A stretch of 64,000 nucleotides of DNA from Adineta vaga (Eukaryota > Animalia > Rotifera): the NCBI GenBank assembly GCA_021613535.1, contig CP075495.1:3968001-4032000 (forward strand), written 5' to 3'. The translations under genes were made by a program, and so were the position numbers. Below the pieces are notes generated by a model. The model made no database searches. It saw only the letters and a program-made list of their open reading frames with translations, and was not told where the DNA came from. The first letter of the stretch is position 1; the number at the start of each line of letters is the position of its first letter. Positions 1-64,000 of the stretch are shown one piece after another.

Positions 1-43
1 GTTAAGTAAATAGACAAAATATTGACAGAAAAACTAACTTAAC

Positions 44-1078
44 ATGGGTCTTTTATTTTCAAAAAAAGGTAATTGATTTAAAATATTTATCTACCATAAA
101 ACACGTCCATACACGATTATCATATTTTTGTTGTTTTATCACAGAAAAATTTGATGTTAATGGACAAAGTTATCGTATTTTGGGTATTGTTGGGCAAGGT
201 GGTGAAGCTACTGTTTATAAATGTGAGGATGCGGATGGTCATCTACATGCAGCTAAAGTCTTCTACTTTTCACGATTTCCTTCCTCTCAATTACGCTATC
301 GTATTGATGGATTTCTTAAAGAAGCACGAATCTTAAAATATCTTAGTGGACGTTCTCCACATTTTGTTCAATTGCATGATTATGAATATAAACCTAGTGA
401 AAATGTTGGTTATATGGTTATGGAATTAGGTAGTGGTTGTTTAAGACAATATATGCAAGGACTTCCATTGACCGATCAAACTCGTCAAGTGTATTGGAAA
501 CAAATTGTTGGCATTTTAAGAGCTCTTGAAGATGCACAGATTGGTAAATAAATTAAAATGATCTGTTTTACCTTCGATAAGTAATACTTTGTTTTTACCT
601 CTATTTCAAGTTCATGCTGATATCAAACCTGATAACATCATTCTCGTTAATAATATTCTCAAAATAACTGATCTCGGTCTTGCTTTTGGATTGCCATGGA
701 TGAGACAAGCTACTCGACGACCTACCGTTCGTGGAACAATAGGTAGATCAAATTGAAAAGTTCGATTATACACAGTTCATATATTTATTTATTTTAGATT
801 ACATGGCACCGGAAGTTTTTTCACATCAAACGGGTTTCAAATCGGATGTCTGGTCAGCAGGCGTTATTTTGTATGAAATGACTTATGGTCGTCCTCCATA
901 TTTTGGGCTTTTTGATCGAAATCAAAAAGTCGCTGCTATATCTGCAATGGCGCCTATAACTTTTCCTCCTATATATGATCCTATGCTGTTTGATTGTATG
1001 GAACAATGTCTTAGACCTATTCCTTCTCAAAGACCCAGTGCATCTATACTTCAAATGCATCCCTATTCACGTTCATAA
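44..1078 (+). CDS. Ser/Thr protein kinase, Mps1/TTK-like, with N-terminal myristoylation motif (4 exons: 44-68, 145-543, 611-742, 798-1078)
   Basis: Spliced frame reads MGLLFSKKEKFDVNGQSYRILGIVGQGGEATVY...AAK...HADIKPDN...TDLG...GTIDYMAPE...SDVWSAGVILYEMTYGRPP. All introns are GT-AG and phase-consistent. VNG-SY and YEMTYG-PP resemble TTK/Mps1. Confidence 0.88.
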
Positions 1079-1638
1079 TAATAAAAAATGATTTTCTTTT
1101 GTTTTTTTGCAATCTATTTCTTCTTCAATCGAAGAAGGTTTCATTCTGAACATCTATGCGTACGACGATATATACCTATATATATATATTTTTATTTTCA
1201 GTTTTCTGAGATGTCGCTAGAGAACAGTGATCTTCTTCATTGCTTGTGTGTGTGTGTGTGTTTGATCTACTATTTTTTTAGTAGTACGAATTACTATGAA
1301 GCATTTCTTAATTATTTGTTATTCATCTGAAATAAGTTCAATATTGTTCGTGTTCTTAGTAGATTCGTTGTTTCAGTCTACAAATAAAAAGAAATGTTTG
1401 ATATTCTCTTAGGTTTTTTTTTCTTGCAATATGGACGTCGTTTTTTCTCTAACATTCATTCATCCGTGAAATATAAAGGCAAACTTGTGTGTAGTAATAA
1501 TCGCTGTTTCTCCTACTGTACATGAATATTAGATTATTTATCCAATAATTACTTATCAAACAAAATCTTTTAACTTGTAAACAATTGATTTATGTGTTTT
1601 AGATTTATTTATTTTTCCTCATCATAAATATAACATAG

Positions 1639-2643
1639 ATGTCTCAAACAAATACATTTCCTATATTTGGTAATGGTAATTCGTTTCATTCAAATGAAAA
1701 ATCGACTTCAACAAATAAATTCAATCTTCAAACTCTTTTGGATTTTTCAACTTTGTAAATATTAAAACTTTTGTTTTGATTCATTCTATTTACTACGTGT
1801 GTTCTTCTAGACAACCACGAGTCCAATTACATTTGAAAAATGTTTACACATGTTTATTATTTAGCACATTATGTGCAACATTAGGTGTCTATTTTTCTTT
1901 GAATGGATGGTTAAATTATCCTCGTTTGGCTGTTTTTGCGTCGATAATTACAACAATTTGGTTATTTACACTTGATTTCAATGCCCAAACACAAATAAAA
2001 TGTTTTAGTTTAATGTCAGCTACAGCTTTATTTACTGGCATTTATTTAAGTCCATTAATTAATCTAGCTATTAATGTGGATCCTCAAATAATTGTGACAG
2101 CATTTTTATTAACGACAATTATATTTGTTTGTTTTACACTTAGTGCTTTACTTACACAAAAACGAACATATCTTTATCTTGGAGGCATACTTGGTACTGG
2201 CACAACAATTATGTTTGTACTAAGTTTAATGAATTTATTTGGACGATCACAATTACTTTTCAATGTAAATAGAAACATGAAATAGATATTCTATTTTCTT
2301 ATATTTTATAGGTTAATCTATATCTTGGTTTATTTATTGCATGTGGTTATATTTTGTATGATACTCAATTGATTGTTGCACGAGCTACTCACGGTGATAT
2401 GAATTATGTCAAGTAAGTGAGCGTGGGAGATTAAGAACAAAATTTCAGAGATAAACTAAACTTTAATGTGTCTTTTTTTAGACATGCCATTCTTTTATTT
2501 ATTGATTTAGTCGATTTATTTGTTCGTATTTCGATTATTTTACTTAAAAATGTAAGGAAAAGAAAGTTTTCTTTTAGTTTTATCAAAATACTTATTTTTC
2601 ATTTTAGTCACAGAACAAAAATAAGAAGAACAATAATCGTTAA
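1639..2643 (+). CDS. TMBIM6: Bax inhibitor-1 (TMBIM6-like), 5 exons
   Basis: Motifs HLKNVY, DPQIIVTAF, YLYLGG, YDTQLIV and HAILLFIDLVDLFVRI, with a basic C-terminal tail. Introns at 1755-1810, 2265-2311, 2413-2481 and 2552-2607. Confidence 0.92.
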
Positions 2644-4036
2644 AAACTATTAACCAAATACAAACATTTATTACTTTTGCGTTTTTTTTTCTCTTCAATG
2701 TTGTACTGTGCTTTCTCATTTGTGAATCGTAATTTTCTTTTTCTATCTAACCATATTCTGCTTGCAATTTATATATGTGCATTCCTTCGATTGAAGAAAA
2801 GATAAATCTTCTATGTTTTCTAAGATTGATTTATTAGATATTTAAATGATGAAATGTCCAAATGACAAGCTTTCGTTTCTGTCATCATTAAATGCTCTAG
2901 AGAGAAGATGATTTGTACAATTGCACTATTTACCTAACATCATCGTTTTGTAAAGAATCGAATTCAATTGACGTCGTTCTTCCCTTCTCATGAGACATAT
3001 GTAATCATATTGAAAAGACCTATCACATTAATCAATCTGTTAATGGATGTAAAGAACAATAATTGAAGGTAAGAAAGCCACTAGTGATTGATGAACCGTG
3101 TTTTCAAATATAAGAAAGCGAATCAAAAGTAAGCATATAAGATAAAAATCGTTGTTGATGACTTTCTTATCAGAATGGTTTGTCTTCATTTCTCTAATAA
3201 GACATTAAGAATAACACAAAGAACAGCTGTTCATCATTTTTCTCTCTTCTCAAGCAAAAAGAAAAATTGTTACCCACATCTATTAATTCATTCGGATATA
3301 AAATATCATTTCAAGAAAATATTTGATTTTCACAGAAAGATTAGATTTACTTGTAAATATTTACGTAAATTAAATTCTTTTATTCATGATTTGAATATAG
3401 AAACAAAAGTGGAACATCTTTAGCTGTCCTTTTTCTACAACATACAATCGACAAATAAATTGAATTATCCCAACCGGAAATCGATCATATTATTCATCGA
3501 GAAAAAATAAAGTAAGCTTTTCTTTCCTTTTCTTTTCTCTTCTCTACTCAATCATTGAAAATACAATAAAACGCGAGAAAAACATAGTTACACGTCTAAT
3601 ATCATAACCACAGGGCTTGTTGCAGCCTGTTACCAATAGTAAAACAGATAGGACAAGAGAAAAAAAGAAGGCAAGTCAAAGAGAAAAAAAACCCGCGAAC
3701 AAGACTATATACATGCCTGCGTTCTATCAAAATTTCATCTCAACTGACTCGAAATATATGCACATCAATTAATATTAACAGTTGTCTTCTCTCATTTTTC
3801 ATCTTTACAAAACATTTTCTTCTCTTCAATCTATATTGTTGTATGAATAAATACGCAGTTTTTTTTTCTAGTCAAGCATCACCATTTCGATCTATTTAGT
3901 TTATTTTTTCTTTGCTCTTTTCTAGATTCATATTAGATATTTTTATTCTTTGTCGTCAACCTGCAGGTGTGCACTCCTGTTTGTAAGACTTGAAATCAAC
4001 GTTATTACAGTCTCATTTGCAAAGATTGTCTCTAAC

Positions 4037-12314
<8,278 letters not shown>

Positions 12315-14130
12315 AAATGTTTGGTGCAACATATTCACTACTTTCGTTTTTCTTTTATATTAGCTCTTTTTGATCTCTTTCTCTCTTTCTCTCTCTCTGT
12401 CTGTCTCTTGATATTCACCGCATTGTTTACAATCTCTGTGCGCTTTCAAAATCAGCGAAAAAACAAAATCATATAAAAATAAACACGAAATTTTCTGTTT
12501 TTTTCTTCTTTTCTTCTCCTCTCTCTCTCTTTTTCTATTTTGTATTCTTCCAACGTGTGACCTGTTTATGTTATTATCTTCTTGTTTTTATGCATCTAGA
12601 TATACATATATATATATATGTATATGACTTTATTTGAAGTGACATTTATACTGAAAAATTCTCTTCAGTTTATTTGTTAATAAATAAATAAATATACATA
12701 TATATACATAATATAAAATTCTAATTAACAAAAATGTTTAGAAGAGACTATTTTAGGATGTATCTTAAAATAAGACTATAAGCTATACTCTCGTCTTCAA
12801 TGAAATCTTCAAAAATAAAAACAAGCTCATTCAATTCCTGATTATGTTCTCTGTTTTAAAACGGCACAGATGATTCAATACTTAAAAGCTATGGAATGAT
12901 CTTTATGTAATATCTTATTTCAACGATGAACGTCACAGCAATATATGGATACAATTAGTTACATGACGAATGGAACATTTAATCTTAGTTACTTTTTTAT
13001 CCATTCGTAATGTTCAATGGTATTTAGATTGTTATGTTTATCTTTCCTTCTGCTAAATCTTTGTTTGGAAAAAGATTCTTTGATATTATTGATTGATTGA
13101 GTTATCAATCGTATACAAAGTAATTACTAGAAAAACTACTTCTTTACCTTGAAATATTTCATCTACGTTTTCATAAGGCCTCTTATGAATGATCATAAAA
13201 GTTAGAAATGAAAATTTGATCAAATGCGTTCGTTTTCTATAAATGTAATACAAAACTTCCACTAGAAATCACAAATTATAATGACATTTGAGTTGTATTG
13301 AAATATAATTTCAAGTGTATTCAAATCCAAAACTATACGCACATCATTTCAAATTGCAATAATTAAAATAAATCAAATGCATTTTTTTTGTCTAATTGTC
13401 ATTTCTTATTACTAATCATCCGTGGATATACTTTATACGAAAGATTATTTTGTTTTGTTTTCTTACAATACTTCTTGAACTTTTCCCGTGAAACCATTCA
13501 ATTTCCATGATATTATATCAAATATCTAATAAAAATAATTCGCCCTCAAGTTAATACTCAGAACTGCCAATGATAAAAAAGGAATGTACTACTAATTTTA
13601 AACATTATTCCATTAGACACAGCTACCTATAGCAATATTCGTAGACATTACTTTCATTTGCATCAGTATATTTCTAGTCCAAAACAATGGCGCAGTTATT
13701 ATCGAAGAAGAGTTTCATACTGAAATAGTCGAGATCATACAAAATGCATTTATCAAAGTAAATTACAAGCACACATAATTAAATTGTTTCTAAATCATTA
13801 TAGTACATGTAATTAATGTCAGGAACAAATTGCATGTTTGTTCATTTATGTATGATTTATTTTAAAAATTTATTAAATATCAATAGATGTTTCACTATTG
13901 AATGGTACATTAATTTGTCTGATTCTATTTTCACTTGTTTAAACATTAATAATAATGATTATGAATTTTTAAATGCATATTTCTGGTAGGTGGTATGATT
14001 TCACTGTCGAAAGAAATCTCTTTTTCTTCCATCATACTTCTTATATATATATATATATATATGTATGTATATAAGAAGATTAAAAAGTAAAAGGATTCTA
14101 TGAAAATAAAAGTGCTCAATTTCTGACAAG

Positions 14131-15042
14131 ATGAATTCAACAACAAATATTTCAACAGCTGATTCATATCTCAATTATTACATTGTTTGTTCTCTATCAG
14201 CTAGCTTTGGTCTTATATCAGTTATTCTATCTATATTCATTGTAATCATAGTCAAAATTAGTAAACCTCGTTTACATACAGTTCGGCATTTACTTATGTG
14301 TAATACATGTATCTCATCAGTAATTTATTGTACGATGCAAACAATAAATTATGCATTTCTTATATTTTTACCATGGATAACAAGTGATTTAGCGTGCAAA
14401 TGGCGTGGCTATCTTGCTTATGTCTCAGTCTCAGCTGCGACATATTCTTATCTTGTTCAAGCCATATCACGTCTTTTCTTTTCAATCTATGCAATAAAAT
14501 ATCCATGGTTAACAACATTTAATGCACATTATGTTCTTATACTTGTTCATTGGTTTACTGTATTTACTATACCACTATCTGCATTAATTACAAATGATAT
14601 CTATTTTCGCCCCGGTCTACTATGTTGGGTACCTGCTAGACGTACAATTCATATGATGTATACTGGTGTTGCCTTTTATATTCTGCCAGTTGCTACGATT
14701 CTGATTATTTATGTTGTCATTTATCGAAAACTTCGACAGAGTAAAAGAGCAGCAACAACATTGAATAATACAATGAGTGATAAACGTGATCTTGAAGTTC
14801 TTCGAAATATAGTTATTCTTCTTTGTATTTATATTGCTGGTGGAATTCCAACTATAATATTTATGGTAACGAACGATGATCTATTTTACTTTACTGGTAT
14901 TGTTACATTTACATTAACAGTAGTAATTGAAAAAATTTGTACAATTTTATTGGATCGAGAACTTCGACAAGTAGTAAAAGGTATGATAAGATCAAACGAT
15001 CGTGTAATGCCTTTCGAAAATACAATGACCCAAAGAATCTAA
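14131..15042 (+). CDS. Orphan rhodopsin-like 7TM receptor, copy 1 (intronless)
   Basis: 303 aa with seven hydrophobic segments, Cys at the TM3 start (CKWRGY) and in ECL2 (LCWVP). Paralogous to the next two ORFs. Confidence 0.8.
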   Translation: MNSTTNISTADSYLNYYIVCSLSASFGLISVILSIFIVIIVKISKPRLHTVRHLLMCNTCISSVIYCTMQTINYAFLIFLPWITSDLACKWRGYLAYVSVSAATYSYLVQAISRLFFSIYAIKYPWLTTFNAHYVLILVHWFTVFTIPLSALITNDIYFRPGLLCWVPARRTIHMMYTGVAFYILPVATILIIYVVIYRKLRQSKRAATTLNNTMSDKRDLEVLRNIVILLCIYIAGGIPTIIFMVTNDDLFYFTGIVTFTLTVVIEKICTILLDRELRQVVKGMIRSNDRVMPFENTMTQRI

Positions 15043-16289
15043 ATAGAACAATCTTTTCTCAATGAATTTATCTATTATTGAATTGAAAAATAAAATAAAG
15101 TATTTATTAATTCTAGAGAACATTTTTAGATCGAATGTTTTGCTTTGTTTATATAATCGATCATAATTGCAATTGTGTACTTAAAGTTTATACTAAAATT
15201 CTTTTTTCTACAATTGAATAGTTTCGACGAGGTATCGAGACATAACTAAGAATGTTTTCATCTGTTCAATTTCCGTTCTTGATGATTTTGACACACAAAG
15301 ACTAATTATCACTAACATTCAAGTTAATCTTCAAGCTTTAAAATAAGTCCTGTCAATTTATTTCGCACGCCATTAACTTTCTTGTCTTCTAATACTGTTT
15401 TTCTGCAGTTTGATTAAAAATGAAATGATAGGATCTTTTCATTTGTGGGAACATCCAATTTTGATGAAGGTATGCATTTCTATCCTATCTTCTTTTAAAC
15501 ATTTAAAATAAAAACAAAATCATATTATCCAAGTATAAAGTATATAGAAAGTCTGAATTCAAAATGAGATTAAATAAATTAATCATGAATTATAAAGCAG
15601 AAGATTGAAAAGAACGTCAAAAAAACGGTCAGTGTTTGAAACATAACAGGAATTCTTTTCAATTGCTTTATTAATAAGCAAAATCAATTGAAAAACAAGA
15701 AAAAGAAACATGTATTGGAATGTTTTCAACATCTGCAGTTTCCTTCCTCAATCAAATCGATAATTAACAGGTGTTTTGTCTAAGAAAATCATCAGACATA
15801 AATAACATATAACATCATACTCCGCTATTCTTTTCTTTTCTTTTCATTTCCTAAGAAGAGAAAAGCGTAGGTAAATGTTGAATTAGATCTAATTACATCT
15901 TTGAGAGTTCTTTTTTTTATTGATTATTCATGCATTCTTTTTCACTTCTTTCTATGAAGAGAATCTTTAAATTATACTAGTTATATTGAGGTATAAACAA
16001 ATTATTTACTTCGTTAGCATAATCCTATTCGTTCGAGTAATAATTATCAAGTCTGAGAAGAAAGAGATCATCATATTTTTTTAGTACGAAAAGCTTCTCG
16101 TTTCCGCTTCATAGAATATTCTTTACATTTCTTTCTTGTATGAATATAGTTCGAGAGAACTTATTCAACATTTTACTGAAAGATCAGCTCTTCTTTTATG
16201 AAAGTTATTAAGTCTCAGTTCATTGTCTCTTTTCTTCTATTCATTTAGACTTTTACTTCTTTTCAGTGCATCATATTTCCCTTCAGCAA

Positions 16290-17257
16290 ATGAGTACAAC
16301 AGAATCAACACCAAATTATATCAAAGATTACTATATCGTCTGCTCAATATCAGGTTTTTTTGCTTTAATAGCTGTATTTCTTTCTTGTATGATATTAGTT
16401 GTAACATGGCGAACAAAACCTCGTCTTCATACAGTTCGACATGTACTAATGTGTAATACATGTATTGCATCAATATGCTATTGTATTGTACAAATTATTA
16501 ATTATTATTATTTGATTTTTTTACCTGATCGTACGGATGATGTTGGTTGTCGTTGGCGTGGATATTTTTCCTATGTAACTATATCTGCTGTTACTTATTC
16601 ATTTTTTATTCAAGCTGTATCTCGTTTATTTATTGCTATTTTTTCAACAAAATATAAATGGTTAACAACATTTAAAGTACATTTCATTTTGATTGGTATT
16701 CAATGGCCTATTGCAATTATTTTTCCTTTACCAGCAATCATAACAGTAGATATTTATTTTCGTCCACGTGCTCTTTGTTGGGTACCATTAAGAAGTTTAC
16801 TTCATGTTATTTATACATTTGTTATGTATTACATTGCGCCGACATTATTGATATGTATTATTTATCTTTATATATTTTTTCGAGTGAAAAAATAGCTAAT
16901 CGTTCGGAAATGTTGATTGGAACAAGAAATAATGAAAAACGAAATCTTGAACTTCTTCGAAATATTTTAATTCTTTTGTTTATCTATTTAGCTGGAGGAA
17001 TACCAACATTTCTATTTATTGTCACATCTAATCGAATACTTTATTTAATTGGTATTGTAACAATATCATTAACTGTAGCAATTGAAAAACTTTGTACGAT
17101 CATTTTGGATCGAGAACTTCGACAAGTGATTAGAAGATTCTTTTGTCGTGATAGTCAAATTGTACCTATGCGCAATACATACGTTGTTGAACAAATAGAA
17201 AATTATCCACGTTTTCAACGAACTACTGCAAAAATAAAACAAACAACATTTCAGTAA
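16290..17257 (+). pseudogene. Orphan 7TM receptor, copy 2, with a 1-nt frameshift in an A-run at ~16887-16892 (pseudogene or sequencing error)
   Basis: Two overlapping ORFs (16266-16895, 16703-17257). Adding one A gives RVKKIANRSEMLIGTRNNEKRNLELL, collinear without gaps with copy 3 RVKRVTNRPCISVRPNNREKRDLELL. Confidence 0.75.
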
Positions 17258-18317
17258 TAAAACAATGAAAAATAAATTCTTTTTTGTTGTTGTATTGTAT
17301 GTATTGATCTTTGCTTTTTTGTTTTTATCCAATAAAAATTTGTTGTTTAATCAAACAAAAGTGACTCGTCTTTAGCTACTGAAAACCTTACAGCTCTGTG
17401 TAGATTTTCTCTAAATATTAATACACTTTCTCATTTGAACAGTCATCTTTATCAATATGACAAAATCGAACTCTATGATTTTTACCAATGGTTAACTACT
17501 GATGTTTCTTAGAAACTGAATGGTATTTGAAAAACAATTTATATCGTATATCTTTTAGTTTTCATTCAACAGACTTTATTACCTGTCATTAACCCTGAAT
17601 GCATTGAACTTTGCCAAATAACGGTCATACTTCACGATTGGTTCTATTTTATACTTAAAAATATTCTAATATTTTATTCCTATAATATGTGTCTTTGTAT
17701 CTGCTGTTTTGACGACTAAACGTTGATTGATGATACAGCAGCTTCACTCTATTTAGTACCGTCCTGTGAAAACAGGTATTGATTTGACATAAGGGAAATA
17801 AACACACACCTCTTTTAGCTTAATTTTTATCTTCATGCAAATAAATTTCTTGCGACTAAAATGTTCGCAAAAGAAAATTAGAAGAATTAATTTCTTAGAC
17901 ATCGGCAAACTTGAAAAATAAAGAGATACTTCCGAATTTACACATAGACTTCATTAATTAAAAGACTACATTCTTCAAAAAGTGGAGAACTTAGCCTGGG
18001 TTTTTCGTGCTAACAATCAACTTTATATCTTGATAAAAATGACAGAAGTTTTTGAAATGTAACACTAAATTTATCTTGGTACTTTTATTCATTTTCTAAA
18101 TTAATACTACTCTTTATACCTAAATAGGTAAGAAATTATATAAATCGGTTCATTAAATCTCTATACAAACATATATTTCTCGTGAATTCAACAATGATTT
18201 TCTTAAATCGACAGATTTTCTGCTACAATGAATCTTTTGATCTATATTTTATCTTTTCTATAATCTGAGAGACAATATATAAAAATACAATGCTAAAGAT
18301 GTTGCCATTATTTCAAG

Positions 18318-19310
18318 ATGAGTGTAAACCTAACATCACTGGAATCTTCTATTGTTATCACTGATTATTATACTGTTTGCTCACTGTCGGCTATCGCATC
18401 CATCATTGTTATCTTAATATCACTTTTCACATTAGTTTTGGTTTGGCGAACGAAACTTCGTCTTCATACCGTGAGACATTTACTAATGTGTAATACATCT
18501 ATTGCATCCATTTTATATTGCATTGTTCAATCAGTCAATTACACTTTTCTCATCTTTCTACGATCACAAACAAGTGATCAGACATGTCGATGGCGTGGCT
18601 ACTTTGCTTATCTTAGTATTTCAGCTATTTCTTATTCGTATTTAATTCAAGCCATCTCTCGTTTTTTCACATCTGTTCTTTCACATCGATATCGATGGTT
18701 GACAACATTCAAAACACACTATATCCTCATCCTTGTTCAATGGCTCATTGTCATCATCATTCCATTACCTGCAATACTAACAAAGGATATTTACTATCGT
18801 CCAACATCACTTTGTTGGGTACCATTGAAGCATTTGATCCATGTGATATACAGTTTCTTTGCTTACTACATATTTCCAACATTATCAATTTGTATGATCT
18901 ATGTTTTTATTTATTATCGAGTAAAACGAGTAACCAATCGTCCGTGTATATCTGTCCGACCTAACAATAGAGAAAAGCGTGATCTTGAATTACTTCGTAA
19001 TATCCTCATTCTTTTGTTTGTTTATTCAATAGGTGGAACACCGAGTATTTTATTTTTAATTACAGCTAATAAGCCGATCTATTTATTGAGTATTGTAAGT
19101 ATGTCATTAACGGTGGCAGTTGAAAAAATATTCACCACCATCCTGGATCGTGATATACGTCAGGTTATTATAAAATTATTATCTTCAACAACACGTGTTA
19201 AACCTTTCGAACGATTACGAAAGAAAGAAACTGGTTTTCGAGCTACAAATCATTTCGAATTACAACCCTGTCCTAACAAATATTTAGAAAATGTGCAAAG
19301 AACTAACTAA
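18318..19310 (+). CDS. Orphan rhodopsin-like 7TM receptor, copy 3 (intronless)
   Basis: 330 aa, sharing RLHTVRHLLMCNT, CRWRGY, QAISR, LCWVP and EK..T..LDR motifs with copies 1 and 2. Confidence 0.8.
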   Translation: MSVNLTSLESSIVITDYYTVCSLSAIASIIVILISLFTLVLVWRTKLRLHTVRHLLMCNTSIASILYCIVQSVNYTFLIFLRSQTSDQTCRWRGYFAYLSISAISYSYLIQAISRFFTSVLSHRYRWLTTFKTHYILILVQWLIVIIIPLPAILTKDIYYRPTSLCWVPLKHLIHVIYSFFAYYIFPTLSICMIYVFIYYRVKRVTNRPCISVRPNNREKRDLELLRNILILLFVYSIGGTPSILFLITANKPIYLLSIVSMSLTVAVEKIFTTILDRDIRQVIIKLLSSTTRVKPFERLRKKETGFRATNHFELQPCPNKYLENVQRTN

Positions 19311-20686
19311 TATCATATAAAAATATATTGTTGTTGTCAATTTTGTATTCATACATGTACAAATTAAATAAACAATTTGATAAAAACAATCGGCCCGATT
19401 TATACATTCCCGTTTTACATTCTTATAATTTGATTATGTACTAAATTCTCTTGTATCGTCTTATCAATAAAGTTTCTCTCAGATTTCCTTAATATTGAAG
19501 ATAATATCTTTTTTTCTCGCATAAGACATAATCATATACCTAAATAAATGAGAATTTTTATAGTAAGGTCTAAAATCATGAAATTCTGGAATGTCCTATG
19601 AATATGAAATATACTCGTGTTGTTTGAAATTTTTCAATCTACTAGCTAATAAAATGTATCCTTGTTGTTGTGTGTTTTTGGTTAGATCAGAGAAAACTGT
19701 CTGAAAATCTTGTTATACTAGGTCGAATCGATTATTTTGTTTTCTTGATTGACCTAAAACATATCGACATAGAATAGATTGAAAAATACTATCATTCTAA
19801 GGTTATATTGTTTGCTAAAGTTCACTATATATCCATTAAGCTGCATAGATTCTTTCTTTCTGTCTATTTTTCCCAGAATAGGAACTAGAACTGGACATAT
19901 TTTTCTCTTTTTTTCTCCTGTATAAGATATTTATGTATTTCGTTCTGCAAGAGAGCCGATATCATCGCGTATACATGGTATCCAAGGTTGTCGAAGGCGC
20001 AGTATATCTTCGTCGTCTCTAAAAGAGCAAGAAACAGCAGTAATAGCAACAATATATTACCAAGGCTTTTTTGTTTTTGCACTGAAGTTGACAATAATAA
20101 CAACAACAACAACAATATCAAGAATAGAACTATATCAAAAAGAAAATGATAGAAGGAAAAAATAGATGAAACTGAATATGAATGTTCATATCTATCTTTT
20201 CAAATATGAAAAATAGTTTTGGTTTTTATCAACTATCCGATCGTTGAAATTCTTCAAATAAAAAGAAGAAACAAAGCATTCAGCTAAAAAATCATTTTCT
20301 CAGAATATTATCTAATATCTCATATATTTCTTTTTCTTCTTTTACTTTCCTTTCGGTATTGATTATTTCTATCCTATCGTTAAAGATGATTACCATCAAC
20401 CGGTTAGTACCATTACCGCAAAAGGAAAAAAGATTGTTCGAGAAGAAATAACCAACGATTGGATAACATCTCGACAGAAATAACTTCTTCTTTTCTGTTA
20501 GGAAAAGCAAAACGGATTGATATCTTGTGCTCCTCTTCGTAGATATTTTCCTATATCTCTGTCTCTGTCTCTCTCTCTCTTCTGTTCTTGCTACTACTAC
20601 TTACCACACTACTGTCGTCGACATCGTCGTTCTTTTTTACATCTTAACATCTCCCAGACACATTAAGAACAACAAAAGCTATAGCA

Positions 20687-21234
20687 ATGGCCGATTTACC
20701 CAGTGATAAAGTTGATGAAGCTAAACAAGTCTTCGATGTCTTCGATAAAAAATATGAAGTAAGTTTGAATTTGATATTCTATTCCATTTATCCATCATAA
20801 TCTTTATCGAAAAAATTAAATAGGGAAAAGTCGATTCATTCTATATTGGAGATATGCTTCGTTCACTTGGCCTCTATCCAACACAAGCTGAATGTGAAAA
20901 ACGTGGTCAAACAAAAAAAACTGGAGAAAAAAGCCTTAAAGTAGAAGAATTTCTTCCAATTGTCTCAGAATTTTATAAAATGCCAGCAAAAAATTTTGGC
21001 ACTTATGAAGATTTTATGGAAGGTTTAAAATTATTCGATAAGGAAAGTAATGGTTTAATGTCATTAGCTGAACTCACTCAAGTCCTTGTTGCTATGGCTG
21101 AAAAACTTGAACCACGTGTTGTAGAAGAAATTCTTCGTTCAACTAATACAAAAGATGATGCCGAAGGCATGTTCAATTACGATGTTTTCGTTCGTGCTCT
21201 TCTTCAAGGACCATTTCCAAATGAATCAACTTAA
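20687..21234 (+). CDS. Myosin essential (alkali) light chain, 2 exons (20687-20758, 20824-21234)
   Basis: MADLPSDKVDEAKQVFDVFD...IGDMLRSLGLYPTQAE...EEFLPI...GTYEDFMEGLKLFDKESNG...EL..VL..M.EKL, the EF-hand ELC pattern. Confidence 0.92.
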
Positions 21235-22151
21235 ATTTTCACTAGAAAAATTATATTGGAAATTTGAAATAAAAAAACAAAAAAAAACACAACAAACAAT
21301 AGAAAAAATCAAATTTGTCTGTCACTTGTCTCGTTTTGCCTGGCCTTTTTCTTTTCTATCTATGTTTATTCTTTATCATCATATCTCTTCCCTCTTTTTT
21401 TTCTTCTTTCTTTTTATACACAATATTCAAAAAATGCCTTCTATTCAATACAATGCACAGCAACAAGCCGAGAATTATCAACGATTAACAACTATTCATT
21501 TCCTCTTTCATTCATCTGTGCGTGTATTTTATATATTTTTTCTTCTGTATTGAATTTCTTTTGCTGTTGCCATTGTTAATCGTTACGAATATATATTAGT
21601 ATAAGGCTAAACAACAATCAGTTTTTATATTAGGAACAAACATAAAAATATATGTATCCCCAGTTTGTTTTATCCAACAAAAAGACAAATACATACATTT
21701 CTACGATACAGATATAGATCAAAAGTTCTTTCTTCTCTCTTTTTTATTATATCTATGCAGATGAAATAGAAATATGCTTGCGGATCATTTAACGAAAGAA
21801 TAATTAAAATATGTCTGTAAAAACAACATATTCCTCTTGTGATAATTGCCCCTCTAGGAAAATCATGTGTGAGATCATATAGAACACAAACGAGAAATTT
21901 CTCAATATGAATTGACTTTTTTATATTACGTCAACAAACGTTGAAAAGTTTGGTGAGTTTTCTTCTTAAAATAAAATTTTCATGTATTTCTTTTAATTTT
22001 ATTTAATCAGAGAAAAAAAATAGTACGAGTTATAATCAACATTTTTTGTTGAGGGCATATAAAAAATGTATCATGAAAGTGAAAAAAAAATTCAATAAAG
22101 ATAACTTTTCTTGTTATATTATGTATGAAACTCACTCAATTATGATATTCA

Positions 22152-25100
22152 TTAGAAATGAATACGAGCAAGAACGAAAAGACAAAAAATCAGAATATTA
22201 TATGTCATATGAATTGATGTACTACTAGATGTTGTAGTTGGTGGATTTGTTATTCGGGATGTCGTTGGACTACCTGTTGTTGGACTACTTGTTGTGACAG
22301 AGCCAGTTGTTGTTGTTGTTGGACTACCTGTTGTTGGACTACTTGTTGTGACAGAGCCAGTTGTTGTTGTTGTTGGACTACCTGTTGTTGGACTACTTGT
22401 TGTGACAGAGCCAGTTGATGAGGTGGTACTACCAGTTGCTGTAGTGGTGCTAACACCTGGTCGAGTACTTGTGCTAGTTGTTGCCGTGGAACTTCTGGTT
22501 GTAGAACTTGCGGAAACTGTTGAAGTTGTTGGCCGTGAAGTTGTCGTGCAACTTGGCAGTGTTGTTGTAGTATTTGGATAGAAGATAGCTACGTCATCTA
22601 TAGTAACAGTGAATTGTTCTCGGATCTAAATAAAGTGAGCAAATGTTTTTGAATGCGAACAAATAAAAACTTACTTCATTAAATACTGTTGGTCGTGAAC
22701 AATCATCAGCACGACAGAATAAATCGATTTCCCATAATTCTACGGGTCGTCCAATACAATCAAGATATAGAATACCTTCCATGTCAATTCGATGTGGATC
22801 AATACTAAAAATTTCAGAATCGGGTGGTCCACAGAATGATTGATAACATTGTTCATTAGTATCTGGGTCACTATATAGATCTGATACAAGACAAGTTGTA
22901 TTGCATGCTTCAATAGGACATCGACCAGGATCAAGAAAATCAAGTGTGCCACATTGAGCTGCATCAGGACATTCATGACAATCACGTACAGGTTGGCCAG
23001 TACCTAAAACATTGTTATTCAACCATTCATCGGGTAATCGCATTTGAAAACTTTCAGGCATATGTGATATGTATTTGGGTTCATTACAATAATCCCAATT
23101 ACATCCATAAATAACCATATTCGTTCTTGTACTCCATTGTAGTAGTGTCACTATATATAATGGATTCTTCTACTAATAAATAAGGAAACGTACGTATATA
23201 GACACGAGTTGAATTTCGATCAATATGTTCTAAAGTAATAGCACTAGCATCACCATAATTTTCTCGGATAATTGTGCAATAAGTTGTTTTAGCATCAGCT
23301 ACTGTGAATTTATCGCACGGCCAATTTGGTTCATCATAATAGTAACAATCATAACAGATACGTTGAGGTTCAATTGACACAAGACTATCATTGAAAATTT
23401 GAGGAAGATTATTTGTTTGTGTTGTTAGATTTCCGCGAAGTTCATCGAAAATTTCTGGTCGAGAACAATCATCAGCACGACAATAAACATCAATTTCCCA
23501 TAATTCTACTACGTTTTGATTGTCTGCATAGATAATACCTTCTAATTCTACACGATGTCGATCTTCTTCAAAATCAACATCTGGTGGATTGCAATATGAT
23601 TGATAACATAATAGATCATCATCTGGATTATTGAATGTATCCGAGACAACACAAGTTGTGTTACATGATTTGATTGGACATCGACTAGCATCAAGAAAAC
23701 TTTCTGTACCACATTGAGGTGCATCAGGACACTCATGACAATCACGTGCAGGTTGACCAGTACCTAAAACGTTTGTATTTAACCATTCATCACTTAAAGT
23801 CATTTTGAAGCGTCAGGAATGAATGGAACACGACTTGGATGATTACATAAACTTGTATTGCAACCATAAATAACAATATTACTTCGTATCCACCATTTTC
23901 CTGTTGTTTCATTTTGAAGTATTGATTCTTCTGCCAGTATAAAAGGAAATTTACGAATATAAACACGTGTCGAATTGCGATCAATATGTTCTAAATCAAT
24001 TGTAAAATGAGTTTCATAGTTGATACGTATAATCGTACAATAGGATGAATATGCTCCTGATACTTTAACTGTATCACAAGTACAATTTGGATTATCATAA
24101 CATGCACATTCGTAACATGCAAGTTGTGGTTCAGCAGGTGGAGTTGGTGTTGTAGTTACAGTTGGTGTAGTTGTTGTTTGTGTGGTTGTTATGTTAAAGA
24201 ATGGTGATAAATCAACTTGATCGACAGTAAGTTGTGCTTGAAGTTCTTTGAAGATTTCTGGTCGAGAACAATCATCAGCACGACAGTAGAGATCAACTTC
24301 CCAAAGTTCAAGTTGAGCATTTACACGATTACCATATATGATGCCTTCGATTTCTACACGATGAGTATCAATTTGATAGTCTTCAGTATCAGGTGGTGCA
24401 CAGAATGATTGATAACATTGTTCATCAACAGATGGATCATTAAATGTATCGAAAACAAGACAAGTTGTATTACATGATTTGATTGGACATCGACCAGGAT
24501 CAAGAAAATCCGTTGTACCACATTGAGGTGCCTCAGGACACTCATGACAATCACGTACAGGTAGACCAGTACCTAGAATATTGTTATTCAACCATTCATC
24601 GGGTAGACGCATTCGAAAATTTGCTGGAAGAGATGGTACAAGTCGCGGATCATTACAGAAATCTGTATTGCAACCATAAATAATTAAATTTGGTCGAGTT
24701 ATCCATAGACTAGTTCCTTCATTATATAAAATTGATTCTTCAACAATCATATACGGAAATTCTCTAATATAAACACGGGTGGAATTTTGATCAATATGTT
24801 CTAAAATAATCCAAGTATCTTGTCCATCATATTCACGAATAATTGTGCAATAAGTTGTATTATCTGGTAATGCTAAAGTTTTATTACATGCACAAACAGG
24901 ATCATCAACACAATAACAATCATAACAGTGAAGTTGACCTGGATTACCTACAACTGTATTATTGAAGAAGACAGAGAGATTACCTTGTTTTACTGTTAGT
25001 TGATTTTCAATTTCTTTAAATATTTCTGGACGTGTACAATTTTCAACTTGACAATATACATAGGTTTCCCACAATTCCACCTTGTCTGGATGACTAGGAT

Positions 25101-27380
25101 AAACAATGCCTATAACTTCTACACGATAGTAATCCACAGAAAATTCAGAACTATCCGGTACACAATATGATACATAACATTGTTCATTGTTTTCTGGATC
25201 ACTATAAATATTTGAAGCAAAACAAGTTGTATTACAAGTTTGTATCGGACAAGTACTACCATTAGTAATACCTTGTTCAGTACAGATTGCACCACTAGGA
25301 CATACAGACAAGTTAATTCAGATTGTCCGTTGCTCATCAAACTTGAATTTAACCACGTTTCAGGTAATGTCATCTCTAAAGCGGTTGGTAGGTACGTAAG
25401 GAGAGAAGGTTTATTACAATAATCCACATTACATGCATAAATAATCTCGTTTGTTCTTGTAAACCATTTACCCGTTTGATTATCAAACAAAATTGCTTCT
25501 TCGACAAGAACATATGGAAGTTCACGAACATTTGAATACGAATCAGTAATGTCAGCATGTTGAAAATAAACATAAACATTGCTACCATCATAAGTACGTG
25601 TGAGTGTACAATAAGTTGTGCCTGCATCTTCTATTGATATTGTTTCACATACACAGTCGACTCCACCTTCACAATAACAATCAAAACATCGAAGTTTTTT
25701 TCCACCACTCGATTGATTGAATAAATATGTTAAATCACCGGGTTGATAGAGAAGGTTTTCTCGTAGTTCTGTGAAGATTTCTGGTCGAGAACAATCATCA
25801 GCACGACAATAAACATCAATTTCCCATATTTCAAGATCTGATGCACGATTAGCATAGACGATACCTTCGATTTCTACACGATGAGTATCAATATGAACAA
25901 TTTCTGAATCTTCTGGTGCACAAAATGATTGATAACATAAGAGACCATTAGCCGGATCATTGAAAGAATCTGAAACAAGACATGTTGTATTACATGATTT
26001 GATTGGACATCGACCAGGATCAAGAAAATCCGTTGTACCACATTGAGGTGCATCAGGACATTCATGACAATCACGTACAGATTGACCAGTTCCAAGTATA
26101 CTTGAATTTAACCATGCTTCTGGTAAACGCATTTGAAAACTATTTGGTAAATAATATAGAAGATCTGGTGAATTACATAAACTTGTATTACATCCAAAAA
26201 CAACACGATCATTTTGAGTATCCCATCGACCTGTGTTTTCGTCATAAATAATTGATTCTTCAGCTAATACAAATGGATATTCACTTATATAAACATGAGT
26301 CGAATTTTCAACCACATGTCCAAAATCAATAGATGTAAATTGTCCGTAATTTTGACGTATAATTGAACAATAACTATCATCTGCCGAAATAACTTCATAA
26401 GTTGTACATGGACAAACTGTTCCAATGCATGAACAATTGTAACAAGTTAGTGGATTAGTTGGCGCTGTTGATGTTGTAGATGGTGGTGATGGTGTTGTAG
26501 ATGGACGAGTAACTGGAAAATCAATGATACCACTAACAACACCTGAAAGTAATTCATTAACTTCTTGAAAAATACTTGGACGTGTACAATTTTCAGCAGC
26601 ACAATTGATATTTAATTCCCAGATTTCAAAATTTGAACGATTCTGTGCTAAATAAACAATAGCTTCAACTTGAACTTTATATTTTTCATTTGCATCATTA
26701 AATTCATCGACCATTTCTGATGGTGTACATTGTGATTGATAACATAATTCATTAGTATCAACATCATGCCATAAATCATACAATGAACACTAAAAAGAAC
26801 AACTTATAGTATAACACATATTTCAAAAGAATATCGTTATATTTACTGTAGTCGCATTATCACAAGACTTAAATGGACATTGATCATAATCGATCGAATG
26901 TGTTGCATTACTACATATCGCAGTTGAACAATCATTACAGCTAGTTGTTGATCCAGTTCCATAAATATTGTCAGTTAACCAAGATGCATCAATAGTTAAT
27001 TGAAATGATTGTGGTAAAGATGCAATCATTTCATATTTATTACAAAAATCCCAATCACAACCATGTACAACATGTTTCGTTTGTTTATCCCATGTAGTAG
27101 TTGTTTCATTATAATATATAGCTTCATCTACTATAATATAATATGGATCTTTTATCCGTACATACGACGTATTCAGAGCAGCTGATGATAATTCAATATA
27201 TGGATTAGATGTATGTAAATCTTCGACAATGGTACAATGAGAACCATCTTCAACGTCGATGATAGTACCACAATCACAAGCAGTTGTATTTGCTGGTTGA
27301 CAATAACATTTGTAGCAAACAAGACCAGTACTAGGTGCTATCGAAAGTAGCAGGATGAACAAAATCCAATGATTTTTCAT
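22152..27380 (-). CDS. Large secreted, putatively GPI-anchored Cys-rich repeat protein A: six ~240-aa double Ly6/uPAR-like modules, Thr/Ser stalk, hydrophobic tail; three apparent frameshifts (~25307, ~23810, ~23140)
   Basis: Signal peptide MKNHWILFILLLSIAPSTG. Repeated L.CY.C.C...GC..D.CN and CHECP...CRADDCS modules. Introns at 26846-26790 and 22674-22626. The last exon is a mucin-like stalk ending ...NILIFCLFVLARIHF*. Confidence 0.8.
22265..22417. repeat. 51-bp tandem repeat, about 3 copies, encoding TTGSVTTSSPTTGSPTT in the mucin stalk of gene A
   Basis: Near-perfect repeats of gttggactacctgttgttggactacttgttgtgacagagccagttgttgtt are directly visible. Confidence 0.9.
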
Positions 27381-29112
27381 AACCGAAAGATGCTACAAAC
27401 TAGCTTTGAGTTGTATAATTTCGAATGAAAGCAGAAAGATATAATTCCGGAAGATTTTTATAGATGTTGTATTTTGTTACTACGCATTTTTATAATATAA
27501 AACTCATAAAAATCTTTCGTTAAGCTTGAGTCTTGTCCATAATAATCAGACCATATAACATTTTCTATTTAATAAAAGACATATTCACGAAAGTAACAAT
27601 GGTAAATAACTTCTATTATCAAATTATTTTATTGACAGAAGTTTCTATATCATATAATCGTCAACAGGCTATTTCATTTCATAAGGAGTCAATATCTTTT
27701 CGAAAAACAAGAGCTTTTACAGTTGTCATAAACTCGATTTCGATGTATTCATTTGAAATTTTTGTTGGTACTTTTCAAGAATCTATTGATCTGATAAGAA
27801 ATGAAAAACATGACTTCCAAAAGACTTTTTCAAGGACATAAAAAAATAGATTTTGCGTAACGTCATGATTATTTGAAAGTAATTTCGAAAGATATCAATA
27901 ATATTTGAGTATAAATGTTGATTTATGTACAATTAAAAACAATTTGTATGAAGCAGAGATAAACTCAATTTTGGTTTTAAATCAAATTAATTCAATGTAA
28001 AATATTGTATAGATATGATTCCAAAATAAATAAATCAAATAAACATCCTACACATTTTTCAAATAGCAGTCGACGTATCTACATATTTTATTTGATTTTT
28101 TCGTCTTAGAAGAACATCAAACAAAAAAATTTCTCAACAACATAATTAGTTTATTAAAAAATGTGCGTACGAAAACTCACATTTTTTGAATTTGTTATAT
28201 AATTAAAAGGAATCTTATCATACAGAAAGACCTTCTATTATGAGCAAGAAATTAATGTATTTCATTCTTAACAAGCTGTCTAAAATAAATAAATAAAGAT
28301 AAGAGAATTCAAAGAAAGATCGCGTATGTTTGATTATCTTTAGTTGACTTATGAAAAACCTGAAGCATACTCATTTCTTATATGAAATTTTATCGAATGG
28401 AAGAATCGGATGATTATAGATGGACTTCGAAGAAACGAATGAATTCTTAGGTCAGCTCCGGCATTCTAGTACTACTATTTTCCATAAACAACAATCGAAA
28501 ACTTCACTGTTTACTAAGCTATATATACTTAGTGTAGATTCGCCTTTTGAATGGTAAAACTCTCAAAAACTTTTCTTCCGCATACGAATAAACAAAATTA
28601 TACCTCAAATTGTGTCGATTATTATTTATGTATATATGCAAATTACATGCAAGCTTCAATGAATCAGTCAATGTTCAAATAAGAGTATCTTTTATGTCTT
28701 TTTGTCATTAAGGTAATACAATTCTATTAATTGAAAAGAGATTTGACCATATATCTGCTACTTTTCTACATCAAGATGGGTTGTGAATAGTATATTCTTG
28801 AATAAATGAACTAATTGATCGGTTTTCATAAAACATGAGAGTATTATGATATTTTGTTCGATCTACGTTGCATGAAAGAATACGATGAACTTTTTCATGA
28901 TTGTATAACACAGTATGCGATATTGAACGATTTCTTAAAAAAGAAATAATTTCATTATATAAATTTGATTGAAAAATTTATTAAAAATTAAAGATAAAAA
29001 ATAAGAATGAAGAAAATCATCAAAAAAAGAAATCATATCGACTGGAATTTCATAGTCATTCTATGTCGGTAATTGAAAAAAAGACAGAAGAAAGTTTCAC
29101 GAAAATGGTTAA

Positions 29113-31787
29113 TCAATGAAAACTGAATAGAAAAATCGATACTAGTAGTACCAAATAGATGTTAAAATATGTTAAAACTGATGCTTTCGATGTTGTTGTA
29201 GCTCCTGGTACGGTAGAAGTCATACTTGACGGGTTCGTTGATGGTTTTGTTGATGTCGATGTCGAGGCTGATGTTGATGTAGTCTGATCGAAAGGACTAA
29301 GATCACCAGGATCAACAGTAAGTATAGTTTTCAACTAAAATAGTTTATGATTATAGATAGTTTTCATAAAAATGTTCATCAAAGTAATTACTTCAGTAAA
29401 TATTTCTGGTCGAGAACAATCATCAGCACGACAGTAGAGATCAATTTCCCATATTTCTACTTCACGTGATGGCTTATGAAGATATACTATACCTTCGATT
29501 TCTACACGATGAGTATCAATTTGATAGTCTTCAGTATCAGGTGGTGCACAGAATGATTGATAACATTGTTCATCAACAGATGGATCATTAAATGTATCGA
29601 AAACAAGACATGTTGTATTACATGATTTGATTGGACATCGACCAGGATCAAGAAAATCCGTTGTACCACATTGAGGTCCCTCAGGACACTCGTGACAATC
29701 ACGTACAGGTTGACCAGTGCCTAAAACATTGGTATTCAACCATGAATCTGGTAAACGCATTTTGAAAGTATTAGGCAAATATGGAATAAGACTAGGATGA
29801 TTGCAATAATCCCAATCACATCCATAAACAACAAAATTAGTGATTGTATTCCATCGTTGCAATTGTTCATCATATATAATTGATTCTTCAACAAGTAGAT
29901 AAGGAAAATCACGAATATGTACGCGAGTAGAATCTTGATCAAGATGTCCTAATGTAATCCATGTAGATTGACCATAATTTTCACGCATAAGTAAACAATA
30001 TGTTTCATTTGAATTCATAATTGTTGTTCGATTACATGGACAATCAGGTTTATTATAACAATAGCAATCATAACATCGACGTTGTGGAATATTTGGATCA
30101 TGTGTTTCATTGAATAATGCCGAGAGTGTACCTGGCTGAACAGTTAATTGTTCATGAAGTTCTTTAAATATTCCTGGACGTGAACAATCATCTGCACGAC
30201 AATAGATGTCAACTTCCCATAAATGAACAACATCCTGACGACTAGCATAAATAATACCTTCAATTTCAATACGATGACGATCTAATTGATAATCTTCTGT
30301 ATCAGGTGGAAGACAAAATGATTGATAACATAAATAATCATATTCAGGATCATCGTATGTATCTAAAACTAGACAAGTTGTATTACATGATTGAATTGGA
30401 CATGTGTTTGCATCAAGAAAATCAGTTTCACCACATTGAGCTTCATCTGGACATTCATGACAGTTACGTACAGGTAGACCACTACCGAGTACACTTGAAT
30501 TTAACCATGCTTCTGGTAAACCATTTGGAAACTGTTTGGTAATAGTGGTATAAGACTAGCTTTATTACATAGATTCCAATTACATCCATAAACAACAAAA
30601 TTTGTTGTCGTAAACCATATACCTGTTTTTTCATTATAATCAATTGTTTCTTCAATAAGTGCATAAGGAAATTCTTGAATATACATAAATGTTGCATCTA
30701 ATTCAAGATAATCAGCATATATGTAAGTTTCTTGTCCAAAATTTTCTCGTACTATAATACAATAAGTATAATCAAGTGAACTAACGACCATTGATGAACA
30801 GTCACATGTTTGTTCATCAAAACAATCACAACTATAACATCGAAGTGGATTTTGAATTGGTGTTGTTGTAGTTGATGGTGCTTGTGTTGTTGATGGACGA
30901 GTAATTGGATAGTTAGATAAATCACCAATTTCAAGTGTCATTTGCTGTGCTATTTCTTGAAAAATCGTTGGTCGAGTACAATTCATTACAGAACAATAAA
31001 CATCTATTTCCCAAATATCATATTTTGAACGATCTTGTGCTAAATAAACAACTGATTCAACATCAACTCGAAATTTACCACCATAAAGTTCACCAAATTC
31101 TCCATCTAAATATTCCGGTGCGCATTGAGCTTGTATACATTGTTCACCTGTATCAACATTATTCCAAAGATCATAGGCTAAGCACTAAATATCAATAAAA
31201 GAAAGATAAATTCGAATTATCTTATTCACAATATAAATAAGTTTATATTACCGAAGTTATATTTCCACATGATGTCAATGGACATTGACTAAAATCACTA
31301 GGATTAGTGCATTACCGCATACTTCTGTATCACAATGGATGCAACTTGAGACAGAACCAGTACCGTATATGTTTGTATTTAGCCATGCCGTACTAATATT
31401 TAATTTGAATGAATTTGGTAGTGCGCTTATAAGATCAGGACTATTACAACGATCCCAATCACATCCAAAGACAACACTACTGGTCCATAAAAACCATTGT
31501 TGAGTTGTACGATTATATCTAATAGATTCTTGTGTTAAAACATAGTATGGATCTTCAATATACACCCAACTTGCATTACGTGGAACTCGATTTAATTGAA
31601 TATATGTTGTATCAGTATATCTTTGTTCCAAAATAACACAATAATCATTTTCTGTTGAACTTGTTATTACATCACAATTGCATGAAGTTATATCACTTTG
31701 ATCACATCCACATTCATAACAATCAAGACTACTACAAGGTATGATTGATACCAAGAGTAATAGAACTAAACTTCGAATGATAATCAT
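29113..31787 (-). CDS. Paralogous GPI-anchored Cys-rich repeat protein B: three double Ly6/uPAR-like modules, short S/T stalk; two apparent frameshifts (~31308, ~30521)
   Basis: Signal peptide MIIIRSLVLLLLVSIIPCSS then LDCYECGC. Same modules and same two intron positions as gene A (31251-31185, 29391-29335). C-terminus ...TTTSKASVLTYFNIYLVLLVSIFLFSFH* looks like a GPI signal. Confidence 0.8.
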
Positions 31788-32331
31788 TCGTAACAATGAA
31801 TCGAAACTAAACGTTGATTGAAACAAAAAAGACTTTGCATATATATGTTTCTTTTTTTTATCTACTGTTTTTACTATCAATAAATTCATAAAAAAAATCT
31901 TGAATAATCCACTTAGCTTTGTTGGCAACGAAGATTGTATAATACTCTATACCAGTTGTAAAATAATTCATTTGAGATTATCTCGAACTTCTGTTGTGAC
32001 AACCAAATAGATTCGATCGGTAGGGACATTATCTAACTGTATTGTTGGATATAAGATTATTTTGAATATTTTTCTTTCAAATAGAAAAATAATGATTCAC
32101 AAATTATCTAGATAATTGTAAGTTAAAATTTATGTAAATTTATCAGAACAAGGTCTCTCTTTTTTTTTCGAATAACATAATAAACAGATTCCTAAAATTC
32201 TTTTTAAAAAAATATGACTTCGCCTTTTTCTTAAACGGTATACTCTTTTCTACAAGTACTTGATCTGTAGAAAGACTTCATAATAAAATCTTTATCTATA
32301 TAATGGAGAGAAACGTATATACTGTTTACCG

Positions 32332-32358
<27 letters not shown>
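32332..32358. repeat. (TA)n microsatellite
   Basis: Direct TA run. Confidence 0.9.
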
Positions 32359-32364
<6 letters not shown>

Positions 32365-32563
32365 ATAATACCATCATAAAAATCCGTTCTATAGTTTTGG
32401 AAGATTTTATAAAAAAAAATACAAATCGAATCTACGTAATTGTATGACATTCAATTATTGATTGGATTATCAATAGAAATTCAAGTTTTACAGTTTTAAA
32501 AGATCGTTCTAGTATCTCTACATAAATAATTTATTAATTAAAAATGAATACAAAATATTATTT

Positions 32564-33006
32564 TTATTCAACATGAGGTCGAAACTTTTTCTTCTTTAAT
32601 CCACTTGCTTTAGCAGTTGCACATACTTCTGTTGAATTATTTTTTTTCACGAAAATTAATTTACATGCATCATTGTATGCAACACAACCTGATGGTGGTT
32701 CAACTATGCCCGCAGCAAAACCAAATCCACAACAAATCATAGATTTTGTTGTACATTTACATTCAATACAATCCGGCATAGGCAACTTGAATGATGAACC
32801 AGGCAATACTTTCATATCATTGAATGCACATTGTGTATCAACAGTACCATATTCTAAAATAAAATTGTTGTTTTTTTTTCATTGATTAAAATAAATCATT
32901 TACTTGTCACTTGAGATTTAACTTGTCCTTGAAAACATGCAGATTTAACCGAAACGACGAAAATTATCAATAGAAAGGATAATGAAATCGAGAGATATGA
33001 AATCAT
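32564..33006 (-). CDS. Small secreted beta-microseminoprotein (PSP94/MSMB)-like protein, 2 exons (33006-32904, 32853-32564)
   Basis: Signal peptide, then ACF...QC...DCIECKC....ICC...PPSGC......CKLIFVKKNNSTEVC. The 10-Cys spacing matches the PSP94 family. Confidence 0.72.
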
Positions 33007-33275
33007 TCTCGATGTTTATAATGCGTAAATGTAATACAGATATGAATTCAACACTATCCTGATATTGTTTAAATATATATATATATATGCTTTTTTTCTC
33101 TTTCAAGATATCAGTGATGATAAGAGATAATTGATGAAAAATAGCTTATGTCTTCACAGGAATCTATCAGTACATCCTACTCGTTTATAGAAGATATTTA
33201 TAGATATTAATATATGTTATTGTAAGATCTCTATTTTCACACATGAAATATTTTATTCAAAACAAAGTTGATTTT

Positions 33276-34057
33276 CTATCGAGAAAGACAACGTTCTGGT
33301 ATACATTTCAATGCTTCGAACCAATTGTTATTCGTATGTTTTAAAGTCATTAATATATTATATACTTGATTTAATGATAATACAGGACTTGCATTCGATG
33401 AAAATCTAAACGACAACAATGTGAATATGTTTGAAGTAGAATAGATGAAATTTACTTGAGATATTTTTGTAATGGTAATGATTGATGACGAATTTGTTCG
33501 GCTTGAGCTTTTTCAAAAGTCAATCGTTCTGTTTTAGCTAGATGAATAAGAAAATTGATTTCAAGTTTAATTGGATAAAAGAGTAAAGTACTTTTTTGAA
33601 AGATTCCACCGAGTACATAGATCATATTATGTTCGTATTCATTCATAATATTAGGTGAATCGGGTGAAAGATAAACAAGTGATTCTCGAGGAAATAAATC
33701 CAAATAGGAAAGAGATGTTGTTTGACAATATGGACTATTTCGTAGAGATTTTGCTGATTCATCTGTACATACATTACATAGAATAACAAACGAAGGTGAA
33801 TGATATCGATAGAGTGAAGTAAAACATGAATGAATCTTTAATTGTAAACGTTGATAATAATTTTCATTGGGATTATATTCATTAGAAAATGAACAATCAA
33901 TAACAATATATTCCGTTAGACGAGCAGCGATAGCAAGTTTTGTTTGACGTAATTGTCGTTGCAGATTAGAGAAATGTTCTGGATTACGAAAAATATGAAA
34001 TTGACGAACAGATGATAAACATCGCGAATGAATACGATAATGTATTTGAAATATCAT
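33276..34057 (-). CDS. TRM10-family SPOUT tRNA m1R9 methyltransferase-like (TRMT10C/MRPP1-like), about 3 exons
   Basis: Motifs IVIDCSF, YLDLFPRESLVYLSPDSPN, IYVLGG, LPLQKYL, LSLNQVYNIL and NWFEALKCIPER. The Arg-rich N-terminus resembles a mitochondrial presequence. Confidence 0.78.
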
Positions 34058-35605
34058 GAAATAGGCGAAGAATATTGATAACGATAGTTCTTTCCATCTT
34101 TAGAAAATTTACAATTAGTTAGAAGAAATATTTTGATTTTGGTAAATTTTGATTGGTAAAGACGAATAATCAAAAAATATTCGTAACGTCAGAGTTCACT
34201 AGTGACTAGATGCTGCATTCGATAAGCCACTTTTTTTTTCTTCATTGAGAATGATCTCGTTTCAGATAGAACAATGTATTTATGCAGATATTGGTGTTTA
34301 TTTCATTGATTATATCATGTAAATGATAATTTAATCATGTTGATTGTTTATATTCAGTTCAATTTCAGATTGGTTCTAAATTATCGAAGTTACTAGGAAT
34401 CCATTTTGAGATGACTGTTATCAATGTACTATCTCCTAATGATTATAAAAAGCTTATAGATTTGATTTCATTCCGTATCTAAACAAGTAGATCCATTTTT
34501 GAAAATATTATCATCATTATCATCAAACTGTAATATATCTGAATAGGAAGTTTTATATTACGAACGATAATTTTATTCAAAAATAGAGAAATATGAATAA
34601 ACTATAAATAGAATTAATTGTGTCAAATTGAGACCTAACATGTGTGTCGTAAAGTTTAAATTTCATAGAGTATAAGGGGTCAATTTTTCATCCTCTATTA
34701 AATGTCAAACTTTCATTGACCGTGACAATATACTATTGTCATGAGATTACAATTTACTCGTTTCATTCTTTAGATTTTATATTACATGGTGCAATATTAT
34801 ATGTTTGTAAACGACAGCTCATTTGACAAAAAACAAAATATTAGACTTGTCAATAGAATTCGATTGCGTATTAAGTTAGAGTTATTTAGTAATGAAAATG
34901 AAGGGAGTAAACTGTTTTTATAAAGAAGAACAACTATATACAGACTGATTTTGAAGATATTATCTATTACCAACTTAATATATATGCTTCTATATCGAAA
35001 AGAAGAATGTCTAAAAAATAAAAGATAGTCTATTCAACAAAATATCATTCAGATAAATCATACTGAGGGTTGTAAAGAACATCGGTGCATACAGTAAAAC
35101 ATTTGATAGTAACACTAAGACAGGAAAATCTGCTGTAGAGTTTTGCATTCATTCGAAAACAAAACCAGTACCTCTTCATGATCGTTCTCTGATAAACTCA
35201 AAACAATTTTTTATCAAAAATGTTTCGTGAATTTTGAATTCCATTGTACCGTAAAACATTTCTTCATCATGAAATGAATTATTTTTTATGAAAACAAATG
35301 TCTATTCAAAAACCAGGGTATATGCCGATGCACGTAACGGATCAATAGCATTCATATATCATATGATCTTGATAATTTGAGAAGATCATATTCAATCAAT
35401 CGAAATTTGCTTTACAATCAAACTACTTCGTGATGATCTTTAGATTTTATGCTTCAGCTTTACATAACCTATGGAAATGAAAATCAATCAGTTGTTTTTG
35501 ATAAATTCGATGAAAGTACATCTAGTCGTATATATATATATATATATACACACACAAAGAACCTACCTATAAAAGACTATTCTATCGAATGAAAAACAAT
35601 ATAAC

Positions 35606-38600
35606 ATGCACTCAATAATTGTATGGATTGTTTTTTTGATCGCATTATGTTTTGTTCTTATTCAAGGTAAAACATCGATTCCTGATCAATTACCATTAGT
35701 AACAATTCCATATGCTCAACGTAATATAACCATATATACATCATCAAGTAATCCTAGTCGAGAACCCAAAGATTGGCTATTTTGGTATGATCCATTAGTT
35801 GTATTTGATCCAGCAAAAGATATTCATCACTATAATGAACAAGTTCGATTTCAATTTGCCATTGCATCATCTGAATTTGAGCAAACTGCTCGGAAAACAA
35901 TTATTACAAAAATGCATCCTGATGTTGAACGATCTGCTGTATTTTGGATTATTGAACCATTACCAATTGATACTCTAACTATCTATCTTGTTGATCAAGC
36001 ATTTTTACCTATACCTGCTGTTTATCCTTGTACGAAATATCATCTTTCTGGTATATCAACATTCGAATGTCAATTTGTATGTACATCAATGATCATTGCA
36101 AGTTCATTAACACAAAATCTTCTTTGTGGTAAAATTAAATTTCAATTGGAATATTATATTCAATCACAAATCAATCAAATATCTGTTCCACCACGAACGG
36201 CAACATTATTTAATTTACGTAGTTTACGAACACAATTTCGTATCGGTAAATATATTCATCCAAGACAAGAAAGTCAACTTGTAGCAAAATATTTCATTCA
36301 AACACAGACCATTGATGATACAATTAAAGAAAGTGAATTACAAGGTCTTTTTCAATTAGCTACAAATACTACAACACGTTATGATATTACTTATCCAAAT
36401 GATATTTGGTCATTAAATGATCTCGAAACGATTATTAATCAAGAATTATTCTATATAAGTATTCAAAAGAATAATAAAAGATCTTTTCATTTGAAAAGTA
36501 CGGAATCATCATGGGCATTTAAATCACCAGATAAGCAAACATTTAATATGGATGAAATTCAAGCAATGTTTTTAGAACAACATCAACTTAATGTTGAATG
36601 GTCATCGACAGAAAGTCTATGGAAAATAAAATCATTAACAGTTCGATTATTATCTGATATTTTAGATACATTACAATTAAGTGTTATTAGTAAACAATAT
36701 GATATTGATAAGATTAATGCAACTAATCATCGAAGTATTGATTGTTCAGATTGGTCAAGTACATGTTCATGTCAAGCAGCATCATCATGTATGGTCTTCG
36801 TTTCCAGTACGCAGTTCATTCGAATACCCTTTATAGATATGGATTTTTCAAAAACAGGTTTTACTATTGAATTATGGATACGACCACATGCATTACCGGA
36901 TGGTGATATTCCAGTGCAGTTGATTAATTTTCGTGGTGAATATCAAATAACATATAAACCAAAAGGTGAAATAACATTTTCAATAACAAATAAACGACAT
37001 CCAAATTTTTATACAACAACACTACAAGCTATACCATTGGATCAATGGACACATATTACATGTGTTTTTGTATCCATCGAAAATCAGTTACGATTATATG
37101 TTAATGGAGAATTTGTTTCAAGTATTATTTTATCAATTAAATCACAAAAATTAAATGATGATATTATTATTGGACAACAATTCATTGGAGCAATCAGAGA
37201 TGTACGTCTTTGGGGATGTTCAAACCCACCAGAAAAAATTCTTTTATCTATGCGAACAAGTACTTTACTTGGAAATGAAACATGTCTTGTTGGTTTATGG
37301 CCCATGGGAGATGCTCTCGGTCAAACTATACTTGATTTATCAGTTAATGATATTTCGCATCCTGGAACGTTAGGTACTGATGATAATATCAATTTACTTA
37401 ATGATCCTATATGGGCATATGTTTTGCCGAAACCGCCACCACCACCACCACCTCGTATATTGACGTACCAGATCTTTCGAGAAAATATTACATTTGCCTA
37501 TGGTTGTACAATGGGGAACCATCTTTGATATACCAGTATGTGAGATAAAAGAATTTTGAAATCGTTTGAATAACATTTGTTTCTTATGTTTGTTTAGGTA
37601 CCTGCTGATTATGATGGTGATGGTTATGCAGATTTTGCTGTTTATCGAAAAACAACAATGACCTGGCTAGTTTCATCAAGTAATGATCCAACTGTTCTTA
37701 TAACAAAATTCTGGGGAATTCCAGGTGACATACCCGTTCGATGTAATTTTGATGGTGATCGGTATTTTGATTTTACGGTATTTCGTCCATCAACTGCTCA
37801 GTGGATATCTCATCTGAGTAGTAATCCAGGTTTTCAATATATTCATAAATGGTAAGCAAGACTGAATTTTATTAAGTCAAAAAATATTTTTCTTTTCTAT
37901 TGAAGGGGTAAACCGGATGATAGACCTTGTCCTGGTGATTTTGATGGTGACGGTAAAACAGATTTTGTTGTTTATCGTAGAGGTGCTTATTATATCAATC
38001 CATCATCGGATCCAACTGTTCAATGGACTAAACAGTGGTATGATATTAAATTTCCACACACATATATATATATATATATGTATGTACTTCTTTCCAACAA
38101 TACAATCTAGGGGTCAACCGGATGATATTTGTGTAAGCAATTGTGATTTTGATGGTGATGGTGTAACAGATTTTACGGTATGGACACCGAATACTGCTAT
38201 TTGGTCTTGGATACCTAGTAGAAGACCTTGGCTAATCTATCAAAAACAATGGGGCAGTCGATATGATATACCCTTGTGTGGAGATTTCGATGGTGATGGA
38301 AAACGAGATTTTGCAGTCTATCGAGAATGGACTGGTGAATGGTTTGTAATATCATATCGTGTTTCATCATTTATTATAACATTTCGATGGGGTCGTCCAA
38401 CTGATATTCCAGTTATGGGAGATTATGATGGTGATGGATTTGGTAAATAGAAAAATACTATTAGATATTTTCATTTTTATCATTATTTTAAACAATTTAT
38501 TTAGCTGATTTTGCTCATTGGAGACCAAGAGCTAATAAAACATGGGTATGGGAAGTTATACCAAGTTTAATGCCGGTTACGAAATTACGTAAAGCTTGGG

Positions 38601-39632
38601 GAATTGCAGGTGATCAACCTGTTGGTATGTGAAATCATTAAAATAGAAATTTCTTTCTTTATTAAGATGTTTATTGTAGTCGGAGATTTTGACGGAGACA
38701 AACGAAGTATGTTTTTCAATAGATTATTTTTGCCAAACAAACAATAAATGATTTTATTCTGAATTTTGCAGCTGATTTTACAGTTTATAGAACATCAAAT
38801 GGATTTTGGTGATCCCGATCACTAAATGTCATTTAGTAATTCATGTTTTCTTTTTGTAGGTATATCCTATTCATAGGTAAACCGGGTATACAAATGATTA
38901 AACATTGGGGATTCACAGTCAATGATTCAGCTTGTAATTTACCTAAAAAGAATAGCAAAAACTGATTTCTCTATGTTTTCATTTTCATTTTCTTTACAAA
39001 CATAGTGGCTGGTGATTGGGATGGCGATTTTCTTACAGATTTTACCATATACCGACCATCAACTGGATACTGGTATATTATGCTTCAAAAAAATCCGATT
39101 CTTCAGATTTTTATGCAATGGGGTGTGCCACTATATAAAGATATTGCCGTGTAAGAGACCTTTCTACGAATAAGTATTGTTGCATTGTGTCGTTGAACTG
39201 TTTAGACCAAGTGATTTTGATGGCGATCTTAAATATGATTTTGTAGTTTGGCGACCATCTAATGGTGTTTGGTATATTTTACCATCCACGAATCCGGCAC
39301 ATGTTGTCATAGCTCAATGGGGTTTACCTGATGATATTCCAGTGGCAGCAGTTGATGCTGATGGTGATGGCAAAGCAGATCTGACAGTATATCGTCCATC
39401 AACTGGTTCTTGGTATATTTTACCTTCAACAAATCCTGTCTATCCATATTTTGGTCCGTATATTATTCAACAGCCAACTTTATCATTGCCGCCAATTGCA
39501 GGAGGACCACCAGCAGTGCCTCTTCCACCTGCACCTCGTGCTCCAGGTCCACCATTACCTTCTAGTTTTGTGCTTGAAGCTCCGCCTGCACCAGATGCAC
39601 CAGCTGCTACACCTGCACCACAAGAAACATGA
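35606..39632 (+). CDS. Secreted protein: unknown N-domain, LamG/ConA-like domain, poly-Pro linker, ten bacterial-type FG-GAP/VCBS repeats, Pro-rich tail; 10 exons, one apparent frameshift at ~37492
   Basis: Signal peptide. LamG motifs FTIELWIRP, QWTHI, RLYVNGE, FIGAIRDVRLW and LVGLWPM. Ten (G/A/C)D(Y/F)DGDG..DF.V(Y/F/W)RPS.G.WY...WG...DIP repeats are joined across nine GT-AG introns from ~37535 onward. Confidence 0.8.
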
Positions 39633-40213
39633 AACATCAATTAAGCCTAACACATTTTCTTTTAACAATACACAAATATATTTTTGTAGTATATTCTAAC
39701 GAGTGTGACTCGGAAAGAACTCTTACTTTTTTGTTTTTAAACATAGTAATGATTTGAGACAGTTCGATAACATATTCAATTGTAACTGATGAAGTCTTCT
39801 ATACAATCTCAATTAAAAAAAAAGACTAAAGATTTAACCTCCCGTTCTCATTTAGATATGTATAAAATGCTGGAAGAGTGATCTGACGATGTTATAAACT
39901 TTTATAATGAATGCATATTTCTCATCGTGTGCTCTTTATAACTTATAGTTCATTCTCTATAAGTTATGTATTATTAGAAAAGAGTTCGTATTAACTTTCC
40001 TGCATCATTGTATCGAATTGAATACAAACAAAAATAAATGATTGTCGTTCGTAATCTTTTCTCTTCTCCTATAGTCTCGATTGTATGAATCATTTTCTTA
40101 TCTTTACATTCACGTGACTGGATGAAAGAAGATACTGCTTTTCGTACACATATATCACTTCATTTTTGGCGTCTTTTGAAAATTATAAACTTATATAGTT
40201 CATCGACTCAAGC

Positions 40214-40996
40214 ATGACTTCTATTACAGAAAACGATAAATACGTATTGAATGCTATTTTTAATCCAAATTATCCTTTGGATTTCGATAAAGATTCACCT
40301 TCTGATTTATCTAATCCTCAAAATGATAGTAAGATTCATTTTTGTTTTGAATCGCCATTTGTTTACATCTATTTTCTAGCAAAATCATTAGAGATCAAGA
40401 AAATTGAAGAAGAAGGTATGTTTAAGAATGATGAATCTTTTCATTAATCAAAATACATTGTACTTTTTTTTCGTTGTTAGGAGTACGATTAGCTGAACAA
40501 AATCGTTTACTTGAAGCGATTGAATGTTTCAGTCAAGCTATTGCACTTAATCCAGACAATCCATCAGCTTACAATAATCGTGCTCAAGCATATCAATTAC
40601 AAAATAATACAGATGGTTAGTTAACTTTATCGTCAAATTAAACATTTGATCTCCTTTTTTTTCTTCTTCTTATAGAAGCAATGATTGACTTGACCAAATC
40701 TATTGACTTATCACTCGATGTGAAACATCATCAAAAAACCTGTTCTTTAGCATTAACACAACGTGGAATACTTCATCGATTTTTAGGTAATTTATCACGC
40801 TATTCATTACTTTCATATGAAATCATTTTTATCTTTACTTATAGGAAATGAAAAAGAATCGTTGAATGATTTCACTCAAGCTGCAGAACTTGGTTCAGCA
40901 TTTGCTAAACAACAAGTTCTCTTATCAAATCCTTATGCTGCTGCTTGCAATCAAATGCTTTCGAAAATGATGAAACAATTATCACATACATCGTAA
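40214..40996 (+). CDS. TTC36: Tetratricopeptide repeat protein 36-like, 5 exons
   Basis: ND..VL.AIFNP N-terminus, TPR SAYNNRAQAYQL, TQRG, DF..AAELGSAFAKQQV..NPYAAACNQML. Confidence 0.87.
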
Positions 40997-41585
40997 TTTA
41001 TTCATTACGATGACAAATCATTGTTGTTGTTGTTTTTTTCACTTTATTATTTACGAATAAGAAAAGAAAAAGAAGATAAAACATTAATCTTGCTTTTTTA
41101 ATCTCCTATCCTGCATTATAAGTTATGTAATTACTTTTACATCTTTAATATCCTGTAGATAATTACTAAATAGACATCGTTTTGACTCAAAAGACAAAAT
41201 TCTATGCAATCAACGAACAATAAGCTTCTGTATCTATTCCATATTGCATCATTAAGATACGTCTCGTAAGAGAAAAACAACTATGAATCATCGTTAAATA
41301 TTCTGGATATTTCTAGTAAAATATCGACCTTGAGTACTAATGATTTTATAACAATTATCAAAAGATTTCCTTCATAAAAACCCTCCAAAAAAAACCTTTT
41401 TATTTATTCACATAAATTTTGTGTTTTTTTCCCTGTACATTTTGCCACGTCACCTTAACATGCTTTTTTTGTCTGATGATATGATTAAAATAAACGTATA
41501 ATTATTGGTTATCAATAAGACGATATTTTCTTTTTTTTCTTTAAATTTATGGATTATTTCAACAATAAATGTTGTCGTTTGTTCA

Positions 41586-41815
41586 TTGGAATATTCCAAC
41601 GTCCAAACAGATTCACTTTTTACCCCATCTTATGAGGAATTGCCATAGTGACACATGTCTGTTTCAATAATGACTATGTTGCAAAGATATAATGCAAAAA
41701 GGGAAGAAAGAGAACGAAAGGAAAAAAAACAGACGAGAACAAACAGCCAAGCACTTTTCTCGTCATTCTCGATTCTTCTAGATTGTTCTATTCTTTCTAC
41801 GTTGGGTTTTATATA
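41586..41815 (+). promoter_or_regulatory. hsp82 promoter: heat-shock elements plus TATA-like box
   Basis: Palindromic ttgGAAtaTTCcaa at 41586-41599. TTCtcGATtcTTCtaGATtgTTC at 41766-41788 has 5-bp pentamer phasing. TTTATATA at ~41808 lies ~120 nt before the ATG. Confidence 0.6.
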
Positions 41816-41927
41816 TTCATCGGACGTATTTCTATTTCAGTTACATTTTTCTTTTCTCATCGTTATAGTCGTACACATTTGAATATTTCTTTCGAATACT
41901 TTTTTTATTCACTTACTACAACCAACA

Positions 41928-44321
41928 ATGTCAGACAAAATGGAACACGGCTCAGAAGATACTGAAACATTCGCTTTCCAAGCTGAAATTGCCCAATTGA
42001 TGTCGTTAATCATCAATACATTTTACTCGAACAAAGAAATTTTCTTACGTGAATTGATTTCAAATGCATCGGATGCTTTGGACAAAATCCGTTATGAATC
42101 ACTTACTGATTCAACCAAACTTGATAGTGGAAAGGATTTATTCATTAAAATCATACCAAACAAAGCCGATAATACTTTAACAATGATTGATACTGGTATT
42201 GGTATGACAAAAGTAAGTTTGTTCTCATCATTGATAAAAATATACTTAGCGTTTTTCTTTTGCATCTAGGCTGATTTAGTCAACAATTTAGGTACAATTG
42301 CTCGATCAGGTACCCGTGCATTTATGGAAGCACTTCAAGCTGGTGCTGATATATCTATGATTGGTCAATTTGGTGTTGGTTTCTATTCATGTTACTTGGT
42401 TGCTGACAAAGTTATTGTTACATCAAAGCATAATGATGATGAACAATATGTTTGGGAATCTAGTGCTGGTGGTTCATTTACTATTCGACGAGATCCAACT
42501 GGTGAACCACTTGGTCGTGGTACAAAGATTGTTATGTATCTTAAAGAAGATCAAACTGAATATCTTGAAGAAAAACGTATTAAAGAAGTCATCAAGAAAC
42601 ATTCTCAATTTATTGGTTATCCAATTAAATTACTTGTCGAAAAAGAACGTGACAAAGAAATCTCCGATGATGAAGCTGAAGATGAAAAAAAACCAGCCAA
42701 AGATGAAGATGAAAGCAAAAAAGATGAAGCTAAAGTCGAAGAGGTTGAAGATGATGAAGATGATGACAAGAAAAAAGATGTCGATAAGAAGAAAAAAAAG
42801 AAAATCAAAGAAAAATACACCGATGAAGAAGAACTCAATAAACAAAAACCAATCTGGACACGAAATCCAGAAGATATTTCGACAGAAGAATATGCCGAAT
42901 TTTACAAACAATTAACAAACGATTGGGAAGATCATTTAGCTGTTAAACATTTCAGTGTTGAAGGTCAATTGGAATTTCGTGCACTTTTATTCATTCCAAA
43001 ACGTGCACCATTTGATCTATTTGAAAATCGTAAAACCAAAAATTCAATTAAATTATATGTACGTCGTGTATTTATTATGGAAAATTGCGAAGAATTAATG
43101 CCTGAATATTTGAATTTCATCAAAGGTGTTGTTGATTCAGAAGATTTACCATTGAATATTTCTCGTGAAATGTTACAACAAAACAAAATTCTTAAAGTTA
43201 TTCGAAAAAATCTCGTCAAAAAATGTGTTGAATTAATGGACGAAATTGCTGAAGATAAAGAGTCATTTAAGAAATTTTATGAACAATTTTCTCGTAATTT
43301 GAAACTTGGTATTCATGAAGATTCAAACAATCGAGCCAAATTAGCTTCCTATTTACGTTATAATTCGTCAACATCTGGTGATGAAGTAACATCATTCAAA
43401 GAATATATTTCACGTATGAAAGAAAATCAAAAAGATATTTATTATATCACGGGTGAATCACGACAAGTTGTTGATCAGTCAGCCTTTGTTGAACGTGTAC
43501 GTAAACGTGGCTATGAAATTATTTATATGACTGAACCAATCGATGAATATTGTGTACAACAATTGAAAGAATTCGATGGTAAAAAACTTGTTTCGGTAAC
43601 AAAGGAAGGTTTAGAATTACCCGAAGATGAAAATGAAAAGAAAAAGTATGTTCAATGATAAAGAAAAGAGTTTAAAATTTTAAATCTTACTTTTTTTTCT
43701 TCTCTCGTTTAGACAAGAAGAAGATAAAGAAAAATATGAAACATTATGTAAAGTGATGAAAGATATCTTGGACAAGAAAGTCGAAAAAGTTCTCGTCAGT
43801 AATCGACTTGTTTCATCACCATGTTGTATTGGTAAGTTTAACTCTTTCAATAAGAAAAAAACATAAACTTATCGGATTTTCTTTATTATTATTTAGTTAC
43901 ATCACAATATGGTTGGTCAGCTACTATGGAACGTATCATGAAAGCTCAAGCTTTACGTGATACATCAACAATGGGTTATATGGCTGCTAAGAAACACCTT
44001 GAAATCAATCCTGATCATTCAATTATCAAGACACTTAAATCTAAAGTTGATCAAGACAAAAATGATAAATCAGTTAAAGATTTAGTTACATTATTGTATG
44101 AAACATCACTTTTAGCCAGTGGTTTCGCTCTTGAATTACCACAACAACATGCTGATCGTATATTCCGTATGATCAAACTTGGTTTAGGTATTGATGAAGA
44201 AGATGGTGTAGATGAAAATCAAGGTGCAGCTGGCGAATCAGATATGCCACCACTTGAGAATGCTGGAGATAATTCAGCTAATGTTTCAGCTGAAGCATCT
44301 CGTATGGAAGAAGTTGATTAA
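41928..44321 (+). CDS. hsp82: Cytosolic Hsp90 (hsp82), 4 exons (introns 42213-42269, 43647-43712, 43832-43896)
   Basis: [44 protein letters not shown], charged linker, [15 protein letters not shown] and terminal MEEVD. Confidence 0.98.
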
Positions 44322-45008
44322 AAATACAAACAAAACTTATAGACATCCATCTTTTTCTTTATGTTGTCTTGTTGTTTCGAATAGTTTATGTACGTGCTTT
44401 TTCTATGTTGACCATACCGTTAATATGAATGAGATGGAGAAATAAGAATAAAACAAATAAGATCACTGTTATAGAAAACAAAGAAAAGTATTCAATGAAA
44501 AAAGTGTTTGAAACCAAAGGAGAACATGTATTATAATGGATTATATTTCTTGAACTGATAAAAACATATCGCGTAACTCATGAACTCAATGTAATGATGT
44601 CCGAAACTCGTTGTTAGTCAAAACATTTTCAAAAACAATCACCGTATGTTTTATTTAAATATAGATATTCTCTAACAGATAAAAGTCAATGCATCTATGT
44701 CTTTGATGATCACATCAAATGTTATTCTAAAATGTGAAATTTGCAATAGTAACATAAATTTTTTTCTCAAAAAAAAACGTTTAAATCAATGAAATAGAAG
44801 ATGAAAAAGATGTCTTATGGAACTAATAATAAATAATTACAGATAAAATCAAAGAAAACATATGAAAATAATCTTTGAACTAGTACTGTTCTAATACCTA
44901 TTCGAGTACTTTAATAATTCTATGTATGTTTATTTCAATTCTAGTATATATAATAAACTTATTATTTTAATCAATTCTTTATCAGAAAACAAAATGAATA
45001 AAAATATT

Positions 45009-45887
45009 CTAATCATCATTTTGATCAGCATATTGTGAGGGAGACATTGATTCATTTGAATGATGACGCGTTTTTTGTGTTAGAGTCTTACTAGATTTGT
45101 TTTGTGTGTCTTGTTGATGGTATTGATGTACATGTACAGTTCGTTTATCTTCTCCACCTTTGAAAAGATGTAAAATAAGAAGAATAATAACAACTACCGT
45201 AAAAACAAAACCAAAACAGACAATTAGAACAATTTCAGTTGTACCTAATCGATATGGAATACAGTAAAGTATATTTAAGAAAGGTGTTGGTGCTATTAAA
45301 TCCAGCGATTTGTTACTTGTATCAATAAGTGTATATAATAATTGTGACTTTGTTGTTTTAAGAAAATAAACATATGAAACATTCATTGATAGATTGGCAT
45401 AAAATAAACGATTCCATCGATCCGTTGTCCATTGACATAAACTATTATCATTTTCAAAATCGTGATTTTCAAGTTGAAAATGATCAATTAATTCATAAGT
45501 ATTTTCAGTTGAACTTCGCCATTGAAAGATTAATATATCGTATGGAGCATAGATTGTATCTGTTTGATTATTTATGATAAAAGTTGTATGTGTAACTAAT
45601 AAACTAATATGAATTTCATTAATTGATGATGGTAAATCATTTGATTGATTAAAATTTATTTGAATATTAAGAGGAGTTGCTGAAATTGATGCTTGATCGA
45701 CAATAATAAAAAGAATAATTTCACTTGGTTTATCAAGATCGACTGATGTTATTGGAACATTATCGTTTTTTCGTAAACGAGCACATTGTAAATCAGAATT
45801 GTTATCATGATTTATAAAAGGAAATTGATTGCATAGAATAGTAAGAGTTTGTTGTACTAAAACGAAAAAACAAAAACGATGAAACAT
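45009..45887 (-). CDS. Orphan type-I single-pass membrane protein (intronless)
   Basis: 292-aa ORF with an N-terminal hydrophobic signal, several N-glycosylation sequons, TM IVLIVCFGFVFTVVVIILLILHLF and a polar tail. Confidence 0.7.
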   Translation of the reverse strand: MFHRFCFFVLVQQTLTILCNQFPFINHDNNSDLQCARLRKNDNVPITSVDLDKPSEIILFIIVDQASISATPLNIQINFNQSNDLPSSINEIHISLLVTHTTFIINNQTDTIYAPYDILIFQWRSSTENTYELIDHFQLENHDFENDNSLCQWTTDRWNRLFYANLSMNVSYVYFLKTTKSQLLYTLIDTSNKSLDLIAPTPFLNILYCIPYRLGTTEIVLIVCFGFVFTVVVIILLILHLFKGGEDKRTVHVHQYHQQDTQNKSSKTLTQKTRHHSNESMSPSQYADQNDD

Positions 45888-47209
45888 GATTATTGCAGAG
45901 AGTTATTGAAAATTTTACTTGAAAAAATGGTATACGATAGACGTACAGTTGTTAAATAAACAATTAATAATAAATAGATAGACTTGAACATGTCACCGAT
46001 ATGTTTCTACAAAATTTCTTTGATTTTTTTCAATTGATATATTGACTATCATTCAAAAAGATATATCATAACTGAATGAATATAATCATGTTTGTATCAA
46101 AACTGAGTCACCGTTCCACATGAACGATTATTGTAATCGAAAATGAATCAATACGAAAAAAAAATGATTTGAAACAAAGATTATCTTCATGTAAACATAT
46201 GTTTAAATATGAAAGAAAATATCAAATGAGATTTCAAAGAATAGTAATCCTATTTCATAATGTTGAATATGACACAATCAGTTCTTTCCAATTTCGACAA
46301 TTCAAGTTTCATACAATATACAAGATCTTGATGATATGAACCGAGCTTCATGTGAAAGCATATCACGAATCAAGATATATATATTCTCTGCTACGAACGA
46401 TTTATGAGAGCATTGTATTTTTAAGTTTTGTTTAATGTACATCATACAATTTTTATATCATAGCAACTATTCATATTAGTTATTCAAATGTATGACTAAT
46501 CTTGTTCGATGATTATCTTAGAATATTAGTAAGAAGAAAAAAAAGGAAATTATTTCGCTGCCAACTATCTATTAGAATGTATGGAAGGAAAGAAAGAAAG
46601 AAAGAATGAATATAGTTTGTTTTTTACATACTCATTTTTATCTTTTCTTCATTTGTCAATGATATAATAAAATCCATATTCGCCTTTATATCTTTTCGAT
46701 TTATTACATTAGTAAGAAGAAAAAACATTATATTGCATAGATAATCAAGTTTATGAAGGGTACTTTCGCCAGGTCTTAAAGAAGAATTTCATGACGTGTT
46801 TTTATCGAAAATAGCACGTACATGTTTCACTTGTTTAAAATGAATCAAACGAACATGAGAATATGTACATTTATATTGTATCGTCAAATTAAAAAACGAA
46901 CTCCATACCATACTAAAATCAAATGTTGGTTTCTTTGATTTCATCATGGTCTTTGTTCGTTTATGACTTTTTTTTCTTCCTTCGAAAAACGACATGTTTC
47001 ACACATGTAGATAGTTATATGAATGCATTTAGTCATGCACGAATGCCTTGCTCTTTTGCATTCTTTTTTTTTTCGAACATGATCATCATGCAAGAAGTGC
47101 AAACACAAATACGCATGGACGTTTTGTTTTATTCTTTATAGATTATAGAAGTGTTATTCGAACAAAACACCTCGATAGTTTGTGTTGTTTTGAATGTTTA
47201 TTATGATCC

Positions 47210-50200
47210 ATGGCAGACAATAATCAAATAACTGATATAACTAATATTCTGATAATTCTTTCTAATGAAGAAGAATTAATAATTAAACCTTTTCAATCCA
47301 GTACGCTATGAATATGTTTTATTTTCTATCGTGTTGTTTTTCTTTGCGATTCTTTTAGCATCTGTAAATGATATTGGAGCAATTGAATGTGGAAAAATTG
47401 TCTCTCGAATAAATAAACCTTTATTTGATTATCAAATTGGTAAAATTTCACATAGAAATTGTTAATTTCAAGTTTGCAAATGTGTTTCTTTTCATAGGTG
47501 ATAAAACGAATACATCCGTGTTTAATTCGGTATTTACCCAACGAATTATTTTAACTAATCCTGGAACAAAACAAGTGAGTGTATAGTTATCGAAGAATTC
47601 TTCTTTCATTTTTATACTCTACGTGAATATTTATTAATTTAGATTGTTTTCGAATTCTATCAGAATCGTCTTCCACAATTTTGTCAAATTTGCTGTAAAC
47701 AAGAGGTTCAATGTAGATCAATCATATCCAATGAAAGTGTAGTTGTTGGTTCAGTTCGACAAGGGTATGTTCAAATGAAAAACTACTTTATTTATAGCAG
47801 AGAACAAAGAAGAAGAAGAAGCGGTAATAAGAAAGAAATTTCTTAGATAGTTATTCGTGACGATGATTGAAGTTTTGCTAAATTTTTAAGATATAAATGT
47901 AATAATCGATAAGTTGATTCAGCAACCATTCCAATATCTTTATCGGCATAGAATGTAAAACCATTCAATTCTTCTTGACGCATATCAAATGCATCAGAAC
48001 CCGGAGGAAGTTCAACAGAAAATGTATGTGGAATTTGTGCAATTGCTTTAGCCCAATCTTCACTCGTACCTGTTGCAGGATAGAGTACCGTTGATGATTG
48101 ACCAATTCTAAATGTATTCGAACTTAATCGATTCATTTCAGAAAGTAAACGTTCAGTACGATGAAAATCATATGGACGTATACGAGTTGTAAATGAAAAT
48201 GGTAACATCCAGAAATTTCCGAAAGCATGTAGAGTTATAAATGAATGGAAATAACGTCGACGTTTTAATATAAATGAAGTTATCGCACGAACTTCAGGTT
48301 CAGATTCAGGATAAGGTCCACGATAAGTTTCTTCGCTGAATTTCGATTTAAAAAAAGAGGCAAAGAACGAAATAGTTCAGTTCAAAAAAAAAGAGAAAAT
48401 TATTACCAGGGAAATTTTGATGCACCTCGATTATCCCATGCAAATGGAAAATTTCGATTTAAGTCTACTCCTGGACAATCAGCATGTGGTCGTCGATTTT
48501 TTCTCCACATTCGTTGTTGATCGTGCTGTTCTTCTGTATCCCAAACTTTTCCGACATCGTCATGTGTATAAACATAACCATCAGGATTAACAACAGGCAT
48601 AAAATAAAAATCATACGAATCAATTAGTTTTCTTACGTCAGCATCACGTGCTAATGTACCATTTATTAATCGAGCGATTGTATAGAGAACAGTTGCAGTA
48701 GAAATCCATTCTCTTGCATGTATACCACCATCGAGCCAAATAGAACGACGATTACTTCGAAATGGCATCAGGCCAATTTTAGCGACAATTATTGAACGAT
48801 TTTCATGAGTATGACCAATAATTTCATAGGCAAAAAACCGTGAAATATTTGGATGTTGAGAGAGTTCATTAAACCAACGAATTATTGTTGGATAACGAGG
48901 ATACTGATCAATGATTTCAGAAAATGATGGTACAGTATCTAACCAAGATGGATGTGAAGAAATAGTCGAACCTAAATAAGAATAACGATTGATTTTTGTA
49001 AAAAATAAAAGTGAGATTTACTTGTTGAAGAAGTAGTAGTAGTAGTGGTGGTCGTAGTTGTCGTCGTCGTCGTCACTGTTGTTCTAGTTGTAGTTGTAGT
49101 TGATGAAAAAGCAAATTTAGTTGATGCGGTAAAACTTCGTGGTACAGTGGGTGGTGGTGGTCTATTCGTGTATGTTGGTAATTTAGGAAATCGTTCATAA
49201 AACGATTGAGTTGTTGTGTGAATTGATTGCCACCATGAACGTTGTGTTGATCGAAAACTACTACTACTAGTAACTGTATCCACTGGATCATAAACATTAA
49301 TAATGATTCCAAAATGTTGAGGTGTTGGATGTGATGTTGTTGATATTAATCTTGTTCGATTTCTTCGTCGATAACGATGACGTCTATACGTTTGTTCTGT
49401 TGTTGATGTTGGATGAAAGAAATACGTTGTTCGACTTGTAAGAAATTCGTTTCCATACGCATGCTGATTTCTTGGAGAAACAGTTTCAATTGGTACCGCT
49501 GTTGGATGATTCGTTCTTGATAAAGGTATCCCATCATAGAAATGTTTTGGTGCCATAAAATTCTGTCGATTGATTTGATTCCATGATGAATTATGAAAAT
49601 ATTGATATTGTGCTGTTAATAATGCTATTAAATTCGAAAACCAAATCGAATAAGAAAGTATATTTGTCATGAAATCGTTCTCTTTTTTTCCCTTGTTCTT
49701 ACTGATGAAATAATCTCAATTGATTACAATAATAAAAAAGAAAAAGAAATAAGAAAATCATTCTTTGACATTTGATTAGTCAATGCCATTTGCACATTGA
49801 TTTTTTGCTTTCATTAGATCGAAAGATAAAAATTACCAATCGGAATTTTGATGTAATCTGAACAGTTTGATTTATTCATTCTTTTCTCTTTTCTTTTTTC
49901 ATTACAGAATGGCATTTGCAAAAGTATGGTATGATATATATGATAATAGACGTGAACATGTAGCAAGTGTAATATTACGTAAAAGTCATTTACGAGGTAA
50001 AATTCAACATCGTGTACCAGAATTTGAAATAATTGGTAATGATGAAACGACAAGTATTGGAAGAATTTATCCGTTTTCAACTGATCTTGAAAGAACAGAA
50101 TATGGACAAGCTGTAGCAGTCAAAAGTATATTTCATTTTAATTATTCTTTAGACAATCGTTCTTTTTGTTTTTTTTGAAGTTCCACTTGACATGAAAATG

Positions 50201-50317
50201 GAAACAAAAGCTACATTATTAATGGCAACACTTTTTCTTGTATGTAATTGATAATCAATTAGCATGTTAAAACTTAGATTCTATTTTTATCTATTGTAGA
50301 AATCACGGCTGGCTTAA
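47210..50317 (+). CDS. Phospholipid scramblase (PLSCR/tubby-C)-like protein, 7 exons; intron 4 (47765-49907) hosts a nested antisense gene
   Basis: Spliced frame MADNNQ...FCQICCKQEVQC...VVGSVRQG|MAFAKVWYDIYDNRREHV...FEIIGNDETTSIGRI...IPLDMKMETKATLLMATLFL|KSRLA* matches the scramblase pattern CC.Q...IG.V.Q...F.I...G.I...FPLDLD...KA. Splice phases are consistent. Confidence 0.75.
47843..49670 (-). CDS. M14A zinc metallocarboxypeptidase with a long Thr/Arg-rich N-terminal extension, 3 exons; nested in the scramblase intron
   Basis: Motifs IWLDGGIHAREWIS, PVVNPDGY, WRKNR, GVDLNRNF, TYRGPYPESEPE, TLHAFG, YPATGTSEDW and FSVELP. Introns at 49021-48972 and 48406-~48336. Confidence 0.92.
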
Positions 50318-51431
50318 TGAAATCGATTGTAAACACGACCTACTATCGAGAATTTCATTTTGATTTTGTATATATCACGAAAGTGATCAATCTTATTGAA
50401 TGTACTCCTGTTTCTTTTTTTTTTATAAGTAATAATCGTTGAATTTTTCTTATTTGTTAATTATCTTTTGAAATCATATTATATTTTTAATTGTTTGATA
50501 AGTAGTGACAGGTATTTATTACTTTATCTTTTATAGACATTGTCATCATATTCTATTTGCAGAAGGTTGTCAGTTGCCAACTAATTCTTCGAATTTTTCT
50601 AATATTTTCTCGTCATAAGACTCGATATTTACTGCTTAGAAAAGATTTTCGTATCAATTATGTATTTGAGATATGTATATTCTCTTGATAGAATGTCTGT
50701 TATCTTGACAAATGACTTGTTATTGAGAAGAGAAAATAATCAAACACATATTATAGCGATTGAAAATAGAAAAGAAACTTTTAACTGATATTTGTCATTT
50801 GTTTCTCTTCTACTCGCAGAATGTCATTGAGAAGATTCATATGTTCTTTATCAATCGACAAGTATCACACAAGGAAAAAGAAACGAGAAGAAAGGACCTT
50901 GTCTTTAGATCTGATTACATCATCAATGTCTATATCAATCTAAGAATGAAAGATTAATTTATAAAGCAAAAATCATGACAGGTTTATTTCAAATCTGTTT
51001 CATTTCAAATGAAAATCTTTTGAACCATTTTCAGTATTTTATTTGATCTACATATGAAATTTCCCGTAGGATGAAGTAAAGAAGATTGACATAAAGGCAA
51101 TTAGACAAGCATGTGAGACGCGTCGTCAATAACGAAGGCGAAGGTTGATAAAGTAAGTGGAAGAGGAGAGCACAGTGGAAATAAAGAGACAGAGAGGGAG
51201 AAGAATATCAGTATAAACTCTCCTACTGACAGCTGTTTGTTTATTATTATCCTCATTATTAAGCGATTCTTATTAGAATAAACGATGCATTTCGACGGGC
51301 ATCAGACAGATTTTAACGATGTAAGAAAAAAATGTCGATCATCTGAAAATAATTATTAAGCAATTGATCAGATCAGCAAATAAATATATATATATATATA
51401 GAAAGAGAAAGAGAGATCGAAATCAATCTGA

Positions 51432-53120
51432 ATGGCTTCATCAACATATGATATACTTGGTCAAAAGTTATTTGATGGTACAACAAAACGAATTTATTCA
51501 ATGATTGATCAACCAGGTCTTATTTGTATCTATCGAAAAGATAATTATCGTTCATCTGGAAAAACATTCTGTATACCCGGTAGCCGTCGATCAAGTGTTG
51601 ATAGTTCAATTCGTTTTAATCAACAACAACTTCAAAGTCTTCATAATAATCCGAATCTATTAGATGAAATACCTGGTAAAGGTGCATTAACAACATCCAT
51701 TACAACTTGTGTATATGAAATCTTACGTGAAACATCAATTCCAACATTTTATGTTGCACCACATCCACAACCAGATATGTTTATTGCACGAAAATGTACA
51801 ATGATTCCTATTCTATGGATTGTACGACGTTTAGCAAATGAAACATATGTAAAACGTAATCCCGGAATTGCAAATGGTCATCGATTTGTTCCACCGATTG
51901 TTGAAATTTATCACAAACGTCATCCTGTTGTTTATCGACGTTTAACTATTGGAAATCTTGATGAACATCTCGAATCTTCACGTGAAAGTTTAGTTGATGA
52001 TTCGGATTCGGATTCGGATGAATGTTTTTCATGTATATGGTCCTATGAACAACTTCTTAATGCACATTTTGATATTGAAAATTTGAAAATAAGTCAAACT
52101 GAAATCGAATATATGTATGAAACATGTTGTACAATTTTCGATATTCTCGAACATATATGGATGGTTAAAAAGAATTGTCAATTAATTGATTTAAAAATTG
52201 AATTTGGTATAACAACAACCATGCCAAAAGAAATTGTTGTTGCAAATACATTTGATACAGAAACATGGCATATTCTACGACCAATGGAAAAAACATTATC
52301 AACAGGTTTAGATTTAATTCAAGAAAACCTTATTTGGATTAATACAGCTTTACGAGATATCTTAGATCTAAATAATAAAATTTCATTACCATCAAAACTT
52401 GATCCACGACGACGAAGTTTTGCACAACAAAAGCAATTATCAACTTTAGACGATGTTGACACCGATGAAGAAGATCCTTCAGTTAATAGTATTATTCCCG
52501 AAAATGATCATATCAATGCTCATAGAGATATGTTATCAAATATGTATAAATCATCATTTTCGGCATCAATGACAAGTCGTTGTATTGTTGTTTGTTCATC
52601 ATCGATCGATATTGAACATGCACAAAAAATTAAAATCACATTGAATGAAATCTATAATGTCCAATGTGATATTCGTCTTTGTTCAATCTATAAATCAACA
52701 AAAAGTGTTTTGAAATTTCTATCTAATTATGTTTATGAACATTGTCGACCAACAATATTTATTACACTGGGAAATATAAATAATGGTTTAGCAATGTGTT
52801 TATCATCGAATTCTCCTTATCCAGTTATTCATTGTTCATTAATGAATATTGATCAACAAAATAATCTTTTTGATATCAATTCATATTTATCATCGGATAC
52901 ATCAATGTTTACTGTTGTTTTTACATTATCAAGTGCAATACAAAATGTGATACAAATTCTATCTATAAACGATTGGAGATTATGGACAAAACAGCGTGGA
53001 AAACGTTTGAAAAATTATCTGGATCTATTAATTGCTGATCAACAACTAACAACAATAAGTTCAACAGCAATATCACAACAAACAAATAAAACAAATAGTG
53101 GTATTTTAACAAATAAATAA
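51432..53120 (+). CDS. Divergent PAICS/ADE2-like (SAICAR synthetase + AIR carboxylase) protein, probably catalytically inactive; intronless
   Basis: Collinear with animal PAICS: LGQKLFDGTTK, GKGAL, CTMIPI.WIVRR, KRNPG, F.PP.VE, WSYEQLL, IF.ILE..W, LIDLKIEFG, then the AIRc domain (NGLA...N.PYPVI). Key residues are substituted. Confidence 0.85.
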   Translation: MASSTYDILGQKLFDGTTKRIYSMIDQPGLICIYRKDNYRSSGKTFCIPGSRRSSVDSSIRFNQQQLQSLHNNPNLLDEIPGKGALTTSITTCVYEILRETSIPTFYVAPHPQPDMFIARKCTMIPILWIVRRLANETYVKRNPGIANGHRFVPPIVEIYHKRHPVVYRRLTIGNLDEHLESSRESLVDDSDSDSDECFSCIWSYEQLLNAHFDIENLKISQTEIEYMYETCCTIFDILEHIWMVKKNCQLIDLKIEFGITTTMPKEIVVANTFDTETWHILRPMEKTLSTGLDLIQENLIWINTALRDILDLNNKISLPSKLDPRRRSFAQQKQLSTLDDVDTDEEDPSVNSIIPENDHINAHRDMLSNMYKSSFSASMTSRCIVVCSSSIDIEHAQKIKITLNEIYNVQCDIRLCSIYKSTKSVLKFLSNYVYEHCRPTIFITLGNINNGLAMCLSSNSPYPVIHCSLMNIDQQNNLFDINSYLSSDTSMFTVVFTLSSAIQNVIQILSINDWRLWTKQRGKRLKNYLDLLIADQQLTTISSTAISQQTNKTNSGILTNK

Positions 53121-53392
53121 ACAAGAATTTTTTTCTTTTGTCTTATTCTAAACTATATATTTTTGTTGTTGTTGCTGTATTCTAATTTCTTATCATCTAT
53201 ATTTTGTTATCCAATATCAAAGTGAGAGAGAGAGAGAGAGAAAAAAAGTAAAAGATTCTTCGTCAAGATGACAATATATTTTCATTCTTTAGTTAGTGAT
53301 AAAGCATTTTCGAATCTTGATAAAGTCACGATAATTGAAACAGTATCTCTTCTTCGTTCTTTTCAAGTTTATTTCATCATCGACAAGACAAA

Positions 53393-54538
53393 ATGCATAT
53401 CATCTTGTCTCTTGCGGTACTGTCTATTCTTGGTAATGGTGTATATATGCATATATGTATGTGGGCACCAATTCAACGTGGTCAATTTGATATATCCGTA
53501 CCAGGAGCTCATCCATGTTATCGTAAAATAGGACCATGTGGTAATATAAATGCCTCATCATCTTCTCCACGAACATCATTAGTAGCAGGAAGCAAATATA
53601 AAGTTGAATTTCAACAAAATTTGAATCACTATTATACAGGCAAACCTGGTGCACTCGATATTACATTTGCTGTTGGTCTTAATCCATCGGAAAATGATTT
53701 TCGTGTACTTCATTCATTTTCCGATTATAATGCTATGAATCAAATAACACAAACAAATTTTTCCATTGAAATTGATTTACCCAATCAAGCATGTGATGAA
53801 TGTGTTTTACGTGTACGTTATTTATCAAATAATCCCGAAGAAGATGATCATGGAACTGTTTTTCATCAATGTTCAGATATAAAATTAACTCAATCATCTT
53901 TAAATGTATTAAAGCAACAAGAAGAAAAAGAAGAAAAAATTGAAAAAGAACTTATTCAACATCAAGAAGATCCGCATGATTGTTGTGCACCAGAAAGTTA
54001 TCTCAATGGATTTTTTCATGTTATTCCTGCGATTGATTATCGTGCGGAAGGTTTAATTTTTTATGATCAAAAAGCCAAACAAATGCGCGTCATTGTGACA
54101 ACTAACGGTGGTCGTGGTAATACAACATTCGATGGAACATTTGATATGTGGATGAATTTTACATCTGGCCGTCAATATTATTATAATCGTAATACTGGCG
54201 CATGTGATCTTTATGGATTAGATTATTGGAATGATTGGTGTTTCGGTAATAAATATAATCAAACTGAAGATTTTGTTGCTGCTGATGTTCAATGTACATC
54301 TCCATATGGGCCAAGTCGTCATTGTCATCAATGGCGTAATGGAGAATTTCTTTTTGAAACCCTTGCTACATCTGATTGTTTACCATCCAGTATTTCTCGA
54401 CCAAGTGGTGAACGAATTGACTACATTAAAGGATCCATTGGACCAATACCACCATCAACATTCGTGCCCAATCCCGTTTGTGTTAAACAAAAAAAAGTTA
54501 AACATGCATCAAAGCGATGGATGAAAATGCATTTCTAA
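53393..54538 (+). CDS. Secreted fusion of an N-terminal histidine-brace (LPMO/X325-like) copper domain and a C-terminal ependymin-related domain; intronless
   Basis: Signal peptide then H-I-C-M..P.QRG, PCG, QNLNHY..PG, LP...CDECVLRVRY, FHQCSDI. A charged linker follows, then CCAP...IFYDQKAKQMRV...GRQYYY...C...CLP...GPIPPSTFVPNPVC (ependymin pattern). Confidence 0.72.
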   Translation: MHIILSLAVLSILGNGVYMHICMWAPIQRGQFDISVPGAHPCYRKIGPCGNINASSSSPRTSLVAGSKYKVEFQQNLNHYYTGKPGALDITFAVGLNPSENDFRVLHSFSDYNAMNQITQTNFSIEIDLPNQACDECVLRVRYLSNNPEEDDHGTVFHQCSDIKLTQSSLNVLKQQEEKEEKIEKELIQHQEDPHDCCAPESYLNGFFHVIPAIDYRAEGLIFYDQKAKQMRVIVTTNGGRGNTTFDGTFDMWMNFTSGRQYYYNRNTGACDLYGLDYWNDWCFGNKYNQTEDFVAADVQCTSPYGPSRHCHQWRNGEFLFETLATSDCLPSSISRPSGERIDYIKGSIGPIPPSTFVPNPVCVKQKKVKHASKRWMKMHF

Positions 54539-54685
54539 ATTCGAATCTTTCTATATCGAGAATATTTTCCTTCTTTTATTTTGATTTTTGACAAAAAAAG
54601 AAAAACGAAAAACAACAATACAAAATACAGAAAAGAAATTCAAGTTATATGTGTAAAACTCTATTGAAGAAAATGTTGAGACGTT

Positions 54686-57073
54686 TTAGACTTGTGTACT
54701 ACTGATTTGAATATGATGATAACCATCTTCATCATCATCTTCATCCGGTGTAACAATATCATTTGGATTTCTAGTTGATAATTTAGTTAAAAATCGTCGC
54801 GGCTTTTGATTGACTTTTGTAACTTGATCAAAAACAGGATTTTGTATAATTGGTTGATCCATTTCAGGATCTTCATCATCCGACTCTTGTGCTAATGTTA
54901 AATATGGATTGTTTGGTGCTGGTTGAAATTTATAAGCTGTAAATGTAAAGAATATAAATGTTGTTAATTCAAAACAGACAACTTCAAGCCATTCAAAACG
55001 AAATGGTACTGTTAATTTTACAATATAAACAACAATTCGAGTTAAATAGATATAGAAGACAATCTAAATACAAAGAATATTTAATGAATATCAAATTGAA
55101 TACGAAACCAAATCAAGTATGAATAACAAACCATGAAATAAAATTGTCGGAAGATTTTTAATTTACTTAAACTATTCAATGCTTTTCCATCAGTTTTTGC
55201 TGATTGTTCGAGATGTCTTATTGACCTACAGAAAAGAATATTTTGTCTTTTAATAAATTCATACTAGAATAGAACGTACCAAACAATTGGAAATAAAATT
55301 GCACCACAACATAAAAGATCAACAATAAACCAGATTTGTCTCCATGTTACATAAACAACATCACTTTCTTCTTTCTCTTCTAGAAATATTTGTGCAACGA
55401 CAGCTAAAATCTTTAATAAATCGAAAAACAAAAACTAGATTATCATTTAATAAAATAGATTTTCGAATATTTACTTGGAGTGGAATAGCAATAATAAATA
55501 ATTTTCTTTCACGGTCCGAAACAACATGTTTAATAAATGTAAATCCCGTTCCAACGAGTAAAATAGCAACAATTAAAAGTAGACCACGTAAACTAGACGA
55601 AGAAAATAGTCAATAATTAAAATGAAATCTAATTATTTAACTTACACGTGCGTAATATAGAAGAGAATAGCCCATGCTTCCTCATGTCTACCTTTAATTG
55701 CTATATAATGATGGTTGATCTAATTCAAATGAAAATGGTCAAGGAGAATTAAATAACATTCAAACCTACTCCATGAAAAATTAAAGATAAGGCTTTTGTA
55801 AGAACAAGAAATAACATTAGATAATGAATTTTATAAACCGGATGTCTAAAAGAAACGAAACATTAAGAAAATATTTTTGAATCCTTCGAAACTTGGAATT
55901 TACTTCGATGTTTTTAAAACAAATATCCAATAAAATCCCGAAAGAAAATAAATAACAGCCCACGTAAAATAAAGTACAGGTAAAGGTATTTCACCAGCTG
56001 AAAGATAATTGTCTAAATTTTTTTCAATTAATATTGCCTAAAACAATCAAAATCAATATGATCATTTTTCTATGAGAAGAAAACGTTTTTTGTACCGTTA
56101 AATTAATAGGTAATAATCCTGGATTTAATCCAGTATTTGTTCTATTAAGACAATTATGAAAATATAGATTGTATAGACCTTCTTCTGCTTTCTTCTTAAT
56201 TATGATTTGAAACTAAACAAAAAAAGTTAAAGTTATTCGAATGATTTGCATCAAAAATGAAAATGTAGTTTACTTGGAAATGAAATCGATTTAAACTTCC
56301 ATCGATTCGTTCAATAGGAATTTGTTTAACAAGTGTTTCATTCGTTTTTATCATTTGAGTTACATTTGATGTTAATGTTTGATCTACAAAAATAAATGCA
56401 ATAAAGCAGTACTTTCTTTTTCAAACTTACTTATACTCGTATGTTTTTCATATTGAATTTCCAAATATTCAAAATCGGATGTATATCGTTCAATTAGAAT
56501 TCTAAATTATGCACAAAAAAAACATCAGATAAATTTCACGAATAATAAGACGAGAAGAGATAGCATACTTGGGTTTATCCGATTTATGATCAATTATAAA
56601 ATGTACATGAGGAATTTCATTGACTTGATCATTTTGATAGAAACCACATGATTGACTTTTTCGAGTTTGCTAAAAATGAAATTCATATAAAACATGTTTT
56701 TCCTATTCATTCTTTTTGTTAAAATCTTACTAAATAATTTGCAATACCACTCGTTTTAGCTTTATCAATACTAAATCCAAACTAAAAAAGAAAACAAATT
56801 TAACTATTGAGAAATCTTCTTTTCATTTACTAACGATCATATCTTTGCCAATTCCAACACGATCATAAGTAAAATCTGTCACATTAATATTCATTGATCC
56901 ATCACGAAGAAAACCAAATGTACTCAAGAGAATTTGTTGACGATTATCATCCTATGAGATACATCGATCGAAAAATATATGAAAAGAAAGAATTAACTTA
57001 CAATAATATAAAGATTATGAATACGACAATTGATTGCAGAGAATAGAAAGATAAATAAGAAGAATAAAAACAT
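54686..57073 (-). CDS. GPR107: GPR107/GPR108 (lung seven-transmembrane, GOST family) protein, multi-exon
   Basis: CRIH, [88 protein letters not shown] and YKFQPAPNNPY, all read on the minus strand. Ends STQV*. Confidence 0.9.
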
Positions 57074-57310
57074 TTCGTCTTCGTCGACTAGTAAAATCTA
57101 AAACTTTTGTTTAAAATCAAATGAATATTATTCATCATCGTAATCAATCGAACAATTCTATTCTATATTGCTATTATTCACGACCTAAACATCTGACCAA
57201 TGTTAAAAAAACAAAACTGACATCTATCATCCAATGAATAATTTTCATCAAATCTACACATTTTCTTCTTTTTTTCATTAAACACTTACGCTTAGATCAT
57301 TTAACAAAAC

Positions 57311-58057
57311 ATGGGAACTCTAAAGGATCTCTCTTCACTTTCAGAGAATACTTTTCTTCAAGTAATTAAAACTTTTAATGAGAAGAACATATTCTTTTTT
57401 TAATTTACCTTTTAGGTACTTCGAGATATTCTTGATGAGTATTTTCAACGCATTCCATCATCAAAAGAATCTAGTGATATCGATCCACAAATTCGTCGTC
57501 AACTCGAACATATTCTTCGTAGTACTAATCCTTCATCAAATAAAGTACGCGATTGAAACATACAAACAACTTCTATTAAACAATTTTCTTTGCATTTTCA
57601 GATACCAACAGATGAATTACCTGAGCATTTACAAAAATTTTATATGAATTTTATTCATGATTATCGACGTGATATTGAACGATATCATATTTATCATTCT
57701 AGTCAATATATTGATGAATATCGTTTGAAAAATTTTGATTGGAATATTCGAGTAAAGATAAATATCGAATTTAAACGAAAGATAAAATGATTTGTTTATT
57801 TAGATGACTTTACATGATGAACATTTATTTAAATGTCGTTTACCACTTGTGAATCTTGAATTAGAATTAACAAATGAAAATCATTCAAAAAATATTCTTC
57901 TAGAACTAGATGAACAAGAATTGAATAGATTGATTGAAGAAATGACGAAAATCGAACAGGTAAGTTTATGAAAACGCTTTGCTTTAATTCTTCTTCTTCT
58001 TCTTCTTCTTTTTTTCATTAGACAATGAATAATACTAATGTTCTTCTTACTCAATGA
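57311..58057 (+). CDS. COMM-domain protein (COMMD8-like), 5 exons
   Basis: C-terminal COMM motif RLKNFDWNIRMTL...RLPLVNLEL...LLELDEQELNRLIEEM. GT-AG introns are in phase. Confidence 0.8.
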
Positions 58058-58287
58058 TTATTTCCTAGTTTGTATCTTTCCTTATTGCAATAAAACAGTA
58101 TCTTCCATGATTGTTTTTTAAATTATGTAATCAAAACTACTTTTCAAATAAAATATCGAGGAGAAATAAAAACTAGATTTGATATACGAATGAAGATCAT
58201 ATAAAAAAACCAAAATTTATTTCAAGAATATTGTTTAATGTTCGAATAGATCCGCACATATATGTTTACAAAATAATGAAAACAAAA

Positions 58288-59243
58288 TTATTCAAATTTC
58301 TTGCCAATATCTGTTGTATGTATTGATGGACTAATTTCTTCGTCAAAACTTTGTTTATTAAATATTTCATTTACACTATATTTACCCGAAGGTTTTTCTT
58401 CTGGATAAGTTTCTAATTGAGTTTGCAATACAAAACTGCCATCATCTGCATTGCGTTCCAGAATACAATATCCACAATTATCAAAATTTTCTAATGTATG
58501 AAATTTTTCTACGGACCAACGATAAAAACGCATAAGAAATAGTCGCATGAATAATCCATGACTAACAATAAGAATATTATTTTCTGACATTAAACAATTA
58601 TCCATTTCACGATATAAACTATCCATAAATGAACTAACACGATCGTAGACATCAGCACCTGATTCACCATTTTTAAAACGATAAAAAAATCGACCAATTT
58701 TCTTTCGTTCGCTCACTGTTATTTCACGTGTAGCAAGATCTTGAAAGTTTCCCCTAAACAAAAACAAAAAAACGAAATCCACATTAGGATTACATTCTAT
58801 TCGAATATTTATAGTTTCATTTACCATTCTTGTTCTCTAATACGTGGATCTTCGCGTACTTTTAAAATCTTTTCTTCAGGAAAGGCTTTACATATTAATT
58901 CACATGTTTCTTTCGAACGACGGAATGGACTAACAAAACAGATTAATGTTTCATTAGTACCAATGATTGATTTTAATTTTTCACCACATTGTAAGGCTTG
59001 TTCTCGTCCTCGATCTGTTAAACCAATAGCATGATCAGGTACGGAACAATAGATATTCGAATCTTGATTTCCTTGACTTTCACCATGTCGAATTAAAATA
59101 ATACGTTTTGCTCGTCGTTGACAACGATATCGTCGTGAACGAATAACCACTATGGAACACAACATATTAATAAGATCATTATTATATAAATACCATAGAA
59201 AAGCAACGGTAACTATTAAAATAAATAAAATAATTACGATCAT
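58288..59243 (-). CDS. Histidine phosphatase (PGM superfamily), AT74/DET1-like, with an N-terminal TM anchor; 2 exons
   Basis: RIILIRHGESQGN, PDHAIGLT, VSPFRRS, VREDPRIREQEWGNFQD, GRFFYRFKNGESGADVYDRVSSF and IVSHGLFMRLFLMRFYRWSVEKF. One intron at ~58823-58755. Confidence 0.9.
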
Positions 59244-61466
59244 TATGTAGAAACGTTTCGTTATTGATTATATAAATAATGCTAGATTCTTTTATATATA
59301 TACTAATACATATATGTATTAACGTTCAAAAAGGAGTATTTGAAAATTAGTTTAATCTAAGAATAAAGAAGAAAATTTCTTGTCGAAATATAAGATGCAT
59401 GTGAAAAAATGTAATAGTTTTCGCCGAAAAATATATTTCAAAAAATCTTGTCTTTTATTTTATGTCTAGATAAAGGTAGACGAATAATCATACGATTTGA
59501 AATAGATAAAGAATGAGAAATTACAAAAAAATTTTTAACTATTATGTCCCACATATGTATAATTCTTTCGTAACATAGTTACACTATGATTTATTTTCCC
59601 CTGTTTTCAATGGTTTATTCCTATAACCAATCATATTGACTTGCTGAAAAATTAGTTAGTTTCGCAAATCATTCATTCCATAGGAAAATCAAGTCAAAAT
59701 ATTCATGTCATAGTACATTGGAAATATTTAACGTAAGCCACATTAAAAAGAGGTATTATATCTATGAACCGGAAGAGTATAGTATGAGAATTTTCCGATC
59801 TTTAAAAAGAAAGCATCATCAAAGGAAAAGAGTACTTGTATTAGAAGTACTCAAAACTAACAATAGAGGTGTTGCCTCATTCTGTGTCGTTTATCTATTT
59901 TTAGACAATAGACAGTGTGTATATAAATATACTTGCGATTTCCGAATGTTTGAAGTATTTAGTAGTAATATGATTACTCTTCTTGATAGATCAAACGAAT
60001 TTTTAACAATTAAATTATTGCCGATATAGAAAATCAAACAAATATTCTAACATGATTTAGTATGTTGAATATTGTAGACATCATCGATAAATTGTCTAAG
60101 AAAATTTCTGACATTTATACTTATCAATGATATGCACGCTTATAAATCGATCATTATGAATAACATAACTCAAAAGATAAACTAGTATATTGCCTTTTTG
60201 TGATCTTTGCTTGATCCATTCTACTCATCGTTTATTGTCTTATAAAATACATTGTGTAATCGAACATCTATCTCAATTTGGTACATATGTTTTAGAATGA
60301 TTATTCCTTCCTACAAGTGATCATATAAGACAGATTGTTCATTTCTCGAACAAAATTCAATCTATCTAAGTAATTTATATCATCGAATTCTACTAAAAGA
60401 TTTTTAGTCAATAAAGAAGCCATGGATTTTATCGAAAAATAAACTTAGATTTTGTAAGTTATATGTTCTTTCTTACACATAAAATGTAATTCGATCTTTT
60501 ATTGAATAGAAATTTATCATTCGCATAAAAATTTCCTAATGACCTTGTTTAAGCTTTACGTGTTTTGTCATCATTAAATAGATTATATTCACTTGTTTAT
60601 TTCCCATGATAATGACGTGTGCAAGTGACGATCAAAAGAAAATAATTTAATCGTTATAGACACACATATATATATATATATTCGAAGCGGATGTTCTTCG
60701 AACTTATAGAAATCTTTCTTGATGAATAGAAGTTAAAATAATGTGTTTTTTTTGTTCTTTATAGACGTGATGTAACAATGAACATGTATGAACATGTAAT
60801 GATGATTCTTCTTCTTAAGCTTTTTGCCTTTCAAAAAGAACAGAATTTTGCGAGAAAAGTGCAAGTGTCTGTCAACCGTACGTGTGCGCAAGATAAGCAT
60901 CGGACAACTGAACGAGTAAATAACCGAGAGTTAGTCAATTCATTCTTTTACTACAACAGACATCCTGATCGACAGGAATGATGATGACGACCGCAATGTT
61001 CAACATCAACATGTTCCAATGATGCAGTGCTGGATGAGAGAGAGAGAGAGAAAGAGAAAAAAACCGAGACGAACGGAAGAAAGAAACAAAGAACGAAGAG
61101 AAGAAGAACTAGAAGAGAGTATATGCCGCAAACTGAGGATGATTACGAAACAGACGGCAAGAAGAAAATGTGCTCAACATACATACACACCACATCTATG
61201 AGAATGTGGTTTAGCTGCGTGTGCTGTTACTTATTCTTTCTTTTTTTTCTCAAAATGAAAATGGGTAACTAATCGGAATAACAAAAGCTTTGTATGTTTT
61301 GATTTGCAAAGAAATCGAGTATAATAGTGTTCCTGTTAGCTTGCATTATAGAGGAATAATCCTTCATTTAATCGAGGGTTTAATGATTAGTTCTCTGATG
61401 CATATTCTTCTATCATTAACTGATTCTTTTCTCTTTTTTTTAGAAATGTTTCTTTCATAGTAATTG

Positions 61467-63119
61467 ATGGTGATTATGCTTTGGTATTTCTATTTGATTT
61501 TCGTTTTCAACATCTTTATACCAACAAACAATGCTAATAATGATGAATGTGATTTTTTAAATCAATGTAAATGTACGAATTTTCCACTATTTGCTATTTA
61601 TGATACAAGTTATTTATCTAAACCACGTTCATCATTGAATCAAGATCTTTTTTGTGCATATTCAAGTGAACATATGAATGAAACGAAATTAACAACATTT
61701 GATCAATTTAAATATATCTATTATCGTTTTCGTACATTAACATTTGCTAATTATCCATTTATTCCATCGAAAGCATTTCGTTTCGTTCACTTTGAAAGTC
61801 AAAGTGTTAAACAAACACATCGCACAAATAATCGAAATGTAATTGCATTTGTTAATATTGAACAAACTTATTCAGGTATATTTGATGAATTAAGTTTAGC
61901 TGATTCTTCCGAACAATTAATTATATCCTTTATTAATTCACCTTCGATGATCTATGCTCATGGAGCTCTTTCAAAATTAACTTGTTATGAATTGAAATTA
62001 TCGAATACAAATCCAAAAATTCCAATCGAATTTTTTCATAATACAATTTCAATCTATCATTTAATTATAGCTAATCCTTCATTTACCGGTTTTCTTTCAT
62101 CATCATCATCACAAATATTTACTTTTCAAGTTTATAAAATTTCAATTAAAGATATTAGTATTCGTTCATTACAAGGCAAACATTTTCCAATTATTTTCAA
62201 TTCTGTTCGAGAATTAGTTTTAGAAAATTATCATGCTAATGGAGGATTCAAATCATTTCATAATCGTGAATTAGCACAATGCTTTCCACAATTACAATCT
62301 CTAACAATATTTTCACGTTCAATTCAACATTTAACAAAACGAATGTTTGAATCTTTTACTCAATTGGAATATTTAAGATTGAATGGTATAACAACAATTG
62401 AAAACGAAGCATTTTATAATTTATATAATTTAAAAGAATTATATTTGGGAAAACATATTCGTCGATTAGATCCATATGCATTTCTTCATATGAATACAAG
62501 ATTTTTATATTTAAATGAAAGTTTAGATTTTCAAATGAATGATGATCAACATTTTTGTGTTTTTGCTCAATTTTCACCGTTAACAAATATGAAAACATTG
62601 ATTATATTTCCAAAACATCTCGACAAATGCTCATGTACTCTTCGTTATTTATATCGACATTTAGATAAATCATGGTTGTCAACAACACCATATTGTTATT
62701 CAAATTCAAGTTTATATATTTTATCACAAGAAGAACGCTTATGTTATTTTGAACAACGTTTACTTCAATGTCATGTTTTACCTGATGAAGGTATTACAAT
62801 CTTTGGTAAACATTATAATGTCTCATATTTTTATCAACAACAAATATCAAAACAACGTCATCATTTTACATTATTCTATCAATATCGAATATATTTGTTC
62901 TTAGGAATACCTTTACTACTTGTAGGTATCTGTTTAATTGTATGTATGATTCGTCAATATAGACAACGTAAAACGACAACATATCGACATTTAAATCGTC
63001 TATTAAATCGAACACAACGAACAGGAAATGAACAGATTACAATGGATATTATTTATCATCATACAAATGATCAACCAGATATTCTTCTTCCAACAATACC
63101 AATTACAACTAAAGTGTAA
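61467..63119 (+). CDS. Leucine-rich-repeat type-I membrane protein with a C-terminal PDZ-binding motif (intronless CDS)
   Basis: Signal peptide, Cys cap (CDFLNQCKC), LRRs (FESFTQLEYLRLNGITTIENEAFYNLYNLKELYL), LRRCT-like CSCTLRYLY, TM IYLFLGIPLLLVGICLIVCMI, and C-terminal TTKV. Confidence 0.82.
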   Translation: MVIMLWYFYLIFVFNIFIPTNNANNDECDFLNQCKCTNFPLFAIYDTSYLSKPRSSLNQDLFCAYSSEHMNETKLTTFDQFKYIYYRFRTLTFANYPFIPSKAFRFVHFESQSVKQTHRTNNRNVIAFVNIEQTYSGIFDELSLADSSEQLIISFINSPSMIYAHGALSKLTCYELKLSNTNPKIPIEFFHNTISIYHLIIANPSFTGFLSSSSSQIFTFQVYKISIKDISIRSLQGKHFPIIFNSVRELVLENYHANGGFKSFHNRELAQCFPQLQSLTIFSRSIQHLTKRMFESFTQLEYLRLNGITTIENEAFYNLYNLKELYLGKHIRRLDPYAFLHMNTRFLYLNESLDFQMNDDQHFCVFAQFSPLTNMKTLIIFPKHLDKCSCTLRYLYRHLDKSWLSTTPYCYSNSSLYILSQEERLCYFEQRLLQCHVLPDEGITIFGKHYNVSYFYQQQISKQRHHFTLFYQYRIYLFLGIPLLLVGICLIVCMIRQYRQRKTTTYRHLNRLLNRTQRTGNEQITMDIIYHHTNDQPDILLPTIPITTKV

Positions 63120-63284
63120 TTCAAATTCACTCAGAAAAAGGAATTATTTTTTATTGTATATACCTGAATTCAAAGCGAAATAAAACAAAAGAAAACGTAC
63201 AATATAGAATGATTATTTTTTTTGCATTTTTGTTCGTTGGTTTTGTTTTCTTTTTCTTTTGTATGAAATTTAATAAAACTAGTG

Positions 63285-63988
63285 TCATTGATTGAGATTA
63301 CTTAAACGACGTGCTGGACGATTAATCGCTGTCGGACGATTCGTATTATTAGCGGATGGTGTTACACTTTGACGTCCATTTAGATTTGCAGCTGCCGATG
63401 CTCGACTATTTGGCGATCGATATCGTGGATTAAATGGTTGAAATGTTGATGCAGTTACACGAGTTGGACCACCAGCAAAAAATGGCGAAGTAGAAGGAGC
63501 TGGTAATGCACTTTTAAACCAAAAAAATAAAAGATTCCTAGTATTATGAAATATTTACTAAACATATTTACAAAGGATCTCGACAACATGATAAATTTTG
63601 ATCGATACAATGTGATTCACCAGATATACTTCGATCAAGGTGCTTTCCTTCTGGATAATTATGAAAATATTGATTTTGTTGGATAGATTTTTATAGAAAA
63701 TAGTTACCTTTACTATGTTTTAATGCATCCATTAAATATTCGAAATGTTTCATTTTTGCTCGAATTAATGCTAATTCTTCTGATTGTTCACTTATAACTT
63801 GATTTTGATGATCAAGATAATCCATACAATGTTCTAACATCTAGAAATAATTTTGTTTTTTCTTTTGAACTAAAATGAAATTTAAAAGAAAATTTAGTTT
63901 GGTTTACATATTGATATTCTAGAACTTGTTCTTGAATATCCATTTGACCTTGTAAAACTTGTGAACCCATTTGAGTAAGATTCATATT
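63285..63988 (-). CDS. 3' part of an unknown coiled-coil protein gene (5' end outside the window)
   Basis: Four in-phase exons: NMNLTQMG...EYQY | MLEHCMDYLDHQNQVISEQSEELALIRAKM... | EGKHLDRS...RDP | FALPAP...PARRLSNLNQ*. Confidence 0.65.
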
Positions 63989-64000
63989 CTAAAATAGAGA

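Follow-up and report, generated by a model that had tools for sequence, protein, structure and literature searches.

In the hsp82 region of Adineta vaga, two tandem sodefrin-repeat genes encode arrays of six and three bdelloid-specific modules with a predicted Ly6/uPAR-type half

GPI proteins that carry several Ly6/uPAR (LU) three-finger domains include uPAR with three, CD177 with four, and C4.4A and TEX101 with two each. The amphibian sodefrin precursor-like factors (SPFs) and PLI-gamma are secreted two-domain three-finger proteins, the SPFs being soluble courtship pheromones that consist of a single unit of about 20 kDa. The LU consensus has ten cysteines bonded 1-5, 2-3, 4-6, 7-8, and 9-10, GPI signals are common among LU proteins, and each domain is typically encoded by two exons flanked by phase-1 introns (PMC6600238). 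Drosophila proteins with 2 to 44 LU domains are reported in the same review (PMC6600238), so that a small number of domains, noted for the well-known GPI-anchored members in an earlier sequence-only reading of the locus described below, is not the rule.

We analyzed a stretch of 64,000 nucleotides of the A. vaga genome (GCA_021613535.1 CP075495.1:3968001-4032000, hereafter the window), which corresponds to the hsp82 region of this species. Two genes, A and B, were recovered on the minus strand where the sequence-only reading had placed them (positions are counted from the first letter of the window; a slash marks the position of an intron in the protein).

22152-27380, minus strand: gene A, encoding a six-module protein of about 1,706 aa when intact
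27380 and 22152-22154, minus strand: start ATG and stop TAA of gene A
26847-27380, 22675-26789, and 22152-22625, minus strand: exons 1, 2, and 3 of gene A
26790-26846, minus strand: intron 1 of gene A, 57 nt, GTAAAT..TTTTAG, within half B of module 1
22626-22674, minus strand: intron 2 of gene A, 49 nt, GTAAGT..ATTTAG, immediately 3' of module 6
29113-31787, minus strand: gene B, encoding a three-module protein (850 aa if intact) that is built like the product of gene A
31787 and 29113-29115, minus strand: start ATG and stop TGA of gene B
31252-31787, 29392-31184, and 29113-29334, minus strand: exons 1, 2, and 3 of gene B
31185-31251, minus strand: intron 1 of gene B, 67 nt, junction ..GNITS/CLAYDLW in agreement with B3G3Z7
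29335-29391, minus strand: intron 2 of gene B, 57 nt, junction ..EIFTE/LKTILTV in agreement with B3G3Z7

Gene A is 97.6% identical to the A. vaga UniProt entry B3VZZ2 (B3VZZ2_ADIVA, "Sodefrin repeats A", 1706 aa) and gene B is 98% identical to B3G3Z7 (B3G3Z7_ADIVA, "Sodefrin repeats C", 850 aa). The start, the tail, the module count (six and three), and the neighbors (TRM10 and hsp82) are the same in the deposited and the window copies, but the former are intact whereas the latter contain five small deletions. Together, genes A and B form the tandem "sodefrin-repeat" pair of the bdelloid rotifer hsp82 region. They had been thought to be undescribed, which is incorrect, both having been present in UniProt/GenBank as sodefrin repeats A and C, or sodefrin precursor, since 2008-9. 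Their Philodina roseola counterparts, ArkA_3 and ArkC_4, are found in GenBank from the bdelloid hsp82-region studies of 2008-9. The name given in these deposits comes from weak similarity only, and we found no description in the literature of the fold, anchor, or function of bdelloid sodefrin-repeat proteins.

All introns of the two genes are short and of the GT..AG type, and both positions coincide between genes A and B, as had been proposed. Intron 1 is located inside half B of module 1 (..NATT/CSLYDLW in gene A, ..NITS/CLAYDLW in gene B) and intron 2 directly past the final C..DCSRP..F.E. A single large exon harbors the internal modules, as had also been noted, with modules 2-6 in gene A and 2-3 in gene B; in Adineta steineri, the matching large exon is a 1376-codon ORF without interruption.

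The frameshifts implied by the sequence-only reading were localized at five sites of the assembly, all corresponding to deletions relative to the deposited A. vaga proteins:

25303-25310, minus strand: gene A frame break 1, -1 nt relative to B3VZZ2 (..SELTCHVCPSG..), at the beginning of module 3 half B
23807-23826, minus strand: gene A frame break 2, -1 nt, in the linker of module 5
23137-23146, minus strand: gene A frame break 3, -2 nt, in half A of module 6
31306-31310, minus strand: gene B frame break 1, -1 nt, in exon 1, within module 1 half B
30520-30521, minus strand: gene B frame break 2, -1 nt, in the linker of module 2, where B3G3Z7 reads ..SFQMRLPEAW..

We reject tiny introns at these sites, the deposited proteins being continuous across all five with 1-2 nt missing from the window. 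We consider it more likely that the five 1-2-bp deletions are long-read assembly errors rather than true lesions. The copies of the window could otherwise be true pseudogenes, newly inactivated on this haplotype, while the other haplotype, from which the 2008-9 Sanger clones derived, would be intact. Five breaks over a coding length of about 7.7 kb would fit such an inactivation, given that hsp82 in the same window is unbroken and that the assembly is thus not error-ridden everywhere. The NCBI annotation of the assembly, in which gene B is called only as a 282-aa fragment, points in the same direction, as does the difference of about 2% from the deposited proteins, which may indicate another haplotype. 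However, the breaks are exclusively 1-2-nt deletions, as is typical of long-read error, there is no in-frame stop elsewhere in the about 2,550 AT-rich codons of the two genes, and every cysteine of B3VZZ2 and B3G3Z7 is kept. Inactivation would moreover require five strikes distributed over both genes without further damage, and a 7tm_1 gene of a tandem family (window 16293-17179) is frame-broken too, which fits local polishing trouble. We thus regard pseudogenes as unlikely, although they deserve consideration. In either case, these likely base-level errors, or haplotype lesions, of a chromosome-level assembly leave genes A and B in fragments in the public annotation.

Searches and folding used individual exons, ORF fragments, or one module at a time as input, and the pieces were joined, with X at the breaks, only for the module counts, the module tree, and the comparison with the deposited proteins. 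A module profile matched gene A six times and gene B three times in full, each match spanning profile positions 1-230. The module, of about 230 aa, consists of two Cys-rich halves, half A and half B, joined by a linker, and contains the cysteine motifs that had been noticed in the sequence (L.CY.C to GC..D.CN in one half, C.EC to C..D.CS in the other). We also recovered the overall build previously suggested, i.e., a signal peptide, a module array, a mucin-like Thr/Ser stalk, and a GPI-type hydrophobic tail.

About 26562-27326, minus strand: gene A module 1, spanning intron 1
About 25767-26453 and 25012-25697, minus strand: gene A modules 2 and 3
24244-24936, minus strand: gene A module 4, complete and without frame break
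About 23441-24126 and 22675-23365, minus strand: gene A modules 5 and 6
22155-22625, minus strand: gene A stalk and tail, with a Thr/Ser/Pro stalk of about 130 aa (79% S/T/P) and the tail ..SSSTSIHMTYNILIFCLFVLARIHF
29392-30084, minus strand: gene B module 3, 231 aa, the module chosen for AlphaFold modeling
About 29800-30084, 29707-29799, and 29407-29706, minus strand: half A, linker, and half B of gene B module 3
29116-29334, minus strand: gene B stalk and tail, with a short Thr/Ser stalk and the tail ..TTTSKASVLTYFNIYLVLLVSIFLFSFH

The N-termini of both proteins are signal-peptide-like, with MKNHWILFILLLSIAPSTG followed by LVCYKC in gene A and MIIIRSLVLLLLVSIIPCSS followed by LDCYEC in gene B. 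The stalk of gene A includes a 54-nt tandem repeat (22260-22417, 2.9 copies, 99% matches). Both proteins end with a hydrophobic stretch, beyond which there are 1-2 residues. We inspected the tails of 13 proteins, genes A and B and 11 full-length relatives, with forms of one, two, three, and six modules among them. All 13 exhibited 12-24 hydrophobic residues followed by 0-3 residues, and small residues (SNA, SKA, GS) preceded this run in every case when checked manually. This fits the layout of a classical GPI signal, with small omega-site residues, then a short polar spacer, then hydrophobic residues at the end of the chain and no cytoplasmic tail. Judging from the sequences, the A and B proteins are probably attached to the outer cell face by a GPI anchor, above the mucin-like stalk. 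They could conceivably be type I tail-anchored proteins without cytoplasmic part, or soluble or extracellular-matrix proteins, considering that the hydrophobic run of gene A is short and followed by RIHF and that the amphibian SPFs, from which the family takes its name, are secreted. The conservation of a GPI-signal-like tail in 13 of 13 proteins speaks against this, and we consider the lack of a GPI anchor quite improbable.

The AlphaFold model of gene B module 3 had a pLDDT of 87 and a pTM of 0.82. Half A adopts in this model the three-finger beta fold of the Ly6/uPAR (snake-toxin) type, a fold defined by three hairpin loops that emanate from a disulfide core. It contains 8 near-invariant cysteines, not 10, and ends with C-x4-C-N, in which C89, C94, and N95 were invariant among 13 sequences. 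An 8-cysteine half A is compatible with the loss of the 7-8 bond, as is the case for LU domains at the N-terminus of multi-LU proteins in mammals. Half A is followed by the linker, which is conserved and about 30 aa long.

The sequence-only reading had counted 12 and 6 three-finger domains in the two proteins. This is supported by the predicted fold for half A, but an isolated model of half B, of low confidence, had no match in the Foldseek PDB, VIA wide, and ESM-Atlas shape searches. Eight of the 10 cysteines in half B are invariant; the half starts with CxxC, ends with Cx4C[S/N], and lacks adjacent Cys8-Cys9. Its last cysteine is followed by Ser in all modules of genes A and B and by Asn in three diverged paralogue modules. 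In sequence comparisons, profile-profile alignment with hhalign detected no relation between the two halves, and Pfam scans covering all exon and ORF fragments as well as 21 modules revealed no family at E<=1 beyond a sub-threshold CD59 match (17.5 bits for a cut-off of 33.9) over the signal peptide and module 1 start of gene B. Neither half matched the curated Pfam models UPAR_LY6, Toxin_TOLIP, Activin_recp, and ecTbetaR2, and the module profile retrieved 0 PDB sequences at E<=10.

Half B could hence be a separate, lineage-specific disulfide-rich beta domain, leaving 6 and 3 LU domains instead of 12 and 6. The matchless isolated model and the empty hhalign comparison would favor this reading, together with the departures from the LU consensus (PMC6600238), namely the missing adjacent Cys-Cys and the mostly absent terminal Asn. 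Yet the isolated model had low confidence, whereas half B reached pLDDT 77-91 in the whole-module model, with a DSSP strand order identical to that of half A. Two-LU structures align over both halves, C4.4A across model residues 2-231 (153 residues aligned) and uPAR D2-D3 across model residues 1-229 (139-152 residues aligned), with the reservation that the rmsd of such alignments is 9-12 A. The ten cysteines, the CxxC start, the Cx4C[S/N] end with Asn in the three paralogue modules, and the nearest named language-model neighbor of half B alone (the TbRII ectodomain, 0.83) also speak for a three-finger domain. Half B, which shares the CxxC and Cx4C[S/N] brackets of half A, is therefore most likely a strongly diverged all-beta, 10-cysteine three-finger domain, and a separate domain appears doubtful.

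An exhaustive HMMER search with the module profile against 1.84 billion protein representatives retrieved 62 clusters at E<=0.001, all of them named bdelloid or family-like and every named member being bdelloid; no Ly6, uPAR, or amphibian SPF protein was among them. Only about 7 loci of the family are present in the haploid genome of 100.8 Mb. Its members include proteins with one, two, three, and six modules, as well as a paralogue in which two modules form the N-terminal ectodomain of an adhesion GPCR. Six-module orthologues were identified in A. ricciae, A. steineri, P. roseola, R. socialis, and Rotaria sp. Silwood2, and three-module orthologues in seven species besides A. vaga, namely Adineta steineri, Philodina roseola, and five species of Rotaria. 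The modules clustered by array position in the module tree, and A. steineri preserves the gene order TRM10, gene B, gene A, its large exons being unbroken.

The idea of an expandable family thus finds no support at these two genes, whose orthologues have exactly six and three modules in two bdelloid families and group by position; we reject a rapid turnover of module number in genes A and B on the same grounds. About 200 bp of gene B module 3 (29520-29724, minus strand) are 95-100% identical to gene A module 4 (about 24372-24576), with a longest identical run of 119 nt, although the flanks are only 60-77% identical, which indicates gene conversion between the two genes. One metagenomic relative has two near-identical adjacent modules, consistent with a recent module duplication. 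This relative, the conversion patch, and the existence of one-, two-, three-, and six-module members could be taken as signs of a fast-expandable surface-coat or recognition family involved in pathogen defense or self/non-self recognition. The fixed counts of six and three and the positional orthology in Adineta, Rotaria, and Philodina, and a family size of about 7 loci and 62 clusters only, argue against it, and such a family seems very improbable to us.

Our explanation, which we hold to be likely as a whole, is that these hsp82-region sodefrin-repeat genes encode GPI-held three-finger arrays fixed at six and three modules, with deletions that are probably errors. Each gene would encode a secreted, heavily disulfide-bonded, N-glycosylated protein, with an ectodomain made of six (A) or three (B) copies of the bdelloid-specific module. 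The two forms would have arisen by duplication within one exon before the split between Adinetidae and Philodinidae and been retained since, with occasional gene conversion among modules. The array may provide an extracellular protein-binding or adhesion surface without signalling part of its own, a role that we infer by analogy with uPAR, C4.4A, CD177, TEX101, and TGF-beta-type receptor ectodomains. The adhesion GPCR paralogue with its two-module ectodomain fits a ligand-binding role for the modules and offers a testable handle on function. More tentatively, and with rather low expectation, the domain pair of about 230 aa private to bdelloids might constitute a lineage-specific system of recognition or adhesion at the cell surface, deployed both as GPI-anchored arrays of one, two, three, or six modules and as a ligand-binding adhesion-GPCR ectodomain. 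Half B would then be a disulfide-rich fold not seen before or else the LU domain that has diverged furthest to date.

Our results provide a predicted three-finger/LU structural identity for a conserved bdelloid-only family, labeled uninformatively "sodefrin" since 2008-9. They suggest that arthropods and vertebrates are not alone in having long LU-type arrays on a GPI-type stalk, and that such arrays can stay at six and three units for very long in asexual animals. This is no new kind of system, multi-LU GPI proteins being known and the genes already deposited. The ectodomains of the TGF-beta, activin, and BMP receptors are single three-finger domains on kinase receptors, whereas the A and B proteins have no kinase and no sequence similarity to them. 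Sequence relation is likewise undetectable with uPAR, C4.4A, TEX101, CD177, and the Drosophila multi-LU proteins, from which the A and B proteins differ by the 8 cysteines and the unusually long second and third fingers of half A (95 aa), and by a repeat unit in which a conserved linker joins two halves. Their exon layout, with two introns per gene and the internal modules in one exon, also departs from the rule of two exons per LU domain. The likeness to SPFs and PLI-gamma, which is the source of the database name, lies in a unit of two consecutive Cys-rich halves of three-finger type, a type presumed for half B; in contrast to the SPFs, the A and B proteins chain three to six such units on a stalk that carries a presumed signal for membrane anchoring, and they occur in an asexual animal.

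Genes A and B lie head-to-tail on the minus strand of the window (G+C about 30%, introns short and of GT..AG type), in an assembly of 6 contigs and 100.8 Mb. Three-frame translation combined with motif mapping delimited them as follows:

Gene A, minus strand, ATG at 27380 to TAA at 22152-22154
Gene B, minus strand, ATG at 31787 to TGA at 29113-29115

Both proteins start with a signal-peptide-like N-terminus, followed by cysteine-rich modules composed of half A, a linker and half B. A profile built from single modules recovered 6 full-length modules in A and 3 in B. The last exon of each gene encodes a Thr/Ser/Pro stalk, then a hydrophobic stretch with 1-2 residues beyond it; the stalk of gene A is 79% S/T/P and contains a 54-nt tandem repeat. 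N-glycosylation sequons number 35 in the binding-domain array of A and 12 in that of B. Each gene has two canonical GT..AG introns of 49-67 nt at two identical positions, the first within half B of module 1 and the second right after the last module, and the exon junctions of gene B match those of a deposited A. vaga protein (P0002) residue for residue. The sequence-only reading had described both genes correctly, and we recovered its coordinates, module counts, shared introns, stalk and tail.

Another gene of the window establishes where we are in the genome:

hsp82, 41883-44318, plus strand, exons joined by short introns (Pfam HSP90, E 7e-166)

It shows the window to be the classic bdelloid hsp82 region, the one that the degenerate-tetraploidy studies of 2008-9 reportedly cloned and annotated. 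Homologues with names, together with near-identical proteins, assign the sequence to the bdelloid Adineta vaga. Gene A is 97.6% identical to B3VZZ2_ADIVA "Sodefrin repeats A" (GenBank "sodefrin precursor", 1706 aa, P0155) and gene B 98% identical to B3G3Z7_ADIVA "Sodefrin repeats C" (850 aa, P0002), with ArkA_3 (1574 aa) and ArkC_4 (860 aa) as counterparts in Philodina roseola. The family can thus no longer be called undescribed, both genes being already deposited. Amphibian sodefrin precursor-like factors are two-domain three-finger proteins, so that the old label already implied a three-finger relation; HMMER, run against 1.84 billion cluster representatives, did not confirm the relation implied by the name. 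No paper that we found discusses how the rotifer proteins fold, are anchored or function, and the sole mention found is of the STTRPTGTT-like stalk sequence, in passing (PMC12154537). Elsewhere in the window, positions 35606-38450 of the plus strand carry ORFs that match Laminin_G_3 (E 2e-18) and FG-GAP repeats and may belong to a single gene for an extracellular protein.

Five breaks disrupt the reading frames, three of them in A and two in B. At each, 1 nt (at one of them 2 nt) is deleted relative to the deposited A. vaga proteins, which are both uninterrupted. Apart from these breaks, the roughly 2,550 codons contained no stop, all cysteines of the deposited proteins were retained, and the frame of hsp82 in the same window was intact. 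Since the breaks are all deletions, without other damage, they are probably assembly errors; lesions specific to this haplotype are the less likely explanation. The public annotation of the assembly calls gene B only as a 282-aa fragment (P0038). We joined the pieces of A and B, with an X at each break, solely for module counting, tree building and protein comparison; folding and searches used unjoined, unspliced sequence. The window also carries a tandem trio of rhodopsin-type 7tm_1 GPCR genes (14131-19310, plus strand), the middle one of which (16293-17179) shifts frame near 16823-16892, in a space too small for an intron, and is either a pseudogene or affected by another small assembly indel.

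Half A spans about 95 aa with 8 cysteines, from x-L-x-C-Y-x-C-x-C to G-C-x-W/T-D-x-C-N, and half B about 100 aa with 10 cysteines, from C-H-E-C-P to Y-C-R-A-D-D-C-S; a conserved linker (..LP.SF.M.LP..WLN..VLGTG..) lies between them. A search of PDB sequences gave zero matches at E<=10, and Pfam gave none beyond a sub-threshold CD59. By its fold, half A falls within the three-finger superfamily; it was not recovered as a member of Pfam UPAR_LY6 or similar sequence families. In half A of gene A module 6 (about 23320-23356), cysteines 3 and 4 are jointly replaced (C-YD-C-Y-Y-YDEPN-W-P-C). The deposited A. vaga protein and A. ricciae likewise have Y or L in place of cysteine 3, which A. steineri, Philodina and Rotaria keep. 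The joint loss of cysteines 3 and 4 suggests that the two may be mutual disulfide partners.

Modelled in isolation, half B gave a low-confidence structure (pLDDT 73, pTM 0.43) that matched nothing in fold searches, and its profile-profile comparison with half A was empty. Within the whole-module model, half B reached pLDDT 77-91 with the same strand order as half A. The two-domain Ly6/uPAR (LU) protein C4.4A and uPAR D2-D3 aligned across both halves (153 and 139-152 residues, respectively, with large rmsd). Half B also starts with CxxC and ends with Cx4C[S/N], the Asn being found in 3 diverged paralogue modules, and its closest named language-model neighbour was the TbRII ectodomain, a lead only. 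Because of the strand order, the two-LU alignments, these end motifs and this neighbour, we regard half B as a likely diverged three-finger domain. From the earlier count of 12 and 6 domains, the 6 and 3 LU domains of half A stand; half B being LU-like only in probability, 6+6 and 3+3 is the safer count.

Module number proved to be constant. Exactly 6 modules were present in gene A orthologues of A. vaga, A. ricciae, A. steineri, P. roseola and R. socialis, and also in that of Rotaria sp. Silwood2, whose gene model is cut N-terminally; gene B orthologues of 7 other species (Philodina roseola, Adineta steineri and five Rotaria) have exactly 3. In the maximum-likelihood tree, modules clustered by position across species with support mostly >=95; A-m1, m3, m4, m5 and m6, for instance, joined the Rotaria modules of the same number, and B-m1, m2 and m3 likewise joined the modules that correspond to them. 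The upstream neighbour of gene B is also the same in two species:

TRM10-type tRNA m1G methyltransferase, A. vaga, 33452-34057, minus strand, directly upstream of gene B
TRM10-type tRNA m1G methyltransferase, A. steineri, L019:2272-3056, directly upstream of gene B

TRM10, gene B and gene A follow one another in A. steineri as they do in the window, which shows that the synteny of the trio is conserved; each large exon forms one unbroken ORF in A. steineri (591 and 1376 codons). Taken together, orthologue counts, the position-wise tree and the A. steineri locus indicate that the intra-exon duplications predate the Adinetidae/Philodinidae divergence, 6 and 3 having been kept since. The copy number, previously thought expandable, is constant across Adineta, Rotaria and Philodina. 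Two observations point to ongoing exchange. Module B3 (29520-29724) and module A4 (about 24372-24576), both on the minus strand, share a gene-conversion-like patch of about 200 bp (95-100% identity, including a 119-nt identical run, with flanks at 60-77%). The adjacent modules 3 and 4 of P0089, an ENA metagenome protein of 1302 aa, are near-identical (tree branches 0.01 and 0.05), which could reflect a recent intra-exon duplication or conversion in a bdelloid, or an assembly artefact.

The exhaustive HMMER search retrieved 62 proteins at E<=0.001. All named members were bdelloid (Adineta, Rotaria, Philodina, Didymodactylos), and unnamed weak matches shared the signal peptide, CYEC start, stalk and tail. 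The module family is small and, judging from these matches, bdelloid-restricted. The A. vaga genome has about 7 loci: the A/B pair, a one-module locus on contig C4, a one-module and a two-module locus on C6, a weak partial one on C2 and a two-module one on C5:

C5 paralogue, L007:604-3657 (G000 C5:4244679-4247732), plus strand, two modules

Its second module has lost most A-half cysteines. Some 290 nt further downstream, also on the plus strand, is an ORF that combines a GPS motif with transmembrane helices. The gene models of A. steineri P0172 and A. ricciae P0092 unite two modules, GPS and a 7TM region. The module thus appears to serve as an adhesion GPCR ectodomain in genes of this type, which would fit a putative ligand-binding or adhesion role.

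Multi-LU GPI receptors bind extracellular proteins and signal via partners. With a signal peptide, a disulfide-rich array, a mucin-like stalk and a GPI-type tail, A and B match their build, and a similar putative function may be proposed by likeness. The role in pathogen defence or self-recognition proposed earlier is still conceivable, although a family of this small size and fixed architecture does not resemble a repertoire that diversifies for recognition. What is gained is a structural identity for a poorly labelled, bdelloid-restricted family whose genes were already on deposit. Few domains are not the norm, and 12 would be no record, since predicted Drosophila proteins carry 2-44 LU domains (PMC6600238). 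The exon layout of A and B departs from the LU exon-layout rule (PMC6600238); by analogy, their proteins would work like the multi-LU GPI proteins uPAR, C4.4A and CD177.

What the first reader, a model, noticed from the sequence alone, without database searches (positions are those of the whole stretch)
53393..54538. Histidine-brace (LPMO-like) copper domain fused to an ependymin-like domain in an animal
Seen: after a 19-aa hydrophobic leader the protein starts with His (codon ~53450; HICMWAPIQRG). It has a second His in QNLNHY (~53627) and ends the domain with FHQCSDI. A charged linker and an ependymin-type Cys/aromatic pattern follow (CCAP...YD...R...Y.Y...C...CLP...F.P.P.C). Established: N-terminal His1, a second His and a terminal FYQCxD(I/V) strand characterise LPMO and X325-like copper proteins, and ependymin-related proteins have a LolA-like lipid-binding fold. 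Inference: an undescribed secreted or lysosomal Cu-redox plus lipid-binding fusion, perhaps oxidising microbial cell-wall or glycolipid substrates. It is intronless among intron-rich neighbours, so it is also an HGT candidate. Caveat: Met at the -1 cleavage position is atypical.
Basis: partly seen in the sequence, partly recalled or inferred. Interest (0 to 1): 0.8.

Follow-up and report, generated by a model that had tools for sequence, protein, structure and literature searches.

The report
Copper LPMO-like domain fused to ependymin domain
A bdelloid rotifer gene encodes a secreted protein that joins a copper "histidine-brace" domain of the polysaccharide-oxidase (LPMO) type to an ependymin-type lipid-pocket domain; the pairing is real, conserved, shared with many predatory protists and not described in the papers I could search, but what it oxidises or carries is untested.

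Summary
Window 53393-54538 (+) is one uninterrupted 381-aa ORF with a signal peptide, His20, an N-domain, a charged linker and a C-domain.

- **N-terminal His:** in 89 complete homologs the conserved His follows a normal signal peptide, with A/G/S/C at -1 in 84.
- **C-domain:** a profile matches human EPDR1 end to end (E 1.6e-8). Foldseek agrees (E 1e-7), and it has the six-Cys EPDR pattern.
- **Selection:** both domains are under purifying selection (dN/dS 0.06 and 0.09 against Adineta ricciae), and synteny is conserved.
- **Distribution:** the fusion is not rotifer-specific. About 42 of 146 cluster representatives carry it, including Paraphysomonas, Entosiphon and Paramoeba. No non-bdelloid animal with the fusion was found, so ancient HGT is plausible but unproven.

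Copper binding, redox activity and the ligand are untested. No paper in the searched library describes this architecture. Verdict: a new variant of a known kind.

The parts
53393..53449 (+). Signal peptide, aa 1-19 (MHIILSLAVLSILGNGVYM)
   Evidence: Read directly from the sequence. In 89 complete homologs the conserved His follows a hydrophobic leader directly. Residue -1 is A 49, G 22, S 8, C 5, M 4, T 1, and -3 is V/A/S/C/T/I/G/L. No SignalP was available. An alternative cut after Gly16 cannot be excluded for this ortholog.
53450..53902 (+). LPMO-like histidine-brace (copper) domain, aa 20-170. It contains His20 (53450-53452), Asn78-His79 (53624-53629), invariant Asp111, Tyr143 and Glu150, and the strand Phe157-His-Gln-Cys160-Ser-Asp162-Ile (53861-53881).
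   Evidence: - AF2 model: pLDDT 96.5, pTM 0.90.
- Foldseek: AA10 5ftz E 6.8e-6.
- hhalign against the rotifer AA15-like profile: 96.7%, E 3.3e-10, aligning N-H with N-H and F-x-x-C-x-D-I with F-x-x-C-A-D-I.
- Pfam BIM1-like 26.0 bits against a cut-off of 27, and LPMO_10 16.5 bits.
- NCBIfam SCE4755 37.3 bits.
- dN/dS 0.06.
53903..53965 (+). Charged Glu/Lys/Gln-rich linker, aa 171-191
   Evidence: pLDDT is below 50 in the full-length model. Length and sequence vary among homologs. dN/dS is 0.37, against below 0.1 in the two domains.
53966..54508 (+). Ependymin-related (EPDR/LolA-like) domain, aa 192-372, with Cys197-Cys198, Cys271, Cys283, Cys329, Cys363 and a conserved N-F-T sequon
   Evidence: - Profile of 20 C-domains against PDB: human EPDR1 6e7o E 1.6e-8 over the whole domain.
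- Foldseek: EPDR1 6jld E 1.3e-7, TMt 0.64, followed by VioE and LolA.
- Pfam Ependymin hits in 6 of 19 homologs, best E 5.4e-7.
- The Cys spacing fits EPDR 'profile 2' of PMC6280359.
- dN/dS 0.09.
54509..54538 (+). Short basic C-terminal tail (aa 373-381, ...SKRWMKMHF) and the stop codon. It has no hydrophobic GPI-type signal.
   Evidence: Read directly from the sequence. Homologs end in basic, His-containing tails of variable sequence.

Best explanation
**Shown.** This is an intact gene of a bdelloid rotifer (Adineta, most likely A. vaga) under purifying selection. It encodes a two-domain protein for the secretory pathway: a signal peptide, an LPMO-fold domain whose first mature residue is the conserved His, a flexible charged linker, and an ependymin-related (LolA-like) domain.

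**Inferred.** After signal-peptide cleavage, His20 (amino group and side chain) and His79 would form a copper histidine brace, with Phe157 below the metal and the invariant Glu150 nearby.

LPMOs are built as an N-terminal catalytic domain, a linker and a substrate-targeting module. This N-domain family carries interchangeable C-terminal modules: EPDR, an unknown domain of about 350 aa, and PA14 once. I therefore read the protein as a modular extracellular or digestive copper oxidase. In this reading the EPDR pocket replaces a carbohydrate-binding module and holds a hydrophobic or lipid-linked part of the substrate, such as a glycolipid, lipoglycan or envelope component of ingested microbes. 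The copper site would then oxidise it with O2 or H2O2.

**Confidence by step.**
- Architecture and secretion: about 0.9.
- A copper histidine brace: about 0.75.
- The oxidase-with-lipid-targeting mechanism: about 0.4.
For: - **Intact ORF with conserved synteny.** The gene sits between metazoan-type genes (PAICS-like upstream, GOST_TM downstream) in both the window and A. ricciae.
- **Purifying selection.** dN/dS is 0.10 overall, 0.06 for the N-domain and 0.09 for the C-domain.
- **N-terminal His.** The His lies directly after the signal peptide in 89 of 89 complete homologs, with a canonical -1/-3 pattern in 84.
- **Brace residues.** Profile-profile alignment places Asn78-His79 on the A-N-H brace motif and Phe157 on the axial position of the rotifer's own AA15-like genes.
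- **Invariant residues.** H1, H60, E131, F138 and C141 are invariant across 97 sequences.
- **EPDR domain.** Supported by profile, fold and Cys pattern.
- **Interchangeable C-terminal modules.** The same N-domain carries EPDR in about 42 representatives, an unknown domain of about 350 aa in about 55, and PA14 in one.
- **Phagotrophic named hosts.** Paraphysomonas, Entosiphon, Paramoeba, Naegleria, Arcella and choanoflagellates.
Against: - No metal, activity or ligand data exist.
- I could not read model coordinates. The His20-His79 distance and the position of Glu150/Asp111 relative to the metal are therefore unmeasured.
- By Pfam the domain scores better against the non-catalytic BIM1/X325 family than against LPMO_10: 26 against 16.5 bits for this protein, and 38.9 against 26.2 for the paralog.
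- The domain is small (about 150 aa), like X325.
- Met at -1 is unusual, and a cut after Gly16 is possible for this ortholog.
- No expression data could be obtained for this gene.
- EPDR ligands are themselves poorly defined.
Confidence: 0.45

Rival explanations
1. Bim1/X325-like copper handling rather than catalysis. The histidine brace, closed by a carboxylate (Glu150 or Asp111) as a fourth ligand, binds Cu(II) tightly and passes it to importers or to other proteins. The EPDR domain docks the protein on membranes or lipids. The role would be copper acquisition or buffering in the gut lumen or in phagosomes.
For: - Pfam BIM1-like_dom is the best Pfam match. It hits 17 of 19 close homologs, and the paralog scores 38.9 bits, over the cut-off.
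- The domain size matches X325.
- Invariant acidic residues lie in loops before the last strand. X325/Bim1 use an Asp on a flexible loop as a fourth ligand (PMC7529816; PMC10952591).
Against: - The tail is basic, so there is no GPI signal, whereas Bim1 is described as GPI-anchored (PMC10952591; sequence).
- The N-terminal H-x5-P-x2-R motif, the N-H second-His motif and the F-x-x-C-x-D-I strand align with AA10/AA15 enzymes.
- Swapping of C-terminal modules is typical of enzymes with targeting domains.
- Whether a carboxylate touches the metal could not be tested.
Confidence: 0.3
2. A non-metal binding protein. The LPMO fold is kept only as a binding or scaffold domain, lectin-like or chitin-binding-like, and the protein acts as a carrier or adhesin for lipids and glycans.
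For: Fold similarity alone does not show metal chemistry. Foldseek also lists Der p 2-type lipid-binding sandwiches at E about 5e-4. EPDR proteins have carrier-like roles, for example the sponge carotenoprotein 8i34.
Against: The residues needed for a brace are exactly the invariant ones: His at +1 after the signal peptide, the second His and the axial Phe, across 97 diverse sequences and under dN/dS 0.06. That pattern is hard to explain without the metal site.
Confidence: 0.1
3. On origin rather than function: the gene was inherited vertically from an early eukaryotic ancestor and lost in nearly all other animals, instead of being acquired by horizontal transfer into the bdelloid stem lineage.
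For: - The N-domain occurs in choanoflagellates (Salpingoeca) and a sponge (Geodia barretti). Atlas labels also place clusters in molluscs.
- EPDR domains are widespread in animals (PMC6280359).
- The gene's base composition matches the host.
- The immediate upstream host-type gene is intronless too.
Against: - Three word-based searches that return source names found no animal other than bdelloids with the fusion.
- Bdelloids form one clade (SH-aLRT 98). That clade sits inside a further clade (98) with the unnamed P0223 (GC3 33%) and with P0043 and P0067. P0067 comes from a genome with 87% GC3, unlike any rotifer locus measured here.
- Scan notes report fungal LPMO transfers elsewhere in the same genome. 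These are unchecked leads.
Confidence: 0.35

Closest known systems
AA15 / AA10 lytic polysaccharide monooxygenases (Pfam LPMO_10, PF03067), e.g. Thermobia domestica TdAA15A (5msz) and Streptomyces lividans AA10 (5ftz)
   Same: - Secreted, with an N-terminal His after the signal peptide.
- The second His lies in an x-N/P-H motif after the first long strand.
- The axial aromatic residue lies in the F/Y-x-x-C-x-D-I final strand.
- The H-x5-P-x2-R start (motif spacing from my own knowledge of AA10/AA15; partial alignment).
- The modular layout of catalytic domain, linker and C-terminal module.
   Different: - About 150 aa instead of 170-200, with a short L2 region held by its own Cys pairs.
- A five-residue insertion after the second His.
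- Below the PF03067 cut-off (16.5 against 23 bits).
- The C-terminal module is an EPDR/LolA-like lipid-pocket domain instead of a carbohydrate-binding module.
- No activity is known.
X325 / Bim1 LPMO-like copper proteins (Pfam BIM1-like_dom, PF20238; LaX325, 6ibh/6ibi)
- The best Pfam match: this protein scores 26.0 against the 27-bit cut-off, and the paralog passes at 38.9 bits.
- UniProt already auto-labels a bdelloid paralog and a sponge homolog as 'BIM1-like domain-containing'.
   Different: - X325 is described from fungi, with an Asp as fourth copper ligand (PMC10952591, PMC7529816); Bim1 is described as GPI-anchored (PMC10952591).
- Here there is no GPI signal, a different taxonomic range, and an EPDR domain attached.
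- The Asp-ligand feature could not be tested.
Ependymin-related proteins (EPDR1/MERP; Pfam PF00811; 6e7o, 6jld)
   Same: - The whole C-domain aligns to EPDR1 (E 1.6e-8).
- The LolA-like fold (TM 0.64-0.66).
- The six-Cys 'profile 2' pattern, including the CC doublet.
- An N-glycosylation sequon and routing through the secretory pathway.
   Different: - Known EPDRs are stand-alone proteins of about 213 aa with their own signal peptide (PMC6280359). Here the domain is the C-terminal half of a fusion.
- This protein itself gets no Pfam Ependymin hit at E<=1.
- It carries an extra Cys pair (Cys301/Cys312) shared only with its nearest relatives.
Bacterial SCE4755 family polysaccharide monooxygenase-like proteins (NCBIfam NF043005)
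   Same: The best single-family E-value for the N-domain (2.5e-9, 37.3 bits, aligned over 120 residues), with structural neighbours at TM 0.77.
   Different: The score is far below the family cut-off of 75 bits. The family is bacterial and stand-alone or differently built, and it is uncharacterised itself.

Membership tests
LPMO superfamily (AA10/AA15 type, PF03067) | His is the first residue of the mature protein (signal peptide cleaved directly before it) | tested here: met
   In 89 complete homologs the conserved His follows the leader, with A/G/S/C at -1 in 84. This ortholog has Met at -1. No SignalP run or protein data exist, so for this one protein the feature is inferred from the family.
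LPMO superfamily (AA10/AA15 type, PF03067) | A second, internal His at the brace position | tested here: met
   hhalign of the 97-sequence N-domain profile against the rotifer AA15-like profile gave 96.7% and E 3.3e-10. N78-H79 aligns with the A-N-H motif. His is invariant in 97 sequences.
LPMO superfamily (AA10/AA15 type, PF03067) | Axial Phe/Tyr in the last strand (F/Y-x-x-C/A-x-D-I/V) | tested here: met
   F157-H-Q-C-S-D-I aligns with Y184-R-N-C-A-D-I of TdAA15A and with F-Y-N-C-S-D-I of AsLPMO10B. F and C are invariant.
LPMO superfamily (AA10/AA15 type, PF03067) | LPMO immunoglobulin-like beta-sandwich fold | tested here: met
LPMO superfamily (AA10/AA15 type, PF03067) | Score over the Pfam gathering cut-off (23 bits) | tested here: not met
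   This protein scores 16.5 bits, E 0.014. The paralog on C5 scores 26.2 bits.
LPMO superfamily (AA10/AA15 type, PF03067) | The two His side chains and the amino terminus are close enough to bind one copper, and the protein has oxidative activity | not testable with these tools
   Model coordinates are not exposed, and copper is not an available ligand. EPR and activity assays are needed.
X325 / BIM1-like (PF20238) | Score over the Pfam gathering cut-off (27 bits) | tested here: not met
   This protein scores 26.0 bits, E 1.4e-5, which is narrowly below. The paralog scores 38.9 bits. 17 of 19 homologs match at E<0.01.
X325 / BIM1-like (PF20238) | A carboxylate (Asp on a Gly-rich loop) as the fourth equatorial copper ligand | not testable with these tools
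   Invariant Asp111 and Glu150 are candidates, but their distance to the site cannot be read. The feature is as described in PMC7529816 and PMC10952591.
X325 / BIM1-like (PF20238) | C-terminal GPI-anchor signal | tested here: not met
   The C-terminus is ...KHASKRWMKMHF, which is basic and has no hydrophobic tail. This was judged by inspection only; no GPI predictor was run.
Ependymin-related proteins (PF00811) | Sequence similarity over the whole EPDR domain | tested here: met
   The profile of 20 C-domains against EPDR1 6e7o gave E 1.6e-8, positions 3-179 against 3-190. This protein alone gets no Pfam hit at E<=1, and homologs reach at best E 5.4e-7 and stay below the 32.3-bit cut-off where bits are listed (P0065, 24.4).
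Ependymin-related proteins (PF00811) | Conserved Cys pattern (profile 2: CC, C, C, C, C) | tested here: met
   C197-C198, C271, C283, C329 and C363 are conserved in the alignments. The spacing matches positions 23/24, 94, 107, 148 and 186 of PMC6280359.
Ependymin-related proteins (PF00811) | LolA-like half-barrel fold with a hydrophobic pocket | tested here: met
   Foldseek on the full-length model gave EPDR1 at E 1.3e-7 and TMt 0.64-0.66, followed by VioE and LolA. C-domain pLDDT is mostly 70-90. Pocket content and ligand were not tested.

The most novel reading that the evidence does not exclude
The family is a new class of LPMO-type copper oxidases. Its targeting module is a lipid pocket rather than a carbohydrate-binding module, so the enzyme would act on lipid-anchored or amphipathic substrates of prey cell envelopes, such as glycolipids, lipopolysaccharide, lipoglycans, or lipids themselves. 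That chemistry is unknown for histidine-brace enzymes. It would also give the first mechanistic clue to what ependymin-type domains bind. Bdelloids would have taken the gene from a phagotrophic protist.
Probability: 0.2. Interest if true: 0.85.

Novelty: new variant of a known kind. Interest (0 to 1): 0.62.

Why it matters
Both halves belong to families whose biology is still open. LPMO-like histidine-brace proteins outside fungi and bacteria are barely explored, and their substrates keep widening. Ependymin-related proteins still lack a defined molecular function despite solved structures.

A conserved, selected fusion of the two is a 'Rosetta stone' link. It is found in dozens of lineages of phagotrophic eukaryotes and in bdelloid rotifers. 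It predicts that a copper site and a lipid pocket work on one substrate or in one pathway, and that can be tested directly with recombinant protein.

The finding also adds a eukaryote-derived candidate to the list of possible foreign genes in bdelloids. Finally, it defines a large N-domain family (558 cluster representatives) that current Pfam models catch only at the threshold.

Tried and rejected
- **Brace geometry.** I replaced it with a profile-profile alignment to AA15-like genes.
- **Sequence-only searches of the PDB.** The whole protein, the paralog N-domain and the sponge homolog gave only chance hits: haemagglutinin, TcdA and ScdA, all at E>0.2. N-domain profiles reached only AA10/AA15 last strands at E 0.004-0.27. 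LaX325 was never reached by sequence, so the position of the X325 Asp ligand could not be mapped.
- **The X325 paper.** The Labourel et al. paper is not held in the library.
- **ESM Atlas.** A search by features with the whole protein gave nothing usable.
- **Contamination or pseudogene.** Rejected on synteny with A. ricciae among metazoan-type genes, host-like base composition, the intact frame and dN/dS 0.10.
- **A rotifer-made fusion of its own EPDR and AA15 genes.** Rejected, because protists carry the same fusion and the rotifer's canonical EPDR and LPMO_10 genes are separate loci.
- **The other C-terminal module.** The domain of about 350 aa in the Naegleria type has no Pfam or PDB sequence match.
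- **Nearest non-rotifer relatives.** Their contigs are too short to name the organisms.
- **Bacterial promoter and terminator scan.** It is irrelevant to a eukaryotic gene and gave nothing above shuffles.
Full report
**The sequence.** Window 53393..54538 (+) is one uninterrupted ORF of 381 aa.
- a 19-residue hydrophobic leader;
- His20 (HICMWAPIQRG);
- QNLNH79Y;
- F157-HQCSDI;
- a Glu/Lys-rich linker;
- CCAP, followed by a Cys/aromatic-rich second half.

**Host and copies.**
- The genome is 100.8 Mb in six contigs, and the window is C2:3,968,001-4,032,000.
- Orthologs of 67-84% identity are named from Adineta ricciae, A. steineri, several Rotaria, Philodina roseola and Didymodactylos. The host is therefore a bdelloid rotifer of the genus Adineta. 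A. vaga is my inference from the assembly shape, and an earlier scan note says the same.
- A second intact, intronless copy of 52% identity lies on C5.

**Is the gene real and in use?**
- In A. ricciae the ortholog sits in the same order: PAICS-like gene, this gene, then a GOST_TM gene on the other strand. Peptidase_M14, COMM and His_Phos genes lie around them. It is therefore a resident rotifer gene and not contamination.
- Against that ortholog, dN/dS is 0.10 overall: 0.06 in the N-domain, 0.09 in the C-domain and 0.37 in the linker.
- GC3 is 15%, against 12% for the neighbouring gene.

**The N-terminal His.**
- I aligned 97 diverse N-domains and looked at what precedes the conserved His in the 89 that start with Met.
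- In all of them the His follows a typical leader at about residue 20.
- Residue -1 is Ala 49, Gly 22, Ser 8, Cys 5, Met 4 and Thr 1. Residue -3 is a small or aliphatic residue.
- The Met at -1 is a peculiarity of a few Adineta and Rotaria orthologs. Philodina has Ser, and the paralogs have Gly.
- For this one protein a cut after Gly16 cannot be excluded without SignalP or protein data. However, the brace residues stay under strong constraint in these species.

**The N-domain fold.**
- The first full-length model was mediocre (pLDDT 69).
- With the 97-sequence alignment the mature N-domain folds at pLDDT 96.5 and pTM 0.90.
- Foldseek finds only LPMOs at the top: AA10 5ftz at E 6.8e-6, then CBP21, AA15, AA11, AA9, fusolin and LaX325.
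- These top scores are within about one unit of each other, so the fold does not decide between an AA15/AA10-type enzyme and an X325-type binder.

**The N-domain by sequence.**
- Pfam puts this protein just under the BIM1-like cut-off (26.0 against 27 bits) and under LPMO_10 (16.5 against 23).
- The paralog passes both, at 38.9 and 26.2 bits.
- NCBIfam's bacterial SCE4755 'polysaccharide monooxygenase-like' family gives E 2.5e-9, far below its own cut-off.
- To test the second His, I built a small profile from the rotifer's own canonical LPMO_10 (AA15-like) genes and compared profiles.
  - The result was 96.7% probability, E 3.3e-10.
  - N78-H79 lies on their A-N-H motif.
  - A five-residue insertion follows it.
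  - F157-x-x-C-S-D-I lies on F-Y-N-C-A-D-I.
- HMMER alignments to TdAA15A put F157 on Tyr184, C160 on Cys187 and D162 on Asp189.
- That His91 and Tyr184 are the TdAA15A site residues is my own knowledge of that structure.
- Invariant in all 97 sequences are H1, C3, P7, R10, C23, C30, N59, H60, G67, D92, Y124, E131, F138 and C141, in mature numbering.
- I could not measure the His-His distance, because the coordinates are not exposed.

**The C-domain.**
- A profile of 20 C-domains matches human EPDR1 over its whole length (E 1.6e-8), and also mouse and frog EPDR1.
- Foldseek with the full-length model lists EPDR1 first (E 1.3e-7, TMt 0.64-0.66), then the sponge EPD carotenoprotein, VioE and LolA.
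- Six of 19 homologs get a Pfam Ependymin hit.
- The six conserved Cys, including the CC doublet, match 'profile 2' of the EPDR survey (PMC6280359).
- That survey describes EPDRs as stand-alone proteins of about 213 aa. It mentions neither rotifers nor fusions.

**How widespread is it?**
- An exhaustive profile search with the N-domain found 558 cluster representatives at E<=1e-3 and 113 at E<=1e-30. In nearly all, the domain begins at residue 15-40.
- Among the 146 new representatives listed:
  - about 42 also carry the EPDR-like domain;
  - about 55 are proteins of 430-573 aa with a different, unknown C-terminal domain;
  - the rest are short;
  - one has PA14.
- Named carriers of the EPDR fusion are:
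  - Paraphysomonas, a chrysophyte;
  - Entosiphon sulcatum, a euglenid;
  - Paramoeba aestuarina;
  - a Chloroparvula transcriptome.
- The other architecture occurs in Naegleria, Arcella and two Salpingoeca choanoflagellates.
- Stand-alone N-domains occur in Physarum and the sponge Geodia barretti. Atlas clusters are labelled mostly Mollusca, and I treat those labels as leads only.
- The fusion genes on longer metagenome contigs sit among eukaryote-type genes.
- No animal other than bdelloids carries the fusion in any search that returns names.

**Origin.**
- A maximum-likelihood tree of 95 full-length fusion proteins was built with the quick method (SH-aLRT only, midpoint root).
- All bdelloid sequences fall in one clade (98) that splits into the ortholog and paralog groups.
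- That clade sits inside a larger clade (98) with the unnamed sequences P0223, P0043 and P0067, and then among other protist and environmental sequences.
- P0067 comes from a contig with 87% GC3, so it is not a rotifer.
- This fits one acquisition before the bdelloid radiation, followed by a duplication. I put horizontal transfer at about 0.65.
- The neighbours are unnamed and the root is arbitrary. The N-domain exists in choanoflagellates and some animals, so vertical descent with many losses is not excluded.
- Intron absence is weak support. The upstream PAICS-like gene is a single exon too, while the downstream GOST_TM gene is split.

**Mechanism.**
- Shown: a secreted two-domain protein with an LPMO fold, the three sequence hallmarks of a histidine brace, and an EPDR/LolA-like domain, all under selection.
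- Inferred: copper binding.
- More speculative: the choice between an enzyme and a copper carrier.
- I lean to a modular oxidase in which the EPDR pocket acts as the targeting module, for four reasons.
  - The layout is that of modular LPMOs.
  - The C-terminal module is interchangeable across the family.
  - The key motifs align with AA10/AA15 enzymes.
  - There is no GPI signal.
- The Bim1-like reading remains strong, because Pfam prefers that family, the domain is small, and invariant carboxylates could close the copper site as in X325 (PMC7529816, PMC10952591).

**Literature.** Full-text searches for X325 with ependymin, bdelloid with LPMO, BIM1-like or LPMO-like with ependymin or LolA-like, LPMO with Naegleria, rotifer or chrysophyte, and SCE4755, DUF6595 or PF20238 found no description of this architecture or of this protist and rotifer family. 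UniProt's automatic 'BIM1-like domain-containing protein' label on a paralog and on the sponge protein is the only prior annotation seen.

**Verdict.** The domain interpretation is supported, while function and HGT remain open. This is a new variant of known kinds: an LPMO-like copper domain fused to an EPDR domain. It is of real interest to LPMO and ependymin specialists, but it is neither unique to this animal nor yet tied to a chemistry.

Noticed in passing
P0051, P0049 (Naegleria), P0232 (Arcella), P0231 and P0140 (Salpingoeca), P0048; about 55 of 146 representatives: The same histidine-brace N-domain is fused in many protists to a different C-terminal domain of about 350 aa. That domain has no Pfam match and no PDB sequence match. 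It is a second undescribed architecture of the family.
   Followed up: partly
G000:C5:4584849-4585868 (L002 ORF 1300..2565, true start near 1462): An intact, intronless paralog of 52% identity lies on another chromosome. It passes the Pfam cut-offs for both BIM1-like_dom (38.9 bits) and LPMO_10 (26.2 bits). The two paralog lineages are present across bdelloid genera.
   Followed up: partly
window 51432-53120 (+): The upstream neighbour is a 562-aa single-exon ORF. Its A. ricciae ortholog carries SAICAR_synt and a weak AIRC hit, so it is PAICS-like. It is also intronless, which weakens intron absence as an HGT signal here.
   Followed up: partly
G000:C6:9277711-9285746, C4:8919492-8919935, C3:7208894-7209064: The genome also has canonical, intron-containing stand-alone ependymin genes, including a tandem group on C6. 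There are also about eight LPMO_10 (AA15-like) loci on C1, C2, C4 and C6. The AA15-like genes have Phe in the axial position and an A-N-H second-His motif.
   Followed up: partly
window 54509-54535 and the C-termini in alignment A1: Most family members end in a short basic tail with one to three His (bdelloids: VKHAS..W M..H). This might be a second metal-binding or sorting element. It was not tested.
   Followed up: no
P0102 (461 aa): In one representative the N-domain lies at residues 319-460, not at the N-terminus. This may be a merged gene model, or a case where the His cannot be N-terminal.
   Followed up: no
window 53222-53245: A (GA)n microsatellite followed by an A-run lies about 150 bp upstream of the start codon, in the short intergenic spacer.
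   Followed up: no
aa 301 and 312 of the window protein; P0223, P0043: Bdelloids and their nearest unnamed relatives share an insertion with an extra Cys pair in the EPDR domain (C-x10-C before Q-W-x-N-G). The other protist fusions lack it, so it marks the clade that includes the possible donor.
   Followed up: no
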